Below are positions 1 to 32,000 of a DNA stretch of 32,000 bases, piece after piece. The stretch spans positions 1,740,001 to 1,772,000 of the forward strand of contig NC_014148.1 of assembly GCF_000092105.1 (NCBI RefSeq), in the 5' to 3' direction. The position numbers and the translations under genes are program-made. How positions within the stretch are numbered: position 1 is the stretch's first letter; each line of letters starts with the position of its first letter. Under the pieces are notes generated by a model that worked only from the letters and a program-made list of their open reading frames with translations, did no database searches and was not told the DNA's origin. This DNA comes from Planctopirus limnophila DSM 3776 (GTDB taxonomy: Bacteria > Planctomycetota > Planctomycetia > Planctomycetales > Planctomycetaceae).

Positions 1-1345
<1,345 letters not shown>

Positions 1346-1400
1346 GATGCAGTTTCTTCAATGGGGCTCAATCTGATGCGCAATTAAGAGTAAACGACCA

Positions 1401-1440
1401 GTTTTCTCAGGGAAAGAGCGTTCTCGTCCCGAGAGAAAAC
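1401..1440. repeat. Imperfect inverted repeat in a divergent promoter region
   Basis: GTTTTCTC (1401-1408) pairs with GAGAAAAC (1433-1440). An inner GGGA/TCCC pair adds to it. It lies between the oxidoreductase start (1345, minus strand) and arfB (1716, plus strand). Confidence 0.4.
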
Positions 1441-1715
1441 ATCATACTGAAAATCAGCTGCATGGGGCGTCACTGATCTTCAGAGTCGTTCGGTAGTGTA
1501 AGATCAAGATGCTTAGGAACTTGAAAGGAGTTGCATGAAGGTGAGAATCATTCTCGATCGAAGCGAACCTGCGTTCGTTGAGATTGTCCAAGGCGGCACT
1601 GTTGATGTGAATCGCGATCGTCGATGTGTAGAAAACGGGCGATCACCTCAAGTGAAGAGTCGATGACAGTTGAGATCGTCGACTTGTTTTTAGAATTTGC
1701 TGCAGAAAAGAGATT

Positions 1716-2174
1716 GTGATGGATCACCCATTATCGAGGGAGCAGGAGGCAGGCGATGTGTTACGCGTGACCAATCGCTTGCTCATTCCACGTTCTGAGT
1801 TCCGCTGGACTTATAGCCGCAGTTCGGGCCCGGGCGGGCAGAATGTCAATAAGGTGAATTCCAAAGCAACGATGCACTGGCCGGCGATGATATCCAAGTC
1901 GCTCCCTGTGGAGCTTCGAGTGAGGCTGCGTCACGAGTTTGGGAATCGCTTGAATAATGAAGGCGAACTTGTCATTGCCAGCGATGAGCACCGAGATCAG
2001 AAGCAGAACATCCTGGCGTGTGAGCAGCGGTTAGTGCAGATTCTCAGAACAATCTCGATTCCACCGAAGGTTCGCCGCCCAACAAAGCCTTCGAAGGCCT
2101 CCAATGCCCGCCGATTGCAGGAAAAAAAGCACCGCGCCAACATCCGCAACAGCCGGCGGATCGATCCGACTTAG
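1716..2174 (+). CDS. arfB: Peptidyl-tRNA hydrolase ArfB (alternative ribosome-rescue factor B, class-I release-factor domain)
   Basis: This 152-aa ORF carries the GGQ motif in the context SSGPGGQNVNKVNSKA. It ends in a basic tail (KVRRPTKPSKASNARRLQEKKHRANIRNSRR) like E. coli YaeJ/ArfB. The start is GTG at 1716 followed directly by ATG at 1719. Confidence 0.85.
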   Translation: MMDHPLSREQEAGDVLRVTNRLLIPRSEFRWTYSRSSGPGGQNVNKVNSKATMHWPAMISKSLPVELRVRLRHEFGNRLNNEGELVIASDEHRDQKQNILACEQRLVQILRTISIPPKVRRPTKPSKASNARRLQEKKHRANIRNSRRIDPT

Positions 2175-2262
2175 CAGTGGCTGAACTCTTGTCGAATCAT
2201 CATTTCTCATGCGGTGTCACCGCAACTTAATGCCATCAACAGATGAGCATGAAGGTGCTGGC

Positions 2263-3621
2263 TTACTGTGGGTTGCCACTGCTGAAAGTTCGCTGGAGTT
2301 CTTCCAGGGAGGTTTTGCCTTCAACCACCAGACGCAGACCATCTTTCTGGAGGGTCTGCATTCCCTCCTTCCGCATCTGAGCTTTAATGGCGTCGGCAGT
2401 GGGGGACTGCTTGATGACCTCCTTCATCTCCTCAGTCCCTTCGAGCATTTCGAGCATGGCGACTCGGCCGTAATAGCCAATACCGCCACATTTGCCGCAA
2501 GGCTCGCCTTCCTGCCCAGTCTTTTCATCGACAGGAGCTTCCCCCTTTTTGTAAAGCACTTTGGTTTCGGGAGGGAGGCCGACTTTTGCCAGAAGCTTAG
2601 GGTTAGGGCGGAAAGCTTCTTTGCATTCTTCGCACAATTGCCGGATGAGTTTTGAGCTGATAACAAGTTGAACAGCATCGGCCACTTTGGCGGGATCACC
2701 GACCCAGGCGCAAAGCTGTGCCACGGCAGAAGCAGCATCTTTGGCAGGCATTTCTGCCATCAGAGTCAAAGTATCGCAGTTATCCACCAAGGTCTTCGCG
2801 TATTCGGCATCTTTAATCGGATCGACGAAGAGAACATCAGCCTCGGCCCGCTGGACACGAGCGATCGTTTGCACGATCGAATCCCCTTCCTGGCTTTCGA
2901 ACTTCGTGCAATTGATGATTTCGCGTGAGCCCAGATTGGCAACGGACATGCATGAGTACATGTACATGTCGATGCCGCGAATGGCGGCAAAGGTTGTGGT
3001 TGTGACACCACTCCCGGGAGGGCCGGCAATAATCACGAGACCTTTTCGATTGGGTGTTTTTTCGCGAATCTTCTGACGGACAATGCCTGGAAAGCCCAGT
3101 TCGTCGAGCGTATTGAGCTTGGCTTTCAAGTCGCGAAATCGAAGAGTCAGCCTCTCGACACCTTCCGCCTGTGGAGTAGTTTCCACAGAAATTTCCCACG
3201 GATGGCCTTCGTAGTCGCTCTTGAGACCACCTTGCTGAGTCGTGGCTTTGTTTTTGGGATCTAGCCCAGCCAGCAGTTTCATAATCTGAGTTATGGCTAC
3301 TGCCTGTGGCCTGGGCATACGGGAGCCGGCATAAACGACTCCATCCACCGAAAGTGTCGATTGGGCCCGCTCACCTTTGATGTCAATCCGCACCATTTCC
3401 GCTCGACGCGAAAGCGCATCGGTCACGAATTCTTTGGCAGGAATCAAACCAATCTGGGCCAGCTTGGCGTTGGCCTGCAGATCGGCTGATTTTCCATTAA
3501 GGGCCCCCTGAAATGAGACCAGTTCAATTTCTTCGTCTTCGTCATGATCTTCACCCCCACCCTGGTCTGCGGGTTTTTTGCCGAACATGCCGAAAATCAT
3601 GGACGATCCTTTGCCAAACAC
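2263..3621 (-). CDS. GspE/PilB-family (type II/IV secretion ATPase-like) protein with degenerate nucleotide-binding motifs
   Basis: This 452-aa ORF is collinear with GspE/PilB C-terminal domains: GLVIIAGPPGSGVTTT (Walker A position), ADVLFVDPIKDAEYA (Walker B position), LTLMAEMPAKDAASAV (His-box position), ISSKLIRQLCEECKE...CGKCGGIGYYGRVAMLEML (tetracysteine plus GYxGR), and GMQTLQKDGLRLVVEGKTSLEEL. The start is ambiguous: GTG at 3621, or ATG at 3600 or 3588. Confidence 0.85.
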   Translation of the reverse strand: MFGKGSSMIFGMFGKKPADQGGGEDHDEDEEIELVSFQGALNGKSADLQANAKLAQIGLIPAKEFVTDALSRRAEMVRIDIKGERAQSTLSVDGVVYAGSRMPRPQAVAITQIMKLLAGLDPKNKATTQQGGLKSDYEGHPWEISVETTPQAEGVERLTLRFRDLKAKLNTLDELGFPGIVRQKIREKTPNRKGLVIIAGPPGSGVTTTTFAAIRGIDMYMYSCMSVANLGSREIINCTKFESQEGDSIVQTIARVQRAEADVLFVDPIKDAEYAKTLVDNCDTLTLMAEMPAKDAASAVAQLCAWVGDPAKVADAVQLVISSKLIRQLCEECKEAFRPNPKLLAKVGLPPETKVLYKKGEAPVDEKTGQEGEPCGKCGGIGYYGRVAMLEMLEGTEEMKEVIKQSPTADAIKAQMRKEGMQTLQKDGLRLVVEGKTSLEELQRTFSSGNPQ

Positions 3622-3770
3622 GCAATCAAACGCACGTATGTCAGAAGCTGGCAGCCAGAACGGGAGGCGAGCTGTTGCCAGCTCATTCTAAACGACAGGG
3701 GTAACCAATCACACGCTCATTTATCATCGAGAATTTCCATCACGCAGACTTCTTGAAGTCTTGGAGAGCT

Positions 3771-4661
3771 CTACGACAGCAAGCCGTAGGTCTTGAGAGT
3801 CTGGACGAGTTTGGCTTCTTCGGCTGGGCCGAGGGGTGTCATCGGCAGCCGGAGTTCACCCGTATCGCGCCCCAGCAACTTCATGGCAGCCTTAATGGGA
3901 ATGGGATTGGTCGCCAGCCCCAGCAGATCGCGGCACAACGTAAAGAGCTTGAAGTGCATCGCCTGGGCTTCAGCAATCTTGCCAGCCTTCCAGGCAGCCA
4001 CCAGTTTGAGCATGTCCTGAGGAACGATGTTCCCGACGACCGACACAATGCCGCTGCCCCCTATCGAGAGGAGAGGCAAAGTCAGGCTGTCATCTCCTGA
4101 AAGCACCGTCAGATTTGTTTCCGCGAGGAGTCGCGAAGCCTGATCCATCGACCCTGTCGCTTCTTTGATAGCCACAATCGAAGGGATCTCGGCCATGCGG
4201 GCAATCGTCTCTGGCTCCATATTCTTAGCGGTTCGGCCGGGAATATTGTACAGAATGATGGGAATATCGACGGCTGTGGCGACGGCTTCGAAATGACGGA
4301 AAAAGCCTTCACCGGTCGGCTTGTTGTAATAAGGGGCGACCATCATCGCTCCGTCGGCACCGACCGACTTGGCGAACTTTGTGAGCTGGATCGCTTCCTG
4401 TGTGCTGTTTGAACCAGTACCCGCCATGACGCGAATGCGTCCAGCCGCGTGTTCGCAGGTGAGAGCGATCACACGCTCGTGCTCTTCATGCGTCAAAGTG
4501 GGGCTTTCGCCAGTCGTACCTACCGGGCAAATGCAGTTGGTGCCTGCTTCGATCTGAAAATCAATAACCTTCTTCAGAGCCACCTCATCCAGACGATCAT
4601 TTCGAAACGGAGTCACGATCGCGACGGTCAAACCAGCAAACTGTTCGCCTTTGCGAGGCAT
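3771..4661 (-). CDS. dapA: 4-hydroxy-tetrahydrodipicolinate synthase
   Basis: The sequence [10 protein letters not shown]...[26 protein letters not shown]...YNKP...ILYNIPGRT...IVAIKEATG is a typical DapA pattern. The track ORF starts at TTG 4670. I prefer ATG at 4661, which is preceded by GAGGG about 9 nt upstream. Confidence 0.9.
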
Positions 4662-4833
4662 TTTCAACAACCCTCAAGAAAGCCTGATACTCGCAGTCAA
4701 TGACATTCGAGGACGGGTATCAGTAGTAAGTGAAACCAAAAATCTCGATGTAACGATCGGGCCTGAAAGTGAAATTGTCCGAGAGAAACCCCGTAATGAC
4801 CAGTCCTATCCGGGATCATCAGGCCCTTTGTGT

Positions 4834-5769
4834 TTACGAATTGCTGGTACGGTTGCGCCAATCGATATTGGACATTTCTGCAAGTGCCAGCATCAATGCG
4901 TGAGTCCCATTGCGGCCAAAACCTTTGGCTTTCACTGAGAGATACAATTGTTCTGCGAGTGCCAGACCAGGTAAGGAAAGACCCATCCGGCGGGATTCGG
5001 CCAGTGCAATTCCCATGTCTTTGATGAAATGTTCTACGAAAAATCCCGGGTCGAAATTATTCGCAATCATGCGTGGGCCCAGATTCGAAAGCGACCAGCT
5101 TCCGGCTGCACCTGGCCCGACCGATTGCATCACTGTATTAAGATCCAGGCCGGCTCTATAACCATATAACAAGGCCTCGCAGACACCGATCATGCCTGTG
5201 CTGATCAGAATCTGATTGACCATTTTTGTATGTTGCCCAGCCCCGGGCCCCCCTTGATGCACAATTGTTTTCCCCATGACGGAAAACAATGGCTGCAAGG
5301 CGTTGACCACTTCTGCGTCTCCTCCCACCATGATGGAGAGGGCTGCATTCTTCGCACCGATATCTCCACCGGAAACAGGAGCATCGACAGCATGGACATG
5401 CTTCGCCTTGGCTGCCTGATAGATCTCAACGGCGAGAGAAGGTTCGCTGGTCGTCATATCGACGAGGACGGTGTTAGCCGCTGCCCCGGCGAGAGCACCT
5501 TTGGTCCCGAGTGTGACTTCCCGGACATCCGACGGAAAACCGACAATTGAAAAGACGACGTCGGAATTGGCGGCGACTTCCGCAGGTGTGGCTGCCCACT
5601 GAGCACCTCGCGAAATCAGATCAGCCGCTTTCTCCGGACTGCGGGTGTAAATTGTGGCGGTATAGCCGGCGTTCATCAGGTGACCGACCATGCTGCGGCC
5701 CATGACCCCAGTGCCGATCCAGCCGATACGTGTCTTTCCGGGAGCAAACTCAAGCACTGTAAACCTCAT
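4834..5769 (-). CDS. NAD(P)-dependent oxidoreductase, 3-hydroxyisobutyrate dehydrogenase / 2-hydroxy-3-oxopropionate reductase family
   Basis: This 311-aa ORF has an N-terminal Rossmann motif ([17 protein letters not shown]). It also has the family blocks DAPVSGG...A..G.LSIMVGG and KMVNQIL...EAL. Confidence 0.85.
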
Positions 5770-5979
5770 TCCTCAGTCGTGAATTTCTGGACGAGCATCA
5801 ACTGGCGATTTTTTAGTACATCATAATCTTTTGCAGTGTGGCAGTGTACCGTTCGTGAATCTCACCGTCATCAGTCCGCCCGGTGATATCCTGGTCAAAT
5901 GCATCATTCCCAGCGGTTCATCACTGGCTGTAGTCAAAAAAATTGCTGATGGAACCCCATGCAGTTCAGCCGAATTGGA

Positions 5980-6010
5980 GGCGAAAGTGGCGAAAGTACA
6001 ACTTTTCGCC
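5980..6010. repeat. Tandem 9-mer (GGCGAAAGT x2) followed by its near-complement
   Basis: GGCGAAAGT occurs at 5980-5988 and again at 5989-5997. ACTTTTCGCC at 6001-6010 can pair with either copy, giving about 9 bp with one bulged T. Confidence 0.5.
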
Positions 6011-6138
6011 AAGTTTCTTCAGTCAATTCCCGATGTCAAAAGTACGGGGGAGATTTCGTGGTCAGGATGACCGGCGAAATTTGCCGCTCGAATGTGGTCT
6101 GGAATCGGGCTGTTAGCTCGTGCGGAGATGGATGTCCG

Positions 6139-6525
6139 ATGGGAATGCTCAGTCCCGAACTTATGCTCGCCATTGAACAGGCGGCCCACGAAATGTTGAT
6201 GTGGGTAGGCTTTGGCACGCTGGTTGGGCTGTGTGGCAAAGCCATCATGCCCGGGAAAGATCCCGGCGGTGCTGTGGGGACTGTTTGTATCGGGATTTCC
6301 GGGAGTGTGATTGGTTGCGGATCTTTACTGTTGTGGGATTCGTCACTGCGAATCTCGCCTATCAGTGTTAGTGGATTTATAGCCGCTACTGCTGGAGCTT
6401 TTGCCCTCCTCTTGTTTTACCGGATTCTGTCGAACTCGTACTTCATTGTGGAAGCGGTCGATGGCGGAGATCTCAACAGTGGTGAGCGGGTGACTTACCG
6501 TCGCCGTCGCCGAACAGCCGCTTAG
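6139..6525 (+). CDS. GlsB/YeaQ/YmgE-family (transglycosylase-associated) small membrane protein
   Basis: The sequence is hydrophobic and Gly-rich (MLMWVGFGTLVGLCGKAIMPGKDPGGAVGTVCIGISGSVIGCG...FIAATAGAFALLLFYRIL), as in this family. The track ORF starts at 5959, but I prefer ATG 6139, which has GGAGA about 10 nt upstream. The part upstream of 6139 does not look like protein. Confidence 0.7.
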   Translation: MGMLSPELMLAIEQAAHEMLMWVGFGTLVGLCGKAIMPGKDPGGAVGTVCIGISGSVIGCGSLLLWDSSLRISPISVSGFIAATAGAFALLLFYRILSNSYFIVEAVDGGDLNSGERVTYRRRRRTAA

Positions 6526-6644
6526 ATTGAACTTCCCCCAACAAATACCCTCATGGGCGATTTGGTCACTGGGGTGCATCTTGGCAGACTTTCAAGTAGA
6601 TTTTCACGAAATACTGTGAAGAGATTATTTGAAAAGTATCCTGC

Positions 6645-8411
6645 GTGACTGAGTCCATGACCTCTTTTTCGTCGCATTTCTCAGCCAACGGTCAACCCGG
6701 GCCCCAGTGGCTGTCTGGCCAGGCCAACGACTCATTGCCAAGCTGCAGGCAGGGCGTGTTTCGAGTTCTCTATCAACTGAATTGTCCCAAGAACTCTGCA
6801 GAAGCTGTTGCCAGAGATATTGCACTCGAACAGACGGTCGAGGTGCCAGAGTCATTGATCACGGATGAAGTGATCTGGCAGAACTTCGCTGGCCAGGTGG
6901 TCTCTGTTCGATCAGTCTCTGAGCATGTTCAGGTGGCTTCGATTGAATACCACGCTCATCTGGCGAGTGGACACTTGGCGCAGTTGATGAACCTGCTGTT
7001 TGGAAATGTCAGTCTGAAACCCGGGGTTCGATTATTAGATGTCGAGTTTCCGGAATCTTTTCTCAGTGGATTGGCTGGGCCTAAACTTGGGATTGAAGGT
7101 CTCCGGTCAGCCTGCGGCGTTTGGGAGCGTCCTCTGCTGGCGACCGCCATCAAGCCTAAGGGGTCGTCGGTCGCGCAACTGGCACAGATCGCGGGAGAGT
7201 TTGCGGCTGGGGGCGGTGATCTCGTCAAGGATGATCACAATCTTGCAGAGAGCACGTTCGACGCCTTCCGAACTCGTGTCGAAGCCTGCCAGCAAGCCGT
7301 GCTTTCAAAGACTCCTCCAGGACAAAAATGCCTTTATTTTCCCAATCTTTCCGGGACGCTGCGTGATCTGGAACGGCAGGCAGCATTTTGTGTGGAATCC
7401 GGCATTCGGGGTGTCCTCGTGGCACCTATGATTGCCGGTCTCGAAACCATCCGCCATCTGTCGGAATCTTTTCCCTTGGCGATACTTGCCCATCCGACAA
7501 TGTCCGGTTCATTCCTGCAGGAAGGGCAGGGCCTATCGCATGCATTCTGGCTTTCGACCATGATGCGTCTGTGCGGTTGTGATGGAACTGTGTTCCCCAA
7601 TACGGGAGGAAGGTTTTCCTTCTCACAGGCAGATTGTCTGTCGATCGCAGACGCGGCACGAAAACCTCTCGGACGATTGAAGAGTTGTTTCCCGGCACCG
7701 GCGGGAGGCATGTCGTATGCATCGCTTCCAGGAATGGCTCGCGACTACGGCCCGGACACGATCTTTCTGGTCGGAGGCGGACTACTCGGTTACTCAGAAA
7801 ATCTCGCAGACAGCACGGCGGCATTTCGCTCCAGAATCGAAGAACTGTTCCTCACGAATCAAGCGTCTCAGAATTCCAATCCGGATCCTCGTGGCCAGTA
7901 TGTTTCTTCGTGTGAACTGCCAGCAGCGTATCCACCAGGAGCTCAAAATTCTGGCATCGCCGAGTATGCTCAGGGAAATGAAAAGTCAGGAATCTCGTCT
8001 TTAGATTCTGCCAATTCGATCGTGACTCAACTGCTCAAGTTTTTGCCTGGTTATCGATGGGAAAAACGCGAAGTTTCGGTTTACAAACCTAATGCTGGCT
8101 TGCCATTTGCGCATGTGGATCGACAGGAACTGATTGGGAAGTTTGGAGAGTCAACGGCATTTGATGTGCGATACTTCGAACTGGCGCCCGGTGGCTATTC
8201 GAGTCGTGAAAAGCATTTCCATACGCATGTCGTAATTCCCGTTCGCGGCCAGGGTCAATTGGAGTGCCAGGGACAGATTTTTCCTTTGCAGCACCTGGAT
8301 ATTGCTTACGTTCCGCCACTGGCTGTGCATCAATTGTCCAATCCAACCGATGAACCATTTGGTTTTCTGTGCATTGTTGATCATGATCGTGATGCGCCGA
8401 TGGCCCCTTAA
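6645..8411 (+). CDS. RuBisCO-like protein (form IV RuBisCO large-subunit homologue) fused to a C-terminal cupin domain
   Basis: This is a 588-aa ORF. Residues ~36-403 carry RuBisCO large-subunit landmarks: FGNVSLKPGVRLLDVEFP, GPKLGIEGLR, ERPLLATAIKPKGSS, GGGDLVKDDHNL, ILAHPTMSGSF, FPAPAGGMSY and FLVGGGLLGY. A ~55-aa low-complexity linker follows. Residues ~458-588 are a cupin with motif 1 (GGYSSREKHFHTHVVIPVRGQG) and motif 2 (DIAYVPPLAVHQLSN). The start is GTG 6645 or ATG 6657. Confidence 0.9.
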   Translation: MTESMTSFSSHFSANGQPGPQWLSGQANDSLPSCRQGVFRVLYQLNCPKNSAEAVARDIALEQTVEVPESLITDEVIWQNFAGQVVSVRSVSEHVQVASIEYHAHLASGHLAQLMNLLFGNVSLKPGVRLLDVEFPESFLSGLAGPKLGIEGLRSACGVWERPLLATAIKPKGSSVAQLAQIAGEFAAGGGDLVKDDHNLAESTFDAFRTRVEACQQAVLSKTPPGQKCLYFPNLSGTLRDLERQAAFCVESGIRGVLVAPMIAGLETIRHLSESFPLAILAHPTMSGSFLQEGQGLSHAFWLSTMMRLCGCDGTVFPNTGGRFSFSQADCLSIADAARKPLGRLKSCFPAPAGGMSYASLPGMARDYGPDTIFLVGGGLLGYSENLADSTAAFRSRIEELFLTNQASQNSNPDPRGQYVSSCELPAAYPPGAQNSGIAEYAQGNEKSGISSLDSANSIVTQLLKFLPGYRWEKREVSVYKPNAGLPFAHVDRQELIGKFGESTAFDVRYFELAPGGYSSREKHFHTHVVIPVRGQGQLECQGQIFPLQHLDIAYVPPLAVHQLSNPTDEPFGFLCIVDHDRDAPMAP

Positions 8412-8476
8412 TCGGGCTCGGTTAAGCGTATGGATTGAACGTCTTATTGCCTGTTGGAAAAGTACATCGAACCAGC

Positions 8477-10783
8477 ATGCAGTCCAGTGCCCAGCAACCA
8501 TCGTTGTTTACGCCAGAAGACCTTCCTGAGGTTTCGACCCCCTGGGAGATCGTGGACAGTGAAGATCAACTCTACGCTGAAGTGGTTTTCAACCTGCCCA
8601 TGCTCAAGTCCTACCACTATCTTGTCCCTTCGGGGCTCAGAGACAACATACGCCCCGGTTCGAGAGTGCGAGTTCCTTTTGGGACTGGCCAGAAGTTGAC
8701 TCAAGGGTACTGTGTCTCTTTAACAAGGACTCGACCTGCACATCGAAACTTTAAATCGATCGAATCCTTACTTGATGTCGCTCCACTGGTCGATGCCGCC
8801 ATGTTGCGACTGACGAGATGGATCAGTGAAGAGTACTTGTGCAGTTGGGGTCAGGTGCTCGATTCGGTAATCCCGGCGGGAGTGAAATCGAAAGCCGGGA
8901 CTCGTGAACTTTTGCACTTCGAACTTGCCGAAGGCTATGAAACTCGACTGACAACTCTCAAATTGTCGGCCACTCAGCAGCGAATTGTCGATGTCCTGAG
9001 ATCAACAACGGAGCCGATGGCCGGAGATGAATTGACCTCTCTGGCGGAATGTGGGCTCTCGCCTCTGCAAACCCTGCGGAACAAAGGGATTGTCGTTTCC
9101 ACCAAAATTCGCACCTGGTCAAAGTCGGTTTCCAGCGCAGGAGAGAACGATACTTCGGCCATTCTCCTGAATCGAAATCAACACTCGGCTGTCACCAGGG
9201 TCATCGAGTCGCTGGCATCAGGGAAGTCGGAAACTTTTCTACTCTACGGCGTCACTGGCAGTGGCAAGACAGAAGTCTATATCCGCGTGATTGAAGAAGT
9301 TGTGAGGTACGGTCGGCAGGCCATTGTGCTGGTGCCGGAAATCAGTCTCACTCCGCAGACAATCCGGCGTTTTCGTAAGCGATTTGCTTCGGTCGCTGTA
9401 TTGCATTCTCATTTGAGTGATGCCGAGCGGCATAGCTATTGGCAGCAGATCGCACGAGGCCAGGTGCAGGTGATTGTCGGGGCCAGAAGTGCGATTTTTG
9501 CACCGGCTCCGAACCTGGGTCTGGTGGTGATCGATGAAGAGCATGAAACGAGTTTCAAGCAGGATTCGACGCCTCGGTATCATGCTCGGGAGGTTGCCAG
9601 GCAACGAGTGCGCGATGCCGGGATACCACTGATTCTTGGTTCTGCCACACCGACTCTCGAAACCTGGCTTCGCGGGATTCGAAAAGAAGAGATCGTGCTT
9701 TCTCTGCCTTATCGAGTGGCTCAAAGGCCATTGCCACCTGTGATGATTGTCGATACCCGCAACGATCAGTCACTTCAGAAAGGAGCTTCTCTGGGGCGAG
9801 CCATGCTCGTGGCGATGCGAGAATCGTTAGCAAAGAAGGGGCAGATTATTCTGTTTCTGAATGTTCGGGGTTATTCGCCAGCACTCTTTTGCCGGGCCTG
9901 CGGGCAGAGCGTGAGGTGTCCGGATTGTGATGTCACACTCACATATCATAAACAGCGGCAAATTGCTCTGTGCCATAGCTGCGAGTATTCCATCGATCCA
10001 CCGACCAGTTGCCCGAATTGTGGAAAGCCCGGCCTGTTATTTCTCGGGCAGGGGACCGAGCGGTTGGAACACGAAGTGAAGGCTCGATTCCCCGGTGTCA
10101 GCGTGTTGCGCATGGATAGTGATACCATGCAGCAAAAAGGGAGCCACGATCGGGCTTTGGAATCTTTCCGGCAGGGTGAGGTGCGGATTCTGCTGGGAAC
10201 GCAGATGATTGCCAAAGGTCTGGATTTCCCCAACGTGACACTCGTGGGCGTGATTGATGCCGATACGTCTCTACATCAACCGGATTTTCGAGCATCTGAA
10301 CGAACTTTTCAGTTGATTGCTCAAGTCGCAGGGAGGACCGGTCGCGGTGAGCTGGGCGGCAAAGTGCTGGTGCAGACAGCGTGCCCGGATCAGCCAGCGA
10401 TCCTGTATGCCGCCCGGCATGATTATGCCGCCTTTGCACGGCAAGAACTTGAGCACAGGCATACTTTGGGATACCCGCCGTTTGTCCGCATCTTGCGGAT
10501 CATTCTTCGCGGTGAGATCGAAGCCGATGTGGAAAAAGCCGCCGAAAGAATTCGCTTGGGAATGGAATCGAAGGGGTTGGAAAGGGGTGGCATGCTGGCA
10601 AAGATCCTCGGCCCGGCACCTTGCCCAGTGGCCAGACTCAAGAAGTATTTTCGCTACCAGTTGCAGATTTCTCATCCTTCAGGAGAGGTTTTAGGTCAAT
10701 TGTGGAGAGACGTTGAACCCGTCGCGCCTGAACTCGTGCCCGTGGAAATCTCTGTCGATCTTGACCCGATCAGCTTTCGCTGA
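8477..10783 (+). CDS. priA: Primosomal protein N' (replication restart helicase PriA)
   Basis: It has Walker A (LLYGVTGSGKTEVYI) and the DEEH box (VVIDEEHETSFKQ). It has the Cys-rich zinc region (CRACGQSVRCPDCDVTLTYHKQRQIALCHSCEY...CPNCG) and the GRTGRG motif. The track ORF begins at TTG 8435, and I prefer ATG 8477 (MQSSAQQPSLF...). Confidence 0.9.
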   Translation: MQSSAQQPSLFTPEDLPEVSTPWEIVDSEDQLYAEVVFNLPMLKSYHYLVPSGLRDNIRPGSRVRVPFGTGQKLTQGYCVSLTRTRPAHRNFKSIESLLDVAPLVDAAMLRLTRWISEEYLCSWGQVLDSVIPAGVKSKAGTRELLHFELAEGYETRLTTLKLSATQQRIVDVLRSTTEPMAGDELTSLAECGLSPLQTLRNKGIVVSTKIRTWSKSVSSAGENDTSAILLNRNQHSAVTRVIESLASGKSETFLLYGVTGSGKTEVYIRVIEEVVRYGRQAIVLVPEISLTPQTIRRFRKRFASVAVLHSHLSDAERHSYWQQIARGQVQVIVGARSAIFAPAPNLGLVVIDEEHETSFKQDSTPRYHAREVARQRVRDAGIPLILGSATPTLETWLRGIRKEEIVLSLPYRVAQRPLPPVMIVDTRNDQSLQKGASLGRAMLVAMRESLAKKGQIILFLNVRGYSPALFCRACGQSVRCPDCDVTLTYHKQRQIALCHSCEYSIDPPTSCPNCGKPGLLFLGQGTERLEHEVKARFPGVSVLRMDSDTMQQKGSHDRALESFRQGEVRILLGTQMIAKGLDFPNVTLVGVIDADTSLHQPDFRASERTFQLIAQVAGRTGRGELGGKVLVQTACPDQPAILYAARHDYAAFARQELEHRHTLGYPPFVRILRIILRGEIEADVEKAAERIRLGMESKGLERGGMLAKILGPAPCPVARLKKYFRYQLQISHPSGEVLGQLWRDVEPVAPELVPVEISVDLDPISFR

Positions 10784-10854
10784 ATCAATTCCCAAGCCTT
10801 CGAAAAGCTGGGCCTCACGGCCGATTGTCGGGGTGTATCAATGAAGAACGGCAT

Positions 10855-11199
10855 TTACCGCTCGACACAAATCTGGTTGCAGATATGTCGGTCGGTCACC
10901 AATTGTTGTGTCATTGATGAGACAAGTTGCTTGGCATGATAGGACGGGCAAACACCGGTCAATATGACGCGATCATCCGACCAGCAGAGTTCGAGGTGAT
11001 GTACCAATCCTCTTAAACGATTGCGGAGAATCTCTGCCGTATCGTCTTCTTCCAATTTGTTGGCAGGGTCGATCATTTCAAAGACCGGCATGCTGGAAGA
11101 ACCAGGGTTGACCACAGCAGTCCCATCATTATCAGCCTCACGTGGCTCGTGTGGCCATGCCGTTGTGATCACCGCAAACTTCGCTGGTTGAGAAATCAT
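10855..11199 (-). CDS. BON-domain-like small protein (hypothetical)
   Basis: The C-terminal ~60 aa (LELCWSDDRVILTGVCPSYHAKQLVSSMTQQLVTDRHICNQICV) follow the BON pattern of a hydrophobic strand, xLxGxV, helix, then V.N.I.V. I prefer ATG 11199, preceded by AGGGA, over the track start at 11253. The assignment rests on pattern resemblance only. Confidence 0.5.
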   Translation of the reverse strand: MISQPAKFAVITTAWPHEPREADNDGTAVVNPGSSSMPVFEMIDPANKLEEDDTAEILRNRLRGLVHHLELCWSDDRVILTGVCPSYHAKQLVSSMTQQLVTDRHICNQICVER

Positions 11200-11702
11200 G
11201 GTGCCATCCCTGCTGGTGAATTCTTGAGCCACCCATGTCAAAACGACGGGCATTGAGAATGATTGTTGTACAAGACAATGACAATCATGCAGCCTTCCTT
11301 GACTGAATTCATTTGCTCTAAAAGCTACCCCTCGCGATTCAATCCGTCAAAGAAATTTTGTATGAATCCTGGGTTTGTAATTCTCTGCATATGTGCTGGG
11401 GAAATCTGGTTGGGTCGATATTCATTCTGTACTGGAAAATGGCTGTTTTCATGCTGTTTCTCTAGCAGGAAGTAACTTTTTCTGAAGCATCCATCCTGCG
11501 TGGAGAGACAACTTTCATCGCTTCATATAAGCTGTCGAAGAATGTCAGCCATGTAAATTCTCACGAATTGGAATCTCCCGGGTGATTTCTGGGGTGAAAG
11601 CCTCTTCTTGAGTGCCGGCCAATGTCTGTTATTGACTGCAACAGGTTGTGTGAACACCTCCCCTCGGTTTTATCCTGAGAGTCTTAAAAACACTAAAGGT
11701 TC

Positions 11703-12773
11703 ATGCTCATGCCTCTCTCTGAATTGGATCGCAAGTTTCTCGATGATCTCCTGGCGGCTCCCAGTCCCTCAGGATATGAGCAACCGATTCAGGATGTTGT
11801 CCGGGCTTATGCAGCCGGGTTTGCAGAGACTGTCACCACAGATCGACATGGGAATGTGATGGCCTGTGTGAATCCTCAAGGACAGGTGCGCATCATGCTG
11901 GCTGGCCATTGCGACCAGATTGGCCTGATTGTCAAAAACATCGACGAAAAAGGGTTTATCTGGGTGCAGACGATTGGTGGTTGGGATCCCATGGTCCTGC
12001 TGGGACAGCGCGTGCAGGTTTGGACACGCAGCGGACCGATTCCAGGGATTATGGCTCGCAAGCCGATTCATCTGCAGTCGCCGGAAGATCGCAAAGCTGT
12101 TCCCGAAATCAAGAATTTGTGGGTCGATATTGGCGCTCTGAATGGAGAAGAAGCCAGGGCGGCCGTGCGAGTTGGCGATGTCATTACCTGTGAACTTCAT
12201 CAGCAAACCATGCGAAACGGCTTTGTCAGCGGTGTGGCCATGGATGATAAGGTCGGAGTCTGGACTGTATTTACGGCGGCCCGCCGGGCGGCACTTCAAT
12301 CGCCAAAGGCGGCGATTTATGCAGTCTCCACCGTACAGGAAGAAATTGGTCTGCGCGGTGTGCAGACGAGTGCCGCCGCCATCCGTCCACAGATCGGTCT
12401 GGTGACTGATGTGACCCATGCCACCGATTGTCCGACGATTGATGAGAATCAGCATGGTCGCATCAAGCTGGGGCAGGGTCCGGTCGTTTATCGCGGGCCG
12501 AATACTAATCCTCGGGTCTTCGACCTGATTGAAGAAGAAGCTGCGAAGCACGGGATCCCTTATCAGCTGGCTTCATTAGGCACACCAGCCAGTAACGATG
12601 CGGCTCAACTCCAGTTGGCGGGCGATGGAGTGGCCATGGGATTGATCTGCATTCCCAATCGATACATGCACAGCCCAGTGGAAATGGTCTCGCTGGAGGA
12701 TCTGGATCACGCGGCCAATCTGATGGCCGCGTTTTGCGTGCGGATTCAGGATGATACGAATCTCATCCCGTAA
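11703..12773 (+). CDS. M42-family metallo-aminopeptidase (glutamyl aminopeptidase / FrvX-YsdC-like)
   Basis: This 356-aa ORF has PSPSGYEQPI, IMLAGHCDQIGLIV, GVAMDDKVGV, VQEEIGLRG, and CIPNRYMHSPVEMVSLEDL at the C-terminus. Together these are the typical M42 metal-ligand blocks. Confidence 0.85.
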   Translation: MLMPLSELDRKFLDDLLAAPSPSGYEQPIQDVVRAYAAGFAETVTTDRHGNVMACVNPQGQVRIMLAGHCDQIGLIVKNIDEKGFIWVQTIGGWDPMVLLGQRVQVWTRSGPIPGIMARKPIHLQSPEDRKAVPEIKNLWVDIGALNGEEARAAVRVGDVITCELHQQTMRNGFVSGVAMDDKVGVWTVFTAARRAALQSPKAAIYAVSTVQEEIGLRGVQTSAAAIRPQIGLVTDVTHATDCPTIDENQHGRIKLGQGPVVYRGPNTNPRVFDLIEEEAAKHGIPYQLASLGTPASNDAAQLQLAGDGVAMGLICIPNRYMHSPVEMVSLEDLDHAANLMAAFCVRIQDDTNLIP

Positions 12774-12868
12774 GCCTTCCACCAAAGGAATGCTGCCGCC
12801 AAAGATGTCGCAGCGAAGTTTCACTACAGCCAGAAACAGATGGCGTGATCCGCAGGGAATGAATCGTT

Positions 12869-15800
12869 ATGTCAACTCCCCGCTACACACCTCAACAAAC
12901 GCGGGCCTTGACTGAGAAATCGGTCTCGATCGCTCTTTCGGCAGGTGCTGGTTGTGGCAAAACCTTTGTGCTGACGAGAAGATTTCTCGGGTATTTAAAG
13001 CCGGGGCCTGAGCAATACCCGCTGACATCGCTGGTGGCCATCACCTTTACCGATAAAGCCGCTCGCGAGATGCGGGATCGGGTACGGGCCACTTGTCTGC
13101 AGCGTGTGCGAGAATGTCCACCCGAAGAAGCTGACCACTGGTTGAGTCTGCTGCGGGATCTGGATCGAGCACGCATCAGTACGATCCACTCCTTTTGCGG
13201 AAATATCCTGCGTTCGCATGCGATCGCGAGTGGTCTCGATCCCGAATTCACCACCCTCGAAGCGAGTGTGGCCGATTCGCTCCTGAGGCAATCGATTGAA
13301 GCCTCAGCCACGCGATTGCTGGTCAACGATCAACCTGCATTTCGGCTGCTGGCCGTCGATTATGGTATTGAGAAACTACTCGAATCGTCAGGAATTCTCG
13401 TTCGACAACGGCAACTGATCTCTCTAGCAGACTTTGCCGAAATGACAGCCGAAGAGTTGGCAGGGATCTGGCATCGTTGGCTGAAAGAGACCGGCTGGCC
13501 AGCGTTTGTGCGGCAGATCGAGCACCAGCGGACGTTTGTCAGGCTCAGTGAATTCATCTCTCGAACATCAGCCAATTCTCCCAAGCTTGACGAGAAGCTG
13601 AAGATACTTCGACAGATCATGGAGCAATTGAAGAGTCAGCAAGACTCTCCAGAGCCGGGGCGTCTGGCAGAATTGTTTGCGGAGTTATCGCTTCAGGCGC
13701 GAGTGGTGGGGGTGAAGCCTGATCATTGGGGATCTCCTGATGATCACGAACTGGCTAAGGAGTTGTTTACGCAGGTTCGTGACGATTGCAAAAAGTTGAT
13801 TGAAACCATTCAACTCGCTCAAACGGAGTTTGTCCCATACGCCGAGAAGAGCCTGGCATGGCTCTCAGTCGCAGGTGAGTCAATCAGAGATTACGAATTA
13901 ATCAAGAAGTCGCGAGCATGTGTTGACTTTGATGATCTGCTGGTTTTGAGCCGGGATTTGCTACGGAACGATCTGACGGTGCGTCAGGCGTTGTCGCGCT
14001 CCATTCGTGTGCTGATGGTGGATGAATTTCAGGATACGGACCCCGTTCAGGCCGATCTGGTCGAGATGATCTGCGGGAAGGAATTGACGACAGGGAAGTT
14101 GTTCCTGGTGGGTGACCAGAAGCAAAGCATCTATCGCTTTCGAGGTGCTGATCCTCTGGTGTTCAGATCGTTAAAAAGCAAAATTCCAGCGGCTGGTCAA
14201 CTCCCACTCACCATCAACTTTCGCAGTCAGCCCCCGATTCTGCACTTCGTAAACATTCTGTTTCGGCGGGTGATGGGAGCAGACTATGAGGCTTTGGAAC
14301 CCTCTTTCGCGGATGAGAAACCTGAACTTGAGCGGATTGAGTTTCTGTGGGCAACCACGGATGTCGTTGAGAACAAGGCGGTTCAGGGAAGTATCCCGAG
14401 CACAGTTCCCCTGGCGCAAGGATTGGCCGATGAACAGGCCCGGGATGCTGCTGATGCGGAAAGTCAGGATGTTGAAAACATCGATGATGATTCCCGCTCT
14501 GATTCCGGTGAGAAGCAGACTGCTCCTTTTCTGAGACGGCGTGAAGCGGATTGGATTGCCCGTCGTATTCTCGAGTTGCTGGCCGATCCAACACCGCGAA
14601 TTCGGGAGAAAAGTGGCCCGTGGCGAACCATCGTTCCTGGCGACATTACGATTTTGTTCCGGGCGTTGACGAACCTGGAGGTTTACGAACAGGCGTTAGA
14701 AGCGGCGGGAATCGACTATTATGTGGCGGGTGGCCGAGCGTTCTTTGCCCAGCAGGAAATCTATGATCTGGCCCACTTGTGTCAGTTTCTGGATGACCCT
14801 GAGGATGGGTTCAGTCTCGTGGGCCTGTTACGCTCGCCATTTTTCTGTTTCAGCGATCCACTGATTCATCGACTGGCTTCACGTGCGGGTGGTATCACCC
14901 AGTCGCTGTTTGCTGAAGCTTCGGTAGTCAGCGGTCTGTCGCCGGAAGAGACTGCACAGGTTCAGTTTGCAGCCCAGACTCTCGGTTCACTCGTGGAGCA
15001 GCGGGATCACTGGCCATTGGCGAGAATCATTCGCCGAGCCCTGGAATTGACGGGCTATGAGGCCATTGTCTCTCAGGAGTTTCTCGGTTCGCGGAAACTG
15101 GCGAATGTTCATAAAGCGATTGAACTGGCCCGACAGTTTGACCTGGCGGGTGGTAGTCGTGCGGCGTTTGTGACTCAGCTGCGGGAATCGATCGATCAGG
15201 AATCTCGCGAGGAGTTAGCCGCCACACATCCCGAATCGAGCAGTGTGGTGCGTTTGATGTCGATCCACCAATCCAAGGGACTTGAGTTTCCAGTCGTCTT
15301 TGTGGCCGATATGAATCGACCGCGAAAGACTGAATCGCTCCCACCGACGCTTCATCCGCAGTTAGGGGCTTTGGTGACACCTTCGAACCCCCTGGGTGAA
15401 CGACAAAAACATCCTGTGGGCCAATTCATTGAGATCATGGAAGAGGCTGCCAGCCTCGAAGAGTATCAGCGTCTGCTGTATGTCGCTGCCACACGAGCCC
15501 GGGATCTGTTGATCCTGTCTGCCGGGATCAAAGGTTTTGATGAAGGAAAGTTTTCGCCGTGGATGCTGGTCTTGAAGCAAGTCTTTCATCTCGAGACAGG
15601 TCTCTTGCGGAATGATCCCTGGTTTGCGAGCGGACATGAGGATGTGAAAACCCCGCAGGAGATTCCGCTCATTCGTACTCATCATCAGCCACCGCAATTC
15701 ATCGACCACAGAGTTCAGCGACAGGGTGTTCACAAGCTGTCATTTCCACAGGTCTGGAATGAACTAGAACTGGCCGAATCTTTGCCCTGGCCTCAACTCG

Positions 15801-16549
15801 TGGCGGATGTTCAGCGGGGTGCGGAAGGTCGCAGGCGATTGAGTGTTTCGCGACTGGAGGAGTTTCAGGAACAAAGTTCATCGAAATTGAAGAGTCTCGT
15901 TCCAGCAGGTGAATTGGAAGCACATTCGGCGAGTCTCAGTCGCAGCGATGCGGAACTGTTGGGAGAAATGATTCATGGCGTACTGGAGCGATTTGAACCT
16001 CGCGCCGCAGAGGAGTCCGAAAAGGCTTTGCTCCATCGACTGTGGCTGTGGTGCCAGAGACAGCCTGCACCACCTGGAGGCCAGATTCTGGAGCAGGCAC
16101 AGCAATGGCTCAAGACGTTTGCATCGACCGAGCTGATTGATGAACTGGCCATGGCCAGTGAACTGAATCGAGAACTGGAGTTCAGTCTCGATTGGAAAAT
16201 GACTGGAGAAGAGCCGAAACGAGAAACAGAGATCTATGGTCTGATCGATGTCCTGATGAAGGATTCTCAGGATGATTGGATCATTCTCGATTACAAGACG
16301 AGTCGCCTTGCGGCTGGAGTAACTGATGAACTGCTGCTCCAGCCGTATCGATTGCAATTGGGAACATATGCCCTCGCCGTGCAGCGGCTTTTTGGTCGCC
16401 TTCCCAAAAAAGCCGAACTGATTTTTATGCGTCCCAAGCCCCGCCGAGTGGTCTGGAACATGGAGCAGGTGCAAGTTTCCGATCTGGAACAACTTGTGAC
16501 CGAGGCAATCCATCAGTTGGATGCGGCACAGGCTTCGAGCTCATTCTGA
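12869..16549 (+). CDS. UvrD/Rep-superfamily helicase with C-terminal RecB-type PD-(D/E)xK nuclease (AddA/RecB-like)
   Basis: This 1226-aa ORF has SF1 motifs I (SAGAGCGKTF), Ia (ITFTDKAAREM), TIHSFC, II (MVDEFQDTDPVQ), III (LVGDQKQSIYRFRGA), IV (INFRS), V (SIHQSKGLEFPVVF) and VI (LLYVAATRARDLLIL). The nuclease motifs are GLIDVLMKDSQDDWIILDYKTSR and YRLQLGTYALAV. Confidence 0.85.
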   Translation: MSTPRYTPQQTRALTEKSVSIALSAGAGCGKTFVLTRRFLGYLKPGPEQYPLTSLVAITFTDKAAREMRDRVRATCLQRVRECPPEEADHWLSLLRDLDRARISTIHSFCGNILRSHAIASGLDPEFTTLEASVADSLLRQSIEASATRLLVNDQPAFRLLAVDYGIEKLLESSGILVRQRQLISLADFAEMTAEELAGIWHRWLKETGWPAFVRQIEHQRTFVRLSEFISRTSANSPKLDEKLKILRQIMEQLKSQQDSPEPGRLAELFAELSLQARVVGVKPDHWGSPDDHELAKELFTQVRDDCKKLIETIQLAQTEFVPYAEKSLAWLSVAGESIRDYELIKKSRACVDFDDLLVLSRDLLRNDLTVRQALSRSIRVLMVDEFQDTDPVQADLVEMICGKELTTGKLFLVGDQKQSIYRFRGADPLVFRSLKSKIPAAGQLPLTINFRSQPPILHFVNILFRRVMGADYEALEPSFADEKPELERIEFLWATTDVVENKAVQGSIPSTVPLAQGLADEQARDAADAESQDVENIDDDSRSDSGEKQTAPFLRRREADWIARRILELLADPTPRIREKSGPWRTIVPGDITILFRALTNLEVYEQALEAAGIDYYVAGGRAFFAQQEIYDLAHLCQFLDDPEDGFSLVGLLRSPFFCFSDPLIHRLASRAGGITQSLFAEASVVSGLSPEETAQVQFAAQTLGSLVEQRDHWPLARIIRRALELTGYEAIVSQEFLGSRKLANVHKAIELARQFDLAGGSRAAFVTQLRESIDQESREELAATHPESSSVVRLMSIHQSKGLEFPVVFVADMNRPRKTESLPPTLHPQLGALVTPSNPLGERQKHPVGQFIEIMEEAASLEEYQRLLYVAATRARDLLILSAGIKGFDEGKFSPWMLVLKQVFHLETGLLRNDPWFASGHEDVKTPQEIPLIRTHHQPPQFIDHRVQRQGVHKLSFPQVWNELELAESLPWPQLVADVQRGAEGRRRLSVSRLEEFQEQSSSKLKSLVPAGELEAHSASLSRSDAELLGEMIHGVLERFEPRAAEESEKALLHRLWLWCQRQPAPPGGQILEQAQQWLKTFASTELIDELAMASELNRELEFSLDWKMTGEEPKRETEIYGLIDVLMKDSQDDWIILDYKTSRLAAGVTDELLLQPYRLQLGTYALAVQRLFGRLPKKAELIFMRPKPRRVVWNMEQVQVSDLEQLVTEAIHQLDAAQASSSF

Positions 16550-16772
16550 GAATTGATTGAACCTGAAGTTTATTTGGCCATCTGATCCAAAGTACCTTGC
16601 GATGGTCGCTCAGCATTTTGACGCGATTCTCCAGAATCACACCTTCGATCGTGTTATGGCTGAACGTCTTTCGGAATATGCCGTTCAAAATTGGAGGACA
16701 GACGTTGCTTTGTAGACCACAAAGGTGATCGTGCCATTCGAATGAGGTTTGTGAAGGGCGAAGGTTAGCCTT

Positions 16773-16826
16773 GATCCCCCGGCGGGTGTTCACCACGGTC
16801 GAAACTGGGATCTCAACCGGGGGATC
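16773..16826. repeat. Perfect 10-bp GC-rich inverted repeat with a 34-nt spacer
   Basis: GATCCCCCGG (16773-16782) and CCGGGGGATC (16817-16826) lie in the convergent spacer between the addA-like gene and the lipoprotein gene. No U-tract follows on either strand. Confidence 0.6.
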
Positions 16827-16834
16827 CTTCTGCG

Positions 16835-17254
16835 TCAATTAGTGCCACCCGTCGCGATTTGTGTGAGCGTGTTGTTGCGTTGTGTTTCATTCTCAATTTT
16901 CTTGGCCACTGCAGTCGCTTCAGATGTCTTGCCATGTTTGGCTAATACCAGGCTGCAGATTGCACAGGTGTTGTCGCGAGCTGTCCCAGTATCAACCGCC
17001 GCAATTGCATTGAGCACGACTTCTCCATCGCCGGCCTGAGCGGCGTTTTCTGCCAACTTTACGAGGGTGTTATGCTTGGCAGTGCCATCTTTCATGGCTA
17101 GCGCAGCTTCCAATCGGCCCGAAAGTTCGGTCGTCCCAGCGACAGGTGCTGGTTCCTGACGGACACAGCCGGTAAAGAGAACTAACAGCAACAAGATTCT
17201 TGAAATGTTTCTCAAGCAGAATTCCTTTGTGTCAAATGAGTTATCGTTAGTCAT
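16835..17254 (-). CDS. Hypothetical lipoprotein
   Basis: It has a signal peptide with a lipobox (ISRILLLLVLFTG|C). The mature part has three loosely repeated units ending in xNT(L/C)xx(L/I)A: AKHNTLVKLA, ARDNTCAICSLVLA and QRNNTLTQIA. The track ORF starts at TTG 17281, and I prefer ATG 17254 with GGAG just upstream. Confidence 0.6.
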   Translation of the reverse strand: MTNDNSFDTKEFCLRNISRILLLLVLFTGCVRQEPAPVAGTTELSGRLEAALAMKDGTAKHNTLVKLAENAAQAGDGEVVLNAIAAVDTGTARDNTCAICSLVLAKHGKTSEATAVAKKIENETQRNNTLTQIATGGTN

Positions 17255-17652
17255 GGACTCCGGGATGGCGATGGCTTTCAACCAATGGCCTTATACGAGG
17301 GTCCACTTCAAGAATTCGTTGTGGAAAATGCGATGTATCGCTCTTTATGCCGCGATTTTCTTGTGAAGTGAGAAAGCGTTGATAAACAGACTTGGGTTAT
17401 GAATCGATGCACGTTACTGAATGACATTGAGCCAAACCAGTCGCTAATGCCAGAAATAGCTGAAACAACCAGTGTTTCACCTATTGTGACTGAAACGCTC
17501 CCAAAACCAGAGGACATGCGGCCTCAAGCGAAGTGCAGCTCAAGAGTAGATCGGATTCTCTGCGAAAATGGTGCACCTCCCGACTTTTGCCAACGGTTAA
17601 GAGTTCGCGTTTTCAAAGGGTGGTCAAGTTATATTGGCAGGCCTTGAACTTC

Positions 17653-17683
17653 TCATGATGTCTACCAAAGTCAGACATCATGA
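17653..17683. repeat. Perfect 11-bp stem with a 9-nt loop
   Basis: TCATGATGTCT (17653-17663) and AGACATCATGA (17673-17683) are exact reverse complements. The hairpin sits inside the gene-less region upstream of htrA. Confidence 0.6.
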
Positions 17684-18279
17684 CTTCAACCTGAATTCCG
17701 TTTGAGAGACCTTTCATGTCACTAGCTTGGAGTGGTGTCTTGTCGTCGTTCTTCACGGCGACCCGGCATCAGTTGGCTGTACCACCCATCAGGTTTGCGA
17801 GTGATGAGTTTGGGAAGGGGTGAGAGTTTGGCGCTTTCTTCCTGGCGATGTGGATCTCGCTTGTTTCTCTTGAGAAGGGAAGAAAACTTCCAGAGGTATT
17901 GCATTCGTTGTGATCAGAATCCCTTGCCGAGATTCCGCAACAGTCACAACACATGAAGTCCCATCAACAAAAGTGCCTCTGCGACACCTTAGTTGACACA
18001 CATCCTGATTCATGTGGCACGGTTGACTACAGAAGAGGTCTTTGTGCAATGAGATTTTTTTCGTGTGAATCTGTTCTGATCAGGTAAGATTTGACGGATC
18101 GGATGACTCTCCGGCACATCGAAGGTCGCAACTAGAATCTCCGCAGGTGATGCAACCCGCAAAGTATGGCTTTGTCTGCGATCTTTGAGATGTTCCGCCG
18201 AAGAGACATACGAGCGACTTCTGCCTGGTCTCCTCCCAGCGTCGCCCAATGTCAGGGCCGTTTCTTCAGAAAGCCTGAA

Positions 18280-19767
18280 ATGTCGAAACTGACAAAATGG
18301 ACAGTTCCCGCCAGCATGTTTTTTCTGGGTTGCCTGGCTGGCGGCGGGCTGCTCTCGATTCCTGTCATGAATGCCGTCCGTGCATCCGCCGTCGATAAAG
18401 CGGCTCTAGAAGAAGCCTACGAAGATCTCAACAAGAAAGTGACCGCCCTACAGGAAGGAAGTTCCCTGCTGGCGCGAGTGGCTCATCTAGCGACTCCCAG
18501 CGTGGTGCATATCGAGAGTCGGCGGAATGTCCCGAATAAAGGTGTCGTGGAAGAAACCGGATCGGGAGTCCTCGTCAGCGGCAGCGATGGCAAAGGGATT
18601 TATGTCGTTACCAACCGGCATGTGATTGATGGGGCGATTCCAGGCAACATCTCGATTTCGCTCTTTGACGGCCGCGTGATCAATCCCGATGACATTCGTG
18701 CAGATCGCGACACAGATTTAGCCGTTCTGCGAGTCAATGCTCCCAACCTCTCACCTGCCCGCTGGGCTGATTCTGATAAAGTCGATATTGGTCATATGGT
18801 GCTGGCAGTCGGCAGTCCGTTTGGCCTCAGTCAGTCAGTAACCTTTGGAATCATCAGTGCCAAAGGTCGTCGCAAGCTTAAGCTTGGTACGACGGCTGTT
18901 TTGAATCAGGACTTTTTGCAGACCGATGCCGCCATCAACCCCGGGAACAGTGGCGGCCCTTTAATTGATCTGCAGGGACGCATCATTGGCATCAATACCG
19001 CCATTGCCAGCAGCAGCGGCGGAAACGAAGGAATCGGCTTCAGCATTCCCAGCAATCTTGTCCGCCGGGTGATGGATCAGCTCCTTGAGTTTGGCGTGGT
19101 GCAACGGGCTTACCTCGGTGTGCGGCTGGATCCCGCCTTCGATCTGCGATCTGCCAACCGGCTGAAGCTCGACCGTGTGGGCGGGGCGCGCGTTACCGAA
19201 GTTTATCCTAATACTGCTGCTTCCAAAGCCAACCTGCTCTACGATGATGTGATTCTCAGTTTTGATGGAGTCGATGTTGAAGATGAGAACCATCTGATCA
19301 ATCTGGTCAGTCTGACGCCGTTCGGCAAAAAAGTGCGGATGGTGGTCTGGCGCGGAGGGAATAAGGTGCCTGTCCTGGTACAACTGGGTGATCGTGCGGA
19401 GATGCGGGAACAGAGTGCCGTGCCAACTCCCGACATGGGTCTTCCGCCCGTTCGAACGACGAGTCTCACGCCTGGATTGAAATTGAAGCCACTCGATTTT
19501 CAAGTGCGGGAGACGCACCGGCTGCCAGCTCGTGCCGGTGGCATCCTGGTCAACGAGGTCGCGATCGACAGTGTCTGGCAAGGGATTGTCGAAGTGGGCG
19601 ACCTGATTGTCGAAGTGGATCAGTGGCCGGTCGCTTCCGAAAGCGAGTTAGCCAGTGTGTTGAAGGCAGGCCAGGCATTGCCGGCCATACCGATCAGGTT
19701 GATGCGACTTGAAGGTGGAAAATCGGTCGAGCATGTCGTGCAACTGCCGCAATCGAAACTGCAATAA
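18280..19767 (+). CDS. htrA: HtrA/DegP-family periplasmic serine endoprotease with two PDZ-like regions
   Basis: The catalytic triad contexts are present: TNRHVIDG (His), DTDLAVLRV (Asp) and GNSGGPLIDLQGRIIGINTA (Ser). An N-terminal signal/anchor (MSKLTKWTVPASMFFLGCLAGGGLL) starts at ATG 18280. The track ORF starts upstream at 18166. Confidence 0.9.
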   Translation: MSKLTKWTVPASMFFLGCLAGGGLLSIPVMNAVRASAVDKAALEEAYEDLNKKVTALQEGSSLLARVAHLATPSVVHIESRRNVPNKGVVEETGSGVLVSGSDGKGIYVVTNRHVIDGAIPGNISISLFDGRVINPDDIRADRDTDLAVLRVNAPNLSPARWADSDKVDIGHMVLAVGSPFGLSQSVTFGIISAKGRRKLKLGTTAVLNQDFLQTDAAINPGNSGGPLIDLQGRIIGINTAIASSSGGNEGIGFSIPSNLVRRVMDQLLEFGVVQRAYLGVRLDPAFDLRSANRLKLDRVGGARVTEVYPNTAASKANLLYDDVILSFDGVDVEDENHLINLVSLTPFGKKVRMVVWRGGNKVPVLVQLGDRAEMREQSAVPTPDMGLPPVRTTSLTPGLKLKPLDFQVRETHRLPARAGGILVNEVAIDSVWQGIVEVGDLIVEVDQWPVASESELASVLKAGQALPAIPIRLMRLEGGKSVEHVVQLPQSKLQ

Positions 19768-19782
19768 GCCCATGCCTTCCAG

Positions 19783-20313
19783 GTGCACGGGTTGGGAAGG
19801 GAGAGATCATTGGCGTCAAACGATCACTGGCGTATCGAAGTCGCCGCCTCTCAATCGCCGTGGACTCATCCCCATTGGGTTGAATGGATCAAGTGGGTAG
19901 TAGCCTCATATGCTCAATGGACGGGACAATCCCTTTCCGATGCAGGCCCGGAAGAATTTCCCAGAGTGCTGTTCCATGCCCCGTTTGTGCTGGTTTCGCA
20001 TGGAAAGGAAGCTGACCCAGTCCTGTGCTACGGCAATCAGACAGCTCTGAAACTGTGGGAAATGAGCCTCTCTCAGTTTCTCGAAACACCTTCACGATAT
20101 ACGGCCGAACCGATGCATCGTGATGAACGGGCACAACTCCTCGAACGCACGACCAGGTACGGATTTGTCGACGATTACCAGGGAATCCGCATCTCTGCGT
20201 CGGGCACTCGATTTCGCATCCACCAGGCGACGGTCTGGAATGTGATCGACGCAGAGGGAACCTATCAGGGACAGGCCGCCATGTTCCACGAATGGACACC
20301 AATTGGTTCGTAA
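19783..20313 (+). CDS. MEKHLA-domain (PAS-like) protein
   Basis: The sequence FHAPFVLVSHGKEADPVLCYGNQTALKLWEMSLSQFLETPSRYTAEP...RAQLLERTTRYGFVDDYQGIRISASGTRFRIHQATVWNVIDAEGTYQGQAAMF matches my memory of stand-alone bacterial MEKHLA proteins. The start is uncertain. It is either GTG 19783 or, perhaps better, TTG 19810, which is preceded by GGGAGAG. Confidence 0.65.
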   Translation: MHGLGRERSLASNDHWRIEVAASQSPWTHPHWVEWIKWVVASYAQWTGQSLSDAGPEEFPRVLFHAPFVLVSHGKEADPVLCYGNQTALKLWEMSLSQFLETPSRYTAEPMHRDERAQLLERTTRYGFVDDYQGIRISASGTRFRIHQATVWNVIDAEGTYQGQAAMFHEWTPIGS

Positions 20314-20349
20314 GCGTCAGTTGGTGTGTAACTGTTGTCGTCAAACCGC

Positions 20350-21438
20350 TCAGGCACTCAGCACTTTGCGGACGTTGGCTTCCGTAACCGGCTGAATAAT
20401 GCCCTTTTCCGTGATGATCGCCGTAATGAGTTCCGCCGGTGCGAAATCGAATGCCGGGTTGTAAACATTGGCACCTGTGGGGGCGAGCTGGACACCCCCA
20501 GGATGAGTAATCTCAGTGGAGACTCTTTCTTCGATGGGAATTGATTTCCCTTCGAGAAGCGTCAGGTCGAATGTGGAGGATGGAGCTGAGACATAAAACG
20601 GAATTTTGTGGTAATGACATAACACCGCCACGCTGTATGTCCCAATTTTATTGGCGGCATCGCCACGGGCGGTGATGCGATCAGCCCCGACAATGGCGGC
20701 GCCAATCCGGCCTTCCTTCATGACCTGCCCGGCCATGGAATCTGTAATGAGAGTACAGGGGATTCCTCTTTGCATGAGTTCCCACATGGTCAGTCGGGCC
20801 CCCTGAAGCAAAGGGCGGGTTTCATCAGCATAAACATGAATCTGCTTGCCAGCGGCATGCGCATGAGCCAGAGCGGCGAACGCTGTTCCATCACCGGCTG
20901 TGGCTAATCCACCTGTATTGCAGTGTGTCAGAATCCCGCTGTTGGCAGGCAGCAGCGAGGCTCCGAATTCTCCCAGTCTGGCACACATGGCGCGGTCTTC
21001 AGTTTCAATGGCCTGTGCCTCAACTAACAATCTTTTCTGAAGATCGGCAGCACTCATTTGTGGGTGATCTTTGGCAACTTGCTCCATGCGCTGGATGGCC
21101 CAGAAGAGATTGACAGCCGTGGGCCGACTTTCGGCCAGGTATCTGGCCACCTTGGCCAATTGTTGATCGAACTCTCCTCGCGAGACATCTGCCCCTGGCT
21201 GAAAGAGTGGTTGCAGGCCGACGACTATTCCATAGGCCGCCGCCACACCAATCGCAGGAGCGCCGCGAACTTTGAGCTGCTTGATCGCCTCCCAGATGTG
21301 TTCCACGGTGTTCCCATCGATATGCTTTAACTGCGTGGGCAATACCGTCTGGTCGATCAGCTTCAGTGATCCGGTCAGTTCGTCCGCTTGCCACTCCAGA
21401 GCACGATAACTGGGCAACGACACAGGATTGGACACCAT
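20350..21438 (-). CDS. mtnA: S-methyl-5-thioribose-1-phosphate isomerase (methionine salvage)
   Basis: There is strong block similarity to MtnA: KVRGAPAIGVAAAYG, SRPTAVNLFWA, ILTHCNTGGLATAG, ADETRPLLQGARLTMWELMQRGIPCTLITDSMAG, IVGADRITARGDAANKIGTY, IPIEER and NPAFDFAPAELITAIITEKG. I prefer ATG 21438 (MVSNPVSL...) over the track start at 21483. Confidence 0.85.
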   Translation of the reverse strand: MVSNPVSLPSYRALEWQADELTGSLKLIDQTVLPTQLKHIDGNTVEHIWEAIKQLKVRGAPAIGVAAAYGIVVGLQPLFQPGADVSRGEFDQQLAKVARYLAESRPTAVNLFWAIQRMEQVAKDHPQMSAADLQKRLLVEAQAIETEDRAMCARLGEFGASLLPANSGILTHCNTGGLATAGDGTAFAALAHAHAAGKQIHVYADETRPLLQGARLTMWELMQRGIPCTLITDSMAGQVMKEGRIGAAIVGADRITARGDAANKIGTYSVAVLCHYHKIPFYVSAPSSTFDLTLLEGKSIPIEERVSTEITHPGGVQLAPTGANVYNPAFDFAPAELITAIITEKGIIQPVTEANVRKVLSA

Positions 21439-21693
21439 GGGGAATTCTCTTTGGCTTGGCAGAACATTCAGGAAGATTCTCAAGAGTTGGTACGCTAACC
21501 GAAATGACTAAGACGTACCAACGAAGGCCACTTTCCCAGCGGTTTGAAGTTCAAAGTCGCCGATTTCAATCGTGGTCGTTCGGGACGAGACAAACTTTTT
21601 CGGAAAGAGGTGAACCCGAACCCGACAGTTGATAACATGCAAATCTGTTCATGGAACATGAAATTGGGATGTTTTGACCTCTGGAGTCTGGCC

Positions 21694-22584
21694 ATGCGAG
21701 TGATCTGCAAGAGTTTTCTGGTGCTGGCGTTGGGTTGGTTGAGCCTGTTCGCGGGACAGGAAGGATCTTTACAGGCAGCTGATGCACCTGCCAAGAAGTA
21801 CAAAGCCCTCATGCTGACTCAAAGTGCAGGATTTACGCATGGCTCGGTACGTCGCCCGAAAGCTGAAGGCGATGCACCGCAGAAGCTGAGTGCGTCAGAA
21901 ATCGCGATGACACAACTCGGCCAGCAGACCGGTCTGTTTGATGTGACCTGTACGCAGGATGCCGCCAGCGATTTCACGAAAGAGAACCTGTCCAAGTACG
22001 ACATGGTGATTTTCTACACGACTGGCAATCTGCCCATTGCCGATGCCGATAAAGAATACTTTCTCAATGACTGGCTAAAGCAGGAAGGTCATGCCTTCAT
22101 CGGGTTCCATTCCGCGACAGATACGTTCAACAACTACAAACCCTATTTTGATTTTGTAGGTGGTACGTTTGATGGACATCCCTGGGGAGCAGGCGAGACA
22201 GTCACCATCAAGATTCACGATCCTGAGTTTCCCGCGATGAAGCCACTGGGGAGCGAACTGGTCGTCAAGGACGAAATCTATCAGTACAAAAATTATCGGC
22301 CTGAAAACGTCCGAGTATTGATGAGCCTCGATATGTCCAAGTGCAAAACCAAGCGTCCTTACATGGTGCCGGTCTCGTGGGTAAAAGAACATGGCAAGGG
22401 GCGATTGTTCTACACCAATCTGGGCCATAATGAAGGCACCTGGACCAACCCCACTTTCCTGGAGCATGCTCATCAGGGAATTCGTTGGGCCTTGCGGCTC
22501 GAAGAAGGAAATGCCACGCCGAATCCTGAGCTTCAGGCCAAACTTCAGGAAGAGGCCAAGGCAGCCGCAGAGCCTGCCAAGTGA
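21694..22584 (+). CDS. Secreted ThuA-domain protein (trehalose-utilisation-like, class-I glutamine-amidotransferase-like fold)
   Basis: A signal peptide (MRVICKSFLVLALGWLSLFAGQ) begins at ATG 21694, with GGAG 7 nt upstream. ThuA-type blocks are present: YDMVIFYTTG, GHAFIGFHSATDTF, FDFVGGTFDGHP, PVSWVKEHGKGRLFYTNLGH and GIRWAL. The track ORF starts at 21544. Confidence 0.8.
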   Translation: MRVICKSFLVLALGWLSLFAGQEGSLQAADAPAKKYKALMLTQSAGFTHGSVRRPKAEGDAPQKLSASEIAMTQLGQQTGLFDVTCTQDAASDFTKENLSKYDMVIFYTTGNLPIADADKEYFLNDWLKQEGHAFIGFHSATDTFNNYKPYFDFVGGTFDGHPWGAGETVTIKIHDPEFPAMKPLGSELVVKDEIYQYKNYRPENVRVLMSLDMSKCKTKRPYMVPVSWVKEHGKGRLFYTNLGHNEGTWTNPTFLEHAHQGIRWALRLEEGNATPNPELQAKLQEEAKAAAEPAK

Positions 22585-22637
22585 TTCATGAATAGGTCAT
22601 CGATGAATCGGATCGAGACAAGGATTTGATAACCAAC

Positions 22638-22684
22638 AAAGCTCCCGCAACGCTCATGTGTTGCCGGGAGCTTTGGCTTTTTTC
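22638..22684. terminator. Rho-independent, probably bidirectional terminator between convergent genes
   Basis: AAAGCTCCCGCAAC (22638-22651) pairs with GTTGCCGGGAGCTTT (22660-22674), giving 14 bp with one bulged C and an 8-nt loop. A run of six T (22678-22683) follows. The opposite strand has TTTGTTGGTT after the stem. It lies between the ThuA stop (22584) and the methyltransferase stop (22732). Confidence 0.7.
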
Positions 22685-22731
22685 TGTGAATCAGAAATCC
22701 AGATGTCAGAGGATTTCAGCGCCCGAATTCA

Positions 22732-23499
22732 CTATTTGCGGCGAAGTTCAAAAAGCTGAAAGCGGCCGAATCGAGGTTTGGCCAGAGGCTGATAGTTTTC
22801 GTCGTAGAGCTGGTATTCAAAGGGTGTGAATTTGAGTTTCTCGGCAAACCATTCAGCCCGCGTACGACCGGCATCACCAATCCAGCAGAGCCCGTCACAT
22901 GCGAGCGTTTTGTCGATCAGATTCAGAATCGGGGCGTGATTGCGTTCTTCATAAAGCACTTCACTGGCAATGATCACTGGAAATGATTCGGCGGGTGGGT
23001 CTCTCCAATCGAGCTGCCGGGCCTGTGCCTCGACCAGATTGAGTCGGGCGTTTTCCCGGGCCACGAGAATCGCTTCATGGTCATAATCAGTGATCGTCAC
23101 ATGATCACCGCGCACAGCGGCAGAAACCCCCACAAGCCCTACACCAGCACCCAGTTCAAGAAGACGTGTTCCTGTCGGCCAAGGAGCGAACTGCAAAGCG
23201 CGCGCCATGACGACAGCCGCTGGCCACAGATATGCCCAGTAGGGCATGTAACCATCCGCTTCATGCCGAGCGAGTACAGTATCAGATTCCAGAAATGCAT
23301 CCGGATCAGCCGGTTGGTAAAGCTGAACAGGCCTGAGCCCGCCGACATCATAAGTGGCCAGTGCCCAGCCGGCGGGAATCTCGAACAATCCCGGTGGTGT
23401 CTGAGGCAATCGCTCGGCTGGATGTCGGATTTCCTGAAGTAAGGGCGGTGCATCAGCGGGGGCTTCTGCCGGTGGGGGCAAAGATGATTCCTCGTTCAA
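22732..23499 (-). CDS. Class I SAM-dependent methyltransferase (protein-lysine/Methyltransf_16- or PrmA-like)
   Basis: It has YWAYLWPAAVVMARAL followed by SAM motif I (LLELGAGVGLVGVSAA), then VTITDYD and IIASEVLYEE. The substrate cannot be inferred from the sequence. Confidence 0.8.
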   Translation of the reverse strand: MNEESSLPPPAEAPADAPPLLQEIRHPAERLPQTPPGLFEIPAGWALATYDVGGLRPVQLYQPADPDAFLESDTVLARHEADGYMPYWAYLWPAAVVMARALQFAPWPTGTRLLELGAGVGLVGVSAAVRGDHVTITDYDHEAILVARENARLNLVEAQARQLDWRDPPAESFPVIIASEVLYEERNHAPILNLIDKTLACDGLCWIGDAGRTRAEWFAEKLKFTPFEYQLYDENYQPLAKPRFGRFQLFELRRK

Positions 23500-23672
23500 T
23501 CTTGATACTCAATTAATAAGTTCTGGATAATCGAAAAGAACTTTCTCACGAACATCCTGCCAATGAACACTGTCAGCTACAATTGAGGCGCGGCAGATTT
23601 GTCGGGAATTGCTGCAAGATGGCCTATGGCCGCTCCTGAGTTTTCGTCATTGACTGGATTTCGCTTTTTAAC

Positions 23673-26600
23673 ATGGATGCGCTCTCACCGGCCCCTACGG
23701 CCCCAGACTTTGCTGCGTTGAGAAAGCGACTGCCCGAAGCAATGGCCGCTGATCGATCAGGGCTTTCAAAGCTGCTCGAAACAACAGCCCGCATGGCCCA
23801 GCGCGGCCAGCCGTTTGATCGCAACCTGCATCGATTCACGGATTGGCTGGAAAAATCGATCACAGCCCGCAATGACCGCTTGGCGCGCAGGCCAGCCATT
23901 CATTACGACAACGAGCTGCCTATCATGCAGCGGCGGGAAGAGTTTCTGAAACTCTTATCCCAGCATTCAGTGATCATCGTTTGCGGAGAAACAGGCTCAG
24001 GAAAATCGACGCAACTGCCCAAATTCTGCCTTGAGGCCCAGCGCGGAATCGATGGACTGATCGGACATACTCAGCCACGGCGAATTGCCGCTCGATCAGT
24101 CGCCATGCGGCTTTCCGAAGAACTTCGTGCACCTTTAGGGCAGGCTGTTGGCTACAAAGTTCGCTTTCAGGAGGCCGTGGGAGCTGAGTCATACATCAAG
24201 CTGATGACTGACGGAATTCTCCTTGCAGAAATTCAATCGGACCCGCACTTGCGTCGTTACGACACGATCATCATCGATGAGGCGCACGAGCGGTCGCTCA
24301 ACATCGATTTTCTGCTCGGGTATCTCAAGCGATTGCTGACACAGCGCAAAGATCTCAAGGTGATCATTACTTCGGCAACGATCGATGCCGAGCGGTTCAG
24401 CCAGCATTTTGAAGTGGATGGCAAACCCGCTCCGATCATAGAAGCCTCCGGAAGAAGTTATCCCGTCGAGATTCTTTACCGGCCCATTTTGAGTAAGGGG
24501 GATGCGGCGGAAGACAATGATATCGACATGCAACAGGCGATTGTCGAAGCCGTTCAGGAAGCGACTTCGCAGGGGTTTGGAGACATTCTGGTTTTCTTGC
24601 CCACCGAACGGGAAATCCACGAGACAGCGAAGATTTTGCGTGGAGGCGAGCGAGCGGCTTCTCATCGTGAGATTCTGCCGCTGTATGCGAGACTTTCTGC
24701 AGCCGAGCAACAGCGAGTGTTCCAAGTTTCTCAGAGCCAGCGCAGAATCATTCTTGCAACCAACGTGGCCGAGTCGTCATTGACTGTACCCGGCATTCGC
24801 TATGTGATCGACACAGGGACCGTGAGGCTCAGCAGGTATTCTCCACGTTCGAAGATCCAGCGATTGCCCATTGAACCGGTCTCCCAGGCCTCAGCGAATC
24901 AGCGGGCAGGACGCTGCGGGCGTGTCGGCCCCGGAATCTGCTATCGACTGTATGATGAAGCGGATTTTGCAGCGCGTGATCCGTTCACAGTTCCAGAGAT
25001 TTTGCGAACGAACCTTGCTCAGGTGATTCTTAAAACAGAATCGCTCGGGCTCGGAAGCCTGTCGAGTTTTCCGTTTCTGGATCCACCTCGAACTGAATCA
25101 ATTCGAGATGGTTATCGCACCTTGTTCGAGCTGGGTGCCGTCGATCTGGACAATCGTCTGACGGAACTCGGGAAGAAACTGTCGCGGATACCGACCGATC
25201 CTCGCATTGCCCGTGTCCTGTTCGCTGCCGACGAACAGCTTTGCCTCGCCGAAATGCTGATCATTGCCTCTGCCCTGGAAACACAGGATGTGCGCGAGCG
25301 ACCGGTTGGGAAACAGGATGCAGCCGATGAAGCCCATGCAAAGTTTCTGGACGAAACCTCGGACTTTGTGACATATCTCAAGATCTGGGATTTTTATCAC
25401 GAATTGAAAGCCAAGCTGTCACATAGCCAGCTTAAAAAGGCGTGCTCCCAGAATTATCTCTCATTAACCAGATTGAGAGAGTGGAGCGATCTGCATCGAG
25501 AGTTGTCTGAACTCGTTCGTGCCGCAGGGTTAAAGATTCGCCCCCGTTTGCAGGATACCTCTGCCATCCATCGGGCGATTCTGGCTGGATTCCCAACCAA
25601 CATCGCCATGAAAACTGATAGCGGTGAGTATCAGATGGGTGGTGGAGCACTGGGTGTCATCTGGCCTGGTTCCGGGATGGCGAAACAGAAGCCTCGCTGG
25701 ATTGTGGCTGCCGAGTTTGTGGAAACGACTCGCCGCTTTTTGCGAATTGCAGGAAAGATTGAATCCGAGTGGGTCGAGCCCTATGTCGAACATCTGGTCA
25801 ATCGAACCTATCATGATCCCCACTGGGATGCCCGTAGCCGGAGTGTGGTCGCTTATGAAAAGGTGAGTCTGCAAGGACTGCCAATCGTTAATCGGCGGAA
25901 GACTCAATTCGGACGAGTGAATGCGGCCCAGGCGCAGGAGATTTTTATCCGTCAAGCTCTCGTGGAAGGTGATTATCCGAATCCTCCCGCATTCCTGGCT
26001 CACAATCTGGCATTAAGGCAGGAACTGGAAGATCTGCAGGCGCGGCTGAGAAAAACCTCGCTGATTGCTGATCCAGAAACCCAGGCGAAGTTCTATGCTC
26101 AAAGATTGCCTCCTGATATCTACGACGGCCCGCGACTGGATAAATGGCTGAGAATTGCAACTAAAGATTCGCCCGATCTCCTCAAAATGACGCGGGAAGA
26201 CCTGCTGGCCCAGGAGGCTGATGAAGATTGGCGAGAACGATTTCCTGACCAGATTCGTGTGGGGAGTCTGCAGGCCGAAGTCGAATATCATCTGGAACCA
26301 GGGACGGCTCAAGATGGGATTACGATCAAGGTTCCACAAGCGGCGTTTCGTCAGCTGGAGTGGCAGCGATTGGGTTGGCTCGTTCCAGGCCTTCTTGAGG
26401 AAAAAATTGTCGCGTTGCTTCGAGGATTACCCAAAGAGTATCGAGTGACACTTTCCCCGATCCCGGAGTCTGTCAAACAGATTCTCCCTTTGCTGAAGAT
26501 GGGACAAGGTTCGCTCGTCGATCAACTGGCAGAGATCGTCCGGAGTCGCTTCGGGGCCAGAGTCCTTCCAGCGATGTTTGATGAATCGAAGCTCCCGAAT

Positions 26601-27590
26601 CATTTGCGAATGAACATCCGCCTGATTGATAACTCAGGTGAGGAAGTTCTTTCCAGTCGAGAGCAAACTCAACTGGAAGCTCATGCCGGGCAGCTCATTC
26701 CCAGTGAACTGATTTCCAAATCGATGGAGCGAACGGGCCTGAAGACCTGGGACTTTGCGACGGTCCACGAAAAGGTGATCGTACGGCAGAACGGGCTCGA
26801 AATTGATGGTTTTCCTGCCATTGTCGATGAGGGGAAGACAGTGGGTCTGAAGCTTTTTGATACCGCCATTCGCGCACTCCACGAGCATAAGCGAGGCGTG
26901 CGGCGACTGGCTGTTCTAAAGCTTCAGAAAGAACTCTCGATGCAGGTGACCCACCTGCCAGAGATCAAACGCTGGGAACTGGCTGCCAAAGCGCTTCCAC
27001 AACCCTTCCCACTTAAAGAGCATTTGATCGATCTGCTGGCGATGAGGGCCGTCTGTGAGGGAAAAGTCTTGCCGCGCTCTCCCGAACAATTCCAGTTAGC
27101 GATTGATGCCGGGTTTGATGAACTGGGAAATGCTGTCACTGAAGTGATGCGATTGATGAGTAGCATTTTTCAACAGACGGCAGAAATTCGAGTGCGGCTG
27201 GATCGAATTCCGCCGGTGCATGATCTGACCAAGCGCGATCTGCAGAGGCAGTATCAATGGCTGTTAACGCCTGGTTTTCTGTCGCAGACACCGTGGTTCT
27301 GGCTGGCCCAGTTCCCCAGATATCTGAAAGCAATCCTGCTGCGAATGGATCGACTCACGGGCAACGCGGCCAAAGATCGTGATCGAATCATGAATCTGGA
27401 GCCCTGGATTGTGCGTTATGCCCAAAGATGGAATGAACACAAGCGGCGAAAATATGTCGATGTTGAGTTAGAAACCTTCCGCTGGATGATTGAAGAATAT
27501 CGGATTCATCTGTTTGTTCAGGAAATGGCGACCGCTGTGCCCGTTTCGGATAAACGGCTGGAGAAACAGTGGCTGGCGACCACCCCTTAG
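23673..27590 (+). CDS. hrpA: ATP-dependent RNA helicase HrpA (DEAH-box)
   Basis: This 1305-aa ORF has GETGSGKSTQLPKF, TQPRRIAA, IIIDEAHERSLNIDFLLG, ITSATID, ILATNVAESSLTVPGI and QRAGRCGR. The long C-terminal extension is typical of HrpA. Confidence 0.9.
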   Translation: MDALSPAPTAPDFAALRKRLPEAMAADRSGLSKLLETTARMAQRGQPFDRNLHRFTDWLEKSITARNDRLARRPAIHYDNELPIMQRREEFLKLLSQHSVIIVCGETGSGKSTQLPKFCLEAQRGIDGLIGHTQPRRIAARSVAMRLSEELRAPLGQAVGYKVRFQEAVGAESYIKLMTDGILLAEIQSDPHLRRYDTIIIDEAHERSLNIDFLLGYLKRLLTQRKDLKVIITSATIDAERFSQHFEVDGKPAPIIEASGRSYPVEILYRPILSKGDAAEDNDIDMQQAIVEAVQEATSQGFGDILVFLPTEREIHETAKILRGGERAASHREILPLYARLSAAEQQRVFQVSQSQRRIILATNVAESSLTVPGIRYVIDTGTVRLSRYSPRSKIQRLPIEPVSQASANQRAGRCGRVGPGICYRLYDEADFAARDPFTVPEILRTNLAQVILKTESLGLGSLSSFPFLDPPRTESIRDGYRTLFELGAVDLDNRLTELGKKLSRIPTDPRIARVLFAADEQLCLAEMLIIASALETQDVRERPVGKQDAADEAHAKFLDETSDFVTYLKIWDFYHELKAKLSHSQLKKACSQNYLSLTRLREWSDLHRELSELVRAAGLKIRPRLQDTSAIHRAILAGFPTNIAMKTDSGEYQMGGGALGVIWPGSGMAKQKPRWIVAAEFVETTRRFLRIAGKIESEWVEPYVEHLVNRTYHDPHWDARSRSVVAYEKVSLQGLPIVNRRKTQFGRVNAAQAQEIFIRQALVEGDYPNPPAFLAHNLALRQELEDLQARLRKTSLIADPETQAKFYAQRLPPDIYDGPRLDKWLRIATKDSPDLLKMTREDLLAQEADEDWRERFPDQIRVGSLQAEVEYHLEPGTAQDGITIKVPQAAFRQLEWQRLGWLVPGLLEEKIVALLRGLPKEYRVTLSPIPESVKQILPLLKMGQGSLVDQLAEIVRSRFGARVLPAMFDESKLPNHLRMNIRLIDNSGEEVLSSREQTQLEAHAGQLIPSELISKSMERTGLKTWDFATVHEKVIVRQNGLEIDGFPAIVDEGKTVGLKLFDTAIRALHEHKRGVRRLAVLKLQKELSMQVTHLPEIKRWELAAKALPQPFPLKEHLIDLLAMRAVCEGKVLPRSPEQFQLAIDAGFDELGNAVTEVMRLMSSIFQQTAEIRVRLDRIPPVHDLTKRDLQRQYQWLLTPGFLSQTPWFWLAQFPRYLKAILLRMDRLTGNAAKDRDRIMNLEPWIVRYAQRWNEHKRRKYVDVELETFRWMIEEYRIHLFVQEMATAVPVSDKRLEKQWLATTP

Positions 27591-27622
27591 TTCGATTTTG
27601 AGTTTGGAAAAGAGATCGATCC

Positions 27623-28504
27623 GTGAGAGAGATTGGTGTTCTCGATGACGTTCAGCAGGCCGATCTACTGGCAGATTTTCTGCTGTCAAAAGGCATCAAA
27701 TGTCATATCGATAACGACAAATCTCAGTTCGTGCTGTGGGCGCTGGATGATGATCTCGTGGCAAAAGCCAAAGAACATCTGCTGGCCTTCAAAGCCAACC
27801 CTCTCGATCCGGTTTATGCCGATGGGGCCAAAGCGGCCCGGCAGATTCGCAAAGAGGAACTCGCCAGGCGAAAGCAATATCGCAAGAACGTCAAAGACAT
27901 CCGCTCATCATGGAGTCTTGCTCCCACGACTGGCCCGACATTTGTCTCTGCACTCTTGCTCTCGATCTGCCTGATAGTGGGATATCTGACATGGTTAGGT
28001 CAGGCCGGAAACACGATTACGCCCTGGTTGCTCTTCTCGACTGACATGAACTGGAGCGAATTGAAAGAGGGTGAACTCTGGCGGCTGATTACTCCCATTT
28101 TCCTGCATTTTGGATTGATGCATATTCTCTTTAACGCCATGTGGCTGGTCAGTTTGGGCCCCCTGATCGAACGACGCAATGGATCATTTTGGCTGTTGGG
28201 GTTTGTGTTGATCACGGGCATTGCTTCGAACTTTGCTCAGGCTTATTTCGTCAGCCCGGCATTTGGCGGCTTCAGCGGAGTGAATTATGGACTGATTGGC
28301 TATGCCTGGATCATGGGACGGAGAGCACCCGGTTCTGGCATCAGGCTCTCCCCGCAATCGGCAGGGTTAGCCATTGCCTGGGGACTATTAGGGATTGCCG
28401 GTGAGTTTGTTCATCATGAATCGTGGATGGCCAACTGGGCACATGGTGTAGGCTTTGCAGTCGGTTGTTTCTGGGCATGGGCTGAAACTGAAAAGAGCAG
28501 GTAA
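27623..28504 (+). CDS. Rhomboid-family intramembrane serine protease (GlpG-like, with N-terminal cytoplasmic domain)
   Basis: It has WRLITPIFLHFGLMHILFNAMWL (the HxxxN region), the catalytic Ser in GGFSGVNYGLIGY and the catalytic His in NWAHGVGFAVG. The start is GTG 27623, 32 nt after the hrpA stop. Confidence 0.85.
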   Translation: MREIGVLDDVQQADLLADFLLSKGIKCHIDNDKSQFVLWALDDDLVAKAKEHLLAFKANPLDPVYADGAKAARQIRKEELARRKQYRKNVKDIRSSWSLAPTTGPTFVSALLLSICLIVGYLTWLGQAGNTITPWLLFSTDMNWSELKEGELWRLITPIFLHFGLMHILFNAMWLVSLGPLIERRNGSFWLLGFVLITGIASNFAQAYFVSPAFGGFSGVNYGLIGYAWIMGRRAPGSGIRLSPQSAGLAIAWGLLGIAGEFVHHESWMANWAHGVGFAVGCFWAWAETEKSR

Positions 28505-28514
28505 TGGATCCCCG

Positions 28515-29225
28515 ATGGTTGAGCCTCTGGAACATTTGAATCAACACATTGTCAGCTGTGAGCGCTGCCCGCGATTACGCGCATGGTGCCAGGATGTGGC
28601 CCGCGAAAAGAAACGCGAGTTTATGGCCGACAACTATTGGGGGCGGCCAGTACCCAATCTGTTACCCATACCAACACAAACTCATGTTGGCAAACTGCTG
28701 ATTATCGGGCTGGCACCGGCTGCCCATGGTGCCAATCGCACCGGGAGAATGTTTACGGGAGACCGCAGTGGCGAGTGGCTGTATCGCGCTCTGCATAAAG
28801 CAGGCTTTGCGAATCAGCCCGCCAGCCGACATCTCGATGATGGTTTAACTCTCTCCCGCTGTGCAATAACAGCCGTCTGTCATTGTGCACCACCTGATAA
28901 CAAGCCCGGCAAATTGGAGATTGTGAACTGCCAGGAGTATCTCACCCAGACGATCGAGTTCTTCAAGCCGCAGGTTTTTCTGGCACTGGGGCAGATTGCC
29001 TGGAAAAGTTTAATGGACCACGCCAAAGCTCATGAGCTACTTTCCAGCCAGCCAGTCAAATTCGCTCATGGCGCCTCAATCACTTTCAATGACGGGCGAA
29101 GTGGCCTGGCCAGTTATCATCCCAGTCAGCAGAACACCTTCACAGGCAGGCTCACCGAACCGATGTTCGACAGCATTTTTGCGGAGGCCCATCGTCTGCT
29201 GGAGATCACTGACCGCCCGAGTTGA
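28515..29225 (+). CDS. Uracil-DNA glycosylase superfamily protein, family-5 (UdgB)-like
   Basis: It has N-terminal Cys ligands (CERCPRLRAWC) and motif 1 as IIGLAPAAHGANRTGRMFTGDRSG. That GLAPA form lacks the polar catalytic residue of families 1 and 4. The C-terminal motif is ASYHPSQQN. I prefer ATG 28515, and the track ORF 28455 overlaps the rhomboid 3' end. Confidence 0.8.
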   Translation: MVEPLEHLNQHIVSCERCPRLRAWCQDVAREKKREFMADNYWGRPVPNLLPIPTQTHVGKLLIIGLAPAAHGANRTGRMFTGDRSGEWLYRALHKAGFANQPASRHLDDGLTLSRCAITAVCHCAPPDNKPGKLEIVNCQEYLTQTIEFFKPQVFLALGQIAWKSLMDHAKAHELLSSQPVKFAHGASITFNDGRSGLASYHPSQQNTFTGRLTEPMFDSIFAEAHRLLEITDRPS

Positions 29226-29233
29226 TGGACCCG

Positions 29234-30067
29234 CTATAGTAAACCTAATGTTTTGAGCAGTTCTGTTTGCGAAAGGTAGTTTGGTGTCAGGAGTTGAACT
29301 CCGGCAGGCTTTAACTGTGCTGATTTTTCGTGGTCAATTACCCACGGATTGAGTTCTTCACCCACGATGCCAATGGGATACCCCCCCAACTGACGGCACG
29401 CACGAATTTCTGTCACTCCGTCTCCAAAGGCGACCATTTCCTGCGGTGAACAGTTGGTCTTTGCCAACCATTCGGCCATGACGGCCTGTTTGCTGAAGAC
29501 GACAGGCCCGTCATCTGGTGCGTAAACTTGATCTTCGAAAAAATGACTCAGCCCCAGTTGTCCCAGTTCATGAACGACATCCGGTCGATAAGTGCCACTT
29601 GCCAGCACAAGAGTCACATTTCGATTGGCGAGGGCTTCCAGAAACTGATGAGCCCCCGGCAAGGCGAGATCAGCAATGGTCTTCTCACCACGACTCAGCT
29701 TTTCGAGACGATTATCAATCGTTTGTCTCAAATCGCGAGCGAACTCGTCGAAGTAATATCTGGGATGTTCTGGCGTTCCACCACGGGTGAGAATTGAGTT
29801 GGCCAGCCGTTCCATCTGCAGGATCGTGGGCTGCCCATTGAGCGAAAGAATCTCTGTGCGCAATTGGGGAATCAGATGTTCCCGCTGCTCCTGCGGAGTA
29901 AATGTGGGTGCAAGATGCTTGAGCATCATTTCGAGCATGATCGGTAGCCAGCCAGCCCGGACGAGGCTTAATGTCCCATCGAAGTCAAAGACAACCAGTC
30001 GCACCGGGACATCGACCGATCGTGACGAAACGACTTCCAGCACAGATTCCACTCCACAAGATTCCAT
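29234..30067 (-). CDS. HAD-superfamily hydrolase (probable phosphatase)
   Basis: It has HAD motif I (LVVFDFDGTLS), motif II (LVLASGT), a motif III Lys (FSKQ) and motif IV (AFGDGVTE). A large cap insertion sits between motifs I and II. Confidence 0.75.
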   Translation of the reverse strand: MESCGVESVLEVVSSRSVDVPVRLVVFDFDGTLSLVRAGWLPIMLEMMLKHLAPTFTPQEQREHLIPQLRTEILSLNGQPTILQMERLANSILTRGGTPEHPRYYFDEFARDLRQTIDNRLEKLSRGEKTIADLALPGAHQFLEALANRNVTLVLASGTYRPDVVHELGQLGLSHFFEDQVYAPDDGPVVFSKQAVMAEWLAKTNCSPQEMVAFGDGVTEIRACRQLGGYPIGIVGEELNPWVIDHEKSAQLKPAGVQLLTPNYLSQTELLKTLGLL

Positions 30068-30163
30068 AAAAGATTTTCTTGATGAATTGAATCCGAGTAA
30101 TGTTCAATACGCCAGCCACAATCCCCCGCAAGCACTGATTTAAGTCACTTGAAGGATTCGAAA

Positions 30164-31120
30164 ATGTACCAGATGGGAATTGAAATCGGAGGAACCAAAC
30201 TTCAATTGGCTGTCGGTCAAGCTGGCGAAACCAGTTTCATAGAAGTCGTACGGCATGAGATCGACCGGTCTCTGGGAGCCCCCAGCATTTTGGGTCTCTT
30301 GGAAAATGAAGTTCCCAGGCTGTGCCAGAAGTATCAGATCAGTGGTGTGGGCGTGGGTTTTGGCGGCCCCGTCTGGTCTGATCAAGGGATAGTGCAGACC
30401 TCACATCAGGTTCGTGGCTGGGATCACTTTCCATTGGGAAACTGGCTTCATGAACGGTCAGGTTGCCCCGTTATCCTGGCCAATGACTGTGACACGGCTG
30501 GTCTGGCTGAAGCTCGATTTGGAGCCGGGGTGGGCAAATCGTCGATGTTCTTTATTACTGTAGGGACAGGAATTGGTGGCGGGCTGATTCTCAATGGCCG
30601 TATTCATGGCACTTCGCGACCGGCTGCTGCAGAGATCGGGCATTTGCGACCCGGTCTCGATGCCTGCAGCCCGAGCCAGACAATTGAAGCTTTGGCAGCA
30701 GGGCCGGCGATCAGTGAGTTCACGGCCCGCCAGCTGCGTGTACTGACGGAAACCGAAACGCTCTCTTCGGATGCTCGAGAGATTCTGGACAGTTGCGAAG
30801 GAGATCTTGATCGCCTCACAACCCGGCTGTTGGGAATTCACGCTGGCAATGGCAACAGCATTGCCCTGCGAGCGTTTGCCGAGGCGGCTCATGCTCTCGG
30901 CTGGGGCATTGCTCAGATGATCACATTGATCGCCCCAGAGAGAGTGGTCATCGGCGGAGGTGTGTCTCTCACGAAACCGCACGTCTTTCTCGAACCACTC
31001 GCCAAGTTCACGGAAACATACGTCTTCGGTCAACTGAAAGACTCTTATGACATTGTCCCCGCTGCACTGGGGGAGACTGTTGTCCTGCACGGAGCCTTGG
31101 CACTTGCCCAGAATGCCTGA
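30164..31120 (+). CDS. ROK-family sugar kinase-like protein (glucokinase-like)
   Basis: It has GIEIGGTKLQLAV (phosphate 1), VILANDCDTAGLAEARFGAG, FITVGTGIGGGLILNGRIHG and AAEIGH. I prefer ATG 30164, with GAAGGA upstream, over TTG 30149. The CxCGxxGC zinc motif is not intact (see findings). Confidence 0.8.
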   Translation: MYQMGIEIGGTKLQLAVGQAGETSFIEVVRHEIDRSLGAPSILGLLENEVPRLCQKYQISGVGVGFGGPVWSDQGIVQTSHQVRGWDHFPLGNWLHERSGCPVILANDCDTAGLAEARFGAGVGKSSMFFITVGTGIGGGLILNGRIHGTSRPAAAEIGHLRPGLDACSPSQTIEALAAGPAISEFTARQLRVLTETETLSSDAREILDSCEGDLDRLTTRLLGIHAGNGNSIALRAFAEAAHALGWGIAQMITLIAPERVVIGGGVSLTKPHVFLEPLAKFTETYVFGQLKDSYDIVPAALGETVVLHGALALAQNA

Positions 31121-31327
31121 AGAGGACGCCTGGCTCTTGAGATGAAACAACTGATGAGATGACGCAACTGACAACGCCATAATGACAATCACGGCCTTGC
31201 TCTAGAGTTAGCGATGTGTGGTCATCAACTCTTGAGGAAAGCCGTGATGGATTTGGCTGAAAAATCGGGTGTTACTCAAACAGGTGTTGCTCAACCTGCG
31301 AGCCGACCAATTCTGTTTGCTTGCGAA

Positions 31328-31513
31328 TTACTTGGCAGCTTCGAGCTGGCGAAGTGTTTCACTCATGACAGCCACTTGGTTATTGAAGCGGTTGGAGTGA
31401 AACATGAAGGTTGCCCGCTTGACAGAGCTACCAGCAATATTGGCAAGGTTCGAATACTTGGCAGCCAGAGCCTTCTTGACTTCGATCTTGTTCTTCAAAA
31501 CTTTCAGAGACAT
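31328..31513 (-). CDS. Hypothetical small lysine-rich protein (61 aa)
   Basis: The ATG 31513 ORF reads MSLKVLKNKIEVKKALAAKYSNLANIAGSSVKRATFMFHSNRFNNQVAVMSETLRQLEAAK. Its codon choice (AAG, GCT, GTC, ATC, AAC) looks coding and possibly highly expressed. I recognise no family. The competing + strand ORF 31214..31552 looks like its shadow. Confidence 0.4.
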   Translation of the reverse strand: MSLKVLKNKIEVKKALAAKYSNLANIAGSSVKRATFMFHSNRFNNQVAVMSETLRQLEAAK

Positions 31514-31725
31514 GTTCAATCATCCATTCAGCAAAGCAATGATCATCAATAAAGAGACACACTTCCGGGGTGGCTCTGTAAGTTGTGGGAGAATAACACG
31601 TTGCTTCCGCTTTGTCACGTCTGACGAGGTGATCCTTCGGCGGGCTCACGAGAGCTGGCCAACGGCGGACTTCGTTATGCCCGAATTTTGTTCAGAAGCA
31701 TTTCAAATTGAGACTGAGCAGGTGG

Positions 31726-32000
31726 TCAGGAAGCGACGGTGATTGACTTAACCTCAAACATGGGAAGGAGATTCGTCAATCGGAGGACCTGCTGGATATC
31801 TTCGCTCGGATTATAAAGTTCGATCCTGTCAACCTGCTTTCGCAAGGTTGTGAGCAAGCCGAGCATGCCACTGGGCATTAATTTGACGCCACTGCAGTCA
31901 AATGCGAGGACTGAACAAGTGTTGTCTTCGAGTAGTTTTCGCAATTGCTCGCGATAGGAAGCAATGCAGACTTCATCGGGAACATCCTGCCCGCCAAAAC
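31726..32000 (-). CDS. STAS-domain protein (anti-sigma-factor-antagonist-like), C-terminal part; the 5' end lies beyond the window
   Basis: The reverse frame is open to the window end: ...FGGQDVPDEVCIASYREQLRKLLEDNTCSVLAFDCSGVKLMPSGMLGLLTTLRKQVDRIELYNPSEDIQQVLRLTNLLPMFEV. The pattern 'vvlD.s.v..i.SsglG.L..l.k......l.l......v..vl.lt.l...f' is SpoIIAA/STAS-like. The track start at 31944 is a TTG inside this open frame. Confidence 0.7.
   Translation of the reverse strand, partial: FGGQDVPDEVCIASYREQLRKLLEDNTCSVLAFDCSGVKLMPSGMLGLLTTLRKQVDRIELYNPSEDIQQVLRLTNLLPMFEVKSITVAS

Follow-up and report, generated by a model that had tools for sequence, protein, structure and literature searches.

A conserved PilB/GspE-type protein of Planctomycetaceae with degenerate catalytic motifs, predicted to be a pseudo-ATPase

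Beside dapA in Planctopirus limnophila DSM 3776 lies a gene for a relative of the PilB/GspE extension ATPases whose catalytic motifs have been replaced, which raises the question of whether the protein is still an enzyme and, if not, what it might do instead. The window analyzed here comprises 32,000 nucleotides (NC_014148.1, positions 1,740,001 to 1,772,000), and its list of open reading frames contains the gene as an intact 452-aa frame at 2263–3621 on the minus strand, as a first-pass annotation of the sequence alone had described. That annotation took GTG 3621 as the start; orthologue N-termini and the ribosome-binding site favor ATG 3600 instead. As read from the sequence, ATG 3600 is most likely the true start, because a Shine-Dalgarno-like AGGA (3607–3610, minus strand) stands 7 nt upstream of it and orthologues begin at MxFG. 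M[IVA]FG forms the first residues of 45 of 46 aligned family proteins, the lone exception (P0096) having a longer called N-terminus, and the family cluster representative P0001 has 445 aa. The coding sequence thus spans 2263–3600 (minus strand; 445 aa plus stop), with the in-frame extension from GTG 3621 (3601–3621, minus strand) probably untranslated; residue numbers below follow the 452-aa frame. Matched by gene order, the gene corresponds to Plim_1369 of P. limnophila.

Profile searches placed the protein in the T2SSE family (Pfam PF00437; E=2.6e-37; 128.8 bits against a cut-off of 24.9; aa 63–444), with Thermus PilF as its best solved relative by sequence (E=6e-42). Structure prediction gave a confident PilB/PilF-like fold: the AF2 model has a pLDDT of 80.6, and Foldseek ranked PilF (5oiu) and PilB (5tsh) highest against it (E~1e-32, TM-score about 0.7). 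The equivalog models for GspE (TIGR02533; 154.5 bits) and PilB (TIGR02538; 143.9 bits) scored below their respective cut-offs of 630.25 and 675.65. An initial alignment to these ATPases had been confined to the C-terminal ~260 aa; the homology holds, but its extent is ~385 aa, taking in both an N2D domain (aa 63–165; 3127–3435, minus strand), supported by sequence and structure matches, and a C-terminal RecA-like ATPase-fold domain with degenerate motifs (aa 190–447; 2281–3054, minus strand), supported by Pfam, PDB matches and the model. The structural elements noted as retained, namely the CxxC...CxxC tetracysteine motif, GYYGR and the C-terminal GMQTLxxDG helix, are all present. The protein is therefore a full PilB/GspE-type N2D+CTD protein with a Zn tetracysteine module, a motif found in PilB/GspE and absent from PilT. 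The N1D/GSPII (MshEN) domain, which binds GspL or c-di-GMP, is missing: T2SSE_N gave no match even at E<=1, and the N-terminus is instead a 55-aa family-specific segment.

Contact residues of the ATP site have been defined experimentally in Geobacter PilB (PilB_Gm; McCallum 2017), and we checked the register of the window protein residue by residue against PilF and PilB_Gm, validating the PilB_Gm numbering offset at E395, H413, H420 and R455. Walker A reads GPPGSGVTTT (2995–3024, minus strand), with K331 of PilB_Gm replaced by V206; the family has V, T or L here, and Lys in none of 85 orthologous loci. At the Asp box, alignment to PilB_Gm shows ANLGS (2926–2940, minus strand) replacing EDPxE, so that the Mg-coordinating E357 becomes S232 (Glu in 0/85). 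DVLFVDPIKD replaces the Walker B consensus DhhhhGEhRD (2809–2838, minus strand), and the catalytic E395 becomes P268, a position occupied by Pro in 79 loci and by Glu in one. The His box (S/T)TLHTNDA has given way to AEMPAKDA (2734–2757, minus strand), with H420 changed to P292 and H413 to T286, just upstream of this string; neither position carries His in any of the 85 loci. Among the N2D arginines, R257 corresponds to G132 and R271 to S145 (Arg in only 20 of 85 loci), whereas R286 is kept as R161 and is R or K in 79.

These substitutions bear out the motif losses first proposed for the gene. The three strings GPPGSGVTTT, DVLFVDPIKD and AEMPAKDA were located as claimed, at the catalytic positions careful alignment finds V, P and P/T rather than K, E and H, and to the three motifs originally listed can be added the Asp-box Mg-binding Glu and two of the three N2D arginines. 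A misregistered alignment hiding K, E or H is ruled out by the E395, H413, H420 and R455 anchors. Having lost the Lys, two Glu, both His and two of the three N2D Arg, the protein should not hydrolyze ATP, and it probably binds ATP poorly. The inter-chain arginine R455 is present as R327 in all 85 loci, which together with the R or K at the R286 equivalent would be compatible with ring assembly.

Unusual motifs of this kind could, in principle, arise if the gene were a decaying pseudogene, if its sequence or assembly were faulty, or if a true ATPase had been misaligned, and beyond the motifs themselves nothing speaks for such an explanation. We assembled an orthologue set of 85 loci from independent assemblies of Planctomycetaceae. 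All 85 encode intact ORFs free of frameshifts and stops, the same class of substitutions is fixed throughout the family rather than scattered as random decay, the register holds at several anchors, and the fold is confidently predicted. The dN/dS of the gene is 0.026–0.048, similar to that of the neighboring dapA (0.017–0.037). With every ORF intact and dN/dS this low, the gene is under strong purifying selection and is not decaying, in keeping with the first-pass view that neither sequencing error nor decay accounts for it; pseudogene and artefact are ruled out, and this whole set of explanations is almost certainly wrong. Since the gene is strongly conserved across the family despite its lost ATP-site residues, a non-enzymatic and previously undescribed role is most likely, in line with the retained scaffold or regulator that the first-pass annotation had proposed.

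Where this constraint falls differs from the canonical pattern. The conservation profile of the family is essentially uncorrelated with that of 50 canonical enzymes (rho=0.08). The Zn tetracysteine module (aa 327–386, CxxC-x41-CxxC; 2464–2643, minus strand), which includes the invariant R327, shows the highest conservation within the family, at 0.67 as against 0.33 in canonical enzymes, where just the N2D-CTD linker (0.30) scores lower; the Walker and His motifs follow the opposite pattern. C330, C333, C375 and C378 are present in 85/85 loci, and K354, Y357, K359 and K367-T368-G369 of the Zn loop are invariant. This loop is ~12 residues longer in the window family than in PilB/GspE and highly conserved instead of variable; in EpsE, residues of the Zn-module loop are interchangeable (Rule 2016). 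Also highly conserved are the C-terminal helices, GMQTLQKDGLRLVVEGKTSLEELQRTF (2281–2373, minus strand). The extreme N-terminus had been described as acidic and low in complexity, which fits its poly-acidic flexible linker PADQGGGEDHDEDEE (3529–3573, minus strand; composition conserved, predicted disordered) but overlooks a conserved motif there: MIFGMFGKK (3574–3600, minus strand), for which the family alignment gives the consensus M-[IVA]-F-G-x-F-G-K-K with G11 and F13 invariant (alignment A1). Residues 1–30 have a pLDDT below 50. In place of N1D/GSPII, alignment and model identify a conserved segment, IELVSFQGALNGKSADLQANAKL (3460–3528, minus strand), with a confidently predicted beta-strand at aa 36–40. 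Constraint has thus shifted onto the Zn-module loop, the C-terminal helices and the N-terminal motif, which we infer to be partner-binding surfaces.

Residues retained or newly fixed around the former ATP site are the starting point of a second explanation: the protein would be a non-canonical nucleotide-binding protein, acting as a sensor, a switch or even a slow ATPase and signaling through a ligand-dependent conformational change instead of serving as a passive scaffold. P-loop residues G200, S204, G205, T207 and T208 are invariant or nearly so in the family, position 233 is R or K in 81/85 loci, and the degenerate His box has newly fixed residues, with E290 in 84/85 and K or R at the K294 position in 71/85. 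The retained P-loop together with R161, R233, E290 and K294 would rebuild a ligand pocket; R233 and K294 moreover recur in another degenerate clade, and canonical PilB is able to signal depending on its nucleotide state (PMC11656802). By their sequence, the glycine-rich P-loop, the Thr-Thr pair and the one remaining arginine finger may still allow some phosphate or nucleotide binding. However, the Lys and the Mg-coordinating Glu are both absent from all members, mutating the Walker A Lys of PilF lowers its affinity for an ATP analogue (PMC11656802), the Walker A region is merely average within the family (conservation percentile 0.53 versus 0.82 in canonical enzymes), and the retained glycines could be purely structural. 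On balance, we consider this explanation unlikely.

Genomic context offers a further line of evidence. The gene had been called an orphan, a description that fits the absence of pil or gsp genes from the 32-kb window but not the presence of dapA upstream in most orthologous loci. In the window, dapA (DHDPS; 3771–4670, minus strand) is the ancestrally linked neighbor directly upstream on the same strand, followed further upstream by an often syntenic NAD-binding 3-hydroxyisobutyrate/2-hydroxy-3-oxopropionate reductase-like gene (4834–5769, minus strand); an arfB-like class I release-factor-domain gene (1716–2174, plus strand) is convergent with the pseudo-ATPase gene and is not conserved outside Planctopirus. 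Across orthologues, 51 of 79 informative loci have dapA immediately upstream in the same orientation. The three contigs read for the most divergent representatives also have dapA upstream, which argues against shallow lineage retention as the source of the synteny. Clustering of neighboring ORFs from 83 loci recovered dapA (46 loci) and the reductase (39) as the recurrent neighbors; beyond these two, no neighbor cluster was found in more than 10 of the 83 loci that could represent a conserved partner gene in cis. No pilus or secretion genes (pilC/gspF, pilM/gspL, pilins or secretin) were linked in the 83 orthologous loci, 79 of them informative. PADLOC defence models gave no match, and a promoter/terminator scan of 1600–6000 returned fewer sites than in shuffles. 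An Rfam scan of the whole window was without matches, so no riboswitch separates dapA from the pseudo-ATPase gene.

The recurrence of dapA could point to an exapted role unrelated to pilus or secretion machines, in which the protein would regulate or localize lysine/meso-diaminopimelate synthesis, or link it to peptidoglycan and cell-envelope biogenesis; the persistent linkage out to divergent representatives, the consistent absence of linked pilus genes and the loss of the N1D domain that couples GspE to GspL are all in its favor. The linkage is nevertheless not obligate, because it is absent in 28 of the 79 loci, each with a different neighbor, and synteny with a housekeeping gene can be neutral. 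The two genes are separated by a gap of ~150 bp without overlap, and the pseudo-ATPase gene is therefore able to stand alone. Tn-seq data point the same way: dapA (Plim_1370) is essential, whereas Plim_1369 is non-essential and dispensable for laboratory growth. The protein also keeps the PilB/GspE-specific Zn module and inter-chain Arg. We therefore regard a role tied to dapA as quite improbable.

A role with pilus-like machines encoded elsewhere is the interpretation that we tentatively prefer: the protein would be a PilB/GspE-type extension-ATPase paralogue turned pseudo-enzyme, serving as a non-catalytic adaptor or regulator for type IV pilus/T2SS-like machines in trans. Elsewhere in its genome, P. 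limnophila has canonical T2SSE, PilT, GspF and PilM genes, and many of these are essential (Plim_0407–0410, Plim_0076). Because its T2SS-like operon is essential and Plim_1369 is not, the encoded machine does not require Plim_1369 as an obligate subunit. The pseudo-ATPase could dock, as a ring or as a subunit within a mixed ring, onto type IV pilus/T2SS-like components such as the platform PilC/GspF, PilM or active PilB/PilT paralogues, with contacts made through the Zn-module loop, C-terminal helices and N-terminal motif, and might then work as an adaptor, a placeholder or a brake. Against such a role, the recurrent neighbors are dapA and the reductase alone, which point elsewhere if anywhere.

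Comparison with known systems sets this adaptor interpretation in context. With PilB/GspE extension ATPases, the window protein shares N2D and CTD, the CxxC...CxxC Zn module, GYxGR, the C-terminal helices, the inter-chain Arg (R455/R327) and one arginine finger (R286/R161). It differs from them in lacking the Walker A Lys, Asp-box Glu, catalytic Glu, His-box His, two N2D Arg and the N1D/GSPII (MshEN) domain, and in being encoded outside any pil/gsp operon. TadZ/CpaE of Tad/Flp pili, which belongs to the ParA/MinD family, has an atypical Walker A and is encoded within the tad operon, is alike in concept, combining an ATPase fold and a degenerate nucleotide site with non-catalytic docking or localization for a pilus machine, but its SIMIBI ParA/MinD family is unrelated to the PilT-like ASCE family of the window protein. 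ArlH/FlaH of the archaellum is likewise a non-motor ATPase-fold partner, modulating the PilT-like motor ATPase FlaI; it belongs to another, RecA/KaiC-like fold subfamily, retains Walker A, binds ATP and is encoded in the archaellum operon. The Walker A K327A mutant of Myxococcus xanthus PilB up-regulates EPS and so retains a signaling role (PMC11656802). Its regulatory output despite a dead Walker A makes it a functional analogue of a PilB locked by nature in an apo-like state, although it is an engineered bona fide motor and not a separately evolved paralogue.

At least two other clades of degenerate PilB-like proteins emerged from our survey. One of these, planctomycetal and PilT-coupled (clusters P0176 and P0162), comprises proteins of about 580–655 aa from other Planctomycetota. 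Like the window family, they have the T2SSE fold, have lost the Walker A Lys, catalytic Glu and His, keep the tetracysteine, and match it at positions 233 (R) and 294 (K); unlike it, they bear a ~200-aa N-terminal extension and the P-loop A-x-P-x-G-G-L-x-T-T. A rough NJ tree, built from a profile-biased sample and showing long branches, places them in a clade separate from the window family and gives no ground for claiming a single origin of the degenerate clades. Their genes directly follow an intact pilT in 4/4 loci, within the cassette hisF-pilT-X-cvpA, and the pilT stop overlaps their start in three of the four, with a 90-nt gap in the other (L086). As a degenerate PilB-like clade is here translationally coupled to an intact PilT, there is a precedent in cis for pairing pseudo- and active ATPases. 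A ‘GSGV’ family of about 560 aa has one representative annotated as planctomycetal. Tandem double T2SSE proteins of ~1000 aa, shown for one cluster to come from Parcubacteria, were the closest-scoring canonical sequences but proved consensus-like only and were rejected as close kin.

A broader and more speculative proposal, which we consider possible but doubtful, is that Planctomycetes hold several ancient, independently maintained PilB-derived pseudo-ATPase clades (the dapA-linked 440-aa, the PilT-coupled ~600-aa and possibly the ‘GSGV’ proteins), which together would make up an undescribed class whose members serve type IV filament machines as non-catalytic ring or adaptor subunits. The window protein would then dock through its Zn-module loop and FG-KK motif onto an active PilB/PilT motor or platform, possibly that of the essential Plim_0401–0410 machine, and gate extension versus retraction or position the machine within the cell over the course of the budding life cycle.

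To our knowledge, PilB/GspE motors are treated as obligate ATPases, with Walker, Asp-box and His-box residues reported as fully conserved across the PilT-like family, and full-text searches of open-access papers and bioRxiv found no description of any T2SSE-family pseudo-ATPase. The window family is a natural, long-lived exception, in which the fold, Zn module and oligomer-contact Arg are kept and the catalytic machinery is gone. Through it, what these motors do structurally and in regulation could be studied apart from catalysis, and the Zn-module loop stands out as a candidate interaction surface. As P. limnophila is genetically tractable and Plim_1369 is non-essential, the hypothesis is directly testable. 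The pili, fibres and crateriform structures of the phylum, like its essential T2SS-like operon, are so far poorly understood, and the further degenerate clades suggest that its type IV filament machines may quite generally be subject to a layer of regulation by pseudo-ATPases.

The minus-strand reading frame at 2263..3621 encodes 452 aa from a GTG start, and residue numbers here follow that frame. The motif strings and coordinates of the first-pass annotation, which had predicted a pseudo-ATPase, proved correct on re-reading of the sequence. The true coding sequence most likely spans 2263..3600 from ATG 3600, because an M-[IVA]-F-G motif is present in all 45 other sequences of the family alignment and sits at the N-terminus in 44 (the lone exception, P0096, has a longer called N-terminus), the database cluster representative with 100% identity to the protein is 445 aa long, and an AGGA lies 7 nt 5' of this ATG. 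The stretch opened by GTG 3621 (3601-3621, minus strand) adds seven residues, MFGKGSS, which resemble an imperfect copy of the N-terminal MIFGMFGKK.

Homology to secretion and pilus ATPases had been noted along the C-terminal ~260 aa; this holds, but the match covers the entire N2D and CTD core (Pfam T2SSE, PF00437; aa 63-444, E=2.6e-37). The best solved relatives were Thermus PilF (E=6e-42), Geobacter and Myxococcus PilB, and Vibrio GspE, and an AlphaFold2 model built from 46 orthologues (pLDDT 80.6, pTM 0.74) gave PilF 5oiu and PilB 5tsh/5zfr as best Foldseek matches (E~1e-32, TM ~0.7 on the target), with PilT, PilU and DotB clearly below. With the Zn module and the equivalent of the Geobacter metallireducens PilB (PilB_Gm) arginine R455 both present, the protein belongs to the PilB/GspE structural clade of the T2SSE superfamily. 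Its scores against the NCBIfam GspE and PilB equivalog models (144-154 bits) lie below their cut-offs (630-676), making it a family member rather than an equivalog. Public annotations file it as 'GspE' or 'PilB'; as it lacks the catalytic features that define a PilB/GspE enzyme, an N1D domain, pil/gsp operon context and an equivalog-threshold score, neither name is apt.

Nucleotide and interface contacts have been defined in PilB_Gm: they comprise Walker A, the Mg2+-coordinating Asp-box residue E357, the catalytic glutamate E395, the contact arginines R257, R271 and R286, and R455, which makes an inter-chain contact found only in the PilB/GspE clade; the Walker motifs, catalytic Glu, two arginine fingers and Asp-box Glu are reported to be completely conserved in PilT-like ATPases (McCallum et al. 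2017, PMC5424180). We aligned the protein to PilB_Gm, checking the offset on E395, T411, H413, H420 and R455, and tabulated each position in 85 orthologous loci from species-representative genomes and metagenome contigs. The Walker A lysine K331 is V206 here and Val (63), Thr (14) or Leu (8) across the loci (Lys in 0/85); E357 is S232 (Glu in 0/85); E395 is P268 (Pro in 79/85, Glu in 1/85); and the His-box residues H413 and H420 are T286 and P292 (His in 0/85 at each). R257 is replaced by G132 (Gly in 80 loci, Ala in 5) and R271 by S145 (Arg in 20/85). Kept are R286, as R161 (R or K in 79/85), R455, as R327 (85/85), and the four Zn cysteines (85/85). The table thus bears out the proposed loss of Walker A, Walker B and His box, and the further substitutions make the catalytic loss broader than first listed. 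The residues kept are, by alignment, those of the fold and the oligomer interface. The protein would not hydrolyze ATP and would bind it weakly or not at all. A non-canonical ligand-binding switch, using the kept P-loop glycines and R161 together with the newly fixed R233, E290 and K294, seems unlikely to us.

The earlier view that this is not a decaying gene was upheld: in all 85 loci the ORF is unbroken and spans 90% or more of the query. Nei-Gojobori dN/dS came to 0.031 for a MAG at 99% identity, 0.026 for Planctopirus hydrillae and 0.048 for a relative at 87% identity; the neighboring housekeeping dapA gave 0.017 and 0.037 in the same comparisons. Intact frames and low ratios refute a pseudogene or artefact, to which we give next to no credence. 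The computed record is of a PilB-type fold under strong purifying selection, with its catalytic residues absent and its inter-chain arginine kept, and we are highly confident that the protein is conserved, selected and devoid of canonical catalytic residues.

Constraint in the family has shifted, not relaxed. When per-column information was set against the values for 50 canonical (K/E/H) representatives placed on the same profile, the conservation rank correlation was 0.08. Canonical enzymes peak at Walker A (percentile 0.82), Walker B (0.76) and the His box (0.73), their Zn module standing at 0.33 with only the N2D-CTD linker lower (0.30). In the family, the Zn module (aa 327-386) ranks highest (0.67), the C-terminal helices come next (0.59) and the ex-catalytic motifs are average (0.46-0.53). 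The residues between the Cys pairs of Vibrio EpsE (x29) can be exchanged for those of another species with no effect (Rule et al. 2016, PMC5061722), whereas the x41 loop of this family holds a run of invariant residues (E335, A336, F337, P339, N340, K342-L344, K346-P350, K354, Y357, K359, K367-G369). The N-terminus had been described as an acidic low-complexity tail; the acidic run is present, but the architecture is conserved in the family alignment rather than generic: M-[IVA]-F-G-(x)-F-G-K-K, 8-12 acidic residues, and a conserved [IV]-x-L-V-x-F-Q-G-A-x-N-G-K-x-x-D-L-x-A-N-A-R-L, the last predicted with good confidence (AlphaFold2 model) as a strand and helix packed on N2D. No GSPII/MshEN N1D was found in the protein by Pfam search. 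It is the Zn loop, the C-terminal helices and the N-terminal motif that now carry most of the constraint.

The protein is 97% identical to its P. hydrillae JC280 counterpart and 99% to a pond MAG protein. An exhaustive profile search (1.84 billion representatives) recovered a family proper of ~10 full-length 50%-identity clusters (424-586 bits), beyond which the score falls to 299 bits. A one-genome-per-species scan found a relative in 357 genomes, the best 80 of which are all Planctomycetaceae/Planctomycetota (Planctopirus, Schlesneria, Planctomicrobium, Planctellipticum). In 51 of the 79 informative loci the gene immediately upstream, on the same strand, is dapA (median gap ~150 bp), and these include the three family representatives of greatest divergence for which contigs were read; the linkage is therefore ancestral. 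In the remaining 28 the upstream neighbor differs in each, and besides dapA and the reductase no neighbor recurs in more than 10 loci; with the linkage lost there and no other recurrent gene, the gene is a stand-alone unit. An exaptation linked to dapA or the envelope strikes us as distinctly improbable.

No pilus or secretion genes occur in the 32-kb window, which carries genes for a molybdopterin oxidoreductase, an arfB-like factor, dapA, a reductase, a RuBisCO-like/cupin fusion, priA, an M42 peptidase, an AddA-like helicase-nuclease, HtrA, MEKHLA, mtnA, ThuA, a methyltransferase, hrpA, a rhomboid, UDG, HAD and ROK; Rfam, promoter/terminator and PADLOC scans added nothing. At 2-1357 (minus) lies the N-terminal part of the molybdopterin oxidoreductase alpha subunit (Plim_1366 equivalent), continuing past the left end, and the plus-strand ORFs 80-508 and 527-1147 have no Pfam matches and are antisense artefacts. 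A 188-aa ORF at 5959-6525 (plus), in the position of the hypothetical protein Plim_1372, has no Pfam match and resembles a small membrane protein in its Gly/Ala/Ile/Leu-rich C-terminal half. The 588-aa ORF at 6645-8411 (plus), corresponding to Plim_1373, joins a RuBisCO large-chain-like catalytic domain (PF00016, E=3e-21) with a cupin domain at its C-terminus; Plim_1373 is non-essential and is listed in the table of the Tn-seq paper (PMC10632474) as shared with just 2 of 45 planctomycete genomes. An mtnA-like gene (IF-2B family) at 20350-21483 hints that the RuBisCO-like protein is of the methionine-salvage type. A stand-alone 176-aa MEKHLA-domain protein is encoded at 19783-20313 (plus; PF08670, E=2e-54), this domain being best known from plant HD-ZIP III proteins.

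In P. limnophila, where the orthologue is Plim_1369, the gene order runs Plim_1366 (oxidoreductase), 1368 (class I release factor), 1369, 1370 (dapA), 1371 (reductase), 1373 (RuBisCO-like) and 1374 (priA). By Tn-seq, Plim_1369 is non-essential (insertion index 0.10) and dapA essential, as are PilM (Plim_0076) and a T2SS-like operon comprising Plim_0410 (E), 0409 (PilT), 0408 (E), 0407 (F) and six planctomycete-specific genes, the essentiality of Plim_0409 itself being left unclear (Rivas-Marin et al. 2023, PMC10632474). These operon genes and PilM mean that canonical motors and platforms exist in trans.

Among the 150 best profile-search representatives, the Lys, Glu and His are likewise missing from many PilB-like clusters of ~550-650 aa, which a rough NJ tree assigns to at least two additional deep clades, apart from both the canonical K/E/H clade and the present family. 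One, a planctomycetal family of ~580-655 aa (named matches include Planctomycetes and Thermoguttaceae), has the P-loop A-x-P-x-G-G-L-x-T-T, Walker B hhhhRD and His box xVRAKDA. Its gene lies directly 3' of pilT in a hisF-pilT-X-cvpA cassette at 4/4 loci examined (L084:8808-11968, L086:8771-11839, L091:6847-9752, L092:6838-9764), the pilT stop and X start overlapping in three and separated by 90 nt in L086; in L084, where PilT was checked, it is catalytically intact. In Planctomycetota, then, a degenerate PilB-like protein can serve as an active motor's dedicated partner, and this is our main reason for favoring a machine-associated, non-catalytic role for the present family, although it has no partner in cis. 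Another clade (~550-600 aa; P0199, P0200, P0203, P0205, P0210, P0228, P0266 and others) has the P-loop GPxGSG[VL]T[ST]T, has lost Walker B and the His box and keeps the tetracysteine; the annotation of one representative names a Planctomycetota MAG. The search also returned ~1000-aa proteins with two tandem, fully canonical T2SSE modules (P0140-P0148, P0151, P0153, P0155, P0159, P0161), both modules carrying GPTGSGKTTT, EDPIEY, VGEIRD and TLHTN; P0141, the one cluster with source names, has a named member from a Parcubacteria-group bacterium. Covalent fusion of two secretion ATPases in one chain is unusual.

We tentatively favor a machine-associated adaptor: the protein would bind partners through its newly constrained surfaces, most likely type IV filament machine components in trans, and may serve as an adaptor, a placeholder or a brake, perhaps forming a ring itself or joining a mixed one. 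TadZ/CpaE and ArlH/FlaH pair with pilus or archaellum motors as ATPase-fold proteins that are not motors themselves; they belong to other fold families and would be functional analogues, as would the signaling activity of Walker A-dead M. xanthus PilB. We found no mention of Plim_1369, or of any T2SSE-family pseudo-ATPase, in the literature searched. The family is apparently undescribed, offering a clean, testable pseudo-enzyme family in a tractable organism, and forms part of a broader, at least partly planctomycetal, expansion of degenerate PilB-like paralogues.

Follow-up and report, generated by a model that had tools for sequence, protein, structure and literature searches.

In Planctopirus limnophila a RuBisCO-like protein (RLP) and a cupin are joined in one open reading frame, and we consider it likely that the product of this fused gene is a bifunctional enzyme acting in the MTA-isoprenoid shunt. 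Rhodospirillum rubrum and R. palustris are the organisms in which the shunt has been characterised, and a few bacteria whose genes are organised in the same way have been proposed to possess it; in its Rhodospirillum type the waste nucleoside methylthioadenosine (MTA) is recycled to methanethiol and an isoprenoid precursor. Separate genes have linked RLP and cupin functionally since 2012, and the RLP-cupin fusion is a fused form of this already known enzyme pair. A preliminary description of the same DNA had taken the fusion for a Rosetta-stone link between two activities. The joining of two apparently consecutive steps stands, but given that the pairing was already established from separate genes, the fusion confirms and extends that link rather than revealing a new one. 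What has been observed directly is the architecture, the homology, the conservation of residues, and how often and how widely the fusion recurs.

Architecture of the fused gene

Within the window (the whole stretch of 32,000 nucleotides that was analysed) the fused ORF occupies positions 6645..8411 of the plus strand and encodes 588 aa from a GTG start at 6645, exactly the single uninterrupted frame with both domains that had been described. It consists of three parts: an RLP domain (aa 36-405, 6750..7859, plus strand), an inter-domain linker (aa 406-461, 7860..8027, plus strand) and a cupin domain (aa 462-588, 8028..8408, plus strand). In Pfam, RuBisCO_large matches aa 149-399 (E 2.9e-21), RuBisCO_large_N weakly aa 50-139, and Cupin_2 aa 510-578 (E 6.9e-8). 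Matches to PDB sequences cover aa 51-399 in the RLP and aa 462-588 in the cupin, and AlphaFold2 models both domains with confidence while leaving aa 1-33 and 406-461 disordered. Judged by these three sources, the limits proposed earlier (6750-7853 for the RLP, 7855-8015 for the linker and 8016-8408 for the cupin) are right to a few codons. The profile search suggested there thus recovered both RuBisCO profiles and Cupin_2 and no acireductone dioxygenase (ARD) profile, and the AHPxxSG and FPxPxGG segments that it had pointed out are found as AHPTMSG (aa 282-288) and FPAPAGG (aa 349-355).

The start codon is uncertain, with three candidates: GTG 6645, ATG 6657 and a GTG at about 6756. The RefSeq entry WP_052301512.1, an exact match to the fused protein, has 584 aa and starts at ATG 6657; the original GenBank call (ADG67207.1, 551 aa) would start near GTG 6756. 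The first ~35 aa (6645..6749, plus strand) are unconserved in the family alignment, have a pLDDT below 50 over residues 1-33, and are possibly not translated. A signal scan of the window showed no promoter-like site upstream of the fused gene and no terminator-like site between it and priA, and neither tRNA genes nor Rfam matches were seen in the whole window.

The RLP half

Taken together, Pfam, NCBIfam, PDB searches, AlphaFold2 and Foldseek show the RLP half to be a DeepYkr-like protein with an N-domain and a TIM barrel. Its best phmmer match in the PDB is R. palustris RLP1 (3qfw; E 1e-76, 262 bits, against 158 bits for MtnW, at most 117 for Photo RLPs and 74 for the NonPhoto RLP), with an identity of 41% against 32% for MtnW. 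The fold gives the same answer: Foldseek places 3qfw at rank 1 (TM 0.91-0.93, rmsd 2.2 A). In the PDB alignments the active-site loops KDDH, FPNxGGRF and PxPAGG are common to the RLP half and 3qfw, whereas B. subtilis MtnW is unlike it at all three (KDDE, FPSPYGS, VPSAG). Across 120 fused proteins KDDH and FPNxGGRF are essentially invariant and PxPAGG largely so. The KDDH loop is part of a carbamate-Lys/metal-loop signature, K195-D196-D197-H198-N199 (7227..7241, plus strand), which is invariant in the fused family. K170-P171-K172 (7152..7160, plus strand) is the counterpart of K175-P-K177 in RuBisCO, and its first two residues do not vary among the fused proteins.

A bona fide RuBisCO of forms I-III can be rejected: the form III model scores 138.6 against an equivalog cut-off of 497, and the catalytic set differs, H198 and P284 aligning where RuBisCO has E204 and R295. 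Both R. palustris RLP1 (PMC5893883) and Rru_A1998 (PMC4958253) are experimentally proven 5-methylthioribulose-1-phosphate (MTRu-1-P) 1,3-isomerases, and homology to them suggests the same activity for the RLP domain.

The cupin half and the linker

Pfam, PDB search and alignment identify the cupin half as a homologue of Rru_A2000/RPA2170. Its PDB matches 3ibm, 3jzv (Rru_A2000) and 3kgz have E values from 1e-29 to 3e-19, well apart from the next cupin, which follows at 4e-7. Rru_A2000 aligns with it from end to end (E 3.5e-21, 35% identity), as do 3kgz (38%) and 3ibm (45%), which we take to be from R. palustris and Halorhodospira, respectively. The alignment with the R. rubrum methylsulfurylase, proposed in the preliminary description, thus covers the whole length of the cupin half and brings out a common conserved core. 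Every one of 52 fused and 19 stand-alone cupins has the putative metal and catalytic residues E522, H524, H528, D552, H562, Q563 and C576; H526 is conserved in all 52 fused and in 95% of the stand-alone ones. Most of them lie in two motifs: E522-K-H524-F-H526-T-H528 (8208..8228, plus strand), whose Glu and three His never vary among the fused proteins, and H562-Q563-L-S-N566 (8328..8342, plus strand), whose His and Gln never vary in either group of cupins. With E values up to 1 considered, Pfam gave no match to an ARD family, and Cupin_2, MannoseP_isomer and AraC_binding were the sole cupin-type matches; the cupin is indeed nearer to a Cupin_2-type sulfurylase than to ARD, as had been expected from its size. 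Based on this resemblance, the domain would act as a 1-methylthioxylulose-5-phosphate (MTXu-5-P) methylsulfurylase. Fused and stand-alone cupins nevertheless differ systematically at about six positions (including E495/V, D507/Q, N566/A and F572/L), which leaves room for a different specificity towards substrate or thiol; the stand-alone methylsulfurylase uses glutathione as thiol (PMC5893883, PMC13474568).

The linker is predicted to be disordered, is ~29 aa above the family median in length and contains no tandem repeat. It carries a conserved motif, S421-S-C423-E424-L-P426 (7905..7922, plus strand; family consensus SACELP). The core of this motif, S-[A/S]-C-[E/D], is seen in most fused proteins from several phyla and is absent from split RLP and cupin genes; in both AlphaFold2 models (built on 26 and 120 aligned sequences) the linker with its Cys motif is disordered. 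It might be speculated, although we give the idea little credence, that the motif is a built-in swinging thiol: in the cupin site, Cys423 would attack MTXu-5-P at its methylthio sulfur, and the Cys-S-S-CH3 intermediate so formed would be resolved later, either through C576, which is invariant, or through a reductant of the cell. If so, the fused enzymes would be glutathione-independent and their mechanism distinct from that of Rru_A2000. A relation of the motif to phyla that lack glutathione was rejected: fusions from Thiotrichales and other Gammaproteobacteria have it, and some of the other fused clades do not.

Recurrence and phylogeny

The RLP-cupin architecture is already abundant in sequence databases, but poorly named: public names for fused proteins are RuBisCO large subunit, MtnW enolase and cupin domain-containing protein. 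Among the matches listed in the first protein search, all 120 clusters (at 90% identity) carry both PF00016 and PF07883, and about 50 of the best 80 species loci have the fusion in one stop-free frame. Fused loci occur in Planctomycetota, Nitrospirota, Gammaproteobacteria, Chloroflexota, Fibrobacterota, candidate phyla and others, and fused proteins make up 34 of the 142 full-length representatives at 50% identity. Long relatives are again RLP-cupin fusions with a longer linker or extra sequence, apart from two single clusters, P0121 and P0255, and a few without an additional Pfam domain.

In a neighbour-joining tree rooted on MtnW and computed without Photo, NonPhoto, GOS and AMC references, the fused protein falls in the same DeepYkr-like radiation as 3qfw. 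The backbone bootstraps are 17-49%; we therefore regard the fused clade, which is largely non-proteobacterial, as part of that radiation and do not claim that it is sister to the characterised clade. In the group around 3qfw (bootstrap 100), each of the nine split loci has an RLP followed by an adjacent cupin. Meiothermus, earlier named as a shunt candidate (PMC4958253), lies within this split clade. Throughout the loci compared, the Rru_A2000-type cupin is always fused with or adjoining a DeepYkr-like RLP.

Gene neighbourhood

As the preliminary description had noted, mtnA (S-methyl-5-thioribose-1-P isomerase) is present in the same window (20350..21483, minus strand; TIGR00512 at 422 bits against a cut-off of 279). 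It is not linked to the fused gene, lying 12 kb away on the opposite strand, and the two share no operon. Clustering of 867 flanking ORFs gave no neighbour of the fused gene that is kept beyond local synteny. MTA-pathway genes are likewise no conserved neighbours in this set, with mtnA within 8 kb at one fused locus only (L045). In Bacillota, relatives with an RLP that is ~40% identical have it within mtnK-mtnA-...-RLP gene strings. Some close RLP relatives have no nearby cupin and are linked to a transketolase instead; the RLP product can evidently have other fates.

Proposed function and alternative explanations

In the reaction sequence that we propose, substrates, products and thiol co-substrate are assigned by homology, the fused halves being 35-41% identical to characterised enzymes, and any channelling is putative. 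MtnA, encoded elsewhere in the window, would give MTRu-1-P, which the DeepYkr-like RLP domain, its conserved Lys/Asp loop presumably binding the metal, would convert to MTXu-5-P, with MTRu-5-P as a by-product. The tethered cupin would hold a metal on its conserved Glu and His residues, and there a thiol would attack the methylthio sulfur. [quoted passage not shown] The flexible linker (~20-55 residues) may keep the second active site beside the first, allowing the intermediate to be captured.

Of the two pathways that the preliminary description had considered, the R. rubrum type is the one favoured by a 3qfw-like RLP joined to an Rru_A2000-like cupin whose core is common to 19 stand-alone cupins. 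The other, a Bacillus-type pair in which the RLP is the MtnW 2,3-diketo-5-methylthiopentyl-1-P enolase and the cupin an MtnD-like acireductone dioxygenase, is very improbable and effectively refuted by sequence tests. It is true that MtnW models are the top NCBIfam matches of the fused protein and that one NCBI record calls the P. ephydatiae orthologue an MtnW-type enolase, yet these models score far under their equivalog cut-offs (NF007095 200.5 against 409, TIGR03332 164.3 against 513.6). In addition, 3qfw scores ~100 bits above the MtnW structures, the signature loops are unlike those of MtnW, the cupin is specifically Rru_A2000-like with no match to ARD in Pfam, and neither mtnB nor mtnX was seen in the 32,000-nt window. 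An artefact, with a missed stop or frameshift merging two neighbouring genes in the assembly, had also to be considered: the split pairs of the characterised clade lie in the same frame, separated by one stop codon and 1-3 codons, so that one wrong base could be enough to make them look fused. The chance of this is practically negligible, given that the complete P. limnophila genome has the identical 584-aa protein, as do 12 further members of its cluster that come from independent assemblies, that the P. hydrillae orthologue (95% identical) is likewise one frame, and that the linker has a conserved motif of its own. Recurrence in every listed cluster and in the independent assemblies of about 50 species refutes the artefact.

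A more serious alternative, though in our view still an unlikely one, retains the folds and the type of chemistry but assumes that substrate or co-substrate in the cell are not those of the shunt. The RLP might act on some other 5-substituted pentulose-1-phosphate, such as one that comes from 5'-deoxyadenosine or a further thio-sugar, or the cupin might remove another leaving group or work with a thiol that is not glutathione. The modest identity to the characterised enzymes, the systematic differences between fused and stand-alone cupins, the Cys motif specific to fusions and the lack of conserved MTA-gene neighbours around the fused gene are all in its favour. On the other side, both halves keep the catalytic cores of the characterised enzymes unchanged, RLP relatives are operonic with mtnK and mtnA, and the genome contains mtnA. 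Moreover, it might be argued that a pentulose without a methylthio group gives a methylsulfurylase nothing to remove, which would leave the cupin partner unexplained. We thus prefer the two consecutive shunt reactions as the function of the fused protein.

Implications and comparison with known systems

The distribution of the fusion over the phyla listed above indicates that the two signature steps of the shunt are widespread and mostly reside in one bifunctional polypeptide. Recognising the fusion offers a concrete fix for the labels "RuBisCO large subunit", "MtnW enolase" and "cupin domain-containing protein", which is relevant to carbon-fixation surveys that count RuBisCO-like matches. If the proposed function is right, the fused gene would mark, in its carriers, a source of methanethiol that needs no oxygen and an input into DXP that does not depend on Dxs, and the natural tethered system could serve as a test bed for intermediate channelling and for the thiol requirement of the methylsulfurylase. 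A full-text literature search found no description of the RLP-cupin fusion, with earlier mention possible in Erb 2012, Warlick 2012, Imker 2008 and Tabita 2007. It is not among the methionine-salvage fusions listed in a 2018 review (PMC6302742).

Fusions of this kind have a precedent in MtnBD and MtnAK of Tetrahymena, where consecutive or related salvage steps are also combined in one polypeptide (PMC6302742; PMC3698126), but these involve other enzymes and another branch of the pathway. With MtnW (B. subtilis 2zvi and G. kaustophilus 2oek, the DK-MTP-1-P enolase of the YkrW clade) the RLP half shares superfamily, fold and a place in methionine salvage, and MtnW is its second-best match. The RLP half differs from MtnW in missing both equivalog cut-offs and in its catalytic loops, and the partners of MtnW are MtnB, MtnX and MtnD rather than a Cupin_2 methylsulfurylase. 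The cupin half aligns over its full length with Rru_A2000 (3jzv) and RPA2170 and has the E/H/H/H, D, HQ and GFxC core in common with them; at 35-45% identity to cupins of this type, it differs by having no free N-terminus and by the preceding Cys-motif linker, which the stand-alone enzymes lack. Rru_A1998 and R. palustris RLP1 (RPA2169, compared through 3qfw) give the best match in both sequence and fold, share the three active-site loops and likewise have an Rru_A2000-type cupin as partner, whereas in the P. limnophila protein, 41% identical, that partner is covalently attached.

Architecture and distribution of the fusion

The frame at 6645-8411 (+ strand) starts with GTG and runs uninterrupted for 588 aa. 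It matches the Pfam families RuBisCO_large (aa 149-399), Cupin_2 (510-578) and, weakly, RuBisCO_large_N (50-139); AlphaFold2 (26-sequence family alignment) agrees, giving confident domains at aa 36-405 and 462-588 and predicted disorder in the first 33 residues and the linker (406-461). This bears out the preliminary description of a single frame joining a RuBisCO-like protein (RLP) to a complete cupin, and the AHPxxSG and FPxPxGG segments pointed out there are found as AHPTMSG and FPAPAGG. Three starts come into question: GTG 6645 (longest ORF), ATG 6657 (RefSeq, 584 aa; read from here the window protein equals WP_052301512.1 of Planctopirus limnophila) and approximately GTG 6756 (GenBank, 551 aa), where family conservation sets in. 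A scan of the window found no sigma-70-like promoter upstream. Database names for the protein and close orthologues include "hypothetical protein" and, for P. ephydatiae, "2,3-diketo-5-methylthiopentyl-1-phosphate enolase"; these names miss the cupin half and the proposed function. The "Planctomyces limnophilus RLP" appears in a 2013 paper (PMC3655542), where it is described no further than as a form IV sequence whose function is unknown.

The fusion is neither an artefact nor rare. In a first protein search all 120 listed matches carry both PF00016 and PF07883 (44-98% identity, 512-611 aa). With each species represented by a single genome, a scan found 579 relatives, and in about 50 of the best 80 loci both domains share one stop-free frame. 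These fused loci belong to Planctomycetaceae, Phycisphaeraceae, Nitrospirota (Magnetobacterium, Magnetominusculus), KSB1, Gammaproteobacteria/Thiotrichales, FCPU426, Sumerlaeota, Firestonebacteria, Hydrogenedentota, Chloroflexota, Fibrobacterota and Acidobacteriota. With such recurrence, an assembly artefact through a missed stop or frameshift, which had been put forward for checking, has practically no probability left. In an exhaustive search, 34 of 142 full-length relatives (50%-identity representatives) are fused; the fused form is widespread and predominates among the closest relatives.

Longer relatives also exist (protein clusters P0121, P0185, P0186, P0230 and P0233; L051:4000-6321, L068:8783-11092). 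Among them are RLP-cupin fusions that additional sequence brings to 705-785 aa, and in one longer relative an Inositol_P domain precedes the RLP. In L051 and L068 the stop-free frame reaches some 400 aa farther upstream than the RLP; this part matches no Pfam family and may be untranslated upstream sequence.

Identity of the two halves

By sequence, the best solved relative of the RLP half is the R. palustris structure 3qfw (E 1e-76, 262 bits), clearly ahead of MtnW from B. subtilis (158 bits) and G. kaustophilus (148), Photo-type RLPs (at most 117) and a Burkholderia NonPhoto RLP (74); it also matches the predicted structure best (TM 0.91-0.93, rmsd 2.2 A). R. palustris RLP1 (RPA2169) and R. 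rubrum Rru_A1998 are experimentally established DeepYkr RLPs converting 5-methylthioribulose-1-P (MTRu-1-P) to 1-methylthioxylulose-5-P (MTXu-5-P) (PMC5893883, PMC4958253). The window protein and 3qfw have the catalytic-loop signatures K195-D-D-H198, F-P-N-x-G-G-R-F and P-x-P-A-G-G in common, whereas MtnW has KDDE, FPSPYGS and VPSAG; across 120 fused proteins KDDH and FPNxGGRF are essentially invariant and PxPAGG largely so. The suggested likeness to RLPs acting on methylthio-pentulose phosphates holds in sequence, fold and loop signatures. A neighbour-joining tree was built from 221 RLP domains, with MtnW as root. Nine loci having split adjacent cupins cluster in it with 3qfw (bootstrap 100), and the window protein sits close by, within a large group whose members are mostly fused. 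Because backbone bootstraps are only 17-49%, the proposed clade placement is kept to membership of a DeepYkr-like radiation, with RLP1 as the nearest characterised relative.

The cupin half (aa 462-588) aligns end to end with the stand-alone cupins 3ibm (E 1e-29, 45% identity), 3jzv (3.5e-21, 35%; database title "uncharacterized protein Rru_A2000") and 3kgz (2.9e-19, 38%), the next cupin reaching only 4e-7. [quoted passage not shown] Comparing fused (n=52) with stand-alone (n=19) cupins, E522, H524, H528, D552, H562, Q563, G573, F574 and C576 are invariant in both, and W472, Y480, H526 and the R509-Y-F block essentially so; systematic differences are E495/V, D507/Q, N566/A and F572/L.

Proposed function

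From the directly observed architecture, homology, conservation and distribution of the fusion we infer, taking substrates, products, metal and thiol from homologues, that the window protein is probably a bifunctional RLP isomerase-methylsulfurylase of the MTA-isoprenoid shunt. MtnA would supply MTRu-1-P, the RLP domain would isomerise it to MTXu-5-P, and the tethered cupin with a thiol would strip the methylthio group to leave DXP, methanethiol being formed after reduction.

Two pathways had been considered for such a pairing, and the nearest relatives of both halves (3qfw, the Rru_A2000 family) favour the R. rubrum-type two-step reading. A Bacillus-type pairing of MtnW with the dioxygenase MtnD is effectively excluded: the two MtnW equivalog models of NCBIfam, whose cut-offs are 409 and 514 bits, give the protein 200 and 164 (the RuBisCO and OiaX models give it even less), the loops differ, and a profile search gave no ARD (MtnD) match in the protein. 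The main rival retains the chemistry of the isomerase-methylsulfurylase with a different substrate or thiol; we consider it unlikely.

Genomic context and split forms

As had been stated, mtnA lies in the window (20350-21483, - strand), yet 12 kb from the fusion and on the opposite strand. It is flanked by genes for a stand-alone MEKHLA-domain protein (19783-20310, +; E 1.7e-54) and a ThuA-domain protein (21544-22584, +), with no obvious link to MTA metabolism. Genes immediately around the fusion are unrelated to MTA metabolism: upstream lies a small membrane-protein-like ORF, and farther upstream dapA and a tartronate-semialdehyde-reductase-like gene, both on the minus strand; priA starts 24 nt after the fusion stop, with no terminator-like site found between. 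Stretches 10783-11703 and 16549-18166 have no ORF of at least 150 aa; their G+C (0.47 and 0.49) is below that of the window as a whole (about 0.53). Neither tRNA genes nor Rfam matches were found anywhere in the window. As no neighbour is conserved around fused genes beyond close relatives, the fusion itself is the main functional link.

In the 3qfw clade, which includes Meiothermus, named as a likely shunt carrier (PMC4958253), RLP and cupin are separate genes in that order. In nine split loci (L049:1730-1745, L051:6321-6336, L052:1049-1058, L055:1739-1748, L056:11167-11182, L059:11140-11149, L061:11074-11086, L068:11092-11107, L073:8027-8036) both share a frame, with one genuine stop (TAA/TAG/TGA) and 1-3 codons before the cupin ATG, so that a single point mutation could interconvert the two forms; parsimony gives about five state changes on the locus tree. 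Since eight of the nine lie in the 3qfw clade (bootstrap 100), the arrangement may be inherited. Two Bacillota MAGs (L069:5650-11155, L074:1091-7414) carry same-strand strings of mtnK, mtnA, transketolase N-subunit-like and transketolase-C/Dxs-C-like genes, closed by the RLP gene, with no cupin nearby. Their RLPs are about 40% identical to that of the window, and the strings tie the wider radiation to 5-methylthioribose and ribulose phosphates. One protein cluster (P0255) joins RLP and Transketolase_N/DXP_synthase_N in one chain. Transketolase-linked RLPs suggest another product fate, with MTXu-5-P as transketolase donor; no description of this was found in the literature searched.

The linker and its cysteine

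Spacing from the RLP PAPAGGM to the cupin RYFE is tightly conserved (median 123 residues); at 152 the window protein is among the five longest, its extra 29 or so residues being low-complexity, with no tandem repeat found. Within the otherwise variable linker, S-[A/S]-C-[E/D]-x-P (7905-7922, aa 421-426) reads S421-S-C423-E-L-P426, and S-[A/S]-C-[E/D] is at least 90% conserved in a 120-sequence alignment. The motif spans fused proteins of several phyla, is missing from a few fused clades and was not found at the ends of split RLP and cupin genes; it is specific to fused proteins, in most clades of them. Alignments with the solved stand-alone proteins end before reaching it, and it is disordered in both AlphaFold2 models. 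The stand-alone methylsulfurylase needs an external thiol, so a role of this cysteine as a swinging thiol is conceivable, if rather speculative.

Comparison with known systems

Reviews of methionine salvage list MtnAK and MtnBD fusions and not the RLP-cupin fusion, of which we found no description in the literature searched (the primary 2012 papers lay outside that search). The fusion corrects misleading annotations, widens the likely range of the shunt and gives a way into the thiol mechanism. Work on separate genes had revealed both activities and paired them by 2012, and the functional link established earlier is confirmed here; the fusion would be a natural single-chain RLP-methylsulfurylase form of this known enzyme pair.

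Follow-up and report, generated by a model that had tools for sequence, protein, structure and literature searches.

The KDDH motif of a cupin-fused RuBisCO-like protein from Planctopirus limnophila is shared with the DeepYkr clade

Results

Domain organization of the fusion protein

The window analysed here is a 32,000-nucleotide stretch of the genome of Planctopirus limnophila DSM 3776 (contig NC_014148.1, positions 1,740,001 to 1,772,000), and all positions given below are counted from its first letter. On the forward strand, at 6645..8411, the list of open reading frames (ORFs) contains one of 588 amino acids plus a stop codon, in which a RuBisCO-like protein (RLP) is fused to a cupin. Pfam assigns residues 149–399 to RuBisCO_large (PF00016, E 3e-21), with a weak match to PF02788 at residues 50–139, and the C-terminal part to Cupin_2 (32.5 bits, compared with a cut-off of 27.2). 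The AF2 model of the ORF has a mean pLDDT of 86; residues 1–30 fall below 50, the model becomes confident from residue 38, and residues 40–400 score above 90, mostly above 95. The N-terminus carries an extension of ~35 residues that is not conserved, so the true start of the protein may lie further downstream.

The domains follow each other on the forward strand. The N-terminal domain of the RLP (residues ~38–140, 6756..7064) is delimited by the weak PF02788 match and by the AF2 confidence; it includes N121 (nt 7005–7007), the equivalent of RuBisCO N123, in a column that reads LFGN here as opposed to FGK in MtnW. The catalytic barrel domain (residues 149–399, 7089..7841) is defined by PF00016, by the sequence match to the structure 3qfw and by Foldseek, and it holds two short motifs: I169-K170-P171-K172 (7149..7160), in which K170 and K172 are equivalent to K175 and K177 of RuBisCO, and K195-D196-D197-H198 (7227..7238), in which K195, D197 and H198 correspond to K201, D203 and E204. 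A low-complexity linker (residues ~405–460, 7857..8024), with pLDDT below 50 for residues 407–421 and 428–458, separates the two parts of the protein and contains the motif S421-S422-C423-E424-L425-P426 (nt 7905–7922), which is conserved among the fused homologues. The cupin domain (residues 462–588, 127 amino acids, 8028..8408) belongs to the Cupin_2 family and is homologous to Rru_A2000. Elsewhere in the window, on the reverse strand at 20350..21483, lies mtnA, which encodes S-methyl-5-thioribose-1-phosphate isomerase (TIGR00512, Pfam IF-2B).

The KDDH motif and its alignment register

The codons at 7227–7238 read AAG GAT GAT CAC and encode K195, D196, D197 and H198; their reading frame is that of the ORF, since the distance between 6645 and 7227 is divisible by 3. 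Residues 189–200, which surround the motif, read GGGDLVKDDHNL. A first-pass annotation of this DNA had described the protein as an RLP in which the active-site loop reads KDDH, with the Lys that is carbamylated in RuBisCO and the first Asp ligand kept and a His in place of the Glu ligand, and all of these descriptions proved correct: the codons and the reading frame confirm the motif, the PF00016 match and the alignments to RuBisCO and MtnW identify the protein as an RLP, and K195 and D197 align with K201 and D203. The register was obtained in three ways. In the HMMER alignments, KDDH falls on the KDDE of the MtnW structures 2zvi and 2oek within a gap-free block; in BLASTP, KDDH falls on KDDE (K201–E204) and IKPK on IKPK (K175/K177) of a form I large-subunit fragment that served for the register alone; and a MAFFT alignment of 26 sequences gave the same KDDH/KDDE register. 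As aligned by all three programs, His198 occupies the position of RuBisCO Glu204.

Among 57 aligned fused homologues, K195, D196 and D197 are invariant and H198 is at least 90% conserved, a strong conservation that argues against a chance occurrence of the motif. The conservation of IKPK is uneven: its first Lys, K170, is invariant, while the second, K172, varies within the clade between K, R, Q, V and L. The annotated correspondence of IKPK to K175/K177 thus holds for the protein from the window but does not extend to its clade, in which the second Lys is replaced by Q in the unfused members and mostly by R in the fused ones. The accompanying remark that Bacillus MtnW keeps only the second Lys was mistaken, as the MtnW proteins of Bacillus and Geobacillus keep the first (FKGVIG) and not the second.

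Relationship to RuBisCO, MtnW and the DeepYkr clade

Pfam, the AF2 model and Foldseek agree in predicting that the RLP domain adopts the two-domain fold of the RuBisCO large subunit. The closest protein in the PDB, both by sequence (E 1e-76, compared with 3e-45 for MtnW) and by fold (Foldseek TM 0.91–0.93, rmsd 2.1–2.2 Å), is 3qfw, an RLP from Rhodopseudomonas palustris. In an NJ distance tree, a small one and not a full phylogeny of the superfamily, the fused proteins form a clade whose sister group is the unfused R. palustris-type (DeepYkr) clade, and both stand apart from MtnW. The MAFFT columns show that the fused and unfused clades have the signatures LFGN, KP, KDDH, AHP, FPNxGGRF and PxPAGG in common. 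The active-site signature of DeepYkr is complete in the protein from the window, which has Asn at the N123 position, the K175-equivalent Lys, KDDH, AHP, FPNxGGRF and PxPAGG.

The known DeepYkr RLPs (Rru_A1998, RPA2169 and 3qfw) therefore resemble the protein described here in their fold, in their signature residues and in having a cupin partner of the Rru_A2000 type. They differ from it in being unfused proteins of Proteobacteria with Q at the K177 position, whereas the proteins from Planctomycetes-type genomes are fused to the cupin and carry K or R: R is found in 85 of the 120 closest fused homologues (as LKPRG in 83 and as IKPRG in 2) and K in 21 of the 120. In the RLP and cupin domains alike, identity to characterized proteins is ~35–40%.

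MtnW, the representative of the YkrW clade (2zvi, 2oek), has the RLP fold in common with the protein from the window, along with the equivalents of K175, of the carbamylated Lys and of the Asp ligand, and both would take part in methylthioadenosine salvage. However, MtnW has KDDE, a Lys at the N123 position, FPSPYGS and no cupin, in contrast to KDDH, Asn, FPNxGGRF and the cupin found here. In the Geobacillus kaustophilus enzyme the Lys at the N123 position, Lys98, reportedly serves as the general base, according to the work of Imker et al. in 2007. The NCBIfam models of MtnW match the protein well below their cut-offs (TIGR03332, 164 compared with 513.6 bits; NF007095, 200 compared with 409 bits).

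The RuBisCO forms I–III belong to the same superfamily and have the same fold, and the equivalents of K175, K177, K201, D203 and H294 are all present in the protein from the window. Yet E204 is changed to His, R295 to Pro and S379 to Ala, and the loop-6 region that holds H327 and K334 is replaced. The NCBIfam models of RuBisCO, too, stay below their cut-offs (TIGR03326, 139 compared with 497 bits; NF003252, 138 compared with 438 bits). These scores, together with the replacement of R295, S379 and loop 6, rule out a true RuBisCO of forms I–III, and a carboxylase function would not be expected of this protein.

Distribution of the histidine

The first-pass annotation had further taken the His to set this protein apart from the characterized RLPs, and it is this claim that fails. 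The structure 3qfw, which is 100% identical to the product of an R. palustris BisB18 gene (locus L001), itself carries KDDH, in the context GGVDLIKDDHGL. A scan with one genome per species yielded 551 relatives, the best 80 of which, at 53–100% identity to 3qfw, come mostly from Alphaproteobacteria, with additions from Burkholderiales, Calidithermus and a Solibacteraceae MAG; R. rubrum is absent from this set. KDDH is present in all of these best 80 of the 551 loci, including 11 out of 11 from Rhodopseudomonas genomes. On the planctomycete side, the closest homologues of the protein from the window have KDDH in 117 cases and KDDQ in 3 out of 120.

R. palustris RLP1 (RPA2169) and the RLP of R. 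rubrum belong to this DeepYkr clade and have been characterized as 5-methylthioribulose-1-phosphate 1,3-isomerases in vivo and in vitro (PMC5893883), so that His at this position is common in an already characterized clade. Rru_A1998 of R. rubrum probably carries KDDH as well, judging from its 80 relatives among the best 80 of 551, and a Glu is not expected in the RLP of R. rubrum or in RLP1 of R. palustris CGA009, as His is found in all 11 Rhodopseudomonas loci, which stand in for CGA009. Because the His is universal in the clade of R. palustris RLP1 and 3qfw, it is no mark of difference from the characterized RLPs. On the sequences compared, His198 is the normal, clade-wide residue of DeepYkr-type isomerases and no peculiarity of the planctomycete gene. 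If the His does affect metal preference relative to the Glu-bearing RLPs, such an effect would be a property of the clade and not of this gene.

The cupin domain, the linker and the genomic context

The C-terminal cupin, which is the most informative part of the ORF, had been missed by the first-pass annotation. Three solved structures are similar to it in sequence: 3ibm (E 5e-30), 3jzv, the structure of Rru_A2000 (E 2e-21), and 3kgz (E 2e-19). Seven of its residues, E522, H524, H526, H528, H562, Q563 and C576 (the Cys of GFLC), are invariant among the 57 fused homologues, and the same columns for the His cluster and the GFLC Cys are found in 3jzv, 3kgz and 3ibm. A catalytic role of these His-cluster and GFLC Cys residues is said to have been described by Warlick et al. 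in 2012. The domain thus resembles the Rru_A2000-type cupins in its Cupin_2 fold, in E-x-H-x-H-x-H, H-Q and the GFLC Cys, and in its order next to the RLP; the Rru_A2000-type proteins, however, stand alone and have a C-terminal tail of ~25 residues, whereas the cupin described here is a C-terminal domain that follows an SxCExP linker and lacks the tail.

Rru_A2000 and RPA2170 are 1-methylthioxylulose-5-phosphate methylsulfurylases, which act directly after the RLP in the MTA-isoprenoid shunt (PMC5893883, PMC4334135). They use glutathione as the thiol in vivo and form DXP (1-deoxy-D-xylulose-5-phosphate) as the product (PMC5893883, PMC4334135). Among the best 80 of the 551 relatives, a separate cupin gene starts ~10–220 nt downstream of the RLP stop codon in 77; one of the remaining three, the alphaproteobacterial locus L047, is itself a fusion, and the other two are truncated where their contigs end. 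Fusions of an RLP with Cupin_2, 512–611 residues long, make up all 120 of the proteins most similar to the one from the window, and where their source is named it is Planctomycetes or Planctomycetaceae. One of these fused homologues (P0056) has been labelled 'S-methyl-5-thioribulose 1-phosphate isomerase' by JGI.

The linker, otherwise predicted to be disordered, carries a near-invariant S-x-C-E-x-P motif, which is accompanied by the loss of the cupin tail. A motif resembling S[AS]CE[LIVM]P is found in 106 of the 120 fused homologues, and in the 57 that were aligned the conservation of S421, C423 and E424 reaches at least 90%. A literature search, beyond whose reach the primary RLP papers lay, found no paper on an RLP–cupin fusion or on a His at the Glu204 position.

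The fusion gene is flanked by an ORF for a small membrane protein and by priA, both here and in a syntenic relative (L081), and has unrelated surroundings in another (L082). In the window and in these two relatives, mtnA, mtnP and the MEP-pathway genes are not clustered with the fusion, whose neighbours in all three are housekeeping genes of unrelated function. The mtnA of the window (TIGR00512, 422 bits compared with a cut-off of 279) lies ~12 kb from the fusion, and the two do not form one operon. Rfam and tRNA scans of the 32,000-nt window gave no match.

Discussion

We consider it highly probable that the product of the ORF is a bifunctional enzyme acting in the MTA-isoprenoid shunt ('rubrum-type' methionine/methylthioadenosine salvage), made up of a DeepYkr RLP and an Rru_A2000-type cupin. 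In this scheme MtnA would supply 5-methylthio-D-ribulose-1-phosphate (MTRu-1-P) to the RLP domain, that is, to the N-terminal 400 residues, of form IV, which would move the carbonyl to give MTXu-5-P (1-methylthio-D-xylulose-5-phosphate). The reaction that defines the DeepYkr isomerases leads from MTRu-1-P to MTXu-5-P/MTRu-5-P. The isomerization would proceed through metal-stabilized enediolate intermediates, the metal being held by the K195 carbamate, by D197 and probably by H198. In the cupin domain, a thiol would then take over the methylthio group, with release of DXP and either a methyl disulfide or methanethiol. Both activities, the carbamylation of K195 and the metal itself are predicted here from sequence. 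His198 could act as the third metal ligand, as a second-shell residue or as a proton shuttle. The natural His-to-Gln variants, 3 in 120, mildly favour a role as a ligand or in hydrogen bonding over obligatory acid–base catalysis.

The suggestion from which this work started, that the change from Glu to His distinguishes this RLP from all characterized ones by a different metal preference or a new chemistry, is right in that the His does align with Glu204, a position at which both MtnW and form I RuBisCO carry Glu. It nevertheless appears very improbable, given that the same His occurs throughout the clade of the characterized R. palustris RLP1 and 3qfw. Scarcely more credible, and if anything less so, is the assignment of the RLP domain as an MtnW-type 2,3-diketo-5-methylthiopentyl-1-phosphate enolase joined to a cupin that would be an MtnD-like acireductone dioxygenase. 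It is true that the best NCBIfam matches by E-value are the MtnW models and that MtnD is likewise a cupin, yet these matches reach just 200 and 164 bits against cut-offs of 409 and 514, the protein has the Asn of LFGN where MtnW has the Lys of FGK, and the NJ tree sets it apart from MtnW. The cupin, for its part, matches the Rru_A2000 type, and Pfam assigns it to Cupin_2 without reporting any ARD family.

A change of substrate or of thiol co-substrate deserves somewhat more attention, because the fused clade differs from the unfused one in R or K at the K177 position, in the Cys-containing linker motif and in the loss of the cupin tail. The planctomycete fusions might, for example, act on another 5-substituted ribulose-1-phosphate, or might use Cys423 of the linker as the thiol acceptor in place of glutathione, and an identity of just ~35–40% to the characterized enzymes leaves some room for such a shift. 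Still, we regard it as unlikely: in both domains the remaining active-site signatures are all found in the unfused clade as well, mtnA is present in the window, and the linker that holds the Cys is predicted to be disordered. Much the same low probability attaches to the related proposal that the fusions represent a distinct bifunctional form of the shunt enzyme, in which MTXu-5-P would pass directly from domain to domain, C423 would serve as a built-in thiol or mobile arm that takes up the methylthio group instead of glutathione, and His198 (Gln in a few members) would retune the metal site at the level of the clade. The preferred reading therefore remains that of a bifunctional enzyme catalysing the MTA-isoprenoid shunt's isomerase and methylsulfurylase steps.

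KDDH, then, is a family signature of a known and characterized RLP clade and marks nothing unusual in this gene; what is mildly new is confined to the fusion and to the conserved linker motif with its Cys. The fusion of the RLP to the cupin provides independent support, of the Rosetta-stone type, for the view that DeepYkr RLPs and Rru_A2000-type cupins act consecutively. It would also carry the prediction of an MTA-isoprenoid shunt beyond the Proteobacteria into a large group of genomes of the Planctomycetes type, with a bearing on sulfur salvage, on the release of methanethiol and on a route to DXP that does not depend on Dxs. Finally, the strictness with which ~200 sequences have His, or occasionally Gln, where RuBisCO has Glu204 makes this residue a clean target for mutagenesis with which the retuning of the RuBisCO metal site toward isomerization may be approached.

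Genomic context

The 60-kb Logan contig SRR25993461 (locus L081), a relative carrying an RLP-cupin fusion with 68% identity to the window protein, is syntenic with positions 1716-16549. Both share the order RF-1 domain protein, T2SSE ATPase, DHDPS, NAD-binding dehydrogenase and a small ORF, followed by RLP-cupin, PriA, M42 peptidase and UvrD/PD-(D/E)XK helicase-nuclease. L081 has three sugar-nucleotide/glycosyltransferase genes after priA, which the window lacks. The gene mtnA (20350-21483, minus strand; score above the curated cut-off) encodes S-methyl-5-thioribose-1-phosphate isomerase, whose product provides the predicted substrate of the RLP; a distance of 12 kb separates it from the RLP-cupin gene, which is on the other strand, and the two are not co-transcribed. 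Adjoining mtnA is a gene for a stand-alone MEKHLA-domain protein (19783-20313, plus strand; PF08670, E 2e-54), a domain best known in plant HD-ZIP III proteins and some bacteria.

Features of the fused protein

The annotated GTG start of the RLP-cupin ORF is uncertain. Its first 35 or so residues (6645-6750) are unconserved and modelled with low confidence, and most homologues start near position 35 of the window protein; P0001, a homologue 98% identical to it, begins at an ATG four codons in. At the active-site KDDH, three of the 120 closest homologues (P0093, P0102 and P0110, all fused) carry KDDQ instead, indicating that Gln is naturally tolerated at the His position.

Within the linker (7857-8024), which is otherwise variable and of low confidence, the motif SSCELP (7905-7922, aa 421-426) stands out: S-[AS]-C-E-[LIVM]-P is present in 106 of the 120 fused homologues, and residues 422-427 are the only ones in aa 407-458 with pLDDT > 50. 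The motif was found neither in unfused RLP/cupin pairs nor in the alphaproteobacterial fusion L047. Its conserved Cys, adjoining a thiol-dependent cupin, is suggestive.

Origins of the fusion

Fused cupin domains stop directly after an RDxPxxP motif, as in the window protein (...DRDAPMAP and stop; 8400-8411), whereas the stand-alone cupins compared (L001, L008, L012 and L019) extend for about 25 further residues (LPTxxDLxxL...AAFL). The fused clade has lost the cupin C-terminal tail. The fusion of an uncultured alphaproteobacterium (L047:5926-7524), placed inside an otherwise unfused alphaproteobacterial clade, differs from the planctomycete type in having another linker and keeping the tail. 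This fusion is therefore independent, and the joining of RLP to cupin has arisen at least twice.

Follow-up and report, generated by a model that had tools for sequence, protein, structure and literature searches.

What occupies the 1 kb upstream of htrA in Planctopirus limnophila DSM 3776, where no credible gene is seen? The gap (17255-18279, 1025 nt) lies in a window of 32 kb, the whole stretch of DNA that was analysed, and it is the longest spacer there, about twice the length of any other. The initial annotation put all other spacers at ~500 nt or less, which is roughly right, as the next-longest are about 450-570 nt. It proposed for the gap a leader or regulatory region of htrA, an unrecognised noncoding RNA or the decayed remnant of an acquired gene.

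The gap is bounded by the ATGs of two divergent genes, minus-strand Plim_1378 (16835-17254) and htrA/degP, Plim_1379, starting at 18280. Exact protein look-up shows that the two carry consecutive GenBank locus tags, so no annotated gene lies between them. Likewise, no gene is annotated in GenBank between Spb1_20760 and its degP neighbour, the counterparts in P. ephydatiae. Logan contigs of the public runs SRR4046663, SRR10279970 and SRR28409871-76 also cover the locus. A literature search found neither Plim_1378 nor Plim_1379 treated in any paper, and no map of transcription starts in P. limnophila.

The coding potential of the gap bears out the claim that it lacks a credible gene. As described earlier, it holds short overlapping ORFs only (53-86 aa, nothing longer), and these lengths match the expectation for unselected sequence. 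Their codon log-likelihood is -0.34 to +0.05 per codon, below that of the 16 real genes of the window (0.11-0.32); shadow ORFs within real genes score -0.14 on average (sd 0.12, maximum 0.09). No Pfam family was matched in six frames at E ≤ 10, and no frame contains an excess of synonymous changes. A tblastx search for pseudogene remnants, which covered related loci and the remainder of the window, was fruitless. When the six frames were joined with X as one query against a set of 5.8 billion proteins, no match was obtained, although known self-matches were missed too and the search was probably insensitive. Plasmid and phage collections searched in a distant blastn mode and exact-pattern scans of viral contigs (two) gave no match, and searches for tandem and dispersed repeats found none beyond chance. 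The gap thus has none of the marks of a protein-coding gene (homologues, gene-like codon usage or synonymous excess), and no frame retains the similarity to a protein family that would mark a pseudogene.

The gap is AT-rich, as had been judged by eye. Its GC content is 48.4% versus 52.9% in the window; a value no higher than this is seen in just 32 of 1239 windows of equal length. Another low-GC zone of the window is found near 10526-11700.

Comparison with relatives divides the gap into three parts, 17255-17892, 17893-18124 and 18125-18279. BLAST breakpoints and junction alignment delimit a lineage-specific segment of 1337 nt (16556-17892, GC 49.1% versus 52.9% in the window), which directly follows the stop codon of addA and is carried by P. 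limnophila, P. ephydatiae and two metagenome strains, L032 and L033. P. hydrillae JC280 (L002) and the metagenome contig L034 lack it, and there addA is joined to htrA via a spacer of ~165 nt. A metagenome scan with the leader pattern yielded one contig only, which is of the P. hydrillae type. The segment is present or absent at the same site among close relatives with conserved flanking genes, and it shows deviant composition and codon usage and a patchily distributed cargo, as is expected of an accessory islet. The initial annotation had named adjacency of the same genes across an unconserved spacer in relatives as an observation that would speak against its reading, and P. hydrillae and L034 largely present this arrangement.

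Imperfect direct repeats of 8-9 nt flank the segment. The left copy (GAGAATTG, 16548-16555) overlaps the addA stop at the left edge of the segment, and the right copy (GAGGTATTG, 17893-17901) follows its other end, while the empty site in P. hydrillae and L034 has one copy only, GAGGATTG. Two copies versus one would fit target-site duplication and deletion between microhomologies equally, and a deletion between short repeats in the P. hydrillae lineage would be just as compatible with the junctions as a gain. No outgroup that would polarise the event retains the adjacency of addA and htrA; Schlesneria was tried and lacks addA-htrA synteny. We infer that the segment was probably gained rather than lost in the relatives.

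Terminal inverted repeats are not significant, as the best end-to-end local alignment scores 8 versus 6.6 ± 1.3 for shuffled sequences (p = 0.2). The resemblance of CTGAAGTTT and CTGGAAGTTT, which by eye had looked like an inverted repeat at the ends, was rejected as not significant. Pfam detects no transposase domain in the segment, and no second copy of the segment exists in the 32-kb window or the 45 fetched loci.

Plim_1378 (16835-17254, minus strand) is the sole gene that can be shown to exist in the segment, which makes the demonstrably coding share 420 of 1337 nt. It encodes a probable lipoprotein of 139 aa with a signal peptide and an LFTGC lipobox. The protein is predicted to form an all-helical TPR-like domain with a conserved CxxC (pLDDT 84), and the predicted structure has no significant match in the PDB. 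Homologues numbered 39 at 55-99% identity (31 were aligned), and those at 55-83% identity reside in unrelated contexts, several adjoining integrase, Y1-transposase or rve-transposase genes. Ten loci with homologues, 70-78% identical in nucleotides where the gene aligns, have nothing in common with the gap. Codons of the rare type (TTA, CTA, ATA, AGA and GTA) account for 7 of 139 in Plim_1378, or 5% versus 2% in window genes. Three of its four substitutions relative to P. ephydatiae are at third codon positions, where divergence is low (3 of 140 sites) compared with the 10-20% of eleven neighbouring genes, an anomaly that counts against the reading of two origins given below.

Just downstream of the Plim_1378 stop, a G+C-rich hairpin (16773-16826) with a 10-bp outer stem (GATCCCCCGG/CCGGGGGATC; -32.1 kcal/mol, z = -2.64) probably terminates transcription of Plim_1378. 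In P. ephydatiae, a deletion of 5 nt (16805-16809) affects an inner stem of the predicted P. limnophila fold. The left end of the segment holds an orphan ORF of 52 aa (16557-16715, plus strand) with a gene-like codon score of 0.144 and no homologue, its sole match coming from the same strain.

The remaining part of the segment that concerns us is noncoding and makes up the larger share of the gap (17255-17892, 638 nt). Rfam, Pfam, homologue and repeat searches of it were all negative. Identity between P. limnophila and P. ephydatiae over 16550-18330 is 97-99%, versus 92-93% in flanking genes, and had initially suggested strong constraint at the nucleotide level or recent transfer. With 20 kb of P. 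ephydatiae as a control, 17255-17892 diverges by 3.2%, and three other promoter-bearing spacers diverge by 3.1%, 3.2% and 3.1%. Because these other spacers also diverge by about 3%, the idea that 16550-18330 is of more recent origin than its flanks, or under stronger conservation, was dropped for the noncoding part, which evolves at a rate ordinary for 5′ spacers of this genome pair. Within it, an 18-nt indel between GAGTTTG direct repeats (17806-17823) is present in P. limnophila and L032, but not in P. ephydatiae and L033. Presumably, 17255-17892 comprises a putative Plim_1378 promoter and co-acquired DNA without detectable function.

On the htrA side of the breakpoint, the original addA-htrA spacer is recognised by alignment to P. 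hydrillae, L034 and a metagenome-assembled genome, L001 (JAIXUU01). It is fast evolving over 17893-18124. Identity to P. hydrillae and L034 is 48-50% over 17893-18056, identity to L001 is 58% over 17954-18056, and identity to all three rises to 78-85% over 18057-18124. The short spacer of P. hydrillae and L034 has weak but significant homology to 17893-18056, and the homology of the spacers is significant overall, with z of 5.5-7.7 and 0 of 1000 shuffles, versus z ≤ 0.5 for control segments.

The last part of the gap behaves differently. The near-invariant region at 18125-18279 (plus strand) has 12 variable columns of 156 among five Planctopirus lineages, and differs from L034 at 4 of 155 positions, while other spacers differ by 12-14%. 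Its conservation runs on into the first 60 nt of the htrA coding sequence. Lying directly upstream of htrA and conserved above neighbouring spacers, as a cis-regulatory region should be, 18125-18279 would contain a putative htrA promoter, operator or regulator-binding sites and a 5′ leader. Of the stretch for which a long structured htrA leader or regulatory region was proposed early on, only these ~155 nt behave as a conserved regulatory element would. The proposal fails for the other ~870 nt, which cannot be a conserved htrA leader because they are absent from P. hydrillae or only about 50% identical.

Folding of 18125-18279 is not unusually stable (z = +0.53), the htrA leader has 0 compensatory pairs, and nhmmer did not find it upstream of Schlesneria htrA. 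The gene itself (18280-19767, plus strand) encodes 495 aa with a trypsin-like domain and two PDZ domains. A 533-aa reading of htrA from 18166 is unlikely to be translated, as L001 has a frame-breaking 1-nt insertion and GTG in place of the ATG, and the extension has a codon score of -0.246.

Could the 638 nt nevertheless hide a gene, broken or intact? An eroded gene, for example a partner or mobility gene that arrived together with the lipoprotein gene and is now unrecognisable, is suggested by the unusually small coding share of the segment, its foreign-looking composition and the integrase and transposase genes beside lipoprotein homologues elsewhere. The initial annotation had singled out the 82-aa ORF at 17399-17647 (plus strand), in which rare codons are indeed abundant as it pointed out, at 7 of 82 (8.5%) versus 2.0% in window genes. 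Its changes are six synonymous and seven non-synonymous, a synonymous share slightly above the ~25-30% expected by chance, but not significantly so. However, no frame of the region matches a Pfam family, transposases included, and neither the loci with lipoprotein homologues nor phage and plasmid collections contain a match. An exhaustive HMMER search of this ORF against 1.84 billion representatives returned only itself and two weak matches, which are artefacts from internally repetitive proteins; they cover ~20 residues, and their E-values are inflated by 6-8 repeated short matches. A mariner-like hint drawn from these two matches, one of which has a repeated 'QDGAPPHYTLRVRD' unit, was rejected accordingly as an artefact. 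With terminal inverted repeats lacking as well, we regard an eroded gene as unlikely. Of the proposed decayed remnant of an acquired gene, what survives is acquired DNA, for which the polymorphism, low GC, codon usage and contexts of the lipoprotein gene argue; the decayed gene has left no trace in any frame.

An orphan gene for a small protein among the short ORFs is less probable still and hardly credible. Besides the 82-aa ORF, which one gene caller predicted on one Logan contig, the candidate is a 60-aa ORF on the minus strand (17722-17904), whose codon score of 0.051 is borderline. No ORF is disrupted in any of the four segment-carrying strains, which is trivial at 97-99% identity. But codon scores are within the range of shadow ORFs, and the 82-aa ORF, with a score of -0.095, a GC3 of 0.42 and its many rare codons, was judged noncoding. 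All five substitutions in the 60-aa ORF are non-synonymous. The 18-nt indel shifts the length of another small plus-strand ORF between 35 and 59 aa, and the 59-aa form is called solely in contigs of the P. ephydatiae type. Homologues are lacking, and neither GenBank record annotates a gene here.

A lineage-specific noncoding RNA from ~17600-18000 on either strand, be it an sRNA or a transcript, antisense or upstream, that modulates htrA or the lipoprotein gene, draws on two folds that beat dinucleotide shuffles. The most stable local fold of the region consists of two hairpins on the minus strand at 17880-17999 (-43.6 kcal/mol, z = -4.47, equalled by 0 of 200 shuffles), which depend on G-U pairs and are hence restricted to that strand. 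The other is on the plus strand at 17600-17800 (-70.1 kcal/mol, z = -3.62) and contains an 11-bp hairpin with two weak inner pairs at 17653-17683. Intergenic regions between divergent genes are common sites of sRNA genes, and 17600-18000 sits in such a region. However, about 100 windows were scanned for folding, all but the two outliers having z between about -2.6 and +2.3, so that one or two outliers are less surprising. The equivalents of 17880-17999 in orthologous spacers do not fold as well (z = -1.7 in P. hydrillae, -1.3 in L034 and +0.9 in L001), and this fold is specific to the P. limnophila lineage. The fold of 17600-17800 shows 0 compensatory changes across four strains, and at six of its predicted pairs a substitution disrupts the pairing in one or more strains. 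More generally, neither compensatory changes nor conserved structure was detected among relatives, a comparison of low power as segment carriers are 97-99% identical; a lineage-specific RNA would leave no further trace in sequences so similar.

Similarity searches also go against such an RNA. Rfam 15 gives 0 matches at the gathering threshold over the whole window, a scan that the initial annotation had recommended, and even at E ≤ 10 over 16500-18800 only bxd_5 appears, at chance level (13 bits versus a threshold of 50, E = 6.7). ARAGORN finds 0 tRNA or tmRNA genes, which together with Rfam agrees with the earlier failure to see hallmarks of tmRNA, RNase P, SRP or tRNA. Divergence is not below that of other spacers, and no sigma-70-like promoter was found over 16300-18500, although Planctomycete promoters may differ. 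Overall, the unrecognised noncoding RNA that had been suggested finds little favour, with folds unconserved and substitutions not compensatory, and we consider it improbable. A bolder conjecture is similarly improbable, in which either the 155-nt block with the first 60 coding bases of htrA would act as a Planctopirus-specific regulator, at the RNA level, of this envelope-stress protease (an sRNA-binding or a temperature- or stress-responsive leader), or the folds of 17600-18000 would represent a young regulatory RNA that arrived with the segment.

What we consider probable instead is that the gap is ordinary noncoding DNA of two origins, the flank of the lineage-specific segment and the original spacer with a conserved htrA control region. 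With the segment, the lipoprotein gene would have been gained together with its terminator hairpin and, presumably, a promoter, and the rest of 17255-17892 would have arrived alongside as functionless or decayed donor DNA. The distal 638 nt would then be the 5′ flank of Plim_1378. The proximal 387 nt (17893-18279) would be the original spacer, its outer part drifting fast and its last ~155 nt held near-invariant; these would contain the promoter of htrA together with sites for regulator binding and the 5′ untranslated leader.

This reading of two origins accounts for the 1-kb hole in the gene map of P. limnophila, where neither a gene nor a known RNA has been overlooked, and it shows that the junction of addA and htrA varies within Planctopirus. 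The region 18125-18279 is a sensible target for promoter and leader studies in a genetically tractable Planctomycete. Beyond annotation, the gap matters little.

Among known systems, 5′ regions of htrA/degP elsewhere feature sigma-E- and CpxR-dependent promoters, and enterobacteria have a short htrA RNA thermometer. The conserved block directly upstream of P. limnophila htrA, reaching into the first codons, resembles such regulatory regions. It differs in that 18125-18279 shows no similarity to Rfam thermometers or leaders, no unusual folding stability and no sigma-70-like promoter, and is not conserved in Schlesneria.

Insertion sequences and MITEs are similar to the segment in size (1.3 kb) and in the imperfect direct repeat, which resembles a target-site duplication. 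Unlike them, the segment has no terminal inverted repeats, no transposase trace and no second copy in the window and fetched loci, and it bears an unrelated lipoprotein gene. With an ordinary intergenic region of divergent promoters, the gap shares its divergent flanking genes, the divergence rate of 5′ spacers and a conserved part on the htrA side, but a sister species lacks two thirds of it and it is about twice as long as the other spacers of the window.

The remaining comparison is with an islet, a strain- or species-specific indel with an orphan accessory gene. The segment lacks an integrase, a transposase, a tRNA target and inverted repeats, only a third of it is coding, and its junctions fit gain and loss alike. 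In common with islets, it occupies one site, between conserved addA and htrA, in some congeners and not in others, has lower GC and atypical codons, carries a patchily distributed cargo that occurs in mobile contexts elsewhere, and is bordered by short direct repeats at its junctions.

The 1025-nt gap at 17255–18279 is ordinary non-coding DNA. Its two parts differ in origin and meet at 17892/17893, and a short stretch beside htrA, a presumed control region, is conserved. On its left, the minus-strand ORF at 16835–17254 is Plim_1378, a hypothetical protein of 139 aa by exact protein look-up. On its right, the ORF from 18280 is Plim_1379, a peptidase S1/S6 (HtrA/DegP) that combines a trypsin-like domain with two PDZ domains. 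Because the two locus tags are consecutive, the GenBank annotation is empty between them, and P. ephydatiae likewise has no annotated gene between Spb1_20760 and the adjoining degP. The literature yielded neither work on this locus nor a transcription map for P. limnophila.

The gap is real, and the initial annotation had described it correctly as the longest spacer of the window, AT-rich and bearing rare codons. The next longest spacers are ~450–570 nt, the GC content is 48.4% versus 52.9% (among the lowest 3% of equal-sized windows), and rare codons make up 7 of the 82 in the plus-strand ORF at 17399–17647, versus 2.0% in genes. GC falls equally low (47–49%) in just one other part of the window, 10526–11700, which carries a 132-aa minus-strand ORF without a Pfam match (called as a 114-aa version in P. 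ephydatiae) and includes a 449–509 nt spacer ahead of an M42 peptidase gene. From priA to the 132-aa ORF, alignment with P. ephydatiae shows 64 gap columns and 25% mismatches.

The only ORFs in the gap, which runs from one divergent start codon to the other, overlap one another and span 53–86 aa. Using a codon log-likelihood trained on 16 clear genes within the window, these ORFs score −0.34 to +0.05 per codon; real genes of the window score 0.11–0.32, and shadow ORFs of 50–120 aa lying within such genes average −0.14 ± 0.12 and reach 0.09 at most. When the 82-aa ORF was searched by HMMER against 1.84 billion representative proteins, it recovered its own sequence, predicted as a gene on one Logan contig, and hit two internally repetitive proteins weakly; these two hits were rejected as artefacts, their E-values being built from 6–8 repeats of a ~20-residue match. 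Pfam gave no match at E ≤ 10 in all six frames of 17230–18200 or in three frames of 16550–16840. A chimeric six-frame query against a 5.8-billion-protein set also gave no match, but it missed known self-hits too and is hence not relied on. Among four strains carrying the region, the 38 variable sites in 17200–18300 show no synonymous excess in any open frame: substitutions are 6 synonymous and 7 non-synonymous in the 82-aa frame, and 0 and 5 in the 60-aa minus-strand ORF (17722–17904). The length of one small ORF, 35 or 59 aa, depends on an 18-nt indel flanked by GAGTTTG repeats.

The two origins emerge from comparison with relatives. Relatives of htrA, taken as one genome per species, gave P. 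hydrillae JC280 and a Planctopirus-like MAG contig (L001), and protein identity gave four further sources: P. ephydatiae, a strain near P. limnophila (L032), a strain near P. ephydatiae (L033), and a P. hydrillae-type metagenome contig (L034). The whole region is present at 95–97% identity in P. ephydatiae, L032 and L033. P. hydrillae and L034 carry less: there, ~165 nt separate the end of addA (16555 in the window) from sequence that aligns with the window from 18057 on. The ~165 nt are collinear with 17893–18056 at just 48–50% identity, and this homology is significant (z of 5.5–7.7, with 0 of 1000 shuffles reaching the score), when control segments of the gap in the same test reach z of at most 0.5. 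Therefore, the genome types differ by a 1337-nt segment, 16556–17892. An imperfect direct repeat lies at its junctions, GAGAATTG at 16548–16555 and GAGGTATTG at 17893–17901, and a single GAGGATTG is found in P. hydrillae and L034. The segment edges divide the gap into three parts: the segment's share (17255–17892), a fast-drifting original spacer (17893–18124) and a conserved htrA-proximal block (18125–18279). In the segment, no integrase, transposase or tRNA was found, nor inverted repeats (p = 0.2). Either gain or loss of the segment would fit, the addA–htrA adjacency being missing in Schlesneria, the nearest outgroup available.

Two further features were seen around the variable spacer. The htrA-bearing MAG contig L001 stops within it, its position 1 corresponding to 17954. 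Identity over the first 103 nt of L001 is just 58% with the window and 41% with P. hydrillae, so that its spacer would seem to be a third and deeply diverged form; strains may vary at this site, as the break in the assembly suggests. In the segment-lacking genomes, a terminator-like hairpin (ACGAAAAAGTCTTCGTTTTTGG) lies directly 3′ of addA (5614–5645 in the P. hydrillae locus L002 and 5432–5463 in L034), of which the window retains only a degenerate 3′ half at ~17903–17917.

The block 16550–18330 is 97–99% identical between P. limnophila and P. ephydatiae, compared with 92–93% for addA and htrA, and the genes on either side differ by 15–22% at third codon positions. Strong constraint or recent transfer of the block would account for this, but for the non-coding part that argument fell to a control with 20 kb of P. 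ephydatiae, in which ordinary 5′ spacers diverge alike. The divergence is 3.2% at 17255–17892, and 3.1% (11200–11708), 3.2% (12774–12868), 3.1% (21439–21693) and 0.6% (23500–23672) at other promoter-bearing spacers. Thus, conservation of the gap carries no special functional meaning. Incidentally, third codon positions across 11126–22495 place P. limnophila, P. ephydatiae and L034 at about equal distances from one another, yet spacers differ by ~3% between the first two and by 12–14% from L034, whose branch takes 63–82% of changes in four intergenic regions. Saturation at some third positions, or recombination, may explain why the synonymous and intergenic clocks disagree.

Of the functions proposed for the gap by the initial annotation, a non-coding RNA fares poorly. 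Rfam gave no match at gathering thresholds (one 13-bit chance match at E ≤ 10), and ARAGORN called no gene. When both strands were scanned for folding in steps of 120-nt windows, two stable stretches emerged, each re-tested with 200 shuffles: 17880–17999 on the minus strand (−43.6 kcal/mol, z of −4.47), mostly within the original spacer, and 17600–17800 on the plus strand (−70.1 kcal/mol, z of −3.62). Orthologous minus-strand stretches of the former show no unusual fold (z of −1.7 in P. hydrillae, −1.3 in L034 and +0.9 in L001). The latter shows no compensatory change among four carriers, a weak test at 97–99% identity; of the predicted pairs hit by a substitution, 3 stay paired by wobble and 6 are broken in at least one strain, a count biased in favor of the structure, as it was predicted from the window's own sequence. 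Neither stretch is supported beyond folding energy, although a young RNA there is conceivable among carriers so similar.

An htrA regulatory region is borne out for the final ~155 nt of the gap and not for the rest. Five lineages aligned over 18125–18279 differ in just 12 of 156 columns, and they are almost invariant over the initial 60 nt of htrA as well. The block differs from L034 at 4 of 155 positions, compared with 12–14% for other spacers. It is not unusually stable (z of +0.53), contains no covarying pairs and is not recognizable upstream of Schlesneria htrA. From its position and conservation, we infer that it would comprise the htrA promoter, operator and 5′ untranslated region. Several automatic gene calls start a 533-aa HtrA at 18166. 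In L001, a 1-nt insertion breaks the frame of this extension and GTG replaces ATG; in addition, 4 of 7 substitutions fall at second codon positions and the codon score is −0.246. The 533-aa frame is therefore unlikely to be coding, and the 495-aa start at 18280 is favored.

A decayed acquired gene was also proposed. Acquisition holds up for the first 638 nt, but no trace of a decayed gene was found. The sole demonstrable gene of the segment is the lipoprotein gene, Plim_1378. Its product has a signal peptide whose lipobox reads LFTGC, and 3′ of the gene's stop lies a G+C-rich hairpin (16773–16826), probably its terminator. At the left edge, a plus-strand 52-aa ORF (16557–16715) has a gene-like codon score of 0.144 and no homologue outside the same strain, only a fragment of itself being matched; it may be what is left of the C-terminal end of a truncated donor gene, or else an orphan small protein. 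Between P. limnophila and P. ephydatiae the lipoprotein gene has changed at just 3 of 140 third positions (2.1%), and eleven neighboring genes at 10–20%; recent inter-lineage exchange of the lipoprotein gene or mRNA constraint is a possible cause.

Metagenomes contain 39 homologues of the lipoprotein at 55–99% identity, and in the 31 aligned the mature domain is well conserved, CxxC motif included. Its AlphaFold model is confident (pLDDT 84), with a predicted all-helical, TPR-like fold and no significant match in PDB. The homologues adjoin an rve-family transposase in one locus (L035), lie in an island with a phage-type (tyrosine) integrase and Y1 transposase in L037–L040, adjoin DUF4926 in L042 and L043, and occupy other, unrelated settings in L036, L041 and L044; DUF6804 and DUF4279 genes are also among the neighbors. 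Neither blastn nor tblastx matched these loci to the window outside the lipoprotein CDS. The varied neighborhoods, the reduced GC and the atypical codons jointly point to an accessory gene that moves, and the segment looks like acquired DNA. Its homologues make up an uncharacterized and mobile family of small, TPR-like lipoproteins in freshwater Planctomycetes.
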